Sequence record: NC_041906.1
DNA: 64,000 bases
Source of the DNA: Escherichia phage EC1-UPM
Strand: one strand, 5' to 3'
Position 1 is the first letter of the stretch. Each line of letters starts with the position of its first letter. The notes beneath the pieces are model-generated. The model worked only from the letters and a program-made list of their open reading frames with translations. It made no database searches and had not been told where the DNA came from. Below, piece by piece: positions 1 through 64,000 of this stretch. The translations under genes were made by a program, and so were the position numbers.

Positions 1-83
1 AACATCTAACCATCCTTTAGGAGGGTTTATTTTTTTGTCTGTCATGTATACTAATCCTGCTATTTACTTATGAGGAAATTGAT

Positions 84-917
84 ATGCCAACTTTGAAAGT
101 AGGTTTTAACAAAACCACTAATGTTGCAACTGTACTGGATGCAGGTGGTTCTATCCCAGGTGGTTCCGTAGAAGTAGGTACTTTTGTACACCCAGATGCC
201 ACTTATCCGGATAGTTTGGTTATCTTCCATGGTGTTCGTGACCTGCTGTATAAACGTTCTGCTAAAGACCCATCTAAAGCAGGCTTCTGGCCTAACAACA
301 TCGTGGATATGCAGTCCATCTCTATTGATATGAAAGCTACTCCACGACTAACTATTGCTACCAAACTGCCTCGTGTAGCCTCTGCTATCGAAGGTGAAGA
401 CATCAACTGGCACGTTGATGTAGCAGGTGGCAAAGCACCATTTACTTATAAATGGCAATTCAAAGCTAAAACCGCTGGTGCAGTATTCACTGATATTGAT
501 TCAGGTGATAACGCATCTGCTATTACTGCAACATTGACCCTTAATGACGTAACGGCTGCTTCTGCTGGTACTTATAAAGTAATTGTTACTGATGCTAATG
601 GAACCACGGTAGAAGATGAGTCGTTGTTGGCTGTAGGCTACTATGAAGCAAGCTCACTGGTAGCTACCCCTGCTTCACTGGCTCTGTCTGTTGCTGCCGA
701 TACTACTGATGGTAAGAATGTAACAATTGCTGCTATGCCTGTTGGTTCTTCTTCTGGTGCTTTGTCTATCAAGACTGCTCCAGAATCTGGACGTGCTACG
801 ACTACCATTGCCGGTAACGTACTGACGGTTAAACCAGTAGCTGCTGGTGATGCTACTTCTGTAGTAGTTACCAACGGTAAGGTCGATGTAACCATCCCTG
901 TTACTGTTGCAGAATAA
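84..917 (+). CDS. Ig-like domain protein, possible capsid decoration protein (N4 gp17-like position)
   Basis: ATG with GAGGAAA-type RBS upstream; 277 aa rich in T/V/A beta-strand repeats typical of Ig-like domains (e.g. TYKWQFKAKTAGAVFTDIDSGDNASAITATLTLNDVTAASAGTYKVIVTDANG); followed by hairpin plus T-run. Confidence 0.45.
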   Translation: MPTLKVGFNKTTNVATVLDAGGSIPGGSVEVGTFVHPDATYPDSLVIFHGVRDLLYKRSAKDPSKAGFWPNNIVDMQSISIDMKATPRLTIATKLPRVASAIEGEDINWHVDVAGGKAPFTYKWQFKAKTAGAVFTDIDSGDNASAITATLTLNDVTAASAGTYKVIVTDANGTTVEDESLLAVGYYEASSLVATPASLALSVAADTTDGKNVTIAAMPVGSSSGALSIKTAPESGRATTTIAGNVLTVKPVAAGDATSVVVTNGKVDVTIPVTVAE

Positions 918-967
918 GGGTATCCTTTGTTTGGGGTTATAAACCCTGAAATAAAACTCCCAAGTTT

Positions 968-997
968 GACCTCCCTATTGAAGGGAGGTCTTTTTTT
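968..997 (+). terminator. Rho-independent terminator (GACCTCCC-loop-GGGAGGTC + T7)
   Basis: 8-bp GC-rich inverted repeat followed by TTTTTTT, directly after the stop of CDS 84-917; coordinates approximate. Confidence 0.6.
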
Positions 998-1022
998 GGT
1001 TTAAAACTTATGGAGCCAGGAA

Positions 1023-1211
1023 ATGTATAAAGAAATTGCATTCTTCTCATTCTTACTTGGTGGTTTATTAGGTGCAGGAATTGTAGCTATTTCTAATACC
1101 TACTTTGGTTCTACTCCAAACTCTGTAACACAAACCCTCAAGCATGAATGTGAACTTAATATCCCTCGTAATCAAAACTGTGTAATGCAGTTCGTACCGG
1201 AGAAGAAATGA
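1023..1211 (+). CDS. small membrane protein
   Basis: 62 aa with an N-terminal hydrophobic helix (IAFFSFLLGGLLGAGIVAI); start overlaps next gene by 4 nt. Confidence 0.4.
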   Translation: MYKEIAFFSFLLGGLLGAGIVAISNTYFGSTPNSVTQTLKHECELNIPRNQNCVMQFVPEKK

Positions 1212-1468
1212 ATATTCATAATCTACGTTTGGTTGAAAAATTGTATGAAGAGTACAACGACAGCCGACAGCAATTAGCTAGTTTAAAGAAGTCACCCCAT
1301 ATGGTGAGGGTATCTTTCAATGGTACGGATTTAGGACCGCAAGCCCGTACAAAAATACTTCCCGAACTACTGTCATTTTATCAAAAGAGGATTGCTATCT
1401 TAGAGAAACGCTTTGAGCATTTAGGTGTAAATTTATCGCCACTTCCCGATGAAGGAGAAGATGAATGA
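1208..1468 (+). CDS. hypothetical protein
   Basis: 86-aa ORF, ATGA start/stop overlap with flanking genes (translational coupling). Confidence 0.4.
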   Translation: MNIHNLRLVEKLYEEYNDSRQQLASLKKSPHMVRVSFNGTDLGPQARTKILPELLSFYQKRIAILEKRFEHLGVNLSPLPDEGEDE

Positions 1469-1674
1469 AAGTAACAAATCGTTATGAAAACAATGAAGTA
1501 ACTTTCGGTGATGTGGAACCCGCTAATGGTTTTATTTATAACCAGACAGTGTGTTTAAAGATTCACTTACCTGAAGGTAAACCTGCTGCTGTTGCTGTAG
1601 AAACTGGTAAATCATTCTATCTATCAGCAAATACATTTGTAACGCCAATAAACCTGGAAGGATATTACCTTTGA
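1465..1674 (+). CDS. hypothetical protein
   Basis: 69-aa ORF in an overlapping operon arrangement. Confidence 0.4.
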   Translation: MKVTNRYENNEVTFGDVEPANGFIYNQTVCLKIHLPEGKPAAVAVETGKSFYLSANTFVTPINLEGYYL

Positions 1675-1856
1675 AATTAACTCAGTCCCAAGCAATCTTC
1701 CTTCGCATGGTTCAAGGTGGTTCTGCCACCAGCAACCGTAATAACAAAACCGCACAGTCTCTTAAGAAGCTGGGCTTAGTGCAGTTCAATACTGGTCTTG
1801 GGTGGTCATTAACCCCTATCGGTGTACTTCAACTCAATGAAATGAAAGGTAACTGA
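1671..1856 (+). CDS. hypothetical protein
   Basis: 61-aa ORF; first codon appears to be TTG with GGAAGGA upstream, so the start is uncertain. Confidence 0.3.
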   Translation: MKLTQSQAIFLRMVQGGSATSNRNNKTAQSLKKLGLVQFNTGLGWSLTPIGVLQLNEMKGN

Positions 1857-2186
1857 ATGAAAGCTTTACTTAAAAGTATTGCAGTAGCTGCACTGATAGC
1901 TTTGGTTCCAAATGCACAAGCAGTTAAACCAGAACCAATTCTGGAAGGTGCTCAGGCTTATCTGGATGACACCCGTGATGCGTTCGGACAAGGATTCTTC
2001 ATGGGTAGTATGATCTCTTACATCGAGAACACTAATAACTGTGTTCCAGATGGTATGAAGTATTCAGACATTCTACCTAAGATTGCCAAAGTAGTTATTT
2101 ATGACTCTGCAATCCTCAAATTGAAGAATACATCCCAAATTGTTGTGTACTCAGTACACAAGGCATATCCCTGCACCAAATCTTAA
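1857..2186 (+). CDS. secreted/periplasmic protein with signal peptide
   Basis: N-terminus MKALLKSIAVAALIALVPNAQA looks like a Sec signal peptide with an AQA cleavage motif; 109 aa. Confidence 0.5.
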   Translation: MKALLKSIAVAALIALVPNAQAVKPEPILEGAQAYLDDTRDAFGQGFFMGSMISYIENTNNCVPDGMKYSDILPKIAKVVIYDSAILKLKNTSQIVVYSVHKAYPCTKS

Positions 2187-2220
2187 TTAGTAATTCCATT
2201 AACTTTAGGAGAGTAAGTAA

Positions 2221-3273
2221 ATGGCGAGCATTGACTCACTGACCGTATGTAATACACGTCAGGCCCGTAACTTTATTATTCGTGCCCTGCAAGCAGGTAA
2301 CGTACCGTTTCTGACTTCATCACCAGGTATGGGTAAATCTGCAATTATTCGTTCTGTTGCAGAAGAATTTGGTATGAAGCTGATAGACCATCGTCTGTCT
2401 ACTTCTGCCCCGGAAGACTTATCCGGTTTACCATTCCGTAATGGTGACCGTGCAGAGTTTATTCCTTTCGCTGATTTATTCCCTATCGAGGGGGATGAGA
2501 TACCAGAAGGATATAATGGCTGGCTCCTGTTCCTTGATGAGTTTCCATCTGCTCGCAAAGAAGTAATAGCTGCTGCATACAAGCTAATTCTCGACCGTAT
2601 GACTGGTCAGAAAAAACTTCATCCTAATGTGATGATTGTCTGTGCTGGTAACAAAGCTACTGACCGTGCCATTGTTAACCCATTAGGTACTGCAATGCAG
2701 TCTCGTGTGGTTCACTTTGAGATGGAACTTAACTTCGATGTCTTTGTTGAAGACGTAATGATTCCTCAACAATGGGATGAACGTCTGGTTGCATTCTTAC
2801 ATGCTAACCCTGGTTATCTGCATGACTTCGACCCAGCTCATAAGAACAAAACGTTCTGTTGCCCACGTACCTGGGACTTTGTTAACAAAGACCTTAAGAA
2901 CCAGCCAGAAGGTGCTCTGCCCGATGAAGATTCTCTTTACTACGCAGGACACGTTACTGCCGGTAAGGCTACAGAATTTGTTCAGTTTACCCAGGTATAC
3001 AATCGTATCATTACGATTGAGAAGGTAGTCAAAGACCCACTGGGCTGTGCACTACCAGAAGATAACAACCTGTGCTGGGCTACCGTTAATCATCTGGCTA
3101 ACAAGACTACTGAAGAGAACTTTGTTGATGTTCTTCAGTATATTGAACGTTTTAAAACGTTCACTCATAAGATTCTGTACTTCCGTACAGTAGGCAAAGC
3201 ATTACCAGAAATTCAGGCTACCCCTGAATGGCGTAAAGCTGCTGCTAATGTCTCTCGTTACATTCACGGATAA
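2221..3273 (+). CDS. AAA+ ATPase (MoxR-like)
   Basis: Walker A-like SSPGMGKSAI and Walker B-like LLFLDEF; 350 aa; directly upstream of a vWA-domain protein. Confidence 0.65.
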   Translation: MASIDSLTVCNTRQARNFIIRALQAGNVPFLTSSPGMGKSAIIRSVAEEFGMKLIDHRLSTSAPEDLSGLPFRNGDRAEFIPFADLFPIEGDEIPEGYNGWLLFLDEFPSARKEVIAAAYKLILDRMTGQKKLHPNVMIVCAGNKATDRAIVNPLGTAMQSRVVHFEMELNFDVFVEDVMIPQQWDERLVAFLHANPGYLHDFDPAHKNKTFCCPRTWDFVNKDLKNQPEGALPDEDSLYYAGHVTAGKATEFVQFTQVYNRIITIEKVVKDPLGCALPEDNNLCWATVNHLANKTTEENFVDVLQYIERFKTFTHKILYFRTVGKALPEIQATPEWRKAAANVSRYIHG

Positions 3274-3280
3274 TCGCAAC

Positions 3281-4456
3281 ATGAACCAATTTCCTCAGCA
3301 CACACTTAGTGATGAACAACTCATGCGTGAATATGACCGTATTCAGGCTAAGGCTTTCCTAGGACGCAGTGCTGCGTTCTTTGGTTCATTGCTGTGTAGT
3401 CTTAAGTTCTCATGGAAACGTGAGGATTGCCCCACTGCATGTACTGATGGGATAGAACTCCATTTCAATCCTGATTTCTTTATCTGGATGTGCCCAGATG
3501 CAAGAGAAACAGTATTAATGCATGAACTCTGGCATGTGGCTTATCTACACGACATCCGTCGTGGAAGCCGAGACCCAGAAGTCTGGAACCAGGCTTGTGA
3601 CCACTTCATTAACCTTCAGTTAGAAGAAGATGGTTACAAGTTCACTGGCATTGATGAAGGCATTTGCAAAGACCCTCAATATAAAGGATGGGTCGAAGAA
3701 GACATCTACGATGACCTGATGAAGAACCCCCAGAAAAGGCAGAAGCCGTCAGGGGGTGCTGGAGCAGGTCTTGCTGGCGACATGAAATCCCCCACTTCGG
3801 GGCAGTCCCAGGGTGCTGTCGTCAACAACGTAGTACGTGCAATGCAGAGCCAGAAAATGGCTGGTGGAACGATGCCTGGTAAGGGTGCTGGTCGTATGGA
3901 AGAGGTTATTACCCAATTCCTTAAACCAGTGGTTCCATGGCAAGAAGTCCTGATGAACTTCTTTACCGACATTGATGACACTCACTATACGTGGGCCAGA
4001 CCTAACCGTCGTTACACTGATATTTATCTACCTTCACTGGAAGATGATGAAGGACGCTTACGACACTTAGCCTACTTTGAGGATGTATCTGGTTCCATCA
4101 GTAGTACTGACTCTCTGCGTTTTAACTCAGAGGTTGCCTACGTTAAGAGCCAGTTCAATCCTAAGAAGATGACCCTAATCACCTTCGACGATGTTATCCA
4201 AGAAGAGATAGACATCACTGAAGAAGATACTTTTGAGGAGATTAAGATTACTGGTCGTGGTGGTACAAACCTGGAACCAGTACGTGATTGGATTATTAAG
4301 AATAAGCCAACCGCTGCAATCATATTCTCTGATATGTATGTTCGTCCAATGGAAGAACTACCATTTGATATCCCAATCATCTGGTGTGTTCTGAATAATC
4401 CTAATGCTACCGTACCTTTTGGGGAGGTAGTTCATATCCCTAAAGGAATGAAATGA
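3281..4456 (+). CDS. HExxH metallopeptidase-like / von Willebrand factor A domain protein
   Basis: HELWH (HExxH) motif in the N-terminal half, Gly/Ala-rich linker, DVSGS (DxSxS MIDAS-like) motif in the C-terminal half; ORF track start 3248 overlaps the upstream gene, ATG at 3281 just after its stop is preferred. Confidence 0.6.
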   Translation: MNQFPQHTLSDEQLMREYDRIQAKAFLGRSAAFFGSLLCSLKFSWKREDCPTACTDGIELHFNPDFFIWMCPDARETVLMHELWHVAYLHDIRRGSRDPEVWNQACDHFINLQLEEDGYKFTGIDEGICKDPQYKGWVEEDIYDDLMKNPQKRQKPSGGAGAGLAGDMKSPTSGQSQGAVVNNVVRAMQSQKMAGGTMPGKGAGRMEEVITQFLKPVVPWQEVLMNFFTDIDDTHYTWARPNRRYTDIYLPSLEDDEGRLRHLAYFEDVSGSISSTDSLRFNSEVAYVKSQFNPKKMTLITFDDVIQEEIDITEEDTFEEIKITGRGGTNLEPVRDWIIKNKPTAAIIFSDMYVRPMEELPFDIPIIWCVLNNPNATVPFGEVVHIPKGMK

Positions 4457-4905
4457 TTATTAACCGCAGTCGTTTATTAGAACTGGCTCCTATAAAGAAC
4501 ATGGTGGACTCTAAGCAAACCTTTAATGGTTTTTCTTGGGGATTAACAGAATGCGGATACGATATTCGTATTAAGCAAGATGTGACCATGTTTTTAGGTC
4601 GTCGTTTCGTGTTGGCTTCTGCCATAGAAGAATTCGATGTACCTCATAACCTAATGGGTCGTGTACTCAATAAGAGTACCTGGGCCAGAAAGGGCATTGA
4701 CGCAAGCATGACTACCAATATCGAACCAGGGTGGGAAGGTTTCCTTACTCTTGAGCTTCGTTATTCGGGTGTTTTGCCTGTTAAAATAAAAGCTGGTACT
4801 GGCATAGCTCAGGTTATCTTCGAAGAGATAGCAGAACATTGTCATTATGAAGGTAAGTACCAGTGTCAACCAAACCAACCAGTAGCTGCTAGAAGCAGTA
4901 AATAA
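4453..4905 (+). CDS. dcd: dCTP deaminase family protein
   Basis: 150 aa; block ...NKSTWARKGIDASMTTNIEPGWEGFLTLELRYSGVLPVKIKAGTGIAQVIFE parallels the conserved core of bacterial dCTP deaminase (dUTPase-fold). Confidence 0.75.
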   Translation: MIINRSRLLELAPIKNMVDSKQTFNGFSWGLTECGYDIRIKQDVTMFLGRRFVLASAIEEFDVPHNLMGRVLNKSTWARKGIDASMTTNIEPGWEGFLTLELRYSGVLPVKIKAGTGIAQVIFEEIAEHCHYEGKYQCQPNQPVAARSSK

Positions 4906-4914
4906 GGGGACAAC

Positions 4915-5124
4915 ATGTCAGTATTTCAAGTAACTCATGCAACCTCAGATGTACGCTTAACCATTAATGCTGCAAATGTAATTGCAGTAGAACAGATTCC
5001 ACAGTCTGACCATGCACGCGTCATATTTGTAGATAATAACTATATAGAAACCAAAGAAACCTATCGTTCAGTACGCAATTACCTGAAGAAAGCTCTTACA
5101 CCTGCAAGCAAAGACTCTGAGTAA
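4915..5124 (+). CDS. hypothetical protein
   Basis: 69-aa ORF followed by a long hairpin (about 5136-5160). Confidence 0.4.
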   Translation: MSVFQVTHATSDVRLTINAANVIAVEQIPQSDHARVIFVDNNYIETKETYRSVRNYLKKALTPASKDSE

Positions 5125-5197
5125 GTAGCTGCCTAAATAGCCCAGCATAGTTGGGCTATTTGTGAAGAAACTAACTCAACCCCACATAGGAACCATC

Positions 5198-5440
5198 ATG
5201 GAATCTTTAGCAGCAATTCTTGTTCTGTTATTTGTATTAGCGGTATACCTTATCCCTACTATCATTGCTTTTGCACGAGGCCATGCCTCTAAGTGGGGCA
5301 TTGGTGTGCTTAATATCGTATTAGGCTGGTCACTGGTATTCTGGGTAGTAGCACTGATTTGGGCACTGTCTAATAAAGGTCAGAGCCAGGTTACAAATGT
5401 AACTGTTGTACAAACCAACGGTGGCAGTAAAGCAGAGTAA
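5198..5440 (+). CDS. superinfection-immunity-like small membrane protein
   Basis: Two TM helices with the pattern LIPTIIAFARGH...GVLNIVLGWSLVFWVVALIWAL typical of small Imm-type membrane proteins; ORF track start 5162 is GTG, ATG at 5198 with AGGAA upstream is preferred. Confidence 0.5.
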   Translation: MESLAAILVLLFVLAVYLIPTIIAFARGHASKWGIGVLNIVLGWSLVFWVVALIWALSNKGQSQVTNVTVVQTNGGSKAE

Positions 5441-5515
5441 CTAATCTAAGCATCATTACATAGTGGTGCTTGTGGAAGTTGCTTCCAGCTCATTGCTTAT
5501 CCATCTCCTAACCCA

Positions 5516-5541
5516 AGCCCACCTAACCCGTGGGCTTTTTT
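5516..5541 (+). terminator. Rho-independent terminator
   Basis: AGCCCAC-loop-GTGGGCT hairpin followed by TTTTTT; coordinates approximate. Confidence 0.55.
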
Positions 5542-5557
5542 AATTACAGGTACTCTT

Positions 5558-5938
5558 ATGACAAACAGACAAAATGGTAAGTCTATCTTGTATGGGCTGG
5601 ACTTAAGTAAACTAGAACAAACTGCAATGCTTGCTTTGGGTAAAACTGTCCATGGCCAAGTGGAGAGTAAAATTGAATTAGATCTTTATGCAACAATTCA
5701 GACTCTTATTCAGAAAAAATGGATTACTAGCAGACCTTTTCCTTCATACATTCCCCCAGAACCTCATCTGAAAGCTAAGGTAGACCGAATCATAGATAAG
5801 TTCTGGCTTAATCCATGTAAGGATGACATGCAACTTTATCTGGCTCAAATACAAAAGAACCCCCGTACTAAGGATGTATTCAAAGGTAAGAGTACTACTC
5901 ACCACTACCCCTGGTATAGAAGAGGTAGTAAATACTAA
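5558..5938 (+). CDS. hypothetical protein
   Basis: 126-aa ORF, start after a terminator, stop overlaps the next start. Confidence 0.45.
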   Translation: MTNRQNGKSILYGLDLSKLEQTAMLALGKTVHGQVESKIELDLYATIQTLIQKKWITSRPFPSYIPPEPHLKAKVDRIIDKFWLNPCKDDMQLYLAQIQKNPRTKDVFKGKSTTHHYPWYRRGSKY

Positions 5939-6381
5939 TGCGTATCCCATTCCTAAGAAAAAGGGAACGAAGCCATGTTCTTTATAAGAAGGACATAGAG
6001 AATGAGTATGAACTCAACCGTAAAGCCCGTTCCTACACAACAAAATTATTTATGGGGACTAAAAACCCTGATAGATTACTGGACTTTGTTTTTGAACAAG
6101 TCTTTATCATATACAGCTTAGCTATGTCTGCTGGTTCACAAGAAGTAAGTGATAAAGCAAGACATGCTCTCTGTATGCTCCGTAAAGAGTATGAAGCCCT
6201 CATGTATAGAGACTTGTACTCCTTTAAAGAAGAAACCGCTGTAGCGTGTTCTGTGGCTCTTACTGAAGGTGTAGCAGTATTACAGGAACTACCTCGTAGT
6301 GAGTTTAAGCTGGTATACGTTCAGGTTAAGAGAATCACAGAGACGAGAAGTGGTATCACCAACTATCTAAGGTCATTCTAA
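5938..6381 (+). CDS. hypothetical protein
   Basis: 147-aa ORF with start/stop overlap on both sides. Confidence 0.45.
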   Translation: MRIPFLRKRERSHVLYKKDIENEYELNRKARSYTTKLFMGTKNPDRLLDFVFEQVFIIYSLAMSAGSQEVSDKARHALCMLRKEYEALMYRDLYSFKEETAVACSVALTEGVAVLQELPRSEFKLVYVQVKRITETRSGITNYLRSF

Positions 6382-7325
6382 TGATTAAGGCATCAGTAAT
6401 TGCAGATTCCGTGCATCCAGAAACAGGAACTCGTATCACAACCTTTGAATTGGTTTATCCCCGATTCATTCACAGTGAGTTTATGACTCACCGTGTATTC
6501 AACCGCAATGCTTCAAGCAGTCGTGCTATTCCTACTTCTAAGCTTATCGAACAGGTTCGTAATGAACCAGTGATGCCAAGTCACTGGGGCAAGAACCAGA
6601 AAGGTATGCAAGCAGACGAAGAACTCACTCCTATGGAAATCGGGGATGCTAAGTTTATCTGGGATAACGCTGCATCTGCTGCTGCTGTGTATGCTGAACA
6701 GCTACGTCGTGGGCAAGTACATAAGCAGATTGTTAACCGTATTCTGGAACCCTTCACGCATATCCGTGTAGTGGTAACTTCAACAAGCTGGGCTAATTTC
6801 TATGGACTTCGTGACCACAAAGATGCACAACCAGAAATTCGTGAACTGGCTCAGGCAATGCGTAAGGCACACGAAGAAAGTGTTCCATCTAAACTCATAC
6901 AAGGACATTGGCATTTGCCGTATATCACTGCTAATGACCGTTTTGCTGCTTACGATTTCTGCAAACACAATCGAATTACACGCGATGAACCAAGTGGTGC
7001 AGAAGTGTATGGCTTACTTCTCAAAGTAAGTGCTGCACGCTGTGCCCGTGCTTCCTATAACAACTTTGAAGGACGTCCCTCTACCATTGAAGAAGACCTT
7101 GGCTTATTTGCTAAGTTAGTGGAAAACCAACCTATTCACGCTTCGCCAACGGAGCATCAGGCTACACCTATGAACCTTGGTGAGAAATACGTGAATAACA
7201 TGAACCCAGTTACATGGGAACAAGGTGTTACATCTATGGATAAAGAAGGGAATCTGTACTCAGGTAACCTGCTCCACTTTATCCAATTCCGTAAGTTAAT
7301 CCCAGGTGAGACTATTACTGAATGA
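6381..7325 (+). CDS. thyX: flavin-dependent thymidylate synthase (ThyX-like)
   Basis: 314 aa; THRVFNRNASSSR resembles the ThyX RHRxxxxxxxS signature; sits beside dCTP deaminase; assignment by motif only. Confidence 0.55.
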   Translation: MIKASVIADSVHPETGTRITTFELVYPRFIHSEFMTHRVFNRNASSSRAIPTSKLIEQVRNEPVMPSHWGKNQKGMQADEELTPMEIGDAKFIWDNAASAAAVYAEQLRRGQVHKQIVNRILEPFTHIRVVVTSTSWANFYGLRDHKDAQPEIRELAQAMRKAHEESVPSKLIQGHWHLPYITANDRFAAYDFCKHNRITRDEPSGAEVYGLLLKVSAARCARASYNNFEGRPSTIEEDLGLFAKLVENQPIHASPTEHQATPMNLGEKYVNNMNPVTWEQGVTSMDKEGNLYSGNLLHFIQFRKLIPGETITE

Positions 7326-7561
7326 ATAAACTAGCTCTGTACGCAATGCTAATTAGTGCCTTACTCACACTGACCTACGCATACAAAGTCGCCTTTGTGG
7401 TAGAAACAGATATGCAGTTCATTCGAGCCAGTATTCTGTTCTTTGTAAGCGAAATTGGCTTATGGTGTGTCTACTACTTTGCTCGTGACTACGAAGCCAT
7501 TCGTGAGCAAGAAGAAATGAAAAAACAAATGATACGATTTGTAGAACAAAATCGTAAATAA
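7322..7561 (+). CDS. small membrane protein
   Basis: 79 aa with two hydrophobic helices; followed by a terminator. Confidence 0.45.
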   Translation: MNKLALYAMLISALLTLTYAYKVAFVVETDMQFIRASILFFVSEIGLWCVYYFARDYEAIREQEEMKKQMIRFVEQNRK

Positions 7562-7566
7562 ACCTA

Positions 7567-7592
7567 AGACCTCCTCCGGGAGGTCTTTTTTT
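7567..7592 (+). terminator. Rho-independent terminator (AGACCTCC-loop-GGAGGTCT + T7)
   Basis: Near-identical stem sequence to the terminator at about 968-997, followed by TTTTTTTGGTTT; coordinates approximate. Confidence 0.6.
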
Positions 7593-7826
7593 GGTTTCAA
7601 TTAACTCTTTCAGGAGGGCATATGCCTGCTAAATACCGTATCAAAGACACACCCATAATGTGTGAGGGTGAGAAGGGTGACATTGTATATGCCTGTATCT
7701 AGGATGATTTCAATGCTGCTCTTATGTTAACCCAAATGACCAATACACTGCATGTATCAGTAACACTGGACCCCACTGGTGACTATCCATGCTTCCCTAT
7801 TCCTGCCCATAACCTGGAGCAAATCC

Positions 7827-8156
7827 ATGATTAATCCTGAAGTAATTCATAGTAAAACAGGTAAGGCTGTCCCACTTAGTGAGATTGCAGTAACTGGTGA
7901 TATTGCTGCTTGTCCAGCTAACATTGCCTCTCTATGTATGTGCATCGCTGCCCTAGCAGAGGAACGTAAGTTATGGTTGGAACCAAGCAAGGAAATGATT
8001 CAAGCCGGTCTGTCCGAAGTACAGCGTATGCTTGATGAATGGGATGACGAAGGTCACATTCAATTAGGGCACGGTAATGACCCAGTCAGTGATGACCAAG
8101 CAGCAGATTTGGCTGTATTTGTCCTTCAAGCAATGGCAGGTAAACGTAATGGCTAA
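7827..8156 (+). CDS. hypothetical protein
   Basis: ORF track start 7779 is GTG; internal ATG at 7827 with GGAG upstream is preferred. Confidence 0.4.
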   Translation: MINPEVIHSKTGKAVPLSEIAVTGDIAACPANIASLCMCIAALAEERKLWLEPSKEMIQAGLSEVQRMLDEWDDEGHIQLGHGNDPVSDDQAADLAVFVLQAMAGKRNG

Positions 8157-8340
8157 TGTAAATATCGCCTCAGAGAAAACGTATAGCATTCAGATTAACG
8201 GCTTAACCGAATATCAGGTCTTATTCCTAATGAATGCTTTTCAGAATAGTCCTGTAGGTCACCATCCTAATGATGAACCACGGGAAGAAGCTGAACTTCG
8301 TAAAGCTATTTTTGATAAGTGTAAACAAGTTCTAATGTAA
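8149..8340 (+). CDS. hypothetical protein
   Basis: ATG at 8149 overlaps the upstream stop; the longer ORF-track version (8077) overlaps the upstream gene. Confidence 0.35.
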   Translation: MANVNIASEKTYSIQINGLTEYQVLFLMNAFQNSPVGHHPNDEPREEAELRKAIFDKCKQVLM

Positions 8341-8367
8341 GCAACATTTAATCTGGAGAGTAAATAA

Positions 8368-10935
8368 ATGTTAGTTGCAGATACCAATGAAGTAGCTACC
8401 TCAGCGACACTGGGTGGCAAAGAAACAATTGCCTTTGGCATCTCTGATGACCCGGCATTCTTCCATGTATTAAGTACTTCCTTGTATAACAATCCTACCT
8501 TAGCAGTAGTTCGTGAGACTATCTGTAACAGTTGGGATGCTCATATTGAAGCAGGTAAGACTGATACCCCTATTCGTATCACTATTGATACAGACAATTT
8601 TATTACCTTCCGTGACTTCGGTAACGGTATACCAGATGAACTCATTGGTTCCGTTTATGGTGTCTATGGTGCATCTACTAAAAAAGCCAACAGTAGTGTT
8701 ACTGGTGGTTTTGGTCTGGGATGTAAATCTCCATTCGCTTATACAGATAGCTTCCAGGTTACTTCATGGAACCAAGGAAAGATGTCGGTATACAACATAG
8801 CTAAGGCTGCGATTGAGAATGATGGTAAACCAGGCATTGTTCCTATTGTTACTGGTATTCCTACTGAGGAATCTGGTCTGGAAGTTAAATTCCAATTAGG
8901 TAAGCATGATTTAAATACCTTTATTCATTACATTAGGTCAATTGTATTCAATGGTGAAATTAAGGCCGAGCTTAGTACTACCAAACTAATTAAAACGGAT
9001 ACAGGTATTAGTATTCAACAGGGTGACTATACTCTACTGGATACACTGGGTATGTCATTTGAACCTGGTTCATATGATATGTCTGATAGGTGGTATCAGG
9101 GATATATGGGTAACAGTAACATATACGTTCGCTACGGTAATGTAATGTATCCAATAGTATCCAGCCCAGCTAGTGAAGAAGCTGTGGGTCTTATTCTCAA
9201 CTTCATGAACATCATTGGTGCTGACAATTTAGTAGTACAGGCTGCACCAGATACTCTAGCTATTGCTCCTAGCCGAGAAACGCTGTCTAACCAGAAGTTA
9301 ACCGACGATGGTATTACTACTCTGTGTGTAGATTTAGTAGACCGTATGGAGAAGGAGATTAAGACTAAAATTCCTGAAGCTATTAAGCAGATTGAGGAAT
9401 ATGCTTCTAAATCCTCTGCTCGCTTTTGGGAATATCCTTCTTTCCTACTTGCCGTTACAGACAGAACTGTTCAACGCTATATGTCCTCTAGTCTATGGGC
9501 TAAGCAACGTAAGCATCACATCAAGCACTGGCGTAACTTATCCAATAAGGCATTATTAGCTCGCCCAGAGTATGCGGGTCTTAAGAAACTGTATGGTAAG
9601 GCTATGCGTGCTCTTAAGGATACTCGTGAAGAAAGTACATACTCCCCATTCCATGAATTAGTATATCGTCATCTGCACTTACCTCAGCTTGCTATTTTAA
9701 AGGCCACAGGTATTAAATGGTCAGGTTACATAGTGAAACAGGGTAACTATGTTGACCTAGTGAAAAGTAAGCTTACTGACTACTTTAAGATGTACCATAA
9801 CTCCCACCAGAGTATCGGCATATTCACTACCAAGAACGTTGTAGTTACCCGACGTTTATCTGATTGTGCAGACTCTTTCTCATACTTCCCTGAGTACAAC
9901 CGAGGTGACCTGGAGCGTACAGCTTTTGTTCACGTAGTTGGTCCTAAGAAAGGTGCAGCGGAAGAAGCTGTAGCTAAGTTCGCTACTATGGGTTATCGGG
10001 TAATTGACCTTACTCAATATAATGAGTGGGACAAACCGACTAACTACCGTAGAGAACAAGCTAAGATAGCAGCTGAGAAACGGGCTAAGACAATAGCTGC
10101 CAATAAAACCAAAGCAGGAGGTAAAATTAATGCTCTGATTTCATTGAATGCAGTTCTTGGTGCTACCCAGGTACGGAATAAAAATGGGGATTGGGAACCC
10201 AAGCCGTATATTCAGAAAGAATTTGCTGACCCAAGCCGTCATGAGAAATATGGTTTCGTTGAGGTAGAACAGCCTAAGTACTATGTACTGGCTAATCAGG
10301 TTGGTGCTGGTAGCCCTGTAACTGCCTGGATTGGAACCATGTGGAAATGGTATGAGTTATCCGATGAGATGAAAGCAGAGACTGTTGTCTGCCGCAATCA
10401 AATTGAGGCTAACAAGGCAAAACGACGTGGTGCTATCCACATTGATGATGTTCGCTTTAATGAGTTGATGTCTGTTATTACCAGTAAGGGATTTAAGAAA
10501 TATGTTACTGAACATCGCATCGGTATTCTAGAATACGTAGGACTGGATGACAGAGAATATTGGGAAATCCTCGACACACTGGGCCTAACCTTCAAACCAT
10601 TACAGAATCTGATTTTTAAACCAGAGTATGAATGGGCATATGACTTTTTACGAAATCGACCACATGACAACAAAGAAAAACTTGTTGAAATGGGTTGTAT
10701 TAAGTCAGTGAGTGACTTAGAGCCATATACAATGATGGTTAATCCACGTAATCATAAATACTTCGAAGTGCTTAATAGGTACAAAGAACTATTTTGTTAT
10801 AGCTGGGCTAAAAATGACATCCTACAGACACTAGACTTAGGTAGTCTGGTTAAACACCTCAAGAAGAATCCAGAGGATATTCCTGGGTTTAAGTCCCTCT
10901 ACCGTAATCGTCTAAATAAACTGAAAGGTAACTAA
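8368..10935 (+). CDS. rIIA: rIIA-like protein (GHKL-type ATPase domain)
   Basis: N-terminal GHKL/HSP90-type N-box ETICNSWDAH and G1-box DFGNGIPDE; 855 aa; immediately followed by an rIIB-sized gene. Confidence 0.65.
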   Translation: MLVADTNEVATSATLGGKETIAFGISDDPAFFHVLSTSLYNNPTLAVVRETICNSWDAHIEAGKTDTPIRITIDTDNFITFRDFGNGIPDELIGSVYGVYGASTKKANSSVTGGFGLGCKSPFAYTDSFQVTSWNQGKMSVYNIAKAAIENDGKPGIVPIVTGIPTEESGLEVKFQLGKHDLNTFIHYIRSIVFNGEIKAELSTTKLIKTDTGISIQQGDYTLLDTLGMSFEPGSYDMSDRWYQGYMGNSNIYVRYGNVMYPIVSSPASEEAVGLILNFMNIIGADNLVVQAAPDTLAIAPSRETLSNQKLTDDGITTLCVDLVDRMEKEIKTKIPEAIKQIEEYASKSSARFWEYPSFLLAVTDRTVQRYMSSSLWAKQRKHHIKHWRNLSNKALLARPEYAGLKKLYGKAMRALKDTREESTYSPFHELVYRHLHLPQLAILKATGIKWSGYIVKQGNYVDLVKSKLTDYFKMYHNSHQSIGIFTTKNVVVTRRLSDCADSFSYFPEYNRGDLERTAFVHVVGPKKGAAEEAVAKFATMGYRVIDLTQYNEWDKPTNYRREQAKIAAEKRAKTIAANKTKAGGKINALISLNAVLGATQVRNKNGDWEPKPYIQKEFADPSRHEKYGFVEVEQPKYYVLANQVGAGSPVTAWIGTMWKWYELSDEMKAETVVCRNQIEANKAKRRGAIHIDDVRFNELMSVITSKGFKKYVTEHRIGILEYVGLDDREYWEILDTLGLTFKPLQNLIFKPEYEWAYDFLRNRPHDNKEKLVEMGCIKSVSDLEPYTMMVNPRNHKYFEVLNRYKELFCYSWAKNDILQTLDLGSLVKHLKKNPEDIPGFKSLYRNRLNKLKGN

Positions 10936-10939
10936 TCTG

Positions 10940-12997
10940 ATGAAAATCGAACTGATTTCTATCATCGCACTGGCAGTTGACAGTCGTAACCTTACACTGT
11001 GGAAGCCTGATGGTTCCACAATTGTATATCCTCAGAGCGACCCACGGGTTGCTCGTATTGTATCTGAAGCACAAACCAAAGGTCTTGGAACTACCAAAGA
11101 CCAGATAGAAGTAAACATTGCACCAGAAGTAAATCTGCGTACTGAATATCTGGAAGCAGAGAAGAACACTAACGGATTCGTCCGTTTCTTCAAGGTAGCT
11201 AAGGCTAAACTTAAAGAGTTCTTCCAGGATGGTACAGGTGTTCCTCCTGCTCGTATCGTTTCTGATATTAAGCTAGGCAACCCTACTAAGACACTGGTGT
11301 CTAAAACCATGGATACCTTCCTGGCTGTACAGGCTAATGAACCAGAAGTAACAGTATCAGACGGTTATTACGACAGACGTGATAACCTGATGTGGGTTAC
11401 TGGCTGGGATAAGGACCATAACCATCCTGCACTGGTTCGTTTTATTAACGACGTACTGTGTTGGGGTCATGAACATACCAACCGTACTCTTGCACAAGAA
11501 TGGCCTATTGCAATTCGTGCAGTATCCGATGATGAAATGGGTGAGTTTGCTAAACAAGCTAAACACATCAAAGGAGTACATATTGTATTTACCAGTCGTG
11601 AGCAAACACCACTGCCTTACATTGAAGTAGCTAAAACTACGAACCAGGATAAGCTGGCTGCTGCTTCTGAGAAGTTAGCCGCATTGGGTGCTATTAGTAC
11701 CGATGATGCTAACTTCCACACTGATGTTAAGGAAGATGAAGTGGTTGTTGCTGTTACCAACAATGGGGTTATCCCTGGAGTTGAGAACCTACAACGTCAC
11801 TTACGCCAGTCTGCCAAGCTAAAAGACTACAAGGGCTTTACTAAGTTCCTTGAGCGTCTGGCTCCGGTTATTAAAGACCGTCTGCACTCAGTAGAAGACC
11901 TGATGAAGTTCATGGAAACTGCTGAACTGCCTATTGCCGATGATGGTTCAATCCTGTTCCTCAAACGCCTTAAGTCTAGTGGTATAGAAAACGGTAAACG
12001 TGTATTCGTTGACTGTCACTCGGGTAACATTCGTCAATGGGTAGGCTGTAAAGTGCAGGTACGTGAAGACCTGGTAGACCCTGACCGTCGTCAGGATTGC
12101 TCTAACGGTCTGCACGTAGCATCCATGAGCTATCTACGTGGCTTCGGTGGTAACGTAACTGTCCTTGGTAAAGTAGCACCGGAAGACGTGTTTGCTGTTC
12201 CTCAGTACAGCACCAATAAGATGCGTGTATCTGCATATCATATTATTGCTGAACTGCCTGAAGAGGAACGTAATAACGTTAACAATGGTATCTACCTGTC
12301 TATGACAGAAGTAGGTAAGAAATTACTTAATGATGCCATCGTTGGGAACCATAGTTCACCTACCACACTTATTATGGTTGGTGGTCATTATGGTACTAAC
12401 CTCAAATACACTAATCTTACATCTGGTTCTGTAGAACAATTCCGTACAGTTGCTAGTAAAGAAGCACTGAACATGGAAGGGTCACTGAATGAAGCTGTAG
12501 CTGCTGAACCAGTTAAGGCTACTGACCTTAAACCTGTTAATAAGAAGGCTCCTACTGTGAGAGAACAAATCCAGGAACTGGTAAAAGAGTTCCTTAATGC
12601 AACAACACCGGAAGATAAGTTAGCCGCTGCTGACCTTCTGGTAGAACTGCGTGGTAAAGCTCGTACGCCATGGGCTGTTTTTGGTGTTAGCTCAGATGTG
12701 GTTGATGCTATCGCTGTTTGCCGTGCTGCTGAAAGCAAACCAGCTAAAGCTGGACTAGAGAAGAAACTAAAAGCTGTTAGTAAAAGAGTTTCTGACTCAA
12801 CAGTAAAAGTTAAATTCACATCAGGGAAACACGCTGACAATCTGCGTAGCATCCTGAATGATACGACGTACTCTGACTATCAGAAAGGCCATGCTCTGCA
12901 AGACTATAAGCGTCATGCTAAGAAGTCATTCACTGCAATGGGTCTGACTGAAGAAGAAGCTAAGTTAGCTACCAAGCTGGTCAAGGCTGCTAAGTAA
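10940..12997 (+). CDS. rIIB: rIIB-like protein
   Basis: 685-aa ORF directly downstream of the rIIA-like gene; assignment by context and size only. Confidence 0.45.
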   Translation: MKIELISIIALAVDSRNLTLWKPDGSTIVYPQSDPRVARIVSEAQTKGLGTTKDQIEVNIAPEVNLRTEYLEAEKNTNGFVRFFKVAKAKLKEFFQDGTGVPPARIVSDIKLGNPTKTLVSKTMDTFLAVQANEPEVTVSDGYYDRRDNLMWVTGWDKDHNHPALVRFINDVLCWGHEHTNRTLAQEWPIAIRAVSDDEMGEFAKQAKHIKGVHIVFTSREQTPLPYIEVAKTTNQDKLAAASEKLAALGAISTDDANFHTDVKEDEVVVAVTNNGVIPGVENLQRHLRQSAKLKDYKGFTKFLERLAPVIKDRLHSVEDLMKFMETAELPIADDGSILFLKRLKSSGIENGKRVFVDCHSGNIRQWVGCKVQVREDLVDPDRRQDCSNGLHVASMSYLRGFGGNVTVLGKVAPEDVFAVPQYSTNKMRVSAYHIIAELPEEERNNVNNGIYLSMTEVGKKLLNDAIVGNHSSPTTLIMVGGHYGTNLKYTNLTSGSVEQFRTVASKEALNMEGSLNEAVAAEPVKATDLKPVNKKAPTVREQIQELVKEFLNATTPEDKLAAADLLVELRGKARTPWAVFGVSSDVVDAIAVCRAAESKPAKAGLEKKLKAVSKRVSDSTVKVKFTSGKHADNLRSILNDTTYSDYQKGHALQDYKRHAKKSFTAMGLTEEEAKLATKLVKAAK

Positions 12998-13059
12998 TAG
13001 CCTGTTCAAATGCCCTCACTTGTAATAAAGTGAGGGTAATTTTGAGGAGGAAATGTACT

Positions 13060-13455
13060 ATGAGTAAAGTATTCAGAAGTAATCGCAAAGCAACTGATGA
13101 AGACATCATTCGTATGAATGCTGTTGGTCTGTCCCTCGCAACTATCGCTAAGACGTTGGGGGTTCACCCAACTACTGTTACTTTGCGATTGCGTTCTCTA
13201 AACATTGAACCAGCCGACACACGTCGGACGTTCATGGAAAACGTATTACGTCCTTTACCAACCCATGTGGCTGATTGGCTGTCAGAACAAGTTGGCCCTG
13301 CTTATGAGATTCGCTCATATGTAAGGGACTTGATTCTGGAGGCATATAACAATCGCCACCTTAACCAAGAGAGTGAGCATGACAAGTTCATCCGTTTGTA
13401 CACTGGCAAATACGGAAGCCTGGTTCAGGAAAGCCGTACCGAATCCAACGAGTAA
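13060..13455 (+). CDS. putative HTH DNA-binding protein
   Basis: Helix-turn-helix-like segment MNAVGLSLATIAKTLGVHPTTVTLRLRSL; ORF track start 13030 is GTG, ATG 13060 with GAGGAGG RBS is preferred. Confidence 0.45.
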   Translation: MSKVFRSNRKATDEDIIRMNAVGLSLATIAKTLGVHPTTVTLRLRSLNIEPADTRRTFMENVLRPLPTHVADWLSEQVGPAYEIRSYVRDLILEAYNNRHLNQESEHDKFIRLYTGKYGSLVQESRTESNE

Positions 13456-13501
13456 GAATATTAGTACCCAGATTGGTTGTCATCTGGAAGAAGTGGCAGA
13501 A

Positions 13502-13831
13502 ATGCTAAATGCTATTACCAGTAATAATCCAGAACGTGCCTCACAAATTGATGCATTACGGGCAGCAATTGACCATGTAGGCAATCTGCTTAAAAAGGAT
13601 AACAAGATTGTTATCAAAGATTCAGTAGAACTGCTGGACTCACTGGCAGACCAGATTGTTACAGCAACTGGCGTCGGTACTTTCCTTGGGATGAATGTCC
13701 CTGGAGCATTGGCTGAGGTCAATCGCTCAAACTATTCTAAGTTTGAAGATGGAGAACCCGTCTTCAATGAGAATAAGAAAGTTATGAAAGGGAAAGACTA
13801 CACTCCCCCGGATTTAACCCCTTACATCTAA
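13502..13831 (+). CDS. hypothetical protein
   Basis: ORF track version (13373) overlaps the upstream gene by >80 nt; ATG at 13502 preferred; followed by a terminator. Confidence 0.4.
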   Translation: MLNAITSNNPERASQIDALRAAIDHVGNLLKKDNKIVIKDSVELLDSLADQIVTATGVGTFLGMNVPGALAEVNRSNYSKFEDGEPVFNENKKVMKGKDYTPPDLTPYI

Positions 13832-13851
13832 CCCTCTACGGAGGGTTTTTT
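13832..13851 (+). terminator. Rho-independent terminator
   Basis: CCCTC-tacg-GAGGG hairpin followed by TTTTTT; coordinates approximate. Confidence 0.55.
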
Positions 13852-13864
13852 ACTGGAGATTTTA

Positions 13865-15175
13865 ATGTTTTCCAAACCTACCAAAGCCCCGCTGAACAAG
13901 GGGCAAGAAGCGGTTGCGAAGGAGTTCTTCGACTTCCTGCTCAACCCTAATGCTACCGAATTCAATATTAGTGGCCCAGGGGGAACTGGCAAGACATTCC
14001 TGATGTCGCACCTCATTGATGACACTATGCCTGCATATATGGAAACTTGCTCTCTCATGGGAACCAAGCCTCTGTATAACGAGGTTGTTATGACTGCGAC
14101 CACGAACAAAGCTGCTGAAGTTCTGGCTCAAGCTACTGGGCGTCCAACATCTACCTATCATTCCTTCCAGGGATTGATTGTTAAGAATGATTTTAAGACT
14201 GGTGAGGCTAATGTCGTACCGTCTAAATCATTCAATATTAAGAAGAACAAAATCATCTTCGTAGATGAAGCATCCATGATAGACCGTCAGTTGCTTAAGT
14301 ATGCCCGTGAAGGTACTCACCAGTGCAAACTGGTATTCGTAGGTGATGCTTCTCAGCTTCTGCCTGTTAAAGAGAATAAGTCTCCAGTGTATGCAGGTAA
14401 TATCCCAACACACTATCTGACTGAACAGATGCGTACCGATGCACCGGAACTCAAAGCATTGCACCAGCAATTGCGTGATACGGTGGAAGGTAAGACAGGC
14501 TTCCTGCCTATTAAATGTATTCCAGGTATCATTGACTGGGTACAAGGGGAGGAGATGGAGAAACTGGTTCTCAGTCACTTCACTCAACCTACCAATAGCC
14601 GTATTGTTGCCTACACGAATGACCAGGTTATTAATTACAATAACTACATTCGTGAAGCCAATGGTTACGTAGGTGAGTACTCCATTGGTGAGCAGCTAGT
14701 GTCTAACTCTGCTGTTCGCTTAGGGGTGGAAGACCGTCTGTCTATCGAGCAGGACGTAAAACTCATCGACCAGGATAGTAGTACTCGCATGATTCCAGTT
14801 ACGGGTGACCTGGAACTGGAAGTTCGTGATAGTACTCTGGACCTTGGTTATGGTGGTATTGTAAGTGAAGTTCCAGTACCTACTGACCCAGACTACTTCA
14901 ACCGTTTGGTTAAGTGGTTAGGAAAGGAAAAGAACTGGGAACCTTACTTCCGTCTTAAAGAAACCATTCCAGACCTGCGTGCTACCCATGCATGTACTGT
15001 CCATAAATCACAAGGCTCTACTTACGACACAATCTTCATTGATGCAGATGACCTCTCAAGCTGTCGCCAACCAGATATGGTTGCCCGTCTGCTTTACGTC
15101 GCTGTGTCCCGTGCACGTAAGCGAGTAGTGTTCTATGGCAATCTTGCCAGTAAGTATGGTGGTCTAACTTTCTAA
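13865..15175 (+). CDS. SF1 DNA helicase (Dda/RecD-like)
   Basis: Walker A GPGGTGKT, Walker B FVDEASMID, C-terminal TVHKSQGSTYD motif typical of Dda/RecD-like helicases. Confidence 0.8.
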   Translation: MFSKPTKAPLNKGQEAVAKEFFDFLLNPNATEFNISGPGGTGKTFLMSHLIDDTMPAYMETCSLMGTKPLYNEVVMTATTNKAAEVLAQATGRPTSTYHSFQGLIVKNDFKTGEANVVPSKSFNIKKNKIIFVDEASMIDRQLLKYAREGTHQCKLVFVGDASQLLPVKENKSPVYAGNIPTHYLTEQMRTDAPELKALHQQLRDTVEGKTGFLPIKCIPGIIDWVQGEEMEKLVLSHFTQPTNSRIVAYTNDQVINYNNYIREANGYVGEYSIGEQLVSNSAVRLGVEDRLSIEQDVKLIDQDSSTRMIPVTGDLELEVRDSTLDLGYGGIVSEVPVPTDPDYFNRLVKWLGKEKNWEPYFRLKETIPDLRATHACTVHKSQGSTYDTIFIDADDLSSCRQPDMVARLLYVAVSRARKRVVFYGNLASKYGGLTF

Positions 15176-15185
15176 GGGAGGATAT

Positions 15186-15716
15186 ATGCCTCAGATTGGT
15201 TCAGCGACTATTGGTCAAGTTGCCAATAGCAGTGAGATAGTCAAACACCTGTTCTTAGCAGAACTGGTTCGTCTTGATAGTGTGTTAAACGGTATCATTG
15301 ATAAGAATGACCGTATCAATGGTATTGATGTATCGGCTGGATTCCTTTACCAAGGGGAGTTCTATCAGCGTTCTAATGCTACCAGACCTCCAACCTACGG
15401 TGAACGATTAACGCTTAATCCAGAACTATGGCCTGCAATGGACAAGTATCTGAAAGCCTCCAGTCGTCTGATTATGGAAGTACACCTTGTGAACCAGACT
15501 GTATATCGCCTGGTTCGTGGTTGTATGTCCTATCAGGATGTACGTGATGCTTTGCCTGAGTGCCTGGTAGCTCAAGACCAGACCGGTAAATACAAAGAAC
15601 TACCACGTACTCGTGAAGCAGCCTGGACACTTGCTGGTGATGCTATGGCAATAAAACAGTATGAGAAGATTCTGCCTTCTATTGAGTACTATGCAGCTTC
15701 CCATCTGATTTTCTAA
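15186..15716 (+). CDS. hypothetical protein
   Basis: 176-aa ORF between the helicase and DNA polymerase genes. Confidence 0.45.
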   Translation: MPQIGSATIGQVANSSEIVKHLFLAELVRLDSVLNGIIDKNDRINGIDVSAGFLYQGEFYQRSNATRPPTYGERLTLNPELWPAMDKYLKASSRLIMEVHLVNQTVYRLVRGCMSYQDVRDALPECLVAQDQTGKYKELPRTREAAWTLAGDAMAIKQYEKILPSIEYYAASHLIF

Positions 15717-15725
15717 GGTAAAGCT

Positions 15726-18305
15726 ATGCGTTACATCACCTCTCAGGATACTGGTAAGTATCCTATTGCTATCCTCGGTCATCAAATCCGAAGGGAGGAG
15801 ATGATTAAAACCTACCTGCTGCCTAATGACCTAAGCATGGAAGATTTCATCTTCATTGAGCTTCATTCTGCTCCAGGCAAGAAGAAGACTCCTGCAAGGG
15901 AGATTAAGGAGTTTATTCAGCAGGAATTGCAACAGGTACTGGATGATGCAGAGACTCAGTACATCATTTGTACTGATTCTGATTACTTCAAAATACTGAC
16001 TAAAGAAGCTAAAGCAGAGGCTAACCTCGGCTATGTTTGTGACTCAGTATGGGGTAAGCAGAAGGTTATCTATACACCTAGCTACAGGCAGGTCTTTTAT
16101 GACCCTCCTGTAGTGAAAGCTAAGATTGCTCAGGGTATGGATGCATTACTTAACCACATTCGTGGGCAGTATGCTGAACCAGGTCATGGAATCATTGAGT
16201 TTGAAGCCTATCCGGATACTCCAGAGAAGATTAAAGCCTGGCTAGACCAGTTGCTTGAGATGGATAAGCCACTGGCTATAGACATCGAAGCATTCGGTTT
16301 AAAGCACTATAACGCCGGTATAGGAACAATTACGTTCTGTTGGAGTAAGACACAGGGCATAGCCTTTAATGTGGACTACGAGCCAATTCCAGGAGCTACT
16401 GAAGCACCATACGGGCGTATCAACAGAAATGATATTGTTCGTAATCTTCTACGTGAGTTCTTCATTAAGTACACCCAACGGCAGATGTATCACAACATTA
16501 GCTATGACGTGTATGTGCTTATCTATCAGTTATTCATGGATAACCTGATTGATACAGAAGGCTTACTGCATGGCATGGAAATCATGCTACGTAATTGGGA
16601 TTGCACTAAGTTAATCACCTATCTGGCTACTAACAGTTGTGCTGGTAATCACCTTAGTCTGAAAGACCAGGCCCAGGAGTATGCCGGTAACTATGCTCAG
16701 GATGATATTAAAGACATTCGCCTTATTCCTAATGAGCAGCTGTTACGTTACAACCTCATTGACGGTTTGTGTACGTGGTACACCTACGAAAAGCACTGGG
16801 ATACTCTCATTGCTGATGACCAGCTAGATGTTTACAACAGCATCTTTAAGCCAGCTTGTGAAGACATCATTCAGATGCAGTTAACAGGTATGCCCATGAA
16901 TATGGATACCGTTAACCAAGTGGCTAAGGAGATGGAAACTGACAGGAACCTGGCTCTGAAAACTATTCGTGAGTCCAAGCTCATGAAGAACTTCACCCTG
17001 ATGCTTCGTCAGGAATGGGTAGACGATAAGAATGCTAAGCTCAAGAAGAAACAAGTAACACTTGCTGACTGTGACATCGAGTTTAACCCTAACTCCGGTC
17101 CACAACTACAAAAACTGTTATTTGATTATATTGGCTTACCGGTTCTTGGTCTTACTAAGAGCAAGCAGCCTGCTACTGATGGTGACACTATTAAAGCACT
17201 GCGTACTCATACGCAGAGCGAAGATGTTAAGGAACTGCTCAATGCACTTATCGATTATAAGCTTGTGGATAAGATTATCACTAGCTTCATCCCGGCCTTT
17301 AGAAATGCCCAACCTGGGCCGGATGGATGGCACTACCTATTCGGCAACCTCAATCTGGGGGGAACGGTTTCTGGTAGATTATCTGCCTCTGAACCAAACC
17401 TGCAAACCATTCCGTCTGGTTCCAAATACGCCAAGAAGATTAAGAAATGCTTCGAAGCACCACCAGGTTGGGTCTTTTGTGGATTGGACTTTGCAAGCCT
17501 TGAAGACCGTATCTCTGCATTAACTACTAAAGACCCTCAGAAGCTTAAGGTATATACCGATGGCTATGATGGGCATAGTCTCCGTGCATATGCTTACTTT
17601 GGTGAGCAGATGCCAGACATAGAAGACACGGTAGAATCCATTAACTCCATTCAGCATAAGTACAAATCATTACGTAGTGACTCGAAGGCTCCAACCTTCC
17701 TGCTTACCTATGGTGGTACGTATATGGGCTTAATGAAAAACTGTGGCTTCTCTGAAGAGAAGGCTAAGACTACAGAGAAACGTTATCACGATCTCTATGT
17801 AGTTAGTGACAGATGGGTTCAGGCTAAGCTAGACGAAGCTGCCAAAACTGGTTATGTTACTGCCGCATTCGGTTTGAGAGTGCGTACTCCTTTACTGGCT
17901 CAGGTTTTACGTGGGACATGTAAGACTCCGTATGAGGCAGAAGCAGAAGGCAGAACTGCTGGTAATGCTTTAGGGCAAAGCTGGTGTCTACTGAATAACC
18001 GTGCTGGTTCAGAATTTATGCGTAAAGTCAGAGCCAGTGAGTTCAGGTTAGATATACGTCCTAGTATTCATATTCATGATGCTCAGTACTTCATGATTCG
18101 TGACAACATGGATACCTTGCAGTTCACAAACAAGCACTTGGTTGAAGCCGTTAACTGGCAAGACCATCCTGATATTGCTCATCCAGAAGTTGGTTTGGGT
18201 GGGGAACTATCCTTGTTCTACCCAACGTGGGCTAACGAGATTGAGATTCCAAATCACGCTACCCCAGAAGAAGTTCATCAAATAATTCAAAAGGCATTCG
18301 CATGA
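15726..18305 (+). CDS. DNA polymerase, family A
   Basis: 859 aa; exonuclease-type LAIDIEAFG (DxE) motif, motif B-like KAPTFLLTYGG, motif C-like HIHDAQ. Confidence 0.8.
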   Translation: MRYITSQDTGKYPIAILGHQIRREEMIKTYLLPNDLSMEDFIFIELHSAPGKKKTPAREIKEFIQQELQQVLDDAETQYIICTDSDYFKILTKEAKAEANLGYVCDSVWGKQKVIYTPSYRQVFYDPPVVKAKIAQGMDALLNHIRGQYAEPGHGIIEFEAYPDTPEKIKAWLDQLLEMDKPLAIDIEAFGLKHYNAGIGTITFCWSKTQGIAFNVDYEPIPGATEAPYGRINRNDIVRNLLREFFIKYTQRQMYHNISYDVYVLIYQLFMDNLIDTEGLLHGMEIMLRNWDCTKLITYLATNSCAGNHLSLKDQAQEYAGNYAQDDIKDIRLIPNEQLLRYNLIDGLCTWYTYEKHWDTLIADDQLDVYNSIFKPACEDIIQMQLTGMPMNMDTVNQVAKEMETDRNLALKTIRESKLMKNFTLMLRQEWVDDKNAKLKKKQVTLADCDIEFNPNSGPQLQKLLFDYIGLPVLGLTKSKQPATDGDTIKALRTHTQSEDVKELLNALIDYKLVDKIITSFIPAFRNAQPGPDGWHYLFGNLNLGGTVSGRLSASEPNLQTIPSGSKYAKKIKKCFEAPPGWVFCGLDFASLEDRISALTTKDPQKLKVYTDGYDGHSLRAYAYFGEQMPDIEDTVESINSIQHKYKSLRSDSKAPTFLLTYGGTYMGLMKNCGFSEEKAKTTEKRYHDLYVVSDRWVQAKLDEAAKTGYVTAAFGLRVRTPLLAQVLRGTCKTPYEAEAEGRTAGNALGQSWCLLNNRAGSEFMRKVRASEFRLDIRPSIHIHDAQYFMIRDNMDTLQFTNKHLVEAVNWQDHPDIAHPEVGLGGELSLFYPTWANEIEIPNHATPEEVHQIIQKAFA

Positions 18306-18607
18306 CCAAAAGTACTAAAGAAACTGTAGTCAGAAAATATCATTGGATGGTAGCAGCACAAGTAGTCTTCCAGCTTCCTAAAGTGGATGATGGTTCCCTG
18401 CTTACCATGAACACAATGTTGCTCACCGATGAACCTTATGTGACCTATAAAGATTTGGCCCGTGCCAATCATTCCCTGAAGATTAGTCTGGACCAACGTT
18501 TCGACACTTCAGTTGACCTGAAAGACATTGTTTATCTGTCTCTTAGCAACCTGGGTCTGATGTCTGAACCAGAGTTCCAGGCAAACATGATTCCTAAGGA
18601 TAAATAA
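18302..18607 (+). CDS. hypothetical protein
   Basis: 101-aa ORF with overlapping start/stop. Confidence 0.4.
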   Translation: MTKSTKETVVRKYHWMVAAQVVFQLPKVDDGSLLTMNTMLLTDEPYVTYKDLARANHSLKISLDQRFDTSVDLKDIVYLSLSNLGLMSEPEFQANMIPKDK

Positions 18608-19083
18608 TGGCTAAGCTCTCCGGTGGATTGAATAACTGGTATGTAGTGCCAGTTAAGCACCCTCAACGGAAAGAGCAAGAGCCATATCAAGCAGAGTGTG
18701 AGGATATTATCCAAGCACTGGGCATGACCTTCGATGAAGGTTGTGCCTTTAAAGCTCTGTGGCGAAATGCTGCTGCCCGTATGGGTAATGGTAAACCTGG
18801 TAATACTGCTGCTTACGATGCAGAGAAGCTGGTTCATTATGCTAATCGTATTCTTGCTAAGGAGAAGTTAGCTAGTGAGTTATTTCCGGATCCTGCTACG
18901 AATGTAAATACCGTTGGTAGTTATTGGCACCATACACGCAATGGTAAACCTCACTTCACTAAAGAATTTTCATTCATTGAGATTGTTTATAAAGATGAAC
19001 GAGATGAAATTTACTCGTATAACTTCAATCAGCTAAGTGAAATTAAGTGGAACTGGGTTCACAGATACAGGATTACTTACTAA
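18607..19083 (+). CDS. hypothetical protein
   Basis: 158-aa ORF. Confidence 0.45.
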   Translation: MAKLSGGLNNWYVVPVKHPQRKEQEPYQAECEDIIQALGMTFDEGCAFKALWRNAAARMGNGKPGNTAAYDAEKLVHYANRILAKEKLASELFPDPATNVNTVGSYWHHTRNGKPHFTKEFSFIEIVYKDERDEIYSYNFNQLSEIKWNWVHRYRITY

Positions 19084-19151
19084 TGAAGATAACCAACAAT
19101 CATGATGTCTCACTGGCTCTGGCTGTATGGCTATTGCATGGGTAACTAGTT

Positions 19152-19649
19152 ATGAAACATAGAATTGCCCATGACAGGCTTTTACAGCTTGTATATTACG
19201 ACCCTATTTCCGGGATTTTTACTCGTAGGAATACTGGAAAGGTATCCGGTTATCTAATGAAGAGTGGCTACATTCAACTCCGTGTGGATAGCGTGTTGTA
19301 CTATGGGCATATTCTTGCATGGTTCTATGTACATGGCGTATGGCCTACAGATAGGATTGACCATAAGGACAATATTCGCCATCACAACTGGATAGATAAC
19401 CTCAGAGAAGCAACCCACATGCAGAATAACCAGAGTGCTGTTCTATCTAAAGCGAACACATCTGGTTTCAAGGGAGTATCCTTTTCAAAGAAATTAGGTA
19501 AATACAGAGCAACTATTTGGGTTAATAGCAAACCGATCTCATTAGGTTTCACGGATAACCCAAGAGAAGCTGCTCTTCTTTATGATGAGGCTGCTGTAAT
19601 TCATTATGGTGAATTTGCCAAAACCAATAAACAATTAGGTCTGCTATGA
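19152..19649 (+). mobile_element. HNH homing endonuclease with AP2 DNA-binding domain
   Basis: HNH-type motif IDHKDNIRHHNWIDNLREATHMQN followed by AP2-like FKGVSFSKKLGKYRATIW...LLYDEAAVIHYGEFA; free-standing small ORF in the replication module. Confidence 0.7.
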
Positions 19650-28772: not shown

Positions 28773-31700
28773 TTAGTTAGTAAGGTTGAGCCAAGGGTTC
28801 AGGTTATGGGCACGTAAGCCTTGACCGAAACCGAAGGAGTAACCGAGGTTGCCTTGTGCAGCAATACTAAAGATGTTGTCCTGAATAGGTAAACCAACGT
28901 TACCAAACATGGTAGGGGTTGGAGCCAACATAGCCATAGCTGCATGAACCGGGTTATTACGAATCATGGACACTGCAACTTTTGCAGAACGAATCTTAAA
29001 GTTGTAGAACCACATCAGACCAACACTTTCCATATACCCACGGAAGCGACCTGGTAAACGATCATAGTTAATGAACTCTTCCGTTACACGTCCTAGTGCT
29101 TCTTCACGGGTCTTACCTTTACGCTGGGTCAGTTCATCATAGATGATTGCTTTAGCAATGAAGTCAGAGTACTCAACCGTCTTCTGGATACCCTGGAAGA
29201 GAGCAGTATCCTTAGTGATAAGTGCATAACGACCAGCATTACGTACAGACTTAGGCAACTTATCAGCCAGCTTATCCATGTATTCGTGAAGTTTACCTTC
29301 AGTAATCAGGATATCATCACGACCAATACCAGCATCTGCAATTGAAGAGAACTCACCAGCTTCCAGTAGAGGCCAGATACTCAAACGCTTGTGACTATCC
29401 GTGATGGACTGAATCTCAGCCTTCAGCTTACGAATCTGGTTCGGGTTAGTAGCTGCACGTAATTCTGCTTCTGCATCTACCTGACGCAGGCGAGATTTCA
29501 GGTACTGGTTAATCTCAGCAGTCTTCTGTGGAATGCTCTTAGCAATGTTCTTAACAGGTACACCACGAGCAACCATCTGGTAAAGGTTAGCCAGGAAGTT
29601 AACAGCAGGTACGACTACTGACTTAACTACAATCAGGGTCTTAGCTTCTTTAACTAAGTTCTGAACCAGGTTCTCACCACCCATTACATACTTATAGGCA
29701 CGGTTACCGAATACACCCAGCATAGCTTTCTTGAAGGTATCCAGTGTTTCTGGTGACCAACGAGAATTACCAGACCAGGCATCACCAACAGAAGCTGCAC
29801 GATACCCTAAAGCATCATTAAGCATGTCACGACGTACCCACAATTCACCAGGACCAAACAGACTTTCTGCTTTCCGACGGGTTTCACTGTTCATCAGTTT
29901 AAGAGCATCGGCAGTTACTGGGTCCAGTTTAGAATCAAAAAGGTTCACGTACTGGAACTTATTAGAGGCAGACATCTTAAGGTCATTCTCATACATGCTA
30001 TGCAGGTTCTCAATCAGCATATCGTTGAAACGCTGAGCCTTAGCTTCTTCCACCTGACGCCCACGCCATACACCGATTGCACGAGCAAGATGGTTATCAC
30101 CTTCAATGTGCTTCAGCATGTTGGGGTCAATGGATTGCTCGTAAGCAACCACATTACCATTGGCATCATATACAGGCAGCAGTGGTTCATTACCACGTTC
30201 ACCACGAGCCAGTGCTTTAGTAATACGGTCTACAGAAGGCTTGTCAGTGATACGACCTGCTACCATGGTTCCCATCGTAAAGCCTGTTCCGAGGTCTGCA
30301 CCGCCAGCAGTATTGCGAACGTTCTGCAGGATACCCTGAGAGAATGGAGCCTGTGCCTGTACTGGTGCGAAGTAGTAACTGCGTGCTGAACCACGGTTAG
30401 CAGAACTACCCTGATAAGTACCAAGACGTACATAGGACTTCTCAATCAAATCAGCAAACTGACTATCTTCAGCAACAATCAGGTTAACACCTTGTTTGTT
30501 CTCACTAGGGATATACCCTTTGTACTGGTTCAAGGTTGCACGGCTATCAGACTTAGCTTTAGCCATTTCATCTTTACGCTGACCAACCAGGTAAGAAGTA
30601 GCAAAGTCCATGCCTTCAATTTCTGTCTGAGCCAGTGAAGATAACATCTCACGGTCAGTCTTATTCATTGCTTCCAGTGCATACAGGGTAATCAGTTTAT
30701 CCAGCTGAGCTACATCTACGATAGAACTGGTAGTCTTACGTTCACCCAGCAAACGAGAAATTGCTGTAGCATTACGCAGCAGGTTATTACCAACTGTACC
30801 GTTAATCATGTATTGAGCCAGTTGCTTAGATTTACGGCTAATCAGAGGCCAGTTACGTCCGGCTTGCTTCTGCAAATCTGCTTCAAGTTTATTAACCTCA
30901 CGGTCAACAATCTTCTGGTCAGTCAGTAAGTCACGGATTTCATCCAGAGGCATAGTGTCGCGTAGAACAGCTAAGTCAGTTTTACCCATACCGGTATGCA
31001 TTGCTTTCCACTCATCATTAGTCAGTTTACGGCTGAATTTGGATGCAATAGTGGTAGGTAAATGTTCACGGAATTGCTGACGGTCTGCTTGTACCTGTGC
31101 ACGAACTGCCTTAATCAAATCGTATACAGAAGCATTGCTCTTAGTACGACCAATTATGTCATTAACCAGGTCATGGAATGGTTGCCATACTTTACCCTGG
31201 TTCATTGCAGCCATAACACCTTCAGCTACGATTGCACCATTCTTCTCTGTAGCAATAGCAGCTACCAATTGTGCAGCATGAGCAGCACCTTTAACCAACG
31301 GGTTCTTGGTATTAGCTGCAACTTCACGAGCACCTCCCAGAGCACGGGTAGACAGTACATCAATAGAATCCACCAGATACTGGTTAGCACGGTCAATAGC
31401 ATTGCCAGTAGGAGTAGCAACTGAATCATAGAAAGATTGTGCATTAAGGCTGGTCTGCATGATGGTCTGAGCCAGTGCATCCATACCTTCCTGTACGTTA
31501 GAGGCTTTAGTATCGCCTGCTACACGGGCATTCAGACTAGCCATTGCAGCAGTACCAATGTTAGTCAGCATTGCATCAACAGTATTGCCTGATTTCTTAT
31601 CTGCTTTCATAACAGGAATGTCAGCCAGTACCTTACGTACCTCTTCACTTACCATAGCCAGACCAACAAAGGTAGGTAATAAGGAAGAGCGACCTTGAGC

Positions 31701-34700
31701 ATCAAACTCAATGTTGTTAGCACCCATAATGGTATCGAACTTCTGCTGTGCATAATAACGGTCAGCAGGGTTAGTACTATCTGGGTCAGCCATGAATGCT
31801 TCGACGGTCAGGTTCTTAGTAACGTGTGTATAGTATTCCTGTGCACGAGCCATGGCAGCAGGATTAATAGCAGCCTCGGTAGCGAGTGCAGCAACAATGT
31901 TAGTGAAGAGACGTTGTTCCTGCATGTTCATGGTGAAGCCATGAGCCTGAACATCACGAGTTACTTTGGTTGCATTCACTACTGCATCAGAGAACTTACC
32001 TTTACGAATTACTTGCTGTACTGGTTCCGAACCAATGTAGTCAGTAATCAGTTTATCAAAGGTTTTCCCTAACTCTTCCAGACGAGTATTGTTACCGTAT
32101 GCTTTGTTATGGAACAGAGTAGTGTCTTTAGCTACAGCAGCAGTAGGAGCTTGTCCACGCATTACTACAGCAGAGTTAAACAGTAAACCTGAGAACATAT
32201 CATCTGCATTAGCAGGAGCTTTCTTACGACCAAATACCAGACGTTTGATTGCCTCATATACAGCCTGAACCATAGCCTTAAGTGCAGTGGTTTTCTTCTG
32301 CTTACTAATCAATTCTCGGTTGGTTAAACCCCAGGCCATGTACTCGTTCAATGCAGCAGCTTTAGCCATTGCTGGTTCAATGAAGCCATTAGACAAGTGA
32401 CCATTAATGGTATTAAGTGCATCAGCATATGCTTCACGTACTGCCGGAGATTCATCCTTAACATCCAGAGTACGGAACTGGTTCATCAGGTCTTCAATGT
32501 TCTGGACTGCTTCATTAGGAGTACCCTCGTAGTGAGCCAGTACAGATTCAAAAGTAGAAGCATGTACCAATTCATGAACCAGAGTCTCTAAGGAAGGGGT
32601 AACTAAGTAGATGGTTTTATCTTCAAAGTTAGTCCAGCCATATGCATTACCAGCTTCAGCAGCTTCAATATCTTCCGGTGCTGGGCGAGTAATATTCTTC
32701 TCAATGGCGTAGGCATCCAGTTGAGCAGGTGTACCGTAAACAACTTTATAGTCTTTAGCAGCAAGGGATTTCTGTATTTCTTTCAATACTGCTTGCTGTT
32801 CAGGAGACATCTCTTTAGCCAGTTTAGTAATGGCAGTATTAGACAGTAGACGTACACCAGATTTCAGTACACGACCAACCATCTCCATAGCAGGTACTTC
32901 AACCACTGGCACTTCCTTCACTGGTTCTACCTTCGTTGGTTCCGCTTTAGTAGCACGTACTGCTTCACGACGCTTGTTTAGTTCAGCATCAAACAGTTCG
33001 TTCAGCTTAGCTACTTGCTGGTCTACAGTAAGACCTTCCAAAGAAATTTTACCGTTGTTCACATAAGGAGCGCCTACAGCAGCCATCTGGTCAACAGTGA
33101 CCTGTACCTGGTCCATTACCTTGTGACGAATATCTACACCCAAAGCAATGTTACGCAGATTACGCTCAATCAATGCAATACCAGAATCTCTAATCATAGA
33201 AATTTTATAATCTCTATCACCATCTACTCTGGCAATATGAGCACGTTGCTCAAAGTCTAAAGCAGACTTCGCAATAGCATCTATTGCTGCATCGGATAAC
33301 TTATTTAAATCAACATTCTTAGCAAACTTAGAGAAAGACTCATATACATTCTTGATAGGGTTACCCTGCCAGGAAATATATACAGCCTCATTAGCTTTAC
33401 GGCTTGCATCAGTAATGTCATTGATACCAATGTTCATACCATCAAAGATTTTCAGGGTATTCTTCGGAGCACCTTTCATAGTAGAAAGGGTCTGCATCAT
33501 CATGCCATCACCAGTACCGATGGTCATAAATGGAATACCTGCTACACCTGCCTGCGAAGGAGCATAGATGCTCATTGGCACACGCATACGGTCATCTAAG
33601 TTGGTAGCCAGTACCTGGTTAGCAACATCAGTGTTTTCACTGCCAGCAATGTAGAAAGTCTGTGAGCCAGTCTTAATCATTGGAGCCAGAGGAGCTAAGC
33701 TATTCTGAATTTCATTCAGTTCTTTCTGTGTTAAGAAATCACCCTTCTTCCATGTTGGGTCTTTTTCTTTTTCTGCCAGCTTAGCCTGTACTGCTTGTTG
33801 GAACATATCCTGCAATACCAGAGATTGAATCTGAGTAGCCTTCTGCAAATTCTCAGTAGAGTGCATCAACCCCTCACCAACAGTGAACCGGATACCTTGT
33901 CTCATTGGCTCAACAAAGAAGTGCAGCATATTCTCTTGTAAGTTCTTCAGAGAATCCCCGGATACGGTAAACCCCTGGGGATTTAACTCACCAGTCAGAA
34001 CACCATCTACTTCCTTAATAAATAACCTACCTTTGCGTTTGGCTGGAATTTTGCCAGTCAATGCTTCCATAGAAGTAAGGAAGGTATCCAGCATAGCCTG
34101 AGCATCAGCCTCAGACGCAGCCTCCTTACCAAACATCGCCATAGCCGGAGAAATGCTAGGGTCAGCAGCACGTGCTTTCAGAACATCGCTTAGGCGTTCA
34201 TAAATGGAATCAGTAATTGCACTTACCATTTTGCCAGCAATACCACGAGCACCAGAACCATAGATGGTAATGGTCAGTGGGTTTTTGGCGATACCACGTT
34301 TCAGGTCCAGAGTACCATCTTCATTCAAGTTAAAATCTTTGATGAACAAATCCATTAACTTCTGGAGATGGTCTATCTGGTTTATAACAGAAATATCCTT
34401 ACTATAAGCATTGCGTAATTCATTTAGATAGAATTGCAGACTATTAGTAGATGCTTCATACAGGTCAACATCGTCTTCCTGAGTATGATGCTCATTCATA
34501 GTCTTACCAGCTTTACCAAAGAACAAACCACCTTTAGCAGTATTCTTAATCCAGTTTGAAGTGAACTTACCTCCAGTCATTAATACCATTGCGTTGATTG
34601 GACCGTTGGTTACACCATCAGCTTCAACGTACAAAGGAGTATTAAAGTTGGCACGGTCATCACTGTTCAGGTAACGGGCATATTCCATAAGAGCCATGAG

Positions 34701-37700
34701 AGCTACAAAGGATTTATCATTACCAAGAGATGTTCTCAGGATATCCACTGCATCAGTTGGTAAGTATCCAGACTTATCAAACTCAACCATCATATCTACA
34801 GCAGGCTTCAGCTTACCTTCCAGAGCTTTGGTAAGTTCTTCTGACATAGTTTCACGGGTCATTTTATGAACTTTGATACCCAATGCCTGAGCCAGTCCAA
34901 GCTGGAAGCCTGAAAAATCTTCGTTGTTCTGGTTCGATAAATCCAGGGTAGCTTTGGTAGGTAAGATAGCCTCACGAACCAGCTTAGCTGATTGGGGGGT
35001 ATATTTACCTAACATCTGCATACGACCAACACGGGTCATATTGTAAGCATAGTGGATAGGTACAGAAGAAATGTCTTTACTCTGTGCTCTTACCTGTTCA
35101 ATAACAGAGAACAATTGGTTATAAGAGTCTTCTACTGAACGGTTCTTACCTTCCAGCGATTTAGCGTGGTTCTCGTTAAGTAATTCTTTATTCAGAGTAC
35201 CAGCACCCATCAGTTCGAGGATACGGTCTTTACCTAATGCCTCATAGAACTGAACCATTGGGGTATGTACAAAGAACTCTGTATCCTGTTCTGCTTTAAG
35301 AGCAGCTTTCTGTTCTGGAGTATTACGAACAGCAGGGTTACGTAACTGTGTATGAGCCACGGAAGGAATATCATCACCCAGATACAATTTCTCTGCTGGT
35401 TCTAAGAGTACAGCCTCCTCGATAGCAGTAGGATAATTATTAATTGCATCATTATCTTCTAACTTATCAATGGTATACAGACCAATCGTCTTATTGGATT
35501 CTGGGTCAATCTCAGACACATCCAGCATAGACTCTTTAACTTCACCCATCTCAATGAAAGAAGACAGAATCTCTGTAGCCATTGCCACTGGGATACCCTT
35601 GGTATAACCAAGTGGTGCATCGGCATTACGGTTAAGCCCCCAGTAAGACTCAATCTTTTGAGCCAGTGAGTTAGTAGCTTCAACCAGGGTCTGAGCATTC
35701 TCGAAGTCAGCCAGAATACCTTCTGGTAACAAAGACTCATTTACACCAGTAATAGCAGCTACGTCTTTCATGTCTTTAATGGCAGCATTCTGTGTAGCAG
35801 TAAGTCGCCATTGCAGACCAGCAAGTACAGCAGTCTCTAACAACTGGTCATTGAACTTAAAGGTATCACCATCTTTTTCTACGATGTTAAGTAACTTACC
35901 ACCCACCCAACGGTTAGCCTCAGTCCCTTCTGCAAAACGTTTACCAACGTTCTTGTTAGCAAGGAACTTAGCCAGACGGTCAGACAGGGTAGTCTTCAGA
36001 GTTTCACCGAAATCAAATAAGTCCTGATAACGCTTAATCACATCACTTGTGAGAGCGTTATTTTCTTTTTGAGTGAATGCTTCAAAGCGAGCAACGGAAG
36101 ACAATGCTTTCTTAACATCAGTCAAAGGAGACTCGGAACCAATGGTACGAGACTTAGGTTCTTCTGGTAGAGAAAATGCTTTAAGGAACTGGTTCGGTGT
36201 CTTGTCATTGTTATAGACAGGGAACACTGTTTCCATTTGAGATAGAGGTTTACCACCAACGGTATAGTCTGCTTTCAGTTGAGCCAGAGATACTTCTTCC
36301 TTCTCAACGTTATTAGTGTTACGCCCAGACGTATCTACACCAACCTGAATCAGTGCATTGTTTGCTTCTACAAATGATTGAACAGTATTAAATTGTTCAG
36401 GAGTTAGTTTCTGATTATCAAATAGTTGTAAAGATACAAATGGTTGTTCACTGCCTTTGTAGAAGGTAGAGCGAATAGCACCAGTATCTAGTGACATATC
36501 TCGATAACCATCGTGTCCAAATACATCAGACAGACTGATGTGGTCGCCATTGGAACCAACAACAGTACCATCAGCAAATAACCATGGACTCTCCCTACGA
36601 TCACCATACTTATTAAGAGTATCTTGAGAAATGGTATTCTCTTTTACATAAGCATCCTGTTCAGATTCAGTAGGTTGCTCGATGGTATCCTCATTAGTGA
36701 GGGTAGCATCCTGTTTTTCAGACTGATTCTCAGGTTCTTTTACAGGCTGTGGTTTAGACTCTTTAGTAGTGGGTTCTGTTTTAACAGCTTCACTAACAGA
36801 GGGTTTAGTCTGTACAGTAGGGGTAACTGGTTCCTGTTTTGTAACAGGAGTTTCATCAACCTGATTCACTGGTTCACTAGTCTGTTGGGATTGAGCAGCA
36901 TCAAGATTGCCCTGACGGAACTCTTTAACTACCTGGGCAGCAGGCTTGTCTAGACGTGAATCCAATGGGGTAACTTTAACATGAGAAACATTAAGCTCCG
37001 GGTAAGCCGTAGCAAGTGCGTTAGCAATATCAGCTACGGTCTTGGCTTCCAGTCCTACTTGCTGGGCAAACTTAACCGACTTGGTATCATACGGATTGAC
37101 ACCGAGGCCAGTACGACTACGTACCCATTCACGCGAAGGAGTAAGAGCCTGATAATGGACAGACTTATTCTTATCCGCATTCCCAGAAATCAGATGCTCA
37201 TTCAACGCTCCGACCTTATTCTGCATGTGCTGGGCGAACTTCATAAAGTCGTCGAGATAAGCGGAAGCCAAATCGAAGTTACCAGAGTTGTACGCAGAAC
37301 GAATGCGTTTAGCATGTTGCAACGCAGAGTACTGGCCTTCATTAGAACGAGACTCGTCGGTTTTAATTTGTTTACTAACAATGTCCTGAGGACGTAAGCC
37401 TAGTTCTTCTGCTTTAGCGTCAAATTCTCGTGCTCCTTGCAATAGAGCAGCAGCAGATTGCAGGGCAGCACGCTGACGATTCCCTAGCGTAATCTTACCT
37501 TCACTTGCATGTTTCAGAACCATGTTCACTGAGTCTGCATCCAGTACTTCTGGAGACATATCAGCAGCCATAGCAATGTTGTTTGCCTGGGCTTGGTTAG
37601 CTTCTTCAGTAGCCTTCAGTTTACCTGCTTCAGCCTGTTCCTGAATCATGGAATGAATAGCACGGAATGCACGGAGTACCTTCGGTGTATTCTGAACGTT

Positions 37701-39629
37701 AGCCATCAGGCCAGAGAACTGGTCTACGATTGCAGCAGCAGGAGAACCTTGTTCCAGATTAGCCAGAGCACCTGGGTCACGGTTAATGAAGCTATCCATA
37801 GACATGATGTTGTCATACATCTGGATTGCAGCTTCCATTTGAACGTTAGGGTCTTCAGCAGTATTAACCAGGTCAGCCATTTTCTGAATAGCTTCAACAC
37901 GGTTAGTGGAACCAGAAACAGCTTCACGGATTGCAGGACTAGCTTGTTCTAGTTCTACTGGGTCAAACTTCATTGCCTGAGTTAAGTCAGCAGCATACTG
38001 AGTAGCAGCAGCTTTCTCTTCAGGAGAAATATCCATTGCATCTACTGCTTCCTGAACAGTTGCTTGTGCTTGTTCTGCCTGAGCAGTAGCTTCTTGTGCA
38101 GCAGCGTTAACTGTAGCGTCTGATACGGGAGATGCTTGTTCATTACGCTTAGCTACTTCTTCCCCACGTTGAACCAGAATGTTAGTAATAGGAGAAGCTA
38201 CTTTTGCTAGTGCCTTACCAGCCAGAGAAGCACCAGCCAGGGTAGTACGTACAGCAGGACCAACGGCAGCACCAGCAGCCTTAACAGTTGCACCAGGAGC
38301 TTGAGCAACTCCAGCAGAACCAAAGCCATACAACGCACCAAGACCAGTTTGTTCACCCACACCTTTAAGCAATTCACGATTAGCATCTACATTACCTTGA
38401 ATTGCTTTGTTCTGTGCAAACTGACTTGTACCAGACTGGATACCTTCTTCCACAGTTTCACGGAGCATGTTAGAACCAGCACCGGCCAGTGAACCTACCT
38501 TGAGTGGGTTAAGTTCAAACTTAGATACCAGTGGACCAGTAATAGCAGCAACCGGAGCAGTTAAGCCAGCAGCAGTGATACCTGTTTCAGATGCAGTCTG
38601 ACGTCGTGCCTCTTCAGGAGTTAAGCCGTCTTTAATATGCTGTTGGTATACTGGGGATTTAGCAGCCAGTTCACTGAATGGCATTTCCATAATTTCATTG
38701 GCAGTCTGTTGGTATGCACCACCAGCTTCCATACCACCAATTGCTATAGCAGGTGCAGCAACACGACCAGTAGCTAATGCAGTACGTGCAGGACGTGAAC
38801 CTAATTCAGCAGCTAAGGTAATACCCTTAACAGCTTTATCTCCACCTACCATTACTTTACCTAGTGCAGATACACCACGAATTAATGGGCCACCGGTAAA
38901 GAGAGAACCAACACCCTCAGCCAGACCATCTGTAGCAGCCATGCCATTAGATAAGGTGTTAGCAACAGAATCATAAGCATCACGACCGATACGAGACAGG
39001 GAAGCAACGAGTTCACTTTCTCCTTTATCAATATCCTGCTTATAGAGTTTCTCATTTTCCTGTGCAGATATTACGTTCTGGTTCTGTACTACATTACGAC
39101 GAGCATTCAATGCATCAGACTGTAGGTTGTGTACACCTTTATTCAACCAGTCAAGACCGGAAGCAATGGATGCCCCGGCATTATCATTGACCAAGCCTGT
39201 GCCAAGAGCAGCAATGCCCCCGAGGGTATTAGCAACACCAAGACCAACACCAGAAAGGGTATCACCAAGTGCTTCACCATATGTACGACTCTTAGTTAAA
39301 TCACGACGAACAGCATTAGCTGCATTGACACGAGCATTGAGAATATCCATTCCTTGCTCATTGCCATATTTATTTATGATTTCGAGAGGAGAGGCATTAG
39401 TAAAATCTGCCTGAATAGAACCTGGGTCAAATGCACCAGCACCTAAGTTACCAGCACGACCTGCCTGTAATTGGTAAGCGTTCTGTGGAGTTAATTGGAA
39501 AGGGTTTTGCCCTTGTTCAGCTTGTTTCCGAGAGGTTGCAGTAGAGACATCGACTTGCTTAGCAGTAGTGATGCTGTCTGCGAAACCTGCCAGACGGTCA
39601 AATGTTGACATAGCATGATTCCTGTTCAA
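28773..39629 (-). CDS. virion-encapsidated RNA polymerase (N4 gp50-like giant vRNAP)
   Basis: 3618-aa ORF; contains T7-like single-subunit RNAP motif A (EADGVTNGPINAM, cf. T7 DGSCSGIQHFSAM) and motif B (RGIAKNPLTITIYGSG = RxxxKxxxxxxxYG); size and position match the N4 virion RNAP. Confidence 0.85.
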   Translation of the reverse strand: MNRNHAMSTFDRLAGFADSITTAKQVDVSTATSRKQAEQGQNPFQLTPQNAYQLQAGRAGNLGAGAFDPGSIQADFTNASPLEIINKYGNEQGMDILNARVNAANAVRRDLTKSRTYGEALGDTLSGVGLGVANTLGGIAALGTGLVNDNAGASIASGLDWLNKGVHNLQSDALNARRNVVQNQNVISAQENEKLYKQDIDKGESELVASLSRIGRDAYDSVANTLSNGMAATDGLAEGVGSLFTGGPLIRGVSALGKVMVGGDKAVKGITLAAELGSRPARTALATGRVAAPAIAIGGMEAGGAYQQTANEIMEMPFSELAAKSPVYQQHIKDGLTPEEARRQTASETGITAAGLTAPVAAITGPLVSKFELNPLKVGSLAGAGSNMLRETVEEGIQSGTSQFAQNKAIQGNVDANRELLKGVGEQTGLGALYGFGSAGVAQAPGATVKAAGAAVGPAVRTTLAGASLAGKALAKVASPITNILVQRGEEVAKRNEQASPVSDATVNAAAQEATAQAEQAQATVQEAVDAMDISPEEKAAATQYAADLTQAMKFDPVELEQASPAIREAVSGSTNRVEAIQKMADLVNTAEDPNVQMEAAIQMYDNIMSMDSFINRDPGALANLEQGSPAAAIVDQFSGLMANVQNTPKVLRAFRAIHSMIQEQAEAGKLKATEEANQAQANNIAMAADMSPEVLDADSVNMVLKHASEGKITLGNRQRAALQSAAALLQGAREFDAKAEELGLRPQDIVSKQIKTDESRSNEGQYSALQHAKRIRSAYNSGNFDLASAYLDDFMKFAQHMQNKVGALNEHLISGNADKNKSVHYQALTPSREWVRSRTGLGVNPYDTKSVKFAQQVGLEAKTVADIANALATAYPELNVSHVKVTPLDSRLDKPAAQVVKEFRQGNLDAAQSQQTSEPVNQVDETPVTKQEPVTPTVQTKPSVSEAVKTEPTTKESKPQPVKEPENQSEKQDATLTNEDTIEQPTESEQDAYVKENTISQDTLNKYGDRRESPWLFADGTVVGSNGDHISLSDVFGHDGYRDMSLDTGAIRSTFYKGSEQPFVSLQLFDNQKLTPEQFNTVQSFVEANNALIQVGVDTSGRNTNNVEKEEVSLAQLKADYTVGGKPLSQMETVFPVYNNDKTPNQFLKAFSLPEEPKSRTIGSESPLTDVKKALSSVARFEAFTQKENNALTSDVIKRYQDLFDFGETLKTTLSDRLAKFLANKNVGKRFAEGTEANRWVGGKLLNIVEKDGDTFKFNDQLLETAVLAGLQWRLTATQNAAIKDMKDVAAITGVNESLLPEGILADFENAQTLVEATNSLAQKIESYWGLNRNADAPLGYTKGIPVAMATEILSSFIEMGEVKESMLDVSEIDPESNKTIGLYTIDKLEDNDAINNYPTAIEEAVLLEPAEKLYLGDDIPSVAHTQLRNPAVRNTPEQKAALKAEQDTEFFVHTPMVQFYEALGKDRILELMGAGTLNKELLNENHAKSLEGKNRSVEDSYNQLFSVIEQVRAQSKDISSVPIHYAYNMTRVGRMQMLGKYTPQSAKLVREAILPTKATLDLSNQNNEDFSGFQLGLAQALGIKVHKMTRETMSEELTKALEGKLKPAVDMMVEFDKSGYLPTDAVDILRTSLGNDKSFVALMALMEYARYLNSDDRANFNTPLYVEADGVTNGPINAMVLMTGGKFTSNWIKNTAKGGLFFGKAGKTMNEHHTQEDDVDLYEASTNSLQFYLNELRNAYSKDISVINQIDHLQKLMDLFIKDFNLNEDGTLDLKRGIAKNPLTITIYGSGARGIAGKMVSAITDSIYERLSDVLKARAADPSISPAMAMFGKEAASEADAQAMLDTFLTSMEALTGKIPAKRKGRLFIKEVDGVLTGELNPQGFTVSGDSLKNLQENMLHFFVEPMRQGIRFTVGEGLMHSTENLQKATQIQSLVLQDMFQQAVQAKLAEKEKDPTWKKGDFLTQKELNEIQNSLAPLAPMIKTGSQTFYIAGSENTDVANQVLATNLDDRMRVPMSIYAPSQAGVAGIPFMTIGTGDGMMMQTLSTMKGAPKNTLKIFDGMNIGINDITDASRKANEAVYISWQGNPIKNVYESFSKFAKNVDLNKLSDAAIDAIAKSALDFEQRAHIARVDGDRDYKISMIRDSGIALIERNLRNIALGVDIRHKVMDQVQVTVDQMAAVGAPYVNNGKISLEGLTVDQQVAKLNELFDAELNKRREAVRATKAEPTKVEPVKEVPVVEVPAMEMVGRVLKSGVRLLSNTAITKLAKEMSPEQQAVLKEIQKSLAAKDYKVVYGTPAQLDAYAIEKNITRPAPEDIEAAEAGNAYGWTNFEDKTIYLVTPSLETLVHELVHASTFESVLAHYEGTPNEAVQNIEDLMNQFRTLDVKDESPAVREAYADALNTINGHLSNGFIEPAMAKAAALNEYMAWGLTNRELISKQKKTTALKAMVQAVYEAIKRLVFGRKKAPANADDMFSGLLFNSAVVMRGQAPTAAVAKDTTLFHNKAYGNNTRLEELGKTFDKLITDYIGSEPVQQVIRKGKFSDAVVNATKVTRDVQAHGFTMNMQEQRLFTNIVAALATEAAINPAAMARAQEYYTHVTKNLTVEAFMADPDSTNPADRYYAQQKFDTIMGANNIEFDAQGRSSLLPTFVGLAMVSEEVRKVLADIPVMKADKKSGNTVDAMLTNIGTAAMASLNARVAGDTKASNVQEGMDALAQTIMQTSLNAQSFYDSVATPTGNAIDRANQYLVDSIDVLSTRALGGAREVAANTKNPLVKGAAHAAQLVAAIATEKNGAIVAEGVMAAMNQGKVWQPFHDLVNDIIGRTKSNASVYDLIKAVRAQVQADRQQFREHLPTTIASKFSRKLTNDEWKAMHTGMGKTDLAVLRDTMPLDEIRDLLTDQKIVDREVNKLEADLQKQAGRNWPLISRKSKQLAQYMINGTVGNNLLRNATAISRLLGERKTTSSIVDVAQLDKLITLYALEAMNKTDREMLSSLAQTEIEGMDFATSYLVGQRKDEMAKAKSDSRATLNQYKGYIPSENKQGVNLIVAEDSQFADLIEKSYVRLGTYQGSSANRGSARSYYFAPVQAQAPFSQGILQNVRNTAGGADLGTGFTMGTMVAGRITDKPSVDRITKALARGERGNEPLLPVYDANGNVVAYEQSIDPNMLKHIEGDNHLARAIGVWRGRQVEEAKAQRFNDMLIENLHSMYENDLKMSASNKFQYVNLFDSKLDPVTADALKLMNSETRRKAESLFGPGELWVRRDMLNDALGYRAASVGDAWSGNSRWSPETLDTFKKAMLGVFGNRAYKYVMGGENLVQNLVKEAKTLIVVKSVVVPAVNFLANLYQMVARGVPVKNIAKSIPQKTAEINQYLKSRLRQVDAEAELRAATNPNQIRKLKAEIQSITDSHKRLSIWPLLEAGEFSSIADAGIGRDDILITEGKLHEYMDKLADKLPKSVRNAGRYALITKDTALFQGIQKTVEYSDFIAKAIIYDELTQRKGKTREEALGRVTEEFINYDRLPGRFRGYMESVGLMWFYNFKIRSAKVAVSMIRNNPVHAAMAMLAPTPTMFGNVGLPIQDNIFSIAAQGNLGYSFGFGQGLRAHNLNPWLNLTN

Positions 39630-39714
39630 ACTTATATCGTATAAGAAGATTCACTGTACAGTAAGTGAATGTAAGAGAAAAGCCCCGGATGGGGCTTTAT
39701 TAGTATGTAAGATT

Positions 39715-41661
39715 TTATCGAGGTTGCATATAGGGAGGTAAACCCTCTGCTAATTTTCGATAACGTTTAGCTCGTTCTTCATCTTCACGACTGCGTTCAC
39801 GCTCTACGGAAGCATTAGAACGGAAGTTCTGTGGAACCAGGTTCCCTTGATTAGCTACCACAGTATTAACAGCAGCATCCAGTGCAGCCCGTGCTCTTAC
39901 TAACTCAGCTTCACGAGCAGGAATAGTAGCAGCAAGTCCGCTTTGACCAGCAGCCACACGACGACGAGTATCAGCAAGTAAGGTTTCTGCTTGATCTACC
40001 TGGTTCTGGGCATTAGCAATATTACCCTGTACCTGAGTAAGAACATTATCACGAGCAGTAGCTTCAATGCCTTCCCCACGTCGCACTGAACGTGCTAGTT
40101 CTCTGGCAACGGTATCGTCAATACGAATACCATTACCACCTTCCGGTGATTTCCCTGGTGTAAGCGCATCCCAGGTACGACCAAGAATACCCTCTGGTAC
40201 GTTTGTAATAGATTGCTTAAGAATCTCAGCAGCTACAGCAGGAGACTGCCCCGATTCCTGCATAACTTTATTCAGTCGAGCTACCATCCATCCTTTCTCA
40301 GAACCTTTAAAAGCATCCTTGAGAAGACGGTCTGCTACTTCACCAATGGTGGAGTTGTCACGTAATGCACGAGCATAGTTAGCAGTAATGGTTCCAGTAT
40401 TATCTTCAGACTGGCGTGCAGCAACTGTATTGCCTGCCATGTTTGAAACTACTTGCTGGGTCTGTAGCTGGTCAAGAGGTGCACCTACTTCTGCCTGTGC
40501 AATTAACTGACGTGCTTCACTCCACGGCATATCCTTATAACCACCTACACCCAAGTCAGGCAATGCAGCCCAAGTCTTGGAAAGGTTACCACTCTTACGG
40601 TCATTAAAGATTGCTTCAGCTATTTTGTCCTGTACTTCAGGAGTCATTTGCTGATTACGCCAGTCTGAACCAAGTACCTTAGGTGCATAGTCTTCCAGGG
40701 TAGCTTTATTAATCTGGAATGCTCCTACAGGGGAATGACCTTGTGACGGGTTATTAATCATAGTTTGCTGATGATTAGTAACCTCACCCAGTGTCATTTC
40801 AGTAATAGGCTTATCAGTAGCAGCAAAGGTATAGGTTGCATCATAAGGGGAACCAGAACGAGTACCAGCAGTTCCAGGAGCAGAGCCAGAAGGGGATGTA
40901 GCATAAGTACCAGGGAATCTCTCGTTCACACCCCGCATGATTGCAGAACGTACACCTGGGGAAGCATTCTGCATAGCAGACTCTGCCAGTGTAAGAGCAT
41001 CCATAGGAGTGGAAGCACTACGGAAGATGTCAGTCAATATACCGGATGCAGCTTGTGAATCAGCATCATTACGTTGACGTACATTAAGGTCAAAGCGACT
41101 ACTTGCCTGATTAATAGCAGCACCACCTTGCCCCTGAAGACGGCTCAACATATCCAGTTGTTGGTCAGCAGGAAGTGCAGATAATGCATCACGGGTTTGA
41201 CCTAATGCAGTATTAATACGGTTCTGGTCACCTGACTGATAAGCCTCAGACAGCAAACGAATAGCCGGTGAAGCATTATCTAGGGCAGAGTCAGTATTCT
41301 GTAAACGACCGAAACGATAAGCATTGTAGTCATTGGTTCCTTGCTGACCTTGCTGAGTCAGAAGAGTACCTGCTCGCTCATCCAGATTCTGAAGAGTACG
41401 CTGACTTACTAATGAAGGGTCAACCCCCTGGAACAATGCACCTGATGCTAAAGCATTACGATACTCAGTAGGGTCTTGGTATCGCATAGCATTCATCATG
41501 ACGGCATTGCCAGCCTCCTGCTTGGCAGCGTTCTGGAAATTACCCAGTGCATCACTTAAGCCGGAGGTAGCGTTACCAATCATGTTTCCAAATGTGCGAA
41601 TGCTGTCACCTACTCCAGAGAAGTTAGGTGCATCAACATTTCTCCATGTTATCTGGCTCAT
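39715..41661 (-). CDS. virion/ejection protein (N4 gp51-like position)
   Basis: 648-aa ORF immediately upstream (in transcription order) of the vRNAP gene; Gln/Asn/Ala-rich. Confidence 0.5.
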   Translation of the reverse strand: MSQITWRNVDAPNFSGVGDSIRTFGNMIGNATSGLSDALGNFQNAAKQEAGNAVMMNAMRYQDPTEYRNALASGALFQGVDPSLVSQRTLQNLDERAGTLLTQQGQQGTNDYNAYRFGRLQNTDSALDNASPAIRLLSEAYQSGDQNRINTALGQTRDALSALPADQQLDMLSRLQGQGGAAINQASSRFDLNVRQRNDADSQAASGILTDIFRSASTPMDALTLAESAMQNASPGVRSAIMRGVNERFPGTYATSPSGSAPGTAGTRSGSPYDATYTFAATDKPITEMTLGEVTNHQQTMINNPSQGHSPVGAFQINKATLEDYAPKVLGSDWRNQQMTPEVQDKIAEAIFNDRKSGNLSKTWAALPDLGVGGYKDMPWSEARQLIAQAEVGAPLDQLQTQQVVSNMAGNTVAARQSEDNTGTITANYARALRDNSTIGEVADRLLKDAFKGSEKGWMVARLNKVMQESGQSPAVAAEILKQSITNVPEGILGRTWDALTPGKSPEGGNGIRIDDTVARELARSVRRGEGIEATARDNVLTQVQGNIANAQNQVDQAETLLADTRRRVAAGQSGLAATIPAREAELVRARAALDAAVNTVVANQGNLVPQNFRSNASVERERSREDEERAKRYRKLAEGLPPYMQPR

Positions 41662-41673
41662 GATGGTTTCCTA

Positions 41674-42144
41674 TTAACGAGTTAGCTTGTTAGCTGCAAT
41701 GTAAGCATCAGCTGAAGACTGGTCACGGTTTTCTGCCGTAGCACGACTACGAGCACGGTCTTCAAGTGCAGTGTTATAAGACTTAATCTGGTTATTCAGG
41801 TTAGTGTTAGTAACACTCTTAGCAAAGTTCAGCTGGTCTTTGGCTAACTTATTAGCCTGAAAACCACTATAGATATTTGCTAACGAACCAAGAGCACCCA
41901 GTCCTAGTTGGAAGGTAGGTATGTTCATACCAAGCTGGTCAGCTGAGCCATTACCCGAACCAAACAGTGAGTTATCTAGGTTTCCATTTAAAAAATCCAT
42001 ACCAACTACCTGTCCTGGCTGATAATTCATAGCTGGGGTATTAAAGTTCTGATTGTTATTAGACATCCAAGACATAGCAGCTGGCTGTGGGGTTTGGTTG
42101 CCTGTAAAGAATGACAAATCCATGGGGATTCTCCTGTTAAACAA
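41674..42144 (-). CDS. virion protein (N4 gp52-like position)
   Basis: 156-aa Asn/Gln-rich ORF, stop overlaps next gene. Confidence 0.45.
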   Translation of the reverse strand: MFNRRIPMDLSFFTGNQTPQPAAMSWMSNNNQNFNTPAMNYQPGQVVGMDFLNGNLDNSLFGSGNGSADQLGMNIPTFQLGLGALGSLANIYSGFQANKLAKDQLNFAKSVTNTNLNNQIKSYNTALEDRARSRATAENRDQSSADAYIAANKLTR

Positions 42145-44791
42145 GGTCAGTATTAAGAGTCATGTCAGAGTAGTTACCTATCATATCTAGAGACAAGTCA
42201 GCTATATCTGAACCAGTCATGAGCGTACGTGATAAGAATGAATCCAGCGACTCTATTGACACGAATTGCATTGGGTCAATTACACCCTGTCCAGCAGTAC
42301 CAAACATTTCTTCATACTGCTTATTGATTGCCATCATATCAGTATTGTACTGCTGCATTACTTTCTCTGCTTTCTGAATAGTAGCAGCCGTAGATGCATT
42401 AATATACTGGCTGATACCATTACCCACTGAACTGGTAAGCTGCATGATATTTTGGGCATTCATCATCTCACTCGCCAGAGTAGATAGAGATGTACCGGTA
42501 GACAAAGCAGTACCAACATTCATAGCTACCATTGAAGCGATAGCAGCAATGATAAAGCCCAGCTTGTCCCCGAACAGTGCGGCAGATACTTTAGTGATAA
42601 TAGATACAAGAATCATTCCAGCAATAGCATTTGCTACAGCACCCACTATCACAGCAGCTAATCCAACAAAGCCAAGTGATGCACCAACTGCACCATACGC
42701 TCCAAGTATACCTGCTCCACCAGCACCAGCTGTAAATACAGAGATAACCACAGCAACTACAACAACCAAAATCTTAAAAGCAGAGGAATGATACCATTTC
42801 TTCTTAACCTTCTTATATGAGTTCATCACTAAGTAGGAACAGGCAGTAGATAACTGAGTACTTCGAACCAGTGACATGGAACGGTATATGTTAGTGTGTA
42901 GTGGAATAATGAATCCACTTTCTTCTGCATCACCCATTGCCCCAGCAACATCAATGTGTACTGATTTATTCTTATATACCCTGTTATAGTGATTTAGACC
43001 CAGTACTCTTAGTTTACGGTAAGTGTTATTACCATCCTGCCAAAGTAACTCGTATTCCTGCATAGTGTAAAATGTAGGAGTAACCTCCAATTCCTTAACT
43101 GAACCGGAGTTACGAGAGGTACGCATATTCTTGCGAGTAAGGGTTATATCCCCTGCATACCTGGCTCGAAGCTGACCCTGTTTAGCACCAGGCCATGCTT
43201 TACCGGAGTGAGTAGTTTCAAATACATAGTTCCAGCCAATAGTCATGTCATACTTGTAATGTTTACTGCTATGTACCCTAAACTCTCGCTTAGGTATGAC
43301 AGGGTATTCCGGCAGTGGAGGGGGTGTTCCAACAATATGACCTTCATGCCTGTTCCACCATTCTACATATGTATCAACCGCATCATTGGCTGCCTGATAA
43401 CCTGCAATTACTGCTTCCAGAGTAGGGTAGGTTGGGTCAGGCGGAAATGCTTCAGTAGCCATCTGAAAGAAACGGTAGATGTATTCCTTAGCAGTATCCT
43501 CTGGGGTATTAAGAGATACACCGAATGTGCCATAAATGTATTGGATATCGCCTATGTCCTTATTCTTCTTAAGCTCAGTTATTACATTATTGAGTTTACC
43601 ACCAGTAGCTTTATAAAGAGCTTTCTTACAGTGAGGGTAGATTGGGTCATTCTCTACCCATTGTTTATCATTCCTGATCGGAATGAATGGGTAGAATCGG
43701 TTGTCAGTAGCTTCAGTCTCAAACAGTGAATCCAGTACAACGTTACCAGAGTTCTGTTTATAGATAAGCATCTTAGGTGTACCAACAGCAGTCATCTCAG
43801 TATCAGTACGAGTAGTCTGCGATGAATACTTACGAACCAGTGTCTCTGTGGTTGTAGTAATTGTATCAGTACGAGTAACACCACCACCTATATCAACTAC
43901 ATTAGTAGTTACAGAAGTACTGGATTGAACCTCACCAAACTTTTTATGAGTCATTACCCTGTCAGATACAACCACAGTTACATCATTAGGTTTCTCAGTA
44001 AATCCTCTACGGTAAACCTTAACGTAGGAGTTCCAGTTATCCACACTTGGTTCAGTGACGGTACTGTCTTCATCCGGTCTACCGTCAGAGTAAACAGAAT
44101 GAGTATGTATAGTCTTAGTAAGGTTAGTTGTATTAGCCGTCGTATCACTTGAGACAGTAGTCCATAACAAAGTGGAGGGTAAATCATCCTCATTATCATA
44201 GACAGTAGTTGGTCCCTCTACCGGTGGATTGGTAGATGGGGACTTATAGAATGAGTAATCAGCATAGAGATACAAAGCACCTGGTTCAAAGTTAGTGGGT
44301 GTGAATTTAATAGTAGAACCTCCATCCAGGGAGGTCATAGTAATTTCATTAGTATCTTCATCAATATCTATGTCGAATCGTTCCATGATTCGACTTGGAG
44401 CATTCTCATAAAGATACTGGTCACACCATTGTTCAAAGTCAGCAAAGCCAATCTCTGCTGCCTGAACATAAACAGACTCTCCAGCAGGTGGTGTAATTTG
44501 ACCCTCTATTACAGTAGGGTCAATCTTAGCCAGTACACCTAATGAAGAACCAGCCATACCAACTTCTGAATCATAGTGGTTCTTACTCCAGCTGGAGAAC
44601 AGTCGCATACGAATACCAGGTCCATTCATATAACTATCAGAGATAGTGTCTGCCATAGTGAATCCTGTATTGGAAACAATGTTACCAATGACTACAGTCT
44701 TCATATAGTTAGGACGTTTGTGTATATCCCCTGCCATGTTATAGACAGAGGATGCTACGTATACTTTGGTCTTCCCACTGAATAAACCCAT
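42137..44791 (-). CDS. large virion protein with Gly/Ala-rich multi-helix hydrophobic region (N4 gp53-like position)
   Basis: 884 aa; C-terminal ~150 aa contain consecutive hydrophobic Gly/Ala-rich segments (VVVAVVISVFTAGAGGAGILGAYGAVGASLGFVGLAAVIVGAVANAIAGMILVSII...). Confidence 0.5.
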   Translation of the reverse strand: MGLFSGKTKVYVASSVYNMAGDIHKRPNYMKTVVIGNIVSNTGFTMADTISDSYMNGPGIRMRLFSSWSKNHYDSEVGMAGSSLGVLAKIDPTVIEGQITPPAGESVYVQAAEIGFADFEQWCDQYLYENAPSRIMERFDIDIDEDTNEITMTSLDGGSTIKFTPTNFEPGALYLYADYSFYKSPSTNPPVEGPTTVYDNEDDLPSTLLWTTVSSDTTANTTNLTKTIHTHSVYSDGRPDEDSTVTEPSVDNWNSYVKVYRRGFTEKPNDVTVVVSDRVMTHKKFGEVQSSTSVTTNVVDIGGGVTRTDTITTTTETLVRKYSSQTTRTDTEMTAVGTPKMLIYKQNSGNVVLDSLFETEATDNRFYPFIPIRNDKQWVENDPIYPHCKKALYKATGGKLNNVITELKKNKDIGDIQYIYGTFGVSLNTPEDTAKEYIYRFFQMATEAFPPDPTYPTLEAVIAGYQAANDAVDTYVEWWNRHEGHIVGTPPPLPEYPVIPKREFRVHSSKHYKYDMTIGWNYVFETTHSGKAWPGAKQGQLRARYAGDITLTRKNMRTSRNSGSVKELEVTPTFYTMQEYELLWQDGNNTYRKLRVLGLNHYNRVYKNKSVHIDVAGAMGDAEESGFIIPLHTNIYRSMSLVRSTQLSTACSYLVMNSYKKVKKKWYHSSAFKILVVVVAVVISVFTAGAGGAGILGAYGAVGASLGFVGLAAVIVGAVANAIAGMILVSIITKVSAALFGDKLGFIIAAIASMVAMNVGTALSTGTSLSTLASEMMNAQNIMQLTSSVGNGISQYINASTAATIQKAEKVMQQYNTDMMAINKQYEEMFGTAGQGVIDPMQFVSIESLDSFLSRTLMTGSDIADLSLDMIGNYSDMTLNTDLV

Positions 44792-44792
44792 A

Positions 44793-45635
44793 TTAGTTCA
44801 GCCCGTTGTTAGACTTCAGCTTGGTCAGAATGGTATCAATACTTGCGTTAGTGAAACCATTAGGTGGATTCAAGCCTTCATCAATAGTCTTCTGAGTAAT
44901 CCATGCATCAGTAAACAGCTTGGATGCTTTAACTTCTGCATCACGTTGGTAAGAGGTAATCTGTTGGGTATACAGATCTTTCTGTTTACCAACAGAACCT
45001 TTAACTACTGCACCATCTGTACGAGTGTCCAGAGTCTGTGCACGTTGTGCTTCGGTCTGCTCGGTAAGCAACTTAAGCTGCTGAGGTAACATCTGCCCGA
45101 CATTAAACAATGCAGCACAGTACGTTTCAGACTCAGTAGCAATCTTCATCTTAGTAAGGGCATACTCACTCTTAGCAGACAGTGCCTGAAGCTTAGCTAG
45201 TACAAACTGAGCTTTAGAGGTAGCCAACGTAACACGAGCAGTAACTGCCTGAATCTGTGCCAATGCAGCAGCCCAGTATGCCTGGTCACGACCAAGTAAG
45301 AACTGAACAGCATTACTCATGCACGATTCCATCATAGCAATGTATGCTTTGGTGTATTCACCACCTGTAATACGGTTAGCCTTAAACTCAGCCTTAAGGT
45401 GATTGTGTGCAGATTCCATTAATGCATCAAACGTACCACTACCACCTACTTCACGAGTAGTAAGAGATTCATTGGTTATTTTGGTAATAGCACCAAAGAT
45501 TGGAGAACCATCCCCACCTGGGATATCCCACTCAGGACCGGACATATCAATATCAGGAAGGGTAAAATCATCACCCTTAGTCAACTCCTCAAGGAGTCGG
45601 TTAGCTTCTACCTCAGCAGAACAAGACATAATCAT
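44793..45635 (-). CDS. virion structural protein (N4 gp54-like position)
   Basis: 280-aa ORF within the structural operon. Confidence 0.5.
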
Positions 45636-45705
45636 TCCTCTTGGTTCAAAAAGAAACGGCCCACGGAGTTACCCCAGTGAGCCGTGTTGAACTGTAGCTT
45701 ATACG

Positions 45706-46344
45706 TTAATCGTTAAGGCTACCAGCAGCAATCTGTGCTTGAGCCAGTTGAGCTAATTCAGCTTCAGTCAACGGAGGCAGTACTTCAATGGAGAACTCGC
45801 GTGCTTCTGTTGCACGGATGTCCGGTAAGCCATTCTTACCTTTACGGGTAGTAATGTTAATGAACTTACGCTCTTTAAGGAACTCGTAGATACAGTACGG
45901 GATGTGATAACCATTGTCGGTTACTTCACCGAACGGAACAAACTTACGTACAGTACCCATATATTCGTTAGCTACGGTGATAATCTCACCCGGCAGATCT
46001 TTCTTCTTAGGGTCAAGGTTCTGGATACGTACACGAATCAGTCGAGTCTGTTCTGCACGAATCTTCTGACCCAGGGTCATCTTCTTAACACCAGCTTCTT
46101 GATTAGCACCCAATGGGTTAACAGTAGCTTCTACTACTGGTTCATCTTTTACTTGTGCAGCTTCAATCTTCTCACGAAGCTTCTCAACGGAAATGTTGTT
46201 AGAGAACTTGATATTCATCAACGTTGCACGTTGCTTAAGAACTTCAAGTTCGCTAGGCATTGCAATATCGTTAACGGTATCTTCGTTGCCCTGTACGTTC
46301 ACTTCTACGTCAGTGGTCGGTTTATCGTTAATGCTCATGTTCAT
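45706..46344 (-). CDS. virion structural protein (N4 gp55-like position)
   Basis: 212-aa ORF directly downstream of the capsid gene in transcription order. Confidence 0.45.
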   Translation of the reverse strand: MNMSINDKPTTDVEVNVQGNEDTVNDIAMPSELEVLKQRATLMNIKFSNNISVEKLREKIEAAQVKDEPVVEATVNPLGANQEAGVKKMTLGQKIRAEQTRLIRVRIQNLDPKKKDLPGEIITVANEYMGTVRKFVPFGEVTDNGYHIPYCIYEFLKERKFINITTRKGKNGLPDIRATEAREFSIEVLPPLTEAELAQLAQAQIAAGSLND

Positions 46345-46411
46345 ATTTCCTGTGGTTCGTTTAGTTTTATTAAGAGGGGGACTTATGTCCCCCTTGTTTT
46401 ATTTCGGACTA

Positions 46412-47614
46412 TTACAGAGGAGCAACAGTCTTAATCAGAGCCAGACGTTCTGGGCGTTTAACCAGAATACCATAGTACCACTTGATAGAACTGAAGCCAG
46501 TTTCACCATACGGGTCGTTACGGTCAGCAGTTTCTTTACCAGGCATCTTAGTCATGATGGTGAACTTAACAGACTTACCATCAGTCTGGAAGCCAATGGT
46601 AGAGAAGGAGTCATCACCAACTACCAGCATCGGGAATACGTCGTAGTGCTCCTGACCAGATACCATAGAGGTACGGTAGCCTGGGTTAGTAGTAACCTGT
46701 GCACCAGCACCTGCCCAATGCAGCATCTCAGGAACCTGGATAATACGGAACTTATCAATACAACCGATTTCACCATTCATCAGAGTACCAGCGTCAGCAT
46801 AGTGCTGAATTTCAATGAATGCTTTGTTACCGAACAGGTCTTTCATCGCTTTCAGTTCTGGAACCAGTTCAGAACCTACGTACATTACACGAGTACCACC
46901 AAGTACTTTGGTATCTGTCAGTTTAGAACCAGTGATGATAGTAGTCTGGGTCGGAGTACGGTTCTCAGTAAGAATCTGGTCAAGACGCATCAAGTTCTTA
47001 TAAGAAACTACAGACGGGGTAGCACCTTCACCGGTGATGGTAGCATCAGAGACAGCAGCACCTGCATACAGTACAGTACCGGCAGCAGCCAACAGGTCTT
47101 TCTGAAGAACAGCCTCAGTCAACTGTACAGCACCATTCATCAGTTCACGGGACAGGTGTTCTTTCAGTTGGTCATCAGAATCAAAGTCCAGAGACTCTTG
47201 GGTAAATTCGTAGAAGAAGCCGAACTTATGAATAGAGCCTTCACGAGCAAGACGAGTGAAGCCTACACGGTTAACACGACCACCGTTCTCTGACAACAGG
47301 GGCAGTTTAGAGGTGATGTTACCAACGTCTTTAGAAGAACCATACAGGTTACCGTTAACGATGGTAGCACCATTAGCATCAATACCCTGGTCGTTAATGT
47401 TCTTATCGTCGAGCAGAGGAACGTACTCATACACCTTAACAGTCTTACCGTAGTTCTTCGGCATGTTAACGGTGTTAGCTAGAGGCATGAAATACTGGTC
47501 TTTACGGGACTGAATAATAGCCTTCTTCAGCCAGTAATAGGTATTCATCTGGTCGGAACCAGCACCATCAATGCTAGATTTCTGACCGTCAATTGGAGCG
47601 TTATAGTTTAACAT
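46412..47614 (-). CDS. major capsid protein
   Basis: 400-aa ORF with strong codon regularity located between portal/scaffold-like and virion genes; size matches the N4 major coat protein. Confidence 0.65.
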
Positions 47615-47630
47615 ATCATCTCATTCCTGT

Positions 47631-48851
47631 TTAAAGACTACCCGGTACTGGGAGTTTAGCGAAATCTTCATCACTCATAGCGAGTGGGTTTACAATAGGC
47701 GTTGCTTTACGTGTAGCAGCCCGATTAAGGGAAGCTGCTTTAGCTTGCTCATTATTAGCCAGAGTCTGCTTAGGTCGTGCTACACGCACTACCGGCTGAA
47801 CAGCTGGTTTAACTGCTTGTACTGGTTCAGGCTTAGCCACTTGGTTAAATGCTCCTTGTTGTGCAAGAAGGTTACCAACGTGGTTATAAGCCTGAATAAA
47901 CGGAGTACCTACCGGAATCTGGCCTAACATCTGAAGACGATTCACTTCGTTAGCAATGGTGTCATAAATACCATTCTCACGTTGTTCGTGAATGGTGTGA
48001 AGTAAGCCACGGTTCTGATAAAGAGCATCTTTACTGGCAGCATCCCATGTCGAGCTAATAACACCTAATGTAGCTTGTCCTTCTTGAGTAGACTTTAAGT
48101 CGTCAATTTCGGTTGCAAAATCTGCTTCGGTGTCTGTAACACGGTAATTGCCACCCTGGTAGTTAATTTCCTCATCAGGATTAAAGTCCAGAGGATCTGT
48201 ACCAGAGTCTTTCAACAACTTTTTAATGGCTTCAGGATTCTTCTTATCCAGGTCAATCAGGAAAGAAAGTTTTTCCTCATCCATTAAACCGTTGTTCTGT
48301 AGCATCAGCATTACCTTACGGTACGGCTGAAGTTCTTGCATCTTACGAGTATAGTTAGCACCCATCTGCATCAGGCTAATGGCCTCCTCCGGAGAACGGG
48401 GAGTAATCATTTTGCCGTTGGCTTTAAAAGGAGCCATCAACTTCTCATAACCTTCCTTATAGTTGAAGTCAGCAGGCAGACCTTCAGACTGTTTGCCTTC
48501 TTCTTTCTGTTCCTGGCCTGGTTCAGCAGTAGAAGGTTCAGCTTTAGTAATCGGCTTACCGTTACTATCAACTTCTGTGTCAACAACTTTATCATCAACT
48601 TTATCAGAAGTTAAAGAATTTGCTGAATCATCTTCATCTGGGTCAGGTTCAGTGGAGGTTTCTTCGGTTGGTAGGTCTTCAACAGCAGGGGGGTCAACTT
48701 CTTCTTCAGGAGTCTGTACGCCGTTGGTTTCTGGGTTGTTCTGAGTGGAAGTAACTTCCTCAGCAATAATAGCTGGGACTTCCATATTCAGAATCTCATC
48801 ATCCGACATTGCGAGAATGTCGGAAGCTGTGGTTGCAGCTTCCGTAGTCAT
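47631..48851 (-). CDS. scaffolding-like protein
   Basis: 406 aa with a highly acidic, low-complexity N-terminal third and alpha-helical-looking remainder; located between portal and capsid genes. Confidence 0.45.
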   Translation of the reverse strand: MTTEAATTASDILAMSDDEILNMEVPAIIAEEVTSTQNNPETNGVQTPEEEVDPPAVEDLPTEETSTEPDPDEDDSANSLTSDKVDDKVVDTEVDSNGKPITKAEPSTAEPGQEQKEEGKQSEGLPADFNYKEGYEKLMAPFKANGKMITPRSPEEAISLMQMGANYTRKMQELQPYRKVMLMLQNNGLMDEEKLSFLIDLDKKNPEAIKKLLKDSGTDPLDFNPDEEINYQGGNYRVTDTEADFATEIDDLKSTQEGQATLGVISSTWDAASKDALYQNRGLLHTIHEQRENGIYDTIANEVNRLQMLGQIPVGTPFIQAYNHVGNLLAQQGAFNQVAKPEPVQAVKPAVQPVVRVARPKQTLANNEQAKAASLNRAATRKATPIVNPLAMSDEDFAKLPVPGSL

Positions 48852-48870
48852 AGGAAATATCTCCGGTTAA

Positions 48871-49215
48871 TTATTCGTCTTCAGGTTCAGCACGAACTGC
48901 GTCGAGTTCTTCTTCTACCTGTAGAATAACGTCAGCTTCGTTTTCACCCATACGAATGGCGAGGTCGAGCCAACGACGTAAGTGACCAGCAGCTTGAGCC
49001 ATGTTCAGTGCATCTGCACGGTTATTTGGTTCAAGCAGTGGGTCACCAGACTCCTGCACGTAACGTGCACAATCTTCCACACAGAATTGGCGAAGAATTA
49101 CTTTACGGAACAGTGGATTCTCCAGAAGTTTACGTACATCTTCTGCATGTGCAACTGCACCTTTAGCAGCTTCCAGTCGATGTTCCAGTCCTGCGATTGT
49201 TGATTCTTTACTCAT
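48871..49215 (-). CDS. hypothetical structural-module protein
   Basis: 114-aa ORF between portal and scaffold-like genes. Confidence 0.4.
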   Translation of the reverse strand: MSKESTIAGLEHRLEAAKGAVAHAEDVRKLLENPLFRKVILRQFCVEDCARYVQESGDPLLEPNNRADALNMAQAAGHLRRWLDLAIRMGENEADVILQVEEELDAVRAEPEDE

Positions 49216-49228
49216 GTGAAGGTCTGCC

Positions 49229-51499
49229 TTATAGGTTCATACCAAGAGCCGATGCTGGGTCTTGGCTAGGGTCATAATACTGGGAACTGAGTGAATAAGT
49301 CGGATCTTGCTGTGCAGCTAAGTCACGTTCCTGTAAAGAGTTCCCGTTAGTCAAAGCGTTATATCCGACAGCAGCAGATATGTTGGGGGTAGTTTCACCT
49401 TCTTTAGTAGGTGTTGTCAACGCCTTAGTTATTTGAAGGTTCTGGTTTCCTTGAGATTGTGCTTTTTGTTTTTCCATATCACGAGCATGTTTAGTACCAG
49501 ATTCCTGTTCCAGATAATCAAGGTCTTTAAGGTCACCGCTAGAAGCAGCTTCTTTAGCTTTAGCATTATTAAGTGCAATCTTACTTTGCAGCTCTTCGTT
49601 CTCAAGCTGTGCTTTCTGAATTGCTAATTGCTTAAGCTGTTCCTCCATAGGGTCTGGTTGTGGTTTCCAGGTACGTAATTCATGAGCAAGGTCTGGCATA
49701 CGTTTAAGTTCTGCAATCTTAGCTACAAGGGATAATGTAATAGTCTGGTCAACTGTATTACCTAATGTTTGAACCATGAAGCTCAGGTCTTGAGATTTCT
49801 GGTTATCAATCTCAGCAGTATTAATATCAACTTCAATGTCGAAGTTACCTTTAAGGTCTTCACGGTTAATTTCTACATACTGTTCATTAGTAATACGTAC
49901 TACTTCCTTCTCAGATAAGAACACAGCATTCATTGCACAAATCTTAGTACCAATGTCTGCCATACCCTTAGCTAATCGACGAAGAATTGCCATTTCACGT
50001 TTAGATGCTGCATCAAGTGCACCACGAATACCAGCAGCTACATCTCCATAGGCTGCACCAGTTACACCACCAGAGAATGCTTTAACACCTGTTAGTGCTT
50101 CTGCTTCCTGGTTCTGCATCTGAGTCATTACTATTGCCGACTGAGGTAACTCTGGGAACTTATGCTCCATAATAGACTGACTAGGGTTACCCTGCATTGG
50201 GTTATATTCATAGTCTTGCCCATCGTCATACCGACGTCGGTTAAGAGTATCTAACATCCCTTTAGGATAACCACGTTGCCCGTTTGCACTTCGACCTAAT
50301 AGGTCAATCATCCCACGCATGGTTGCACCAAGAATTGCTTGGTTATCCCCTAACAGTTCAGCATCAGCTTCACCATAGAGTTCACGTTTACGGGGCATAT
50401 ATGGAACAACTACCAAAGGTAATTTACCATCCGGGAATGGGTTCTTCTCCATACGAATAAGAGTAGAACCAATCCAGGTAGCAACAATAGGTTCAAGTGA
50501 ACCATCATCATTGATGTCATAGAATCCCCAGTATTCATAAGCAATGACTTTCTTACGAAGTGCATCCTTAAACTGGAAATCACCAGGAGTTTTACTTTCA
50601 TGGTCCGGGTCAGTCATAGGACTAGAACTTTCCCAGTCAATCTTATCCAGGTTGTGATAACGGTCTTTGTTTTTCATGAGGTCTGCTTTGCACGTCTCAA
50701 AGGAGATAACTGCATAAAGAGCCTTATCCAAATCACCATTACAGCTTGGGTCAATAACTACGTTATTAGGGTTAAGCATTTCAACAGTAGGTCTGTTAAC
50801 CAGTGCTTTCTCTACCTCTACCTCAGTAACACCAGTCTGGATTGCATACGTAGCTTCCCCAGTTTCATTGAAGTAGTTAACAGCTTCCTTAATATCTTCC
50901 GGCATTGTTTCATCATACTCACGGGGATTTTCTGCCTGAAGCTGTAGAGCCTGCTGAAGAATATCTGCTTGTTCTTGGTTCTCAATTGGATACAACTGGA
51001 AGACTGGTGTTTCTGTTTTAATCTTAACAGTCTTACGTTCCCAACCAATACGAGCAATACCAGTGCCATCATCTACGACACTGTGTACGTAATCATCTAC
51101 CAGTTTTACTTTATTAAGCTGAGTACGGAATTGGTAGTTAAGAACTAGTTCATTCTGACGTGCAGCTAACTCATCTTCAAAAGTAACAGGGGTTACCTTA
51201 AAGAGTTTATTAGATGAAAGGAATGGTTCGGACAATGGTGCATAACGCCACTCTGCCTGACGGCGAACCAGTCTAGGTTGGACTTGTGAGCGTCCTTTAA
51301 CCTTTGGGGGTTTAGCCTTGCCCTTAACTTCCATCAAGTCATTCCACTCACGAATCTGAGCCATGATTGCATCGTGAGCAGGTTTAGCTGATTCCAAATC
51401 ACCTTTCAGTAATTGGATACTTGGTTCCTTCTTCCAGTCCGTTAACTTCTCTGATTGAGCCGGGTCTGGTAAAGGCTTAAAAGTGTCTTGGTGTTCCAT
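49229..51499 (-). CDS. portal protein
   Basis: 756-aa ORF upstream of scaffold/capsid genes; size and order match the N4 portal. Confidence 0.65.
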
Positions 51500-51501
51500 A
51501 G

Positions 51502-52008
51502 TTATTCCTGTTCAAAAAGTTTACGGTCAGCCTGAATCTGTTTACCCAACTCAATTAGTTGGCTGTCACGGAGTCTAACAGTTGCTCTGAGTTCTTCAAC
51601 CAAACGTCTGCCTTCTTCAAGATTGTTGTCGAGTCTGGATGCATGGCTTGCAAGACTTCTGCACTCAAAGGTTCCGGCTTCGGCTTGACGTTTATATACC
51701 GATGCTCGTCTTTCAGACTGTTGCATCCGGCTGTCGTAATCACTGCTAACGCGAGCAAGCTCGCTTGCGTAATTACTCTCAGCCGTCTGCAACCGGGAAG
51801 TGAGTAACCCAACTTCATAACTATGGTTTCTTTGGAGAGCATTGTATTTGTCCTGTAATTTTTGCGTTGCCTTTTGGTCTTCAACCTTTTGGGCATCCCA
51901 CTTCTTTTGAACAGTAGACTGCCCATTGGAATTACCCCAAAAGTAAATGGTGGCCCCTAGGACCACCACCAGAAGATAAGGCCAACCTTTAGAGATTAGC
52001 ATCTTCAT
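51502..52008 (-). CDS. i-spanin (Rz-like)
   Basis: N-terminal TM helix ([16 protein letters not shown]) followed by a charged coiled-coil-like periplasmic domain; directly downstream of the endolysin; ORF track start 52029 overlaps the endolysin, internal Met preferred. Confidence 0.55.
51555..51818 (-). CDS. o-spanin (Rz1-like) embedded out of frame in the i-spanin gene
   Basis: ORF in a different frame, entirely inside the i-spanin gene; signal peptide with lipobox-like AVITTAGC, Pro-rich mature region (KPKPEP); start chosen at an internal Met of ORF 51555-51926. Confidence 0.5.
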   Translation of the reverse strand: MKLGYSLPGCRRLRVITQASLLALAVITTAGCNSLKDEHRYINVKPKPEPLSAEVLQAMHPDSTTILKKADVWLKNSEQLLDSVTAN

Positions 52009-52624
52009 TACATGCCTCCAGTGGCACATTGCCTATTCGGTTAGCTACCCAACCATACGTAAAGTCTGGCATGTTTAATGAGGTGTAGTGGTTCAGTTGT
52101 TTGGCATCAAGTAACTTAATCATTACCTGACATGCTGCAACTTTGCCTCGTTTTTTCTGTAATGCTTTATATGCATTAACAGTACTTGTACCGACTTTAC
52201 CATCAACCTGTATTTTAGGGTAGTCTTTGCCATCACGGGACATTTCGTTAAGAGATAACTGCAACCACTTAGCAGGACGGGTTACACCAGTGTTAACACC
52301 AGCATCAACCAGTTTGTGTGTTACAGCAGGAGATATATCAGCGAAAGCTACGAAGTTAGGCTTAAGTACGTAATCATCAATGTATATCTCAGCAGCCATC
52401 TCTTTAGATAAACCTTTCATAGAACCATCCCAACCATATTCAGTAGCCAGAACTTCTTTATGAGTCTTAGCTACAGATTGGGTAATACCATGATTGGTTT
52501 CCCCACCTGGGTCACGAGGATTGTTTACATATCCTCCTTCCATATAGAACACTGCCCCCAGAATAGCAGCGATAACTCCTCCCACTGCACCACCTTTCGC
52601 AGCAAGTTTCTGTTTAGCTTTCAT
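51989..52624 (-). CDS. endolysin, GH108-type N-acetylmuramidase, possible SAR (signal-anchor-release) type
   Basis: Motif EGGYVNNPRDPGGETNHGIT typical of GH108 muramidases; N-terminal Gly/Ala-rich weakly hydrophobic stretch (GGAVGGVIAAILGAVFY) resembling a SAR domain. Confidence 0.75.
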   Translation of the reverse strand: MKAKQKLAAKGGAVGGVIAAILGAVFYMEGGYVNNPRDPGGETNHGITQSVAKTHKEVLATEYGWDGSMKGLSKEMAAEIYIDDYVLKPNFVAFADISPAVTHKLVDAGVNTGVTRPAKWLQLSLNEMSRDGKDYPKIQVDGKVGTSTVNAYKALQKKRGKVAACQVMIKLLDAKQLNHYTSLNMPDFTYGWVANRIGNVPLEACNEDANL

Positions 52625-52874
52625 GTGAATTTTCCTTTGGACGGAATCGTATCAATCTACCAACGATGTTTAAGGCAAACAATGCGATTGCAATATTGGA
52701 ACCATGGGGAATATCTTCCAGGATGTGACGGGGTAATCCTGTCAGCATTGGTTGAATGATATCTATGGCAGAAAACATAATTAGCCCAAGTGTACTAATC
52801 TGAATGGATGCCCATTTCCAGCATCTTTTCCAATTAGGTACTAACTCTACCTTTCTTTTTAGCCTGCGAACCAT
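52614..52874 (-). CDS. putative holin (two TM helices)
   Basis: Two hydrophobic segments (ASIQISTLGLIMFSAIDII and SNIAIALFALNIVGRLI); immediately upstream of the endolysin; start uncertain (ORF track 52940). Confidence 0.4.
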   Translation of the reverse strand: MVRRLKRKVELVPNWKRCWKWASIQISTLGLIMFSAIDIIQPMLTGLPRHILEDIPHGSNIAIALFALNIVGRLIRFRPKENSHES

Positions 52875-53188
52875 GCGAATATCTCCCGTCTTGTAGCAGC
52901 TAATACACCAATAATTGCACCTGCCCCAGCCCATACCCACTTACCAAAAATTCCAGCACCAACCACTTTATGTTTAATAGTAATGAACTCTTCGATAGTA
53001 GGTTCGTTCTTAGCTAAACTATCCTCCACGTTCTTTAGTCTGTTGCCTATGTCATTGATTGAATCCCGTAGTTCTACCAGAGTTTCCTCTAGTTTCTCAC
53101 GGTCCTGTCTGTCTCTTGCCTGGTTATCAAACAAAGTCTTCAATCGTTCCTCCAGTCTGACTAGGAGCAGTTCACCCGATTCATTCAT
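52859..53188 (-). CDS. membrane protein with N-terminal coiled coil and C-terminal TM helix (holin/antiholin candidate)
   Basis: 109 aa; charged helical N-terminus, C-terminal VVGAGIFGKWVWAGAGAIIGVLAA hydrophobic segment; first gene of the lysis cluster. Confidence 0.4.
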   Translation of the reverse strand: MNESGELLLVRLEERLKTLFDNQARDRQDREKLEETLVELRDSINDIGNRLKNVEDSLAKNEPTIEEFITIKHKVVGAGIFGKWVWAGAGAIIGVLAATRREIFAWFAG

Positions 53189-53387
53189 AATATTACCGTA
53201 GTTGTGTAGTTAGTATTCCCGATAGGGCCATATCATAAGATGACTCTTAGATAATACTTAGTATGATGGGATACATCCAGACATAGTGGATGGTATTCAA
53301 CTGTGTATGTTTAACATATCCGGGCAAGTAATCACCCTAACAGCAGTATCGGTTAGGGTAATGCAAACAATAAACTCTATATAAGAA

Positions 53388-53406
53388 AAGGCCCAAACTG
53401 GGCCTT
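53388..53406 (-). terminator. Rho-independent terminator downstream of the 704-aa tailspike gene
   Basis: AAGGCCCA-aac-TGGGCCTT hairpin; on the - strand it is followed by a T-run; coordinates approximate. Confidence 0.5.
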
Positions 53407-53414
53407 AGTTTTAA

Positions 53415-55529
53415 TTAAATCAATCCGTAAACTACATTATGTATTACGACACCGCCAACAACAGAGGAAACATTAAAATTAATTTCAGCTTTGTAGGCTC
53501 CTTGTGGAACGCAATCAACCAAAGCATAAAAGTTGAACGTGTTTACCACTGGGATGATATATCCTATGGAATCCGCAACAGCATTTCCTTGCTGGTCCAG
53601 GAATCTAATTGACGCCAGGGTGGTTGTTGTATTTTTAGCCCAAAAGCCAAGCTGAAAATAACGACCCGGCTCACAATCAATGATTGTTTGAGTGAAGTTA
53701 GCTGCTGCATCTGCTGATGGTACAGATAAAACAAAAGAAGTTGTAAACATTAAATCATTAGGAACATCGTTTGCTGTAGTAGCAGTGACAGCACCTGTTC
53801 CAGTTTGCGAGAGTGTCCAGTTAGATGTATTTACAAACTGTCCTGAGCCATTACTAATACTATTAATATATGGGCTTACAATGCTCCCTAGACTCCAGTT
53901 AGTTGTAATAAATCCTGCACGAGGGAAGCACCCCCTGGACATTACTTTTTTACTTGCACCGCCTATCAACTGTCTTGTGGCAAATCCAGTAGCAATCGTT
54001 GTGTTACCGTAGAGAGGTAATGAGCAGTTATTTAAACTAACTACCCCGTCACCATTACTAACAATAGGCACTGTACTGTAGCCTTCCGGAAGCAAAATTG
54101 TAGAATCTTTAATACTGAGGCGTGAGCTTCCGCTTACAGTAAAGCCTACAAAGCTCTGCCCAGGTTGATACTCAATATTACCGTTAGCAAATACTAGGGT
54201 AGCATTATCACTTAATGCCACTACTGGATCAAAGTAGCCTGCCTTTTTACCTGCTGGTAATGAGCATGAATCAAAGATGAACTGCCCATTCTCAAAAGTA
54301 AATGGACCCCCATTATCAACCATCCAGCAGTGATTGAATTTTATAACCTCACCAGCATTAGCCGGGGAATTAAAGATTACAGAGTTAGTAAAACTGCGAG
54401 AAATAGTGCACTTATCAAACAGGATACGGTATGCATTATCTTTAAACTCAATACCAGCGGTAGATATAAACCCACAGTTAGCTATACGTAATTCTGCTAT
54501 CCCCCCTCCAGTACTACTGCCCAAACACATCTTTCGGGTACCTTTACCTACAAAGGAAATACCTGTTAATAGGGCAGTAGCATTAATGGCATCACGAGCT
54601 GTGTAATCCGTGTTAGAGTTGATTACGGTTAAGTAATACTCTCCTGTTACACCTTCCACTTCCGTAAGGGTACACTTATTGGCTCCTACTAAAGCCCCCT
54701 TAGCTACATCCAGTAAGATAGGTGTACTAATAGTCCCTGATGTAGGTACAAGACAATCGTAACCGGCAGAGTTTACTTTGTTAATGAACGGAGCAATGTC
54801 TCCCGTACCAGTATAACCTGCATCATATACCGTAGCAGTGCCATCAAAGAACTTACGCTTCCAGACCACACCTGCACCGGTGAAAGTTACAACTTCATCT
54901 ACAGGAGTAGTATTAGGAACCGCAATCATAATACCCCCACCAACGGAAGAGCCTGAGTATGAATCTAGCATTACACTAGACCCTACTGTTGCTCCGATAG
55001 AGGCCAGGGCAGTTACGTCAGGTACACTACCAATCAAGGTCATACCATCCTGAGATGCCAACTGAGCACGCAAAATAGGACCCGTTTGAGACTTCCAGTC
55101 CGTGTTGCCAACAGGGTTGGTCCCTTCAACAATAGTTACAGGTAGAGAACCTAAGTAGGTATAACCAATACCATTATGCATCAAAAGCTCATTTCGAGTA
55201 TTTACTACTAAGCCCGTAGTAAATGATTCAGATAAGCATACAAACTCCCTACGTGCAGCAGCCAGTTCACCTAAATCAACTGTACCTGCTGAATGAACCA
55301 GGACTGCCTGCTCACTGAGACTTACAGCAATGGTTCCTACTGGAAGTACAGGCAATGAGTAAGCACGTTGAGTAGCCTTATCATAAATTACTTTGTATCC
55401 ACCTAAATCTACTCCTACAGAAAAGTAGACTACTTCATTCTGCTTAACACCAAACTTACGGGCAATGGCTTGTTTATTGGTAAGAATACCAGTGGAGCCT
55501 TTACCACCTTGAGAGAACATTTCGTTCAT
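53415..55529 (-). CDS. tailspike-like protein with predicted parallel beta-helix (polysaccharide depolymerase candidate)
   Basis: 704 aa, Gly/Ser/Thr/Asn-rich repetitive strands (e.g. NCGFISTAGIEFKDNAYRILFDKCTISRSFTNSVIFNS); N-terminal ~60 aa resemble an internal segment of the adjacent 930-aa protein. Confidence 0.55.
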   Translation of the reverse strand: MNEMFSQGGKGSTGILTNKQAIARKFGVKQNEVVYFSVGVDLGGYKVIYDKATQRAYSLPVLPVGTIAVSLSEQAVLVHSAGTVDLGELAAARREFVCLSESFTTGLVVNTRNELLMHNGIGYTYLGSLPVTIVEGTNPVGNTDWKSQTGPILRAQLASQDGMTLIGSVPDVTALASIGATVGSSVMLDSYSGSSVGGGIMIAVPNTTPVDEVVTFTGAGVVWKRKFFDGTATVYDAGYTGTGDIAPFINKVNSAGYDCLVPTSGTISTPILLDVAKGALVGANKCTLTEVEGVTGEYYLTVINSNTDYTARDAINATALLTGISFVGKGTRKMCLGSSTGGGIAELRIANCGFISTAGIEFKDNAYRILFDKCTISRSFTNSVIFNSPANAGEVIKFNHCWMVDNGGPFTFENGQFIFDSCSLPAGKKAGYFDPVVALSDNATLVFANGNIEYQPGQSFVGFTVSGSSRLSIKDSTILLPEGYSTVPIVSNGDGVVSLNNCSLPLYGNTTIATGFATRQLIGGASKKVMSRGCFPRAGFITTNWSLGSIVSPYINSISNGSGQFVNTSNWTLSQTGTGAVTATTANDVPNDLMFTTSFVLSVPSADAAANFTQTIIDCEPGRYFQLGFWAKNTTTTLASIRFLDQQGNAVADSIGYIIPVVNTFNFYALVDCVPQGAYKAEINFNVSSVVGGVVIHNVVYGLI

Positions 55530-55551
55530 AAGTACCTCTTTGTTTTTCTAG

Positions 55552-55575
55552 AAAACCCCGCCGAAGCGGGGTTTT
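55552..55575 (-). terminator. Rho-independent terminator/attenuator between the two tailspike genes
   Basis: AAAACCCCGC-ttcg-GCGGGGTTTT perfect hairpin; on the - strand it lies ~240 nt after the 930-aa gene stop and ~25 nt before the 704-aa gene start codon. Confidence 0.55.
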
Positions 55576-55812
55576 ACTGTTGTTGTTGTTATACTGTTCC
55601 AGCAACATCAGGAGGAGTTTGCCTACTAGCGTAAACTGTTGTGTTTCCTGTTGGCGTTGCTTTTCCTGATCCATCTGTATACCAGCAGTATATCCTCACA
55701 ACCAGACCAATTCTAACCTGCGTAAAGAATTTGGTTCTATCGTTAACTGGTTCTAAAGTAACAGTTACTTGCTTATTACCTCGAAACGGAAACTGCTAAA
55801 CAGGCCTGTTAC

Positions 55813-58605
55813 TTAGATCTCTTTAACAATCAAAACCAATTCCGCAGCTGTTATACCAGCGGCGCCAGTATTGCCTAAAGTAGCCATGATGTTAACAGTG
55901 TTACCTGATACAGAGCTAGTTAACGTACATGTCCCTGCATTGGTGCTAGTTCCCGCATCACCCGCCACTGAACTCTCTGAATATTCCAGTATGTTAACAC
56001 GCGCCGCTCCAGAAGTTTTAGCTGCTAGAACGCTGGCCCTCTTCATTAGTAGACCTGCACCGTTGCCCGTTTTATTTTTGCAAACCAACTGCATATCGTA
56101 TGCAGCCTGTGAATAATTGGGGATTGTAAAACTGAATATCGTGGTAGCAACTCCGACCGAAAGGTTAGTGATCGAGCGCCTGCCTGTATCGTTAACTTCC
56201 ACTGCTGACGGTACACCCGCACCAAGTGTTAAACTCAGAGACTGAATTTCCGTAGCGGTACCAACTTTGCCGTCAAATATGATTTCAATCACATCACCGG
56301 CATCAGCTTTGAAGGTGGTCGTACTAAACCCACTATGTTCAATGAGGTCATATGTCCTGCCTCCTCCTTTTGTTGTATTAGCTATTGCTGTAGATTCCAG
56401 GCCAGCCCCTGTTTCCTTTAAGTTTGCAGAAATTGTCCACTCACCACTACAAGGCAACGGTAAAGAGAGAATTCTTATGATCTCTTCGCCAGCAACTGTC
56501 CGTTTAAATCTTGGAAGGTAACTAAGTGAGCCAGCTGGAATGTACCGACTATTCTTTATGCCGCCAGACTGCATTCCGATATTTGCAGTTGGTGTCGTGT
56601 AAGGTCGAGCATCTCTTGCAGGAACCCTTGCCCCTACAACGTCAAACGTAGTTACTTCGTTGGAGCCATCAGCAAACCATTTAGAGCCGGAATCAATAAA
56701 GCCACCAACCCAAACGACAGCCCACGTGATATGAGGGTCTACTACCTTAAAGACAGCAGTATAACTGGCGTCACATCCAATAAAGGTGGTTCCTGAGAAA
56801 ACAGCTTTGTGATTTGGCGTCTCGTAGAAATAAAAAATTGCTTCATCCGTATCTAAGCGCCTGCGCAACTCACAACTGTCGAACACGTTGCTATTAAAGT
56901 TGGCGCTGTCAATGTCAGTTTTTGCATACATGCCCGCGAAGCGGCATTCGTTAAATTTGTTCCAGTAAATGGAGTAAGTTGCCCGCCCTAATTCTTCCCA
57001 GCGTCCAAACCTTGTGGCACCGAAATCAATATCTGAAAACGTGCAGTTCCGCACATCCATAAGCGTTACATATTCACTTACAGAGAATTTCAAACCGGAT
57101 GCTTTTACTTTGCGCCATCCCAGTAATGTAACTGAGTTGCCAGTAATAATGGCGCCGTTACCGTGGACAACCGAAACTTGTTGCTCACCGTAGGCGCTCT
57201 TATCCAAAGTCAAATCAGTTACTTTGTAAGTTCCTGCTGGTATAAAAATAGAAGCACATGTTGCGAATGCTTTTTGAAAAGCCGCAGTATCGTCATTTAC
57301 ACCGTCACCAACCGCGCCAAAATCTTTAACACTAACCATCTCAGCATTCTTATCATGCTGAGTTCGAACAACGGAACCAGTGAATGGTTGCTTTACTGTA
57401 AGAAGATTATCACCCAGCTCTAAATCCTCAGATGCTAAGTCTGCTCTTAGAGCAATCCCAGAATTAGGCACAGGAACCAAATCAACAGTAATATTCCCAG
57501 GAGAATATGTTAACTGCCCATTAGATACTGAGTTGATATAAATGTTAGAAGGCAACGCCGGTAATCCATATGCCTTCTGCTCACTGATAGAATAAATAAC
57601 CTTTTTACCATTCAGTAATTGGGTAGTATCAGTACTAAGAATTACCTCACTATCTTTGACGTTAGTAGCACGGGCAACTTCCTGAAGAGTATGGTCTGAT
57701 GATTCCAGCACCTGCACTTCACCGCCAATCTGTACGATTAATCGGTCATTGGTTGCCAGTGGCTCAGTAAGAAGGATACGTTGGTTATCTGGGTCAGCAG
57801 TATATGACTCAGTAGTTAATCCTTTATACAAACGAAGCCCATTCTTATACACAGCAGGAACGGACTGGAAGGTATAAGGAATTGCAATAACCTGCTCACC
57901 GCCTACAGCAGCCCCATTGTTGTATAACCAGTTAATCTGAACCCAGTCATTAACATTAGGGTTATCTGGTACAGCAGGAACCCCAGTCAGAAGGAATACT
58001 ACTTCATCACCTTCTTCCAGAGGCTGAGCCAGGGTTACGGACAGACTATCTGCGTTAAATTCAAAGCCACGGCCTACATACTGCATGTCCCCATTAATAA
58101 TAATGAAAGGCACACCTACAGTACCATCTGGTACATTAATGGAAGTTTCACCACCAGTAGCAGAACCATTGCTGTATACCCAAGGGATATATGCACCTTC
58201 ACCAGAGTAAGTACCACCACTAGAAGAACCAGAAGTAGCAACAGTAATCCATGAACCAGTTGCTTCTGGGTCATCTGGGGTAATGCCAGTACGGTCACCC
58301 TCTACATAAAGGTAGTCAGTAACCTGACGGTCACCTGCACGAGAGAAGCCATAGATACGTGCATACTTAGCTTTGGTAGTTAAAGCTTTAAGTTCTGCTT
58401 CAGACTGTACACCAAGAACCATCCCATACTGGTTCAGGAAATCATAGATAAGTTTAAGATTGCCTAAGTTACAGTAGACAGTACGAACCACATGGTAAGC
58501 ATTACCAAGTAGTGCATCTACCATTGGGTCATTGGAACTGTTCTGACAGTAAGGATTAGACCAATCCTTCTTTGCATCAAAGGGGGTATGTGCGTTCATC
58601 GCCAT
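55813..58605 (-). CDS. tail fiber/tailspike protein with pectate-lyase-like beta-helix domain
   Basis: 930 aa; motif VSVKDFGAVGDGVNDDTAAFQKAF typical of pectate-lyase-superfamily beta-helix enzymes; shares a ~45-aa segment with the 704-aa protein. Confidence 0.6.
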   Translation of the reverse strand: MAMNAHTPFDAKKDWSNPYCQNSSNDPMVDALLGNAYHVVRTVYCNLGNLKLIYDFLNQYGMVLGVQSEAELKALTTKAKYARIYGFSRAGDRQVTDYLYVEGDRTGITPDDPEATGSWITVATSGSSSGGTYSGEGAYIPWVYSNGSATGGETSINVPDGTVGVPFIIINGDMQYVGRGFEFNADSLSVTLAQPLEEGDEVVFLLTGVPAVPDNPNVNDWVQINWLYNNGAAVGGEQVIAIPYTFQSVPAVYKNGLRLYKGLTTESYTADPDNQRILLTEPLATNDRLIVQIGGEVQVLESSDHTLQEVARATNVKDSEVILSTDTTQLLNGKKVIYSISEQKAYGLPALPSNIYINSVSNGQLTYSPGNITVDLVPVPNSGIALRADLASEDLELGDNLLTVKQPFTGSVVRTQHDKNAEMVSVKDFGAVGDGVNDDTAAFQKAFATCASIFIPAGTYKVTDLTLDKSAYGEQQVSVVHGNGAIITGNSVTLLGWRKVKASGLKFSVSEYVTLMDVRNCTFSDIDFGATRFGRWEELGRATYSIYWNKFNECRFAGMYAKTDIDSANFNSNVFDSCELRRRLDTDEAIFYFYETPNHKAVFSGTTFIGCDASYTAVFKVVDPHITWAVVWVGGFIDSGSKWFADGSNEVTTFDVVGARVPARDARPYTTPTANIGMQSGGIKNSRYIPAGSLSYLPRFKRTVAGEEIIRILSLPLPCSGEWTISANLKETGAGLESTAIANTTKGGGRTYDLIEHSGFSTTTFKADAGDVIEIIFDGKVGTATEIQSLSLTLGAGVPSAVEVNDTGRRSITNLSVGVATTIFSFTIPNYSQAAYDMQLVCKNKTGNGAGLLMKRASVLAAKTSGAARVNILEYSESSVAGDAGTSTNAGTCTLTSSVSGNTVNIMATLGNTGAAGITAAELVLIVKEI

Positions 58606-59306
58606 CCTCGTTGTTCAAATTTAGTTTCGGTAATTGAAATACTTCCATTAGCTAGGTCGTAATCAACAACCTCACCACAGATGCTTTCATACGTTTGCAG
58701 ATACTCTGCTGCCTTAGCATTAGCTTCAGGAGTATTCAAACCAGTATGGTAACGATAACCCACCCAGTTATGAAGTGCTGTCATTAGTGTGTCTGCTAAG
58801 TCAACTTCCTGTTCTTCATCACCCGTAAGCACTGGGTGCTTAGCTTGATAAGTTACGTTAAGTGCCTCGAAGTGTCGAGGACGCATACACTGAATAGTAT
58901 CCGGTCTTGGAGTAAAGATTGCATGAGGGTCTGAGTCGTCGTTAAGTCTACGTCGATTCCCCGAGGTATCAAACACATTTAAGATTTTAATAACGTCATC
59001 CTGGAAAGGTTTCATGAACCCATCCATGATATAAGGATATTGAACCTCAAGAGTAGGCTTAGTAAATCTGGAGTAAGCATACTTAGATTGGAGAGGATAA
59101 TCAGTACGACCTTCTTTCATTTCCACAATACAACTATTAGTCCTAAGAGGGAAACGACTATGCAGACGTACCAGCCCCTCATTAATAGCAGCTAATATCT
59201 CAGGCTTACTATCTGGTTCAATATCTAATCTGTCATCAGTGACTGCACCAGTACCCTTTAAGGTACTTAGTGCCAAGCCACGATATACTTCCGATAATTT
59301 TTGCAT
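58596..59306 (-). CDS. virion-associated protein (N4 gp67-like position)
   Basis: 236-aa ORF between terminase and tail fiber genes. Confidence 0.45.
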   Translation of the reverse strand: MQKLSEVYRGLALSTLKGTGAVTDDRLDIEPDSKPEILAAINEGLVRLHSRFPLRTNSCIVEMKEGRTDYPLQSKYAYSRFTKPTLEVQYPYIMDGFMKPFQDDVIKILNVFDTSGNRRRLNDDSDPHAIFTPRPDTIQCMRPRHFEALNVTYQAKHPVLTGDEEQEVDLADTLMTALHNWVGYRYHTGLNTPEANAKAAEYLQTYESICGEVVDYDLANGSISITETKFEQRGWR

Positions 59307-59312
59307 GGTTCC

Positions 59313-60923
59313 TCACACAATGTATGAACGTAGTGGGTTAACACTATCTACTTCTTCGTCATCCCACATTGGGTCGCCTTTGTTATCCACCATAGTCATA
59401 CCCGCTTGTGGTTTCCAAGGATTGAGATAACCCAGCATGGAGATAGTATCAATACAGTCATCCTTACCTTTGATTCCATTAATGGTAGCTAGTTTAATCT
59501 GGCCCATGAACAGACCCATAATAGTTGAATCTCTCAACTCTTCCGGGAAGTACATCTTACCAGCTTTGAACCATGGAACTACCAGGTTAAAGCGTGACAG
59601 CTTAGAGGTTACAGGACGTATGCCTGGCTTACCACCTTCAGAGGATGCAAAGTTAAAGAAGACATTACGGTTAATCATTTCTTTCTGAAGGAGTGAAATG
59701 AATCCACCTTGCTGCCCTGTGATTTCGACCCCAACGTTTTGTGGCTGGTATTCTTGAACCAGACGGAACAGGTCATCAAAGTTTTTATCCATAAGCTGGC
59801 GATTAGCCACACCATCAACCCAGAACCAATCTCCATTAGAACTATAAGCCCAAACTGATATGACACTGTAGTCACTGGTCTGTTTCTCCGAAGTAGCAAA
59901 GTCGGTTGTAATGTAATAGTTGTAGCAGGTCTTCATCCTTAATAGTTGCTGTCTGCTATACCATCTAATTTCACTATCCTGAACCAGTCTCTCATCTTCA
60001 GAGCTAATACGAAGCATAAGTTCCTGATAGAAGCCTGCCAGCTTACCAGTCTTAACTGCCATATCGTATTGGGCTTTGATGTAGTCGTAAGAGAAACGGT
60101 CATCCCATGCACCCTGAAATTCTTCCCTACTACATGGGAACTTCTCACATACAGGCCATACGTTGACATCCCATGCACCAGACTCAACAGCTTCAATGAT
60201 TATGTCTTCCTTATTAAAGGGAGTACCATTGAAGATTACTTTGCGACGGGTTGGGTCAAGAGCATGGTTCACACCTTTATAAACGGTGTCTTTAATAGCT
60301 TCCATACTCGTCTTGGAGTTAGCATCACCATCACTAATCAAGTCATCCAGTACACAGAGTGTAGGGCGTTTACCGTATATCTTCGTACCACGAAGACCTG
60401 TCTTAGCACCAAACAGCTTAACACCAAGACGATGTCCTTCTACATTACGGAACTCTAATAGGTTATCCGTAAAAGTAGCTTCTGGTATCCATTGCTGGAG
60501 GAACTCACTATTCTTGTAACGAAACTCAATGTTCTTACGTGCAGACTTAGCACCGTTATCCATTGAGTCAGACACGTAAATCATTCCTTCTACCTTACCC
60601 AGACTTGGTAAGTGCCCAAACACTGCCAGGAACAAAGTAAAGTATTCCATGAACACAGCAGTCTTACCTGCACCACGGAAGCACAGATTAACTACATACT
60701 GGTTCGGGCTAATCATCTTATCCAACATCTTCAAGTGAACTGGAGGTGTTTTGTTGGATTCACCTTCTTTACCATTGACCAACTTAATAAAGTTGGCAAA
60801 GGTAAGAGCAAACTGACTAGGAACATAGTTAGAAGAATTTAGATGGGAGTAATCCACCTGGTCTAGCCATTCATCCAGCTCCTGTTTAATTAACTCAGAC
60901 ATCTGTAATGTCCTCATCTGCAC
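59313..60923 (-). CDS. terminase large subunit
   Basis: 536 aa; Walker A-like FRGAGKT, Walker B-like PTLCVLDD, C-terminal acidic nuclease-type region; position at the start of the late operon. Confidence 0.75.
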   Translation of the reverse strand: MQMRTLQMSELIKQELDEWLDQVDYSHLNSSNYVPSQFALTFANFIKLVNGKEGESNKTPPVHLKMLDKMISPNQYVVNLCFRGAGKTAVFMEYFTLFLAVFGHLPSLGKVEGMIYVSDSMDNGAKSARKNIEFRYKNSEFLQQWIPEATFTDNLLEFRNVEGHRLGVKLFGAKTGLRGTKIYGKRPTLCVLDDLISDGDANSKTSMEAIKDTVYKGVNHALDPTRRKVIFNGTPFNKEDIIIEAVESGAWDVNVWPVCEKFPCSREEFQGAWDDRFSYDYIKAQYDMAVKTGKLAGFYQELMLRISSEDERLVQDSEIRWYSRQQLLRMKTCYNYYITTDFATSEKQTSDYSVISVWAYSSNGDWFWVDGVANRQLMDKNFDDLFRLVQEYQPQNVGVEITGQQGGFISLLQKEMINRNVFFNFASSEGGKPGIRPVTSKLSRFNLVVPWFKAGKMYFPEELRDSTIMGLFMGQIKLATINGIKGKDDCIDTISMLGYLNPWKPQAGMTMVDNKGDPMWDDEEVDSVNPLRSYIV

Positions 60924-61584
60924 GTACTAGTTTAGAACCAGCAACCTCTTTGGTGGGTACACCACTATTGATTGCATTAATTTGCTGCTCAGCTAATGCA
61001 GCAAGTGTTGCCTTGAGGTCAGTTAATCCAGAGTTCTCTCTTAAGTCCAGATTGATATTTGTTACCTGGTCTTTTGGTTTAGCTAAGTGAGTAAGGATAG
61101 AGTTAGCTGCATCACATCTTACTTTCTCACTTGCTGCTGTAGTCATCAGTTCAACCTGTACGTTGATTGCCTTCTGATAATTGTCCTGGTTCACAATCCA
61201 CACTGGAACCAAACTTTGTTCCATGATGAGATTAACTAACTTACCCCTGTGATAAGCAGATACATAAGCACTAATATCTTTCTCACTGGTTCCTCGTGCT
61301 ACGAGTTCTGCTTGTCGGTTAGGGAATGTCTTAAAGTAGGCTTCCTTGTTTGAGTAACCCATGTGTTTGTAAGTCACATACTGAACTGCATTCATGTAGT
61401 CCTGTGTCTTAAACTTACCTTCCTTCATAACACCAGAGTAGGAGATAAAGTTTTCACGGAAGGACTCAGCAACCAGTTGGTCTTGGGTAATGTTGTTAAT
61501 TGTGTCTACCAACTCCTGGGTCACACTGTTTTTGAAGTTAGCAGGTAGTGCATTAATAATCTGCTGCTTAGTAAGTTCACTCAT
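60895..61584 (-). CDS. putative terminase small subunit / packaging protein (N4 gp69-like position)
   Basis: 229-aa ORF overlapping the start of the large terminase gene; first gene of the - strand block. Confidence 0.45.
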   Translation of the reverse strand: MSELTKQQIINALPANFKNSVTQELVDTINNITQDQLVAESFRENFISYSGVMKEGKFKTQDYMNAVQYVTYKHMGYSNKEAYFKTFPNRQAELVARGTSEKDISAYVSAYHRGKLVNLIMEQSLVPVWIVNQDNYQKAINVQVELMTTAASEKVRCDAANSILTHLAKPKDQVTNINLDLRENSGLTDLKATLAALAEQQINAINSGVPTKEVAGSKLVRADEDITDV

Positions 61585-61755
61585 ACTTATCTCGCTACAA
61601 AGTTATGTCTATTAAAGAAGATTCTTTTCTTGGGGTGAGTTACCCCTTGAAGAAACGATATCATACAGTTACACTTTAGTCATGATATAGAAAAAGTTCA
61701 TGATACTATATAGTATGTAATGTTCCGATGACCCTATTCCCAAAAGGAGTAACCT
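61585..61755. promoter_or_regulatory. divergent intergenic control region between the late (-) operon and the early (+) small-gene array
   Basis: 171 nt AT-rich non-coding DNA with a GGGGT-gagtt-ACCCC hairpin and direct repeats of TCATGATA; genes diverge from both sides. Confidence 0.35.
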
Positions 61756-62046
61756 TTGAGAGTTTATATGAGAGTCCACGACTCTAAAGATGAATACAAA
61801 GAGCTAGACCACACCAAGGCTGGTATTCTTTCAGATGATATTATCATTACGCATGATGAAGATACCTATCACGAATTAGCTGGGATGATGTTGTTAGAGA
61901 ATCGTCCGGGCATTAAAATATTAGAACCAAGAGAAACTTACTCTTTAGAAAAGAGATTATCAGCTCTTGTGTTCTTCACAAAATTACCTCATAGTGTCTC
62001 CGTCAGGCGAAGCAAAGACAGTGTTCGGATGACGGTGATGATGTGA
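61756..62046 (+). CDS. small early protein, paralog family member 1
   Basis: 96 aa; TTG start with AAGGAG RBS; contains the family motif IIITHDEDTYHELAGMMLL. Confidence 0.4.
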   Translation: MRVYMRVHDSKDEYKELDHTKAGILSDDIIITHDEDTYHELAGMMLLENRPGIKILEPRETYSLEKRLSALVFFTKLPHSVSVRRSKDSVRMTVMM

Positions 62047-62246
62047 TTAGTCATGTCGCCTAGTAGACAGTGGCGGTACTCGTAAAGAGTTAATAACTTC
62101 TACAGTCAGGGTTGCCCGGCTCCTTTCCTACCTAGTAGGCTAACGATACACATGTATCTAGGGTGATGAACTGACCCGTGATAGAAAACGGTAAGGGGTA
62201 GAGTCGAGAGGCTCTACCCCATTTCTTTTTCAGGAGGTATGCAATT

Positions 62247-62645
62247 ATGAGCATCTACGCTTTTGATATTGATATTACCGGAGTACTTCGTAAGCAGGAG
62301 CCTTACTACCTTGAGGAACCAGACGTAGTAAGTAAGATGTTATCCCCAAGACAATCAGTATTCTTTCCTGATTGCGTGGAATCACACGAGATTATTGGTT
62401 CTTTTTTCCTATCCAACCTGCAACTTAACACTGAGATACTTACTGAACCAAAGGTGTATGATCTTACTGAGTACTCTGACTTCGAAACATTCTTCCCAGG
62501 AATCAGATTCTATAAAGTACCTGGTTGGGAAATGATTGTTGAACATAACCTCTTTAATAAAACACTTTCTGTTTACTTCAGACGTACCCATAAAGGAAGG
62601 AAAATCAATCATGAAATTCATAATGACCATCCCCAGTTTTGCTGA
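62247..62645 (+). CDS. small early protein, paralog family member 2
   Basis: 132 aa; motif VFFPDCVESHEIIGSFFL. Confidence 0.4.
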   Translation: MSIYAFDIDITGVLRKQEPYYLEEPDVVSKMLSPRQSVFFPDCVESHEIIGSFFLSNLQLNTEILTEPKVYDLTEYSDFETFFPGIRFYKVPGWEMIVEHNLFNKTLSVYFRRTHKGRKINHEIHNDHPQFC

Positions 62646-62925
62646 AAGAGAACCTATGTATACAACTGACTTCTCTTTAGAAGAAGTCATGGGCAGCAAT
62701 CCTCATCAAGTAATCCTGGTTCCTACCCTAGAAGACTACCATGAAGTAAGGGGTCAACTCTTCCTAGCAGGTAATGACCGTAAGGTTGTATGTATTATTC
62801 CACCTTCTGTATATACCAACCATAACGCCAATGACCCTATCCCATTCATGATGGTATCTGATGACTATCAATGGGATAGTCGTTATGAGAAGGGTGAATC
62901 CCGTTACTACTATGTAAGGAAGTAA
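62611..62925 (+). CDS. small early protein, paralog family member 3
   Basis: Internal ATG with AAGGAAGG RBS (ORF track start 62536 overlaps upstream gene); motif ILVPTLEDYHEVRGQLFL. Confidence 0.4.
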   Translation: MKFIMTIPSFAEREPMYTTDFSLEEVMGSNPHQVILVPTLEDYHEVRGQLFLAGNDRKVVCIIPPSVYTNHNANDPIPFMMVSDDYQWDSRYEKGESRYYYVRK

Positions 62926-62928
62926 AAT

Positions 62929-63252
62929 ATGCACTTCTACTCATTAATTGCACTAAGTGCAAGCTGTTATCTCAGTATTGTAACTAAACAGGATTTTTTA
63001 AATGGTAAGCTGAATGGAGCTACTGTCCTATATGAGCCTGGCGAAGAAGCTGATGAGTTTATAGGTACATGCCTTATGTTAGGCATACCCATCACTTTCA
63101 CTAAGATAGATACATCAGTTGAGATATCTGAATTTGCAAGGGTGTATATCCTATCAACTGCTGAACCTATGGTAGTAACTACTTTAACAGGTAGACTTAT
63201 TACCCTCTACCCTTCTACCCCATATTTATCTAGCGACGAGTGTGCCTTATGA
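62929..63252 (+). CDS. small early protein, paralog family member 4 (divergent)
   Basis: 107 aa; weaker version of the motif (VLYEPGEEADEFIGTCLML). Confidence 0.35.
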   Translation: MHFYSLIALSASCYLSIVTKQDFLNGKLNGATVLYEPGEEADEFIGTCLMLGIPITFTKIDTSVEISEFARVYILSTAEPMVVTTLTGRLITLYPSTPYLSSDECAL

Positions 63253-63587
63253 ATAGAGTACTATATCTTCATCAGTATAAGGATGAAGTCTCTGTTTACT
63301 CCGATAATGTTGATAAAGCTATTGAGTGGTTACTACCCCAAGACTGTCATATGCTTATGCTACCTGGTGAGTTAGCAGATAGTACCCGTGGTTCCATTCT
63401 TCTCCTCAATAGTCCAGCTAAGCTAACCACCCATAATCCAGGGGAATCCATAAAGATACCTGCTGGTGAATCTGCATTCTTGTTCTTTGAACCAAGGATA
63501 GAAGAAGGGTTTGTCGGGCTTACTATAGACAGTAGACCTAATAAAGACTTTAAAAGGGTAAGGATTATATCTCATGAAACTTACTAA
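63240..63587 (+). CDS. small early protein, paralog family member 5 (divergent)
   Basis: 115 aa; weaker version of the motif (LMLPGELADSTRGSILLL). Confidence 0.35.
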   Translation: MCLMNRVLYLHQYKDEVSVYSDNVDKAIEWLLPQDCHMLMLPGELADSTRGSILLLNSPAKLTTHNPGESIKIPAGESAFLFFEPRIEEGFVGLTIDSRPNKDFKRVRIISHETY

Positions 63588-63900
63588 GATAGGTTATGCT
63601 GGTGGGCCTAACCCCACTAAACATACAACCTTACAAGACCTTGTACCAGGCAGGCTCACTACTATTATCCTAGTACCGGATGAACAAACACTACACGAAG
63701 TAAAAGGATTAGCACTAATACTAGGTAAGAAGGTTATTGTAAAATTACAGGAACCAGGAAAAGAATTACCATGGCCCTCTTCCATGTACTCCTCCTGGCA
63801 TGTGAATACGGATAAGTACACTCTTACCTTCACCACGAGTGATTCCTTCCAATCACCACATTTGGTATATGCTCCCTCCTATTTATCTGCTTATAAGTAA
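63574..63900 (+). CDS. small early protein, paralog family member 6
   Basis: 108 aa; motif IILVPDEQTLHEVKGLALIL, closest to member 3. Confidence 0.4.
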   Translation: MKLTKIGYAGGPNPTKHTTLQDLVPGRLTTIILVPDEQTLHEVKGLALILGKKVIVKLQEPGKELPWPSSMYSSWHVNTDKYTLTFTTSDSFQSPHLVYAPSYLSAYK

Positions 63901-64000
63901 GATAGCTATCATATTTTTGCATATGAAAAGTAGCATAGTTATGTATGGCTATAGTGCTACACCTAGGGCTACACCCTTACACTCAACCATCCCCCCCGGT

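What the first reader, a model, noticed from the sequence alone, without database searches (positions are those of the whole stretch)
61756..63900. Tandem array of six small paralogous early genes
Six consecutive + strand ORFs of about 96-132 aa share a recognisable core: hydrophobic triplet, Pro/Thr, acidic residues, then H-E-[VIL]-x-G followed by a hydrophobic LxL stretch. Examples are IIITHDEDTYHELAGMMLL, VFFPDCVESHEIIGSFFL, ILVPTLEDYHEVRGQLFL and IILVPDEQTLHEVKGLALIL, with two more divergent copies (VLYEPGEEADEFIGTCLML, LMLPGELADSTRGSILLL). A diversifying array at the position where N4-like phages carry host-takeover genes suggests a rapidly evolving host-interaction or anti-defence family. 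I do not recognise the family.
Basis: seen in the sequence. Interest (0 to 1): 0.65.

Follow-up and report, generated by a model that had tools for sequence, protein, structure and literature searches.

The report
Fast-evolving paralogous gene array, N4-like phage
Six small neighbouring genes at the right end of an N4-like coliphage genome are real, fast-evolving copies of one protein fold found only in this phage family, but they are not "early" genes, and a conserved, undescribed structured RNA with a terminator separates the first gene from the rest.

Summary
The six + strand ORFs and the quoted motifs are present. The window is a G7C-like (Gamaleyavirus) N4-like phage. o1 and o2 are orthologues of N4 gp70 and gp71, o3 and o4 of G7C gp71.1 and gp71.2, and o5 and o6 are extra copies. 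Profile comparisons link o1, o2, o3 and o6 (E 1e-4 to 1e-7) and link o4 to o5 (3e-4). The link between the two groups is weak by sequence (2e-3), but AlphaFold models of o1 and o4 have the same order of secondary-structure elements and share Foldseek neighbours. The fold has no convincing PDB, Pfam or NCBIfam match, and the family is confined to Schitoviridae. The genes are under purifying selection, but dN/dS is about ten times that of neighbouring gp69. Copy number varies from 4 to 8, through recombination at a short junction motif. The "early/host-takeover position" reading is not supported. The array lies after the terminase genes at the right genome end and has no virion-RNA-polymerase hairpin promoter. 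Function is untested; I infer non-enzymatic binding proteins that adapt the phage to its host. Between o1 and o2 lies a roughly 180-nt structured RNA ending in a terminator, conserved across genera and absent from Rfam.

The parts
61627..61652 (.). Conserved palindromic motif TTCTTGGGGTGAGTTACCCCTTGAAG in the divergent gp69/o1 intergenic region. It may be a promoter or regulatory element.
   Evidence: Nearly invariant among Gamaleyaviruses and conserved in N4. It has exactly one other copy in the window, at 26153-26177, with 0 expected by chance.
61756..62046 (+). o1, 96 aa, orthologue of N4 gp70. It is the family member conserved across Enquatrovirinae and Rothmandenesvirinae.
   Evidence: tblastn hits N4 gp70 at 2e-9, and also KP8, JWAlpha and inbricus. 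PHROG 7213. AlphaFold pLDDT 85.8. dN/dS 0.25.
62055..62230 (+). Conserved structured RNA element. P1 62055-62077; P2 62078-62090; UAAUAAC 62091-62097; CUCCUUU 62120-62126; P4 62127-62139; P5 62145-62158; GGGUGAUGAACUGACCC 62161-62177; intrinsic terminator 62195-62220 with a U-run to 62230 that abuts the o2 Shine-Dalgarno sequence.
   Evidence: More conserved than the flanking genes. Hairpins are kept by compensatory changes across six or more genera. Terminator scan. MFE z-score -3.4. No Rfam match.
62247..62645 (+). o2, 132 aa, orthologue of N4 gp71 and G7C gp71.
   Evidence: BLASTP to N4 gp71 at 7e-9. PHROG 9160. G7C annotation. dN/dS 0.21.
62611..62925 (+). o3, 104 aa, orthologue of G7C gp71.1. 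It overlaps the end of o2 by 35 nt.
   Evidence: PHROG 11661 matched over positions 1-104 of 104. hhalign to F6 at 3.3e-6 and to F2 at 1.5e-5.
62929..63252 (+). o4, 107 aa, orthologue of G7C gp71.2.
   Evidence: PHROG 12099. AlphaFold pLDDT 71, with the same order of elements as o1. Shares Foldseek neighbours with o1.
63249..63587 (+). o5, 112 aa. Its start overlaps the o4 stop (ATGA). It belongs to the variable part of the array.
   Evidence: PHROG 12606. Aligns end to end with family F4; hhalign 2.9e-4. Absent from G7C.
63574..63900 (+). o6, 108 aa, last gene before the right terminal repeat. It belongs to the variable part of the array.
   Evidence: PHROG 16338. hhalign to F1 at 1.3e-7. 134 close relatives, all on phage contigs of about 72 kb.
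63215..63231 (+). Junction motif CTACCCCATATTTATCT at the 3' end of o4, a recombination site for gain and loss of modules.
   Evidence: Direct repeat with 63872-63888. In G7C the o4 orthologue is fused at this point to the right flank of the array.
63872..63888 (+). Junction motif CTCCCTCCTATTTATCT at the 3' end of o6. It encodes the PSYLSAYK tail.
   Evidence: The same right flank, and the same ...PSYL(S/T)AYK* tail, is fused in frame to F4 (G7C), F5 (U1G), F7 (St11Ph5) and F6 (window, PhAPEC7).

Best explanation
The six ORFs are real, tightly packed genes at the right end of a G7C-like N4-like phage genome. They comprise the orthologues of N4 gp70 and gp71 plus lineage-specific extra copies.

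Shown. They belong to one small alpha/beta fold family with the element order b1-b2-b3-a1-b4 to b8; the [H]E-x-x-G motif lies on the single helix. The family is confined to Schitoviridae and has no significant match to any known family or any convincing match to a solved structure. It evolves much faster than its neighbours, though under purifying selection. Copies are gained and lost by recombination at a conserved motif of about 17-20 bp at the gene ends. The genes are not transcribed from virion-RNA-polymerase early promoters. o1 is separated from o2-o6 by a conserved structured RNA that ends in a strong intrinsic terminator abutting the o2 ribosome-binding site.

Inferred. No residue typical of a catalytic site is conserved across the paralogues or across the gp70 orthologues. 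The proteins are therefore most likely non-enzymatic binding modules. Each copy would bind a different partner, either a host factor or a defence component, and so tune the phage to its hosts. Expression of o2-o6 would depend on read-through of the terminator, modulated by the leader RNA. gp70 would be the conserved founder gene and the downstream copies an expandable accessory set.
For: Identity and position.

Paralogy.

Fold: the o1 model has pLDDT 85.8 and the o4 model pLDDT 71 with the same order of elements. In Foldseek against BFVD, the o1 model hits proteins of family F4 (A0A6G5Y1F6), F5 (IME11, 113 aa), F6 (PhAPEC7, 108 aa) and N4-type gp71 (OLB145, 121 aa), as well as KP8 and Achromobacter phage array proteins. 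The o4 model hits largely the same set.

Restricted distribution: only 18 representatives among 1.84 billion proteins, and about 100 phage records, all Enquatrovirinae or Rothmandenesvirinae.

Fast evolution.

Copy-number variation and junction recombination.

No early promoters.

Terminator and structured RNA.

No conserved catalytic residues: H39 and E40 vary among gp70 orthologues and are absent in o4 and o5.

In the N4-like phage LUZ7, the right-end small ORFans are covered by middle-stage transcripts (PMC9163698).
Against: No functional data exist for any member; I found nothing on N4 gp70 or gp71 function in the held literature.

Mean dN/dS is below 1, so positive selection is not shown.

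gp70 is conserved with fixed synteny across two subfamilies. That fits a core phage function better than a host-specific accessory role.

The time of expression is unknown for this phage. LUZ7 belongs to a different genus and lacks this family.

The sequence link between o4/o5 and the other four is weak (E = 0.0018).

The o4 model is of only moderate confidence, and o2, o3, o5 and o6 were not modelled directly.
Confidence: 0.45

Rival explanations
1. The proteins are phage-internal regulators tied to the conserved RNA. gp70, and perhaps its paralogues, would bind the structured leader or 3'UTR RNA. They would act as antiterminators, RNA chaperones or translational regulators and set the level of the downstream operon or of other phage transcripts.
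For: gp70, the structured RNA, a terminator and the array occur in that order in every genus examined: N4, Gamaleyavirus, Jgk1, KP8, JWAlpha, Axy10/12/13/24 and inbricus. The 5' domain of the RNA shows 74% mean column identity across subfamilies whose gp70 proteins share only about 30% identity. The RNA contains an anti-Shine-Dalgarno-like CUCCUU and a UGAUGA...CUGA motif.
Against: The proteins are mostly mildly acidic, with median pI 4.7-6.2 in five of the six families represented in the window and no basic patch evident in the sequence. They have no known RNA-binding domain. Co-location may only mean that the RNA is the 3'UTR of gp70.
Confidence: 0.2
2. The proteins are accessory factors for genome-end biology, namely replication initiation, concatemer processing or packaging. 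They would be encoded beside the terminase genes and the terminal repeat that they act on.
For: The array lies between the gp68/gp69 terminase module and the right terminal repeat in all genomes examined. gp70 is conserved across two subfamilies.
Against: Core replication and packaging factors are not normally variable in copy number or dispensable, yet G7C has 4 copies and PhAPEC7 and Moonfish have 8. They also do not normally evolve with dN/dS ten times that of the adjacent gp69. The proteins have no DNA-binding signature.
Confidence: 0.1
3. There are two unrelated families rather than one. o1, o2, o3 and o6 would be true paralogues. o4 and o5 would be a separate family whose 'EP-G-E-x-A-D-x-x-x-G-x-x-L-L' stretch resembles the other motif by convergence or chance.
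For: The sequence link between the groups is only E = 0.0018, probability 15%. The superfamily profile did not recover F4 or F5 in the representative search. o4 and o5 lack the His of the HE motif.
Against: The alignments are in register over 48 columns, and controls are at least ten times worse. Independent AlphaFold models of o1 and o4, built from separate alignments, give the same nine-element order at nearly the same positions. The two models share Foldseek neighbours, and the o1 model hits an F4 protein (probability 1.0, TM 0.58) and an F5 protein (TM 0.55).
Confidence: 0.12
4. The six genes are early host-takeover genes expressed immediately after infection, like the left-end early genes of N4.
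For: They have the same orientation as the early genes. In a concatemer or a circularly permuted record they lie directly upstream of the early region. They are small ORFans.
Against: They lie at the right genome end, after the late terminase genes. There is no virion-RNA-polymerase hairpin promoter anywhere in the window, while 2-3 clear copies lie just beyond the array in related genomes. From my own knowledge of N4 (not tested here), the right end enters the cell last. A strong terminator precedes o2.
Confidence: 0.08

Closest known systems
N4 gp70 and gp71, and G7C gp70, gp71, gp71.1 and gp71.2 (uncharacterised right-end ORFs; PHROGs 7213, 9160, 11661, 12099, 12606, 16338)
   Same: o1-o4 are direct orthologues with the same synteny after gp68/gp69 and before the terminal repeat. 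All are annotated as hypothetical proteins of unknown function.
   Different: The databases treat them as six unrelated families. Here they prove to be one fold family. The window carries two further copies, o5 and o6, that G7C and N4 lack.
Right-end cluster of 29 small ORFans (gp87-gp115) of the N4-like Pseudomonas phage LUZ7 (PMC9163698)
   Same: It is a block of small genes of unknown function at the right genome end of a Schitoviridae phage, on the same strand as the early and middle genes. It is covered by middle-stage transcripts.
   Different: No homology was detected: the gp70 family was found only in Enquatrovirinae and Rothmandenesvirinae. Paralogy within the LUZ7 cluster is not reported in the passages I read. 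Timing has not been measured for Gamaleyaviruses.
Terminator-based cis-regulatory leaders (riboswitches and protein- or RNA-dependent attenuators)
   Same: The anatomy matches: a conserved, multi-hairpin domain of about 140 nt is followed by an intrinsic terminator placed directly before the Shine-Dalgarno sequence of the downstream operon.
   Different: It matches none of the 4,227 Rfam families. No ligand, no conserved alternative antiterminator pairing and no regulation has been demonstrated. It could equally be the 3'UTR of gp70 or an sRNA derived from it.
C-terminal RecA-like domain of SF2 (DEAD-box) helicases
   Different: The scores are in the range of chance or generic alpha/beta similarity. 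The model has one helix and eight strands. There are no helicase motifs and no sequence similarity. It is not a member.

Membership tests
N4 gp70/gp71 right-end gene set | Sequence homology to N4 gp70 and gp71 | tested here: met
   o1 against N4 gp70: tblastn 2e-9 and BLASTP 2e-22 in the local set. o2 against N4 gp71: 7e-9. Family HMMs hit N4 at 5e-41 and 5e-45, but N4 was included in those alignments.
N4 gp70/gp71 right-end gene set | Synteny: rightward genes after gp68 (TerL) and gp69, before the right terminal repeat | tested here: met
   The same order is seen in KP8, JWAlpha, inbricus and the Axy phages.
Single paralogous superfamily of all six ORFs | Significant profile-profile similarity linking every member | tested here: inconclusive
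   o1, o2, o3 and o6 are linked at 1e-4 to 1e-7, and o4 to o5 at 3e-4. The two groups are linked only at 1.8e-3, against controls of 0.02-0.6.
Single paralogous superfamily of all six ORFs | Common three-dimensional fold | tested here: met
   The o1 and o4 models have the same order and positions of elements. The Foldseek neighbour lists overlap, and the o1 model hits F2, F4, F5 and F6 proteins. o2, o3, o5 and o6 themselves were not modelled, and the models could not be superposed directly.
N4-type early genes (transcribed by the virion RNA polymerase) | Preceded by a vRNAP hairpin promoter (5-7 bp stem, 3-nt loop, then the start site) | tested here: not met
   The motif NNNNN-TCC-NNNNN-N4-5-GGA with a perfect 5-bp stem has 0 hits on either strand of the 64-kb window. 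It has 2-3 hits per related genome, all to the right of the array. The promoter consensus was recalled from memory and then confirmed by its recurrence in the left-end regions.
N4-type early genes (transcribed by the virion RNA polymerase) | Located in the left-end region that enters the cell first | tested here: not met
   In records that start at the left end, the array occupies the last roughly 2.5 kb before the right terminal repeat: E20 69.3-71.4 of 71.7 kb, N4 69.0-70.1 of 70.2 kb, G7C 70.2-71.7 of 72.9 kb.
Known defence or anti-defence protein families | Match to a curated model | tested here: not met
   PADLOC, NCBIfam and Pfam gave no significant hit. The PHROG matches are all 'unknown function'. 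No dedicated anti-defence library was available, so this test is incomplete.
Cupin (considered from the motif G-x-x-L-L ... P-G-E-S-I-x-I-P-x-G) | All-beta jelly-roll, with the motif residues on strands | tested here: not met
   In both AlphaFold models the motif lies on the single alpha-helix: residues 35-47 of o1 and 39-51 of o4. There is no cupin hit in Pfam.
SF2 helicase RecA-like domain | Helicase sequence motifs and a strong structural match | tested here: not met
Intrinsic (Rho-independent) terminator, 62195-62230 | GC-rich hairpin followed by a U-run | tested here: met
   The stem has 11 bp (7 G-C), the loop 4 nt, and ATTTCTTTTT follows. The stem sequence changes with compensation in Jgk1, L013, N4, KP8, JWAlpha, Axy12 and Axy10. 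Terminators are annotated at this position in PhAPEC7 and JWAlpha.
Described RNA families (Rfam 15), for the o1-o2 intergenic element | Covariance-model match | tested here: not met
   No hit at E <= 1 within the element, in the window region or in seven loci from other genera (that search's only hit, Thermales-rpoB at E = 0.89 in Jgk1, lies upstream of the gp70 homologue). ARAGORN finds no tRNA or tmRNA.
Riboswitch- or attenuator-type leader | Ligand- or factor-dependent switch between terminator and antiterminator | not testable with these tools
   Only the anatomy is shown: a conserved structured domain, a terminator and the Shine-Dalgarno sequence. Possible pairings between CUCCUU and the 5' arm of the terminator were seen by eye but are not consistent across genera.

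The most novel reading that the evidence does not exclude
The element of about 180 nt between gp70 and gp71 (window 62055-62230) is a previously undescribed class of structured phage RNA, shared by two Schitoviridae subfamilies that infect Escherichia, Klebsiella, Achromobacter and Pseudomonas. It would work as a terminator-based switch, responding to a ligand, a protein or gp70 itself. The switch would gate expression of an expandable array of proteins with a new fold, that is, a dedicated regulatory RNA for a phage accessory-gene cassette. Alternatively it is a 3'UTR-derived sRNA whose anti-Shine-Dalgarno-like CUCCUU targets mRNAs.
Probability: 0.35. Interest if true: 0.75.

Novelty: new member of a known kind. 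Interest (0 to 1): 0.5.

Why it matters
N4-like phages are widely isolated and are used in phage-therapy collections, yet the right-end genes gp70-72 have never been explained.

Six 'unrelated' hypothetical families turn out to be one fold family unique to this virus family. The family combines a conserved founder gene (gp70), a variable tail of copies and a defined recombination motif. This converts a set of ORFans into a tractable system for studying how a lytic phage diversifies accessory proteins.

The results correct the assumption that these genes are early host-takeover genes.

The RNA between gp70 and gp71 is conserved by compensatory changes and ends in a terminator. It is a concrete candidate for a new phage regulatory RNA and can be tested directly with northern blots, TSS mapping and reporter fusions.

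Tried and rejected
1. Cupin idea. The o5 stretch 'NPGESIKIPAGESAFLF' looked cupin-like. I rejected it because both AlphaFold models put the core motif on a helix and Pfam shows nothing.

2. Catalytic DExH or metal-site idea for D-E-x-x-x-H-E. I rejected it because the His and Glu are not conserved among gp70 orthologues or in o4 and o5.

3. The 5-bp, 3-nt-loop hairpin P4 (62127-62139) as a vRNAP promoter. The loop is TCC in some relatives but CTA or CCA, or 4 nt long, in others. The stem and downstream bases do not fit the consensus found in the left-end regions. I read it as an RNA hairpin instead.

4. Hammerhead, known riboswitch or tRNA-like identity for the RNA. Rfam and ARAGORN gave nothing.

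5. A DNA-pattern scan of viral contigs for the RNA motif returned N4, KP8 and one KP8 relative, plus six false positives.

6. The search for related loci with a diverse gp70 alignment failed because no stretch was conserved enough. With o1 alone it gave only 9 loci.

7. The afdb50 fold library was unavailable.

8. I did not build a covariance model. MAFFT puts the variable-length P2 arms in inconsistent columns. I counted covariation for P2, P4, P5 and the terminator by script instead, and for P1 with the tool.

9. A search for a shared promoter motif upstream of o1 by k-mer matching was mostly noise, apart from the palindrome at 26153. The sigma-70 scan found no promoter-like site between gp69 and o1.

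10. Searches for literature on N4 gp70 or gp71 function found nothing relevant.
Full report
What the window is. The 2.5 kb around the finding match 57 phage records at 83-91% DNA identity. Nearly all are Escherichia or Shigella phages, and those with a taxonomy line are classified in the genus Gamaleyavirus (G7C-like N4-like phages, Schitoviridae). In records that begin at the left genome end, the matching stretch is the last roughly 2.5 kb before the right terminal repeat. Examples are E20 at 69.3-71.4 of 71.7 kb and G7C at 70.2-71.7 of 72.9 kb. It lies immediately after the leftward late genes gp67, gp68 (large terminase) and gp69. N4 has the same layout: gp68 and gp69 point leftward, and gp70, gp71 and gp72 point rightward.

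The observation. All six + strand ORFs are present, and the six quoted peptide strings are in their translations. Ribosome-binding sites, comparison with relatives and PHROG profile coverage refine the gene models as follows.
- o1: 61756-62046. Its TTG start reproduces the conserved N-terminus MR[LV][FY] of N4 gp70, so many GenBank records start it four codons late.
- o2: 62247-62645.
- o3: 62611-62925, 104 aa.
- o4: 62929-63252.
- o5: 63249-63587.
- o6: 63574-63900.

The genes from o2 to o6 overlap or are separated by at most 3 nt, as in an operon. The exception is a 200-nt gap between o1 and o2. All six families show pairwise dN/dS of 0.16-0.26 among Gamaleyaviruses, so they are real protein-coding genes.

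Are they paralogues? Pairwise BLASTP links o1-o6 (2e-4), o2-o3 (5e-5) and o3-o6 (1e-4). Against 38,880 PHROG profiles, each protein hits its own 'unknown function' family. In addition, o1 hits o6's family (1e-4), and o3 hits o6's family (8e-3) and, more weakly, o2's family (0.14).

I collected the arrays of 19 related genomes, clustered their proteins and compared family alignments. hhalign gives F1-F6 1.3e-7, F3-F6 3.3e-6, F2-F3 1.5e-5, F2-F6 1.1e-4 and F4-F5 2.9e-4. Comparisons with unrelated neighbouring families score 0.05 or worse. Family HMMs cross-hit in the same pattern. F4 and F5 align end to end.

The merged profile of F1, F2, F3 and F6 matches the merged F4+F5 profile at E = 0.0018 over 48 in-register columns. 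Reversed-sequence and unrelated-family controls score 0.02-0.6. By sequence, then, four copies are clearly homologous, o4 and o5 are homologous to each other, and the bridge between the two groups is only suggestive.

Structure closes most of that gap. An AlphaFold model of o1 was built on 100 relatives. It has pLDDT 85.8 and pTM 0.75, with strands at 2-6, 14-18 and 29-31, a helix at 35-47, and strands at 54-56, 61-66, 72-74, 80-85 and 90-95. The o4 model came from a separate alignment that contained no F1, F2, F3 or F6 sequence. It has pLDDT 71 and shows the same elements at almost the same positions. In both models the [H]E-x-x-G motif sits on the single helix.

In Foldseek against BFVD, the o1 model hits the following:
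- gp70 homologues of Achromobacter phages (TM 0.82-0.87);
- a PhAPEC7 protein of 108 aa, which by its unique length is the F6 gene;
- an IME11 protein of 113 aa (F5);
- A0A6G5Y1F6, which is 65% identical to o4 (F4), with probability 1.0 and TM 0.58;
- an OLB145 protein of 121 aa, the length of N4 gp71;
- several KP8 array proteins.

The o4 model hits largely the same list. I could not superpose the two models directly, and I did not model o2, o3, o5 or o6.

A profile search of 1.84 billion representative proteins found only 18 representatives, all of the gp70, gp71, gp71.1 or o6 types. Among 50,697 phage records, gp70 homologues occur in about 100. All are phages of Escherichia/Shigella, Klebsiella, Achromobacter or Pseudomonas syringae, and those whose records I opened belong to Enquatrovirinae or Rothmandenesvirinae. 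The His and Glu of the motif vary among gp70 orthologues and are absent from o4 and o5. What is conserved is a hydrophobic strand, a Pro/Glu helix cap, a Gly within the helix and hydrophobic positions. That is a structural signature, not a catalytic one. Most of the proteins are mildly acidic and soluble.

Evolutionary behaviour. Among Gamaleyaviruses the adjacent TerL and gp69 are about 98% identical. By comparison, o1 is 60-96%, o2 73-83%, o3 74-90% and o4 56-90% identical. gp69 has dN/dS 0.025, and the array families have 0.16-0.26, with a dS that is also 1.7-2.9 times higher.

The array has a constant part, F1-F2-F3-F4, and a variable part:
- nothing in G7C;
- F5-F6 in the window;
- F5-F7-F5' in IME11;
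- F7-F5'-F6'-F6 in PhAPEC7;
- up to eight genes in Moonfish.

KP8 has its own mix of families. F7 is an unrelated protein with an HExxH motif.

Whatever its family, the last gene of the array ends in ...PSYL(S/T)AYK*. The DNA shows why. A motif CCYTCYWCC..TATTTAWCT occurs at the 3' end of o4 (63215-63231) and of o6 (63872-63888). The identical right flank is fused in frame at this motif to F4 in G7C, F5 in U1G, F7 in St11Ph5 and F6 in the window and PhAPEC7. Modules are therefore gained and lost by recombination at this short repeat.

Not early genes. The left-end regions of related genomes are visible in circularly permuted contigs just to the right of the array. They carry 2-3 copies of a hairpin with a 5-bp stem and a TCC loop, followed after 4-5 nt by GGA, for example CATGC-TCC-GCATG-TTATGGA. 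This fits the N4 virion-RNA-polymerase promoter as I recall it. The motif is absent from both strands of the whole 64-kb window, including the array. The array is thus outside the vRNAP early units and at the genome end opposite to the early region.

The expression class cannot be determined from sequence. The sigma-70 scan found no promoter-like site between gp69 and o1. In the distantly related phage LUZ7, the right-end ORFans are covered by middle-stage transcripts. Upstream of o1 lies a 26-nt palindromic motif (61627-61652). It is almost invariant among Gamaleyaviruses, conserved in N4, and present at only one other place in the window, 26153-26177. Its role is unknown.

The gap between o1 and o2. 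This stretch of about 200 nt is more conserved than the genes around it. It ends in a strong intrinsic terminator at 62195-62220, followed by a U-run that touches the o2 Shine-Dalgarno sequence.

I compared the window with phiG17, Jgk1, L013, N4, KP8, JWAlpha, Axy12, Axy10 and inbricus. Five hairpins occur in the same order and are kept by compensatory changes:
- P1: GUCGCC/GGCGGU, CCCGCC/GGCGGG, CCCCC/GGGGG or CUCCC/GGGAG, with an 11-12-nt loop of the form YAG...RGU.
- P2: seven different helices in nine sequences, with large insertions in its loop in KP8, Jgk1 and L013.
- P4.
- P5.
- The terminator.

Between them lie conserved single-stranded motifs: UAAUAAC, an anti-Shine-Dalgarno-like CUCCUU, and UGAUGA...CUGA. 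The 5' domain has 74% mean column identity across subfamilies whose gp70 proteins share only about 30% identity. P1 is 100% paired, with two pairs changed on both sides. G-U pairs in P1 and in the terminator point to the + strand RNA. The minimum-free-energy z-score is -3.4. No Rfam family, tRNA or tmRNA matches the element.

The order gp70, RNA, terminator, array, terminal repeat holds in every genus examined. The element is either a cis-acting leader that gates read-through into o2-o6, or the 3'UTR of gp70, possibly giving rise to an sRNA. I could not find an antiterminator pairing that is consistent across genera.

Most likely mechanism.

Shown: one Schitoviridae-specific fold family; a conserved founder gene (gp70) plus a variable, recombining tail of copies; fast protein evolution under overall purifying selection; no early promoters; and a terminator-capped structured RNA ahead of o2.

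Inferred: the proteins are non-enzymatic binding modules whose partners differ between copies. The partners would be host factors or defence components, so the array tunes the phage to its hosts, and its expression depends on terminator read-through.

The main rivals are an RNA-linked regulatory role for gp70 and its copies, and a role in genome-end replication or packaging. The strict conservation of gp70 favours some core role for that member at least.

Novelty. The genes are already deposited as hypothetical proteins, N4 gp70 and gp71 among them. What appears to be new is their common fold and origin, the recombination motif, the correction of their temporal class, and the structured RNA. 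I found nothing on any of these in the held literature. I rate the finding itself as a new member of a known kind, namely phage accessory multigene families, and of moderate interest. The RNA element is the most novel lead.

Noticed in passing
window 62055-62230 (+): A conserved structured RNA lies between o1 and o2. Five hairpins are kept by compensatory changes across Gamaleyavirus, N4, KP8, Achromobacter and Pseudomonas phages. It has the conserved motifs UAAUAAC, CUCCUU and UGAUGA..CUGA, ends in an intrinsic terminator that abuts the o2 Shine-Dalgarno sequence, and has no Rfam match.
   Followed up: partly
window 61627-61652 and 26153-26177 (+): The palindromic motif TTCTTGGG-N6-10-CC-N0-2-TTGAAG occurs exactly twice in 64 kb, with 0 expected. 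One copy lies in the gp69/o1 divergent intergenic region and is conserved in N4. The other lies after a terminator-like hairpin in a non-coding stretch of about 490 nt (350 nt of it downstream of the motif). It may mark a promoter class.
   Followed up: partly
window 63215-63231 and 63872-63888; L004 3150-3200; L016 6380-6420; L014 6130-6165: A short junction motif at the 3' ends of array genes acts as a recombination breakpoint. The last gene of the array ends in ...PSYL(S/T)AYK* whichever family it belongs to.
   Followed up: yes
L018 5489-5803, L014 5832-6161, L022 5616-5948 (not in the window): A seventh array family (F7; for example PhAPEC7_79 and KP8 gp065) is unrelated to the others. 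It carries an HExxH motif (LVHELNHF), so it may be a small zinc-metallopeptidase-like protein inserted among the paralogues.
   Followed up: no
window 61756-61768: o1 most likely starts at TTG 61756. The conserved MR[LV][FY] N-terminus, the preceding AAGGAG, and strand b1 of the model all support this. Many GenBank records annotate the ATG four codons downstream, giving 92 aa.
   Followed up: partly
L005 6948, 7568, 7838; L009 6874, 7681, 7937; L004 3347, 4054 (and other loci): Clear early-promoter hairpins of the virion RNA polymerase (5-bp stem, TCC loop, TTAYGGA) lie in the terminal repeat and left-end region. The first is about 150-300 bp to the right of the end of the array. None occurs in the window.
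   Followed up: yes
L013 5020-5250: In one diverged relative the array is reduced to gp70, the RNA, a truncated gp71.1-like ORF of about 40 aa (similar to the N-terminus of P0374) and F7. This looks like gene decay within the array.
   Followed up: no
P0160, P0179, P0341: Proteins 84-85% identical to o1, and a member of o4's family (F4), are recorded on a 2.76-Mb 'Enterococcus faecium' NCBI contig. An E. coli phage there probably reflects contamination or a chimeric assembly.
   Followed up: no
window 28773-39629 (-): A 3,618-aa ORF, the size of the virion RNA polymerase, lies on the - strand. The cumulative GC skew turns at about 28 kb, where gene orientation switches.
   Followed up: no
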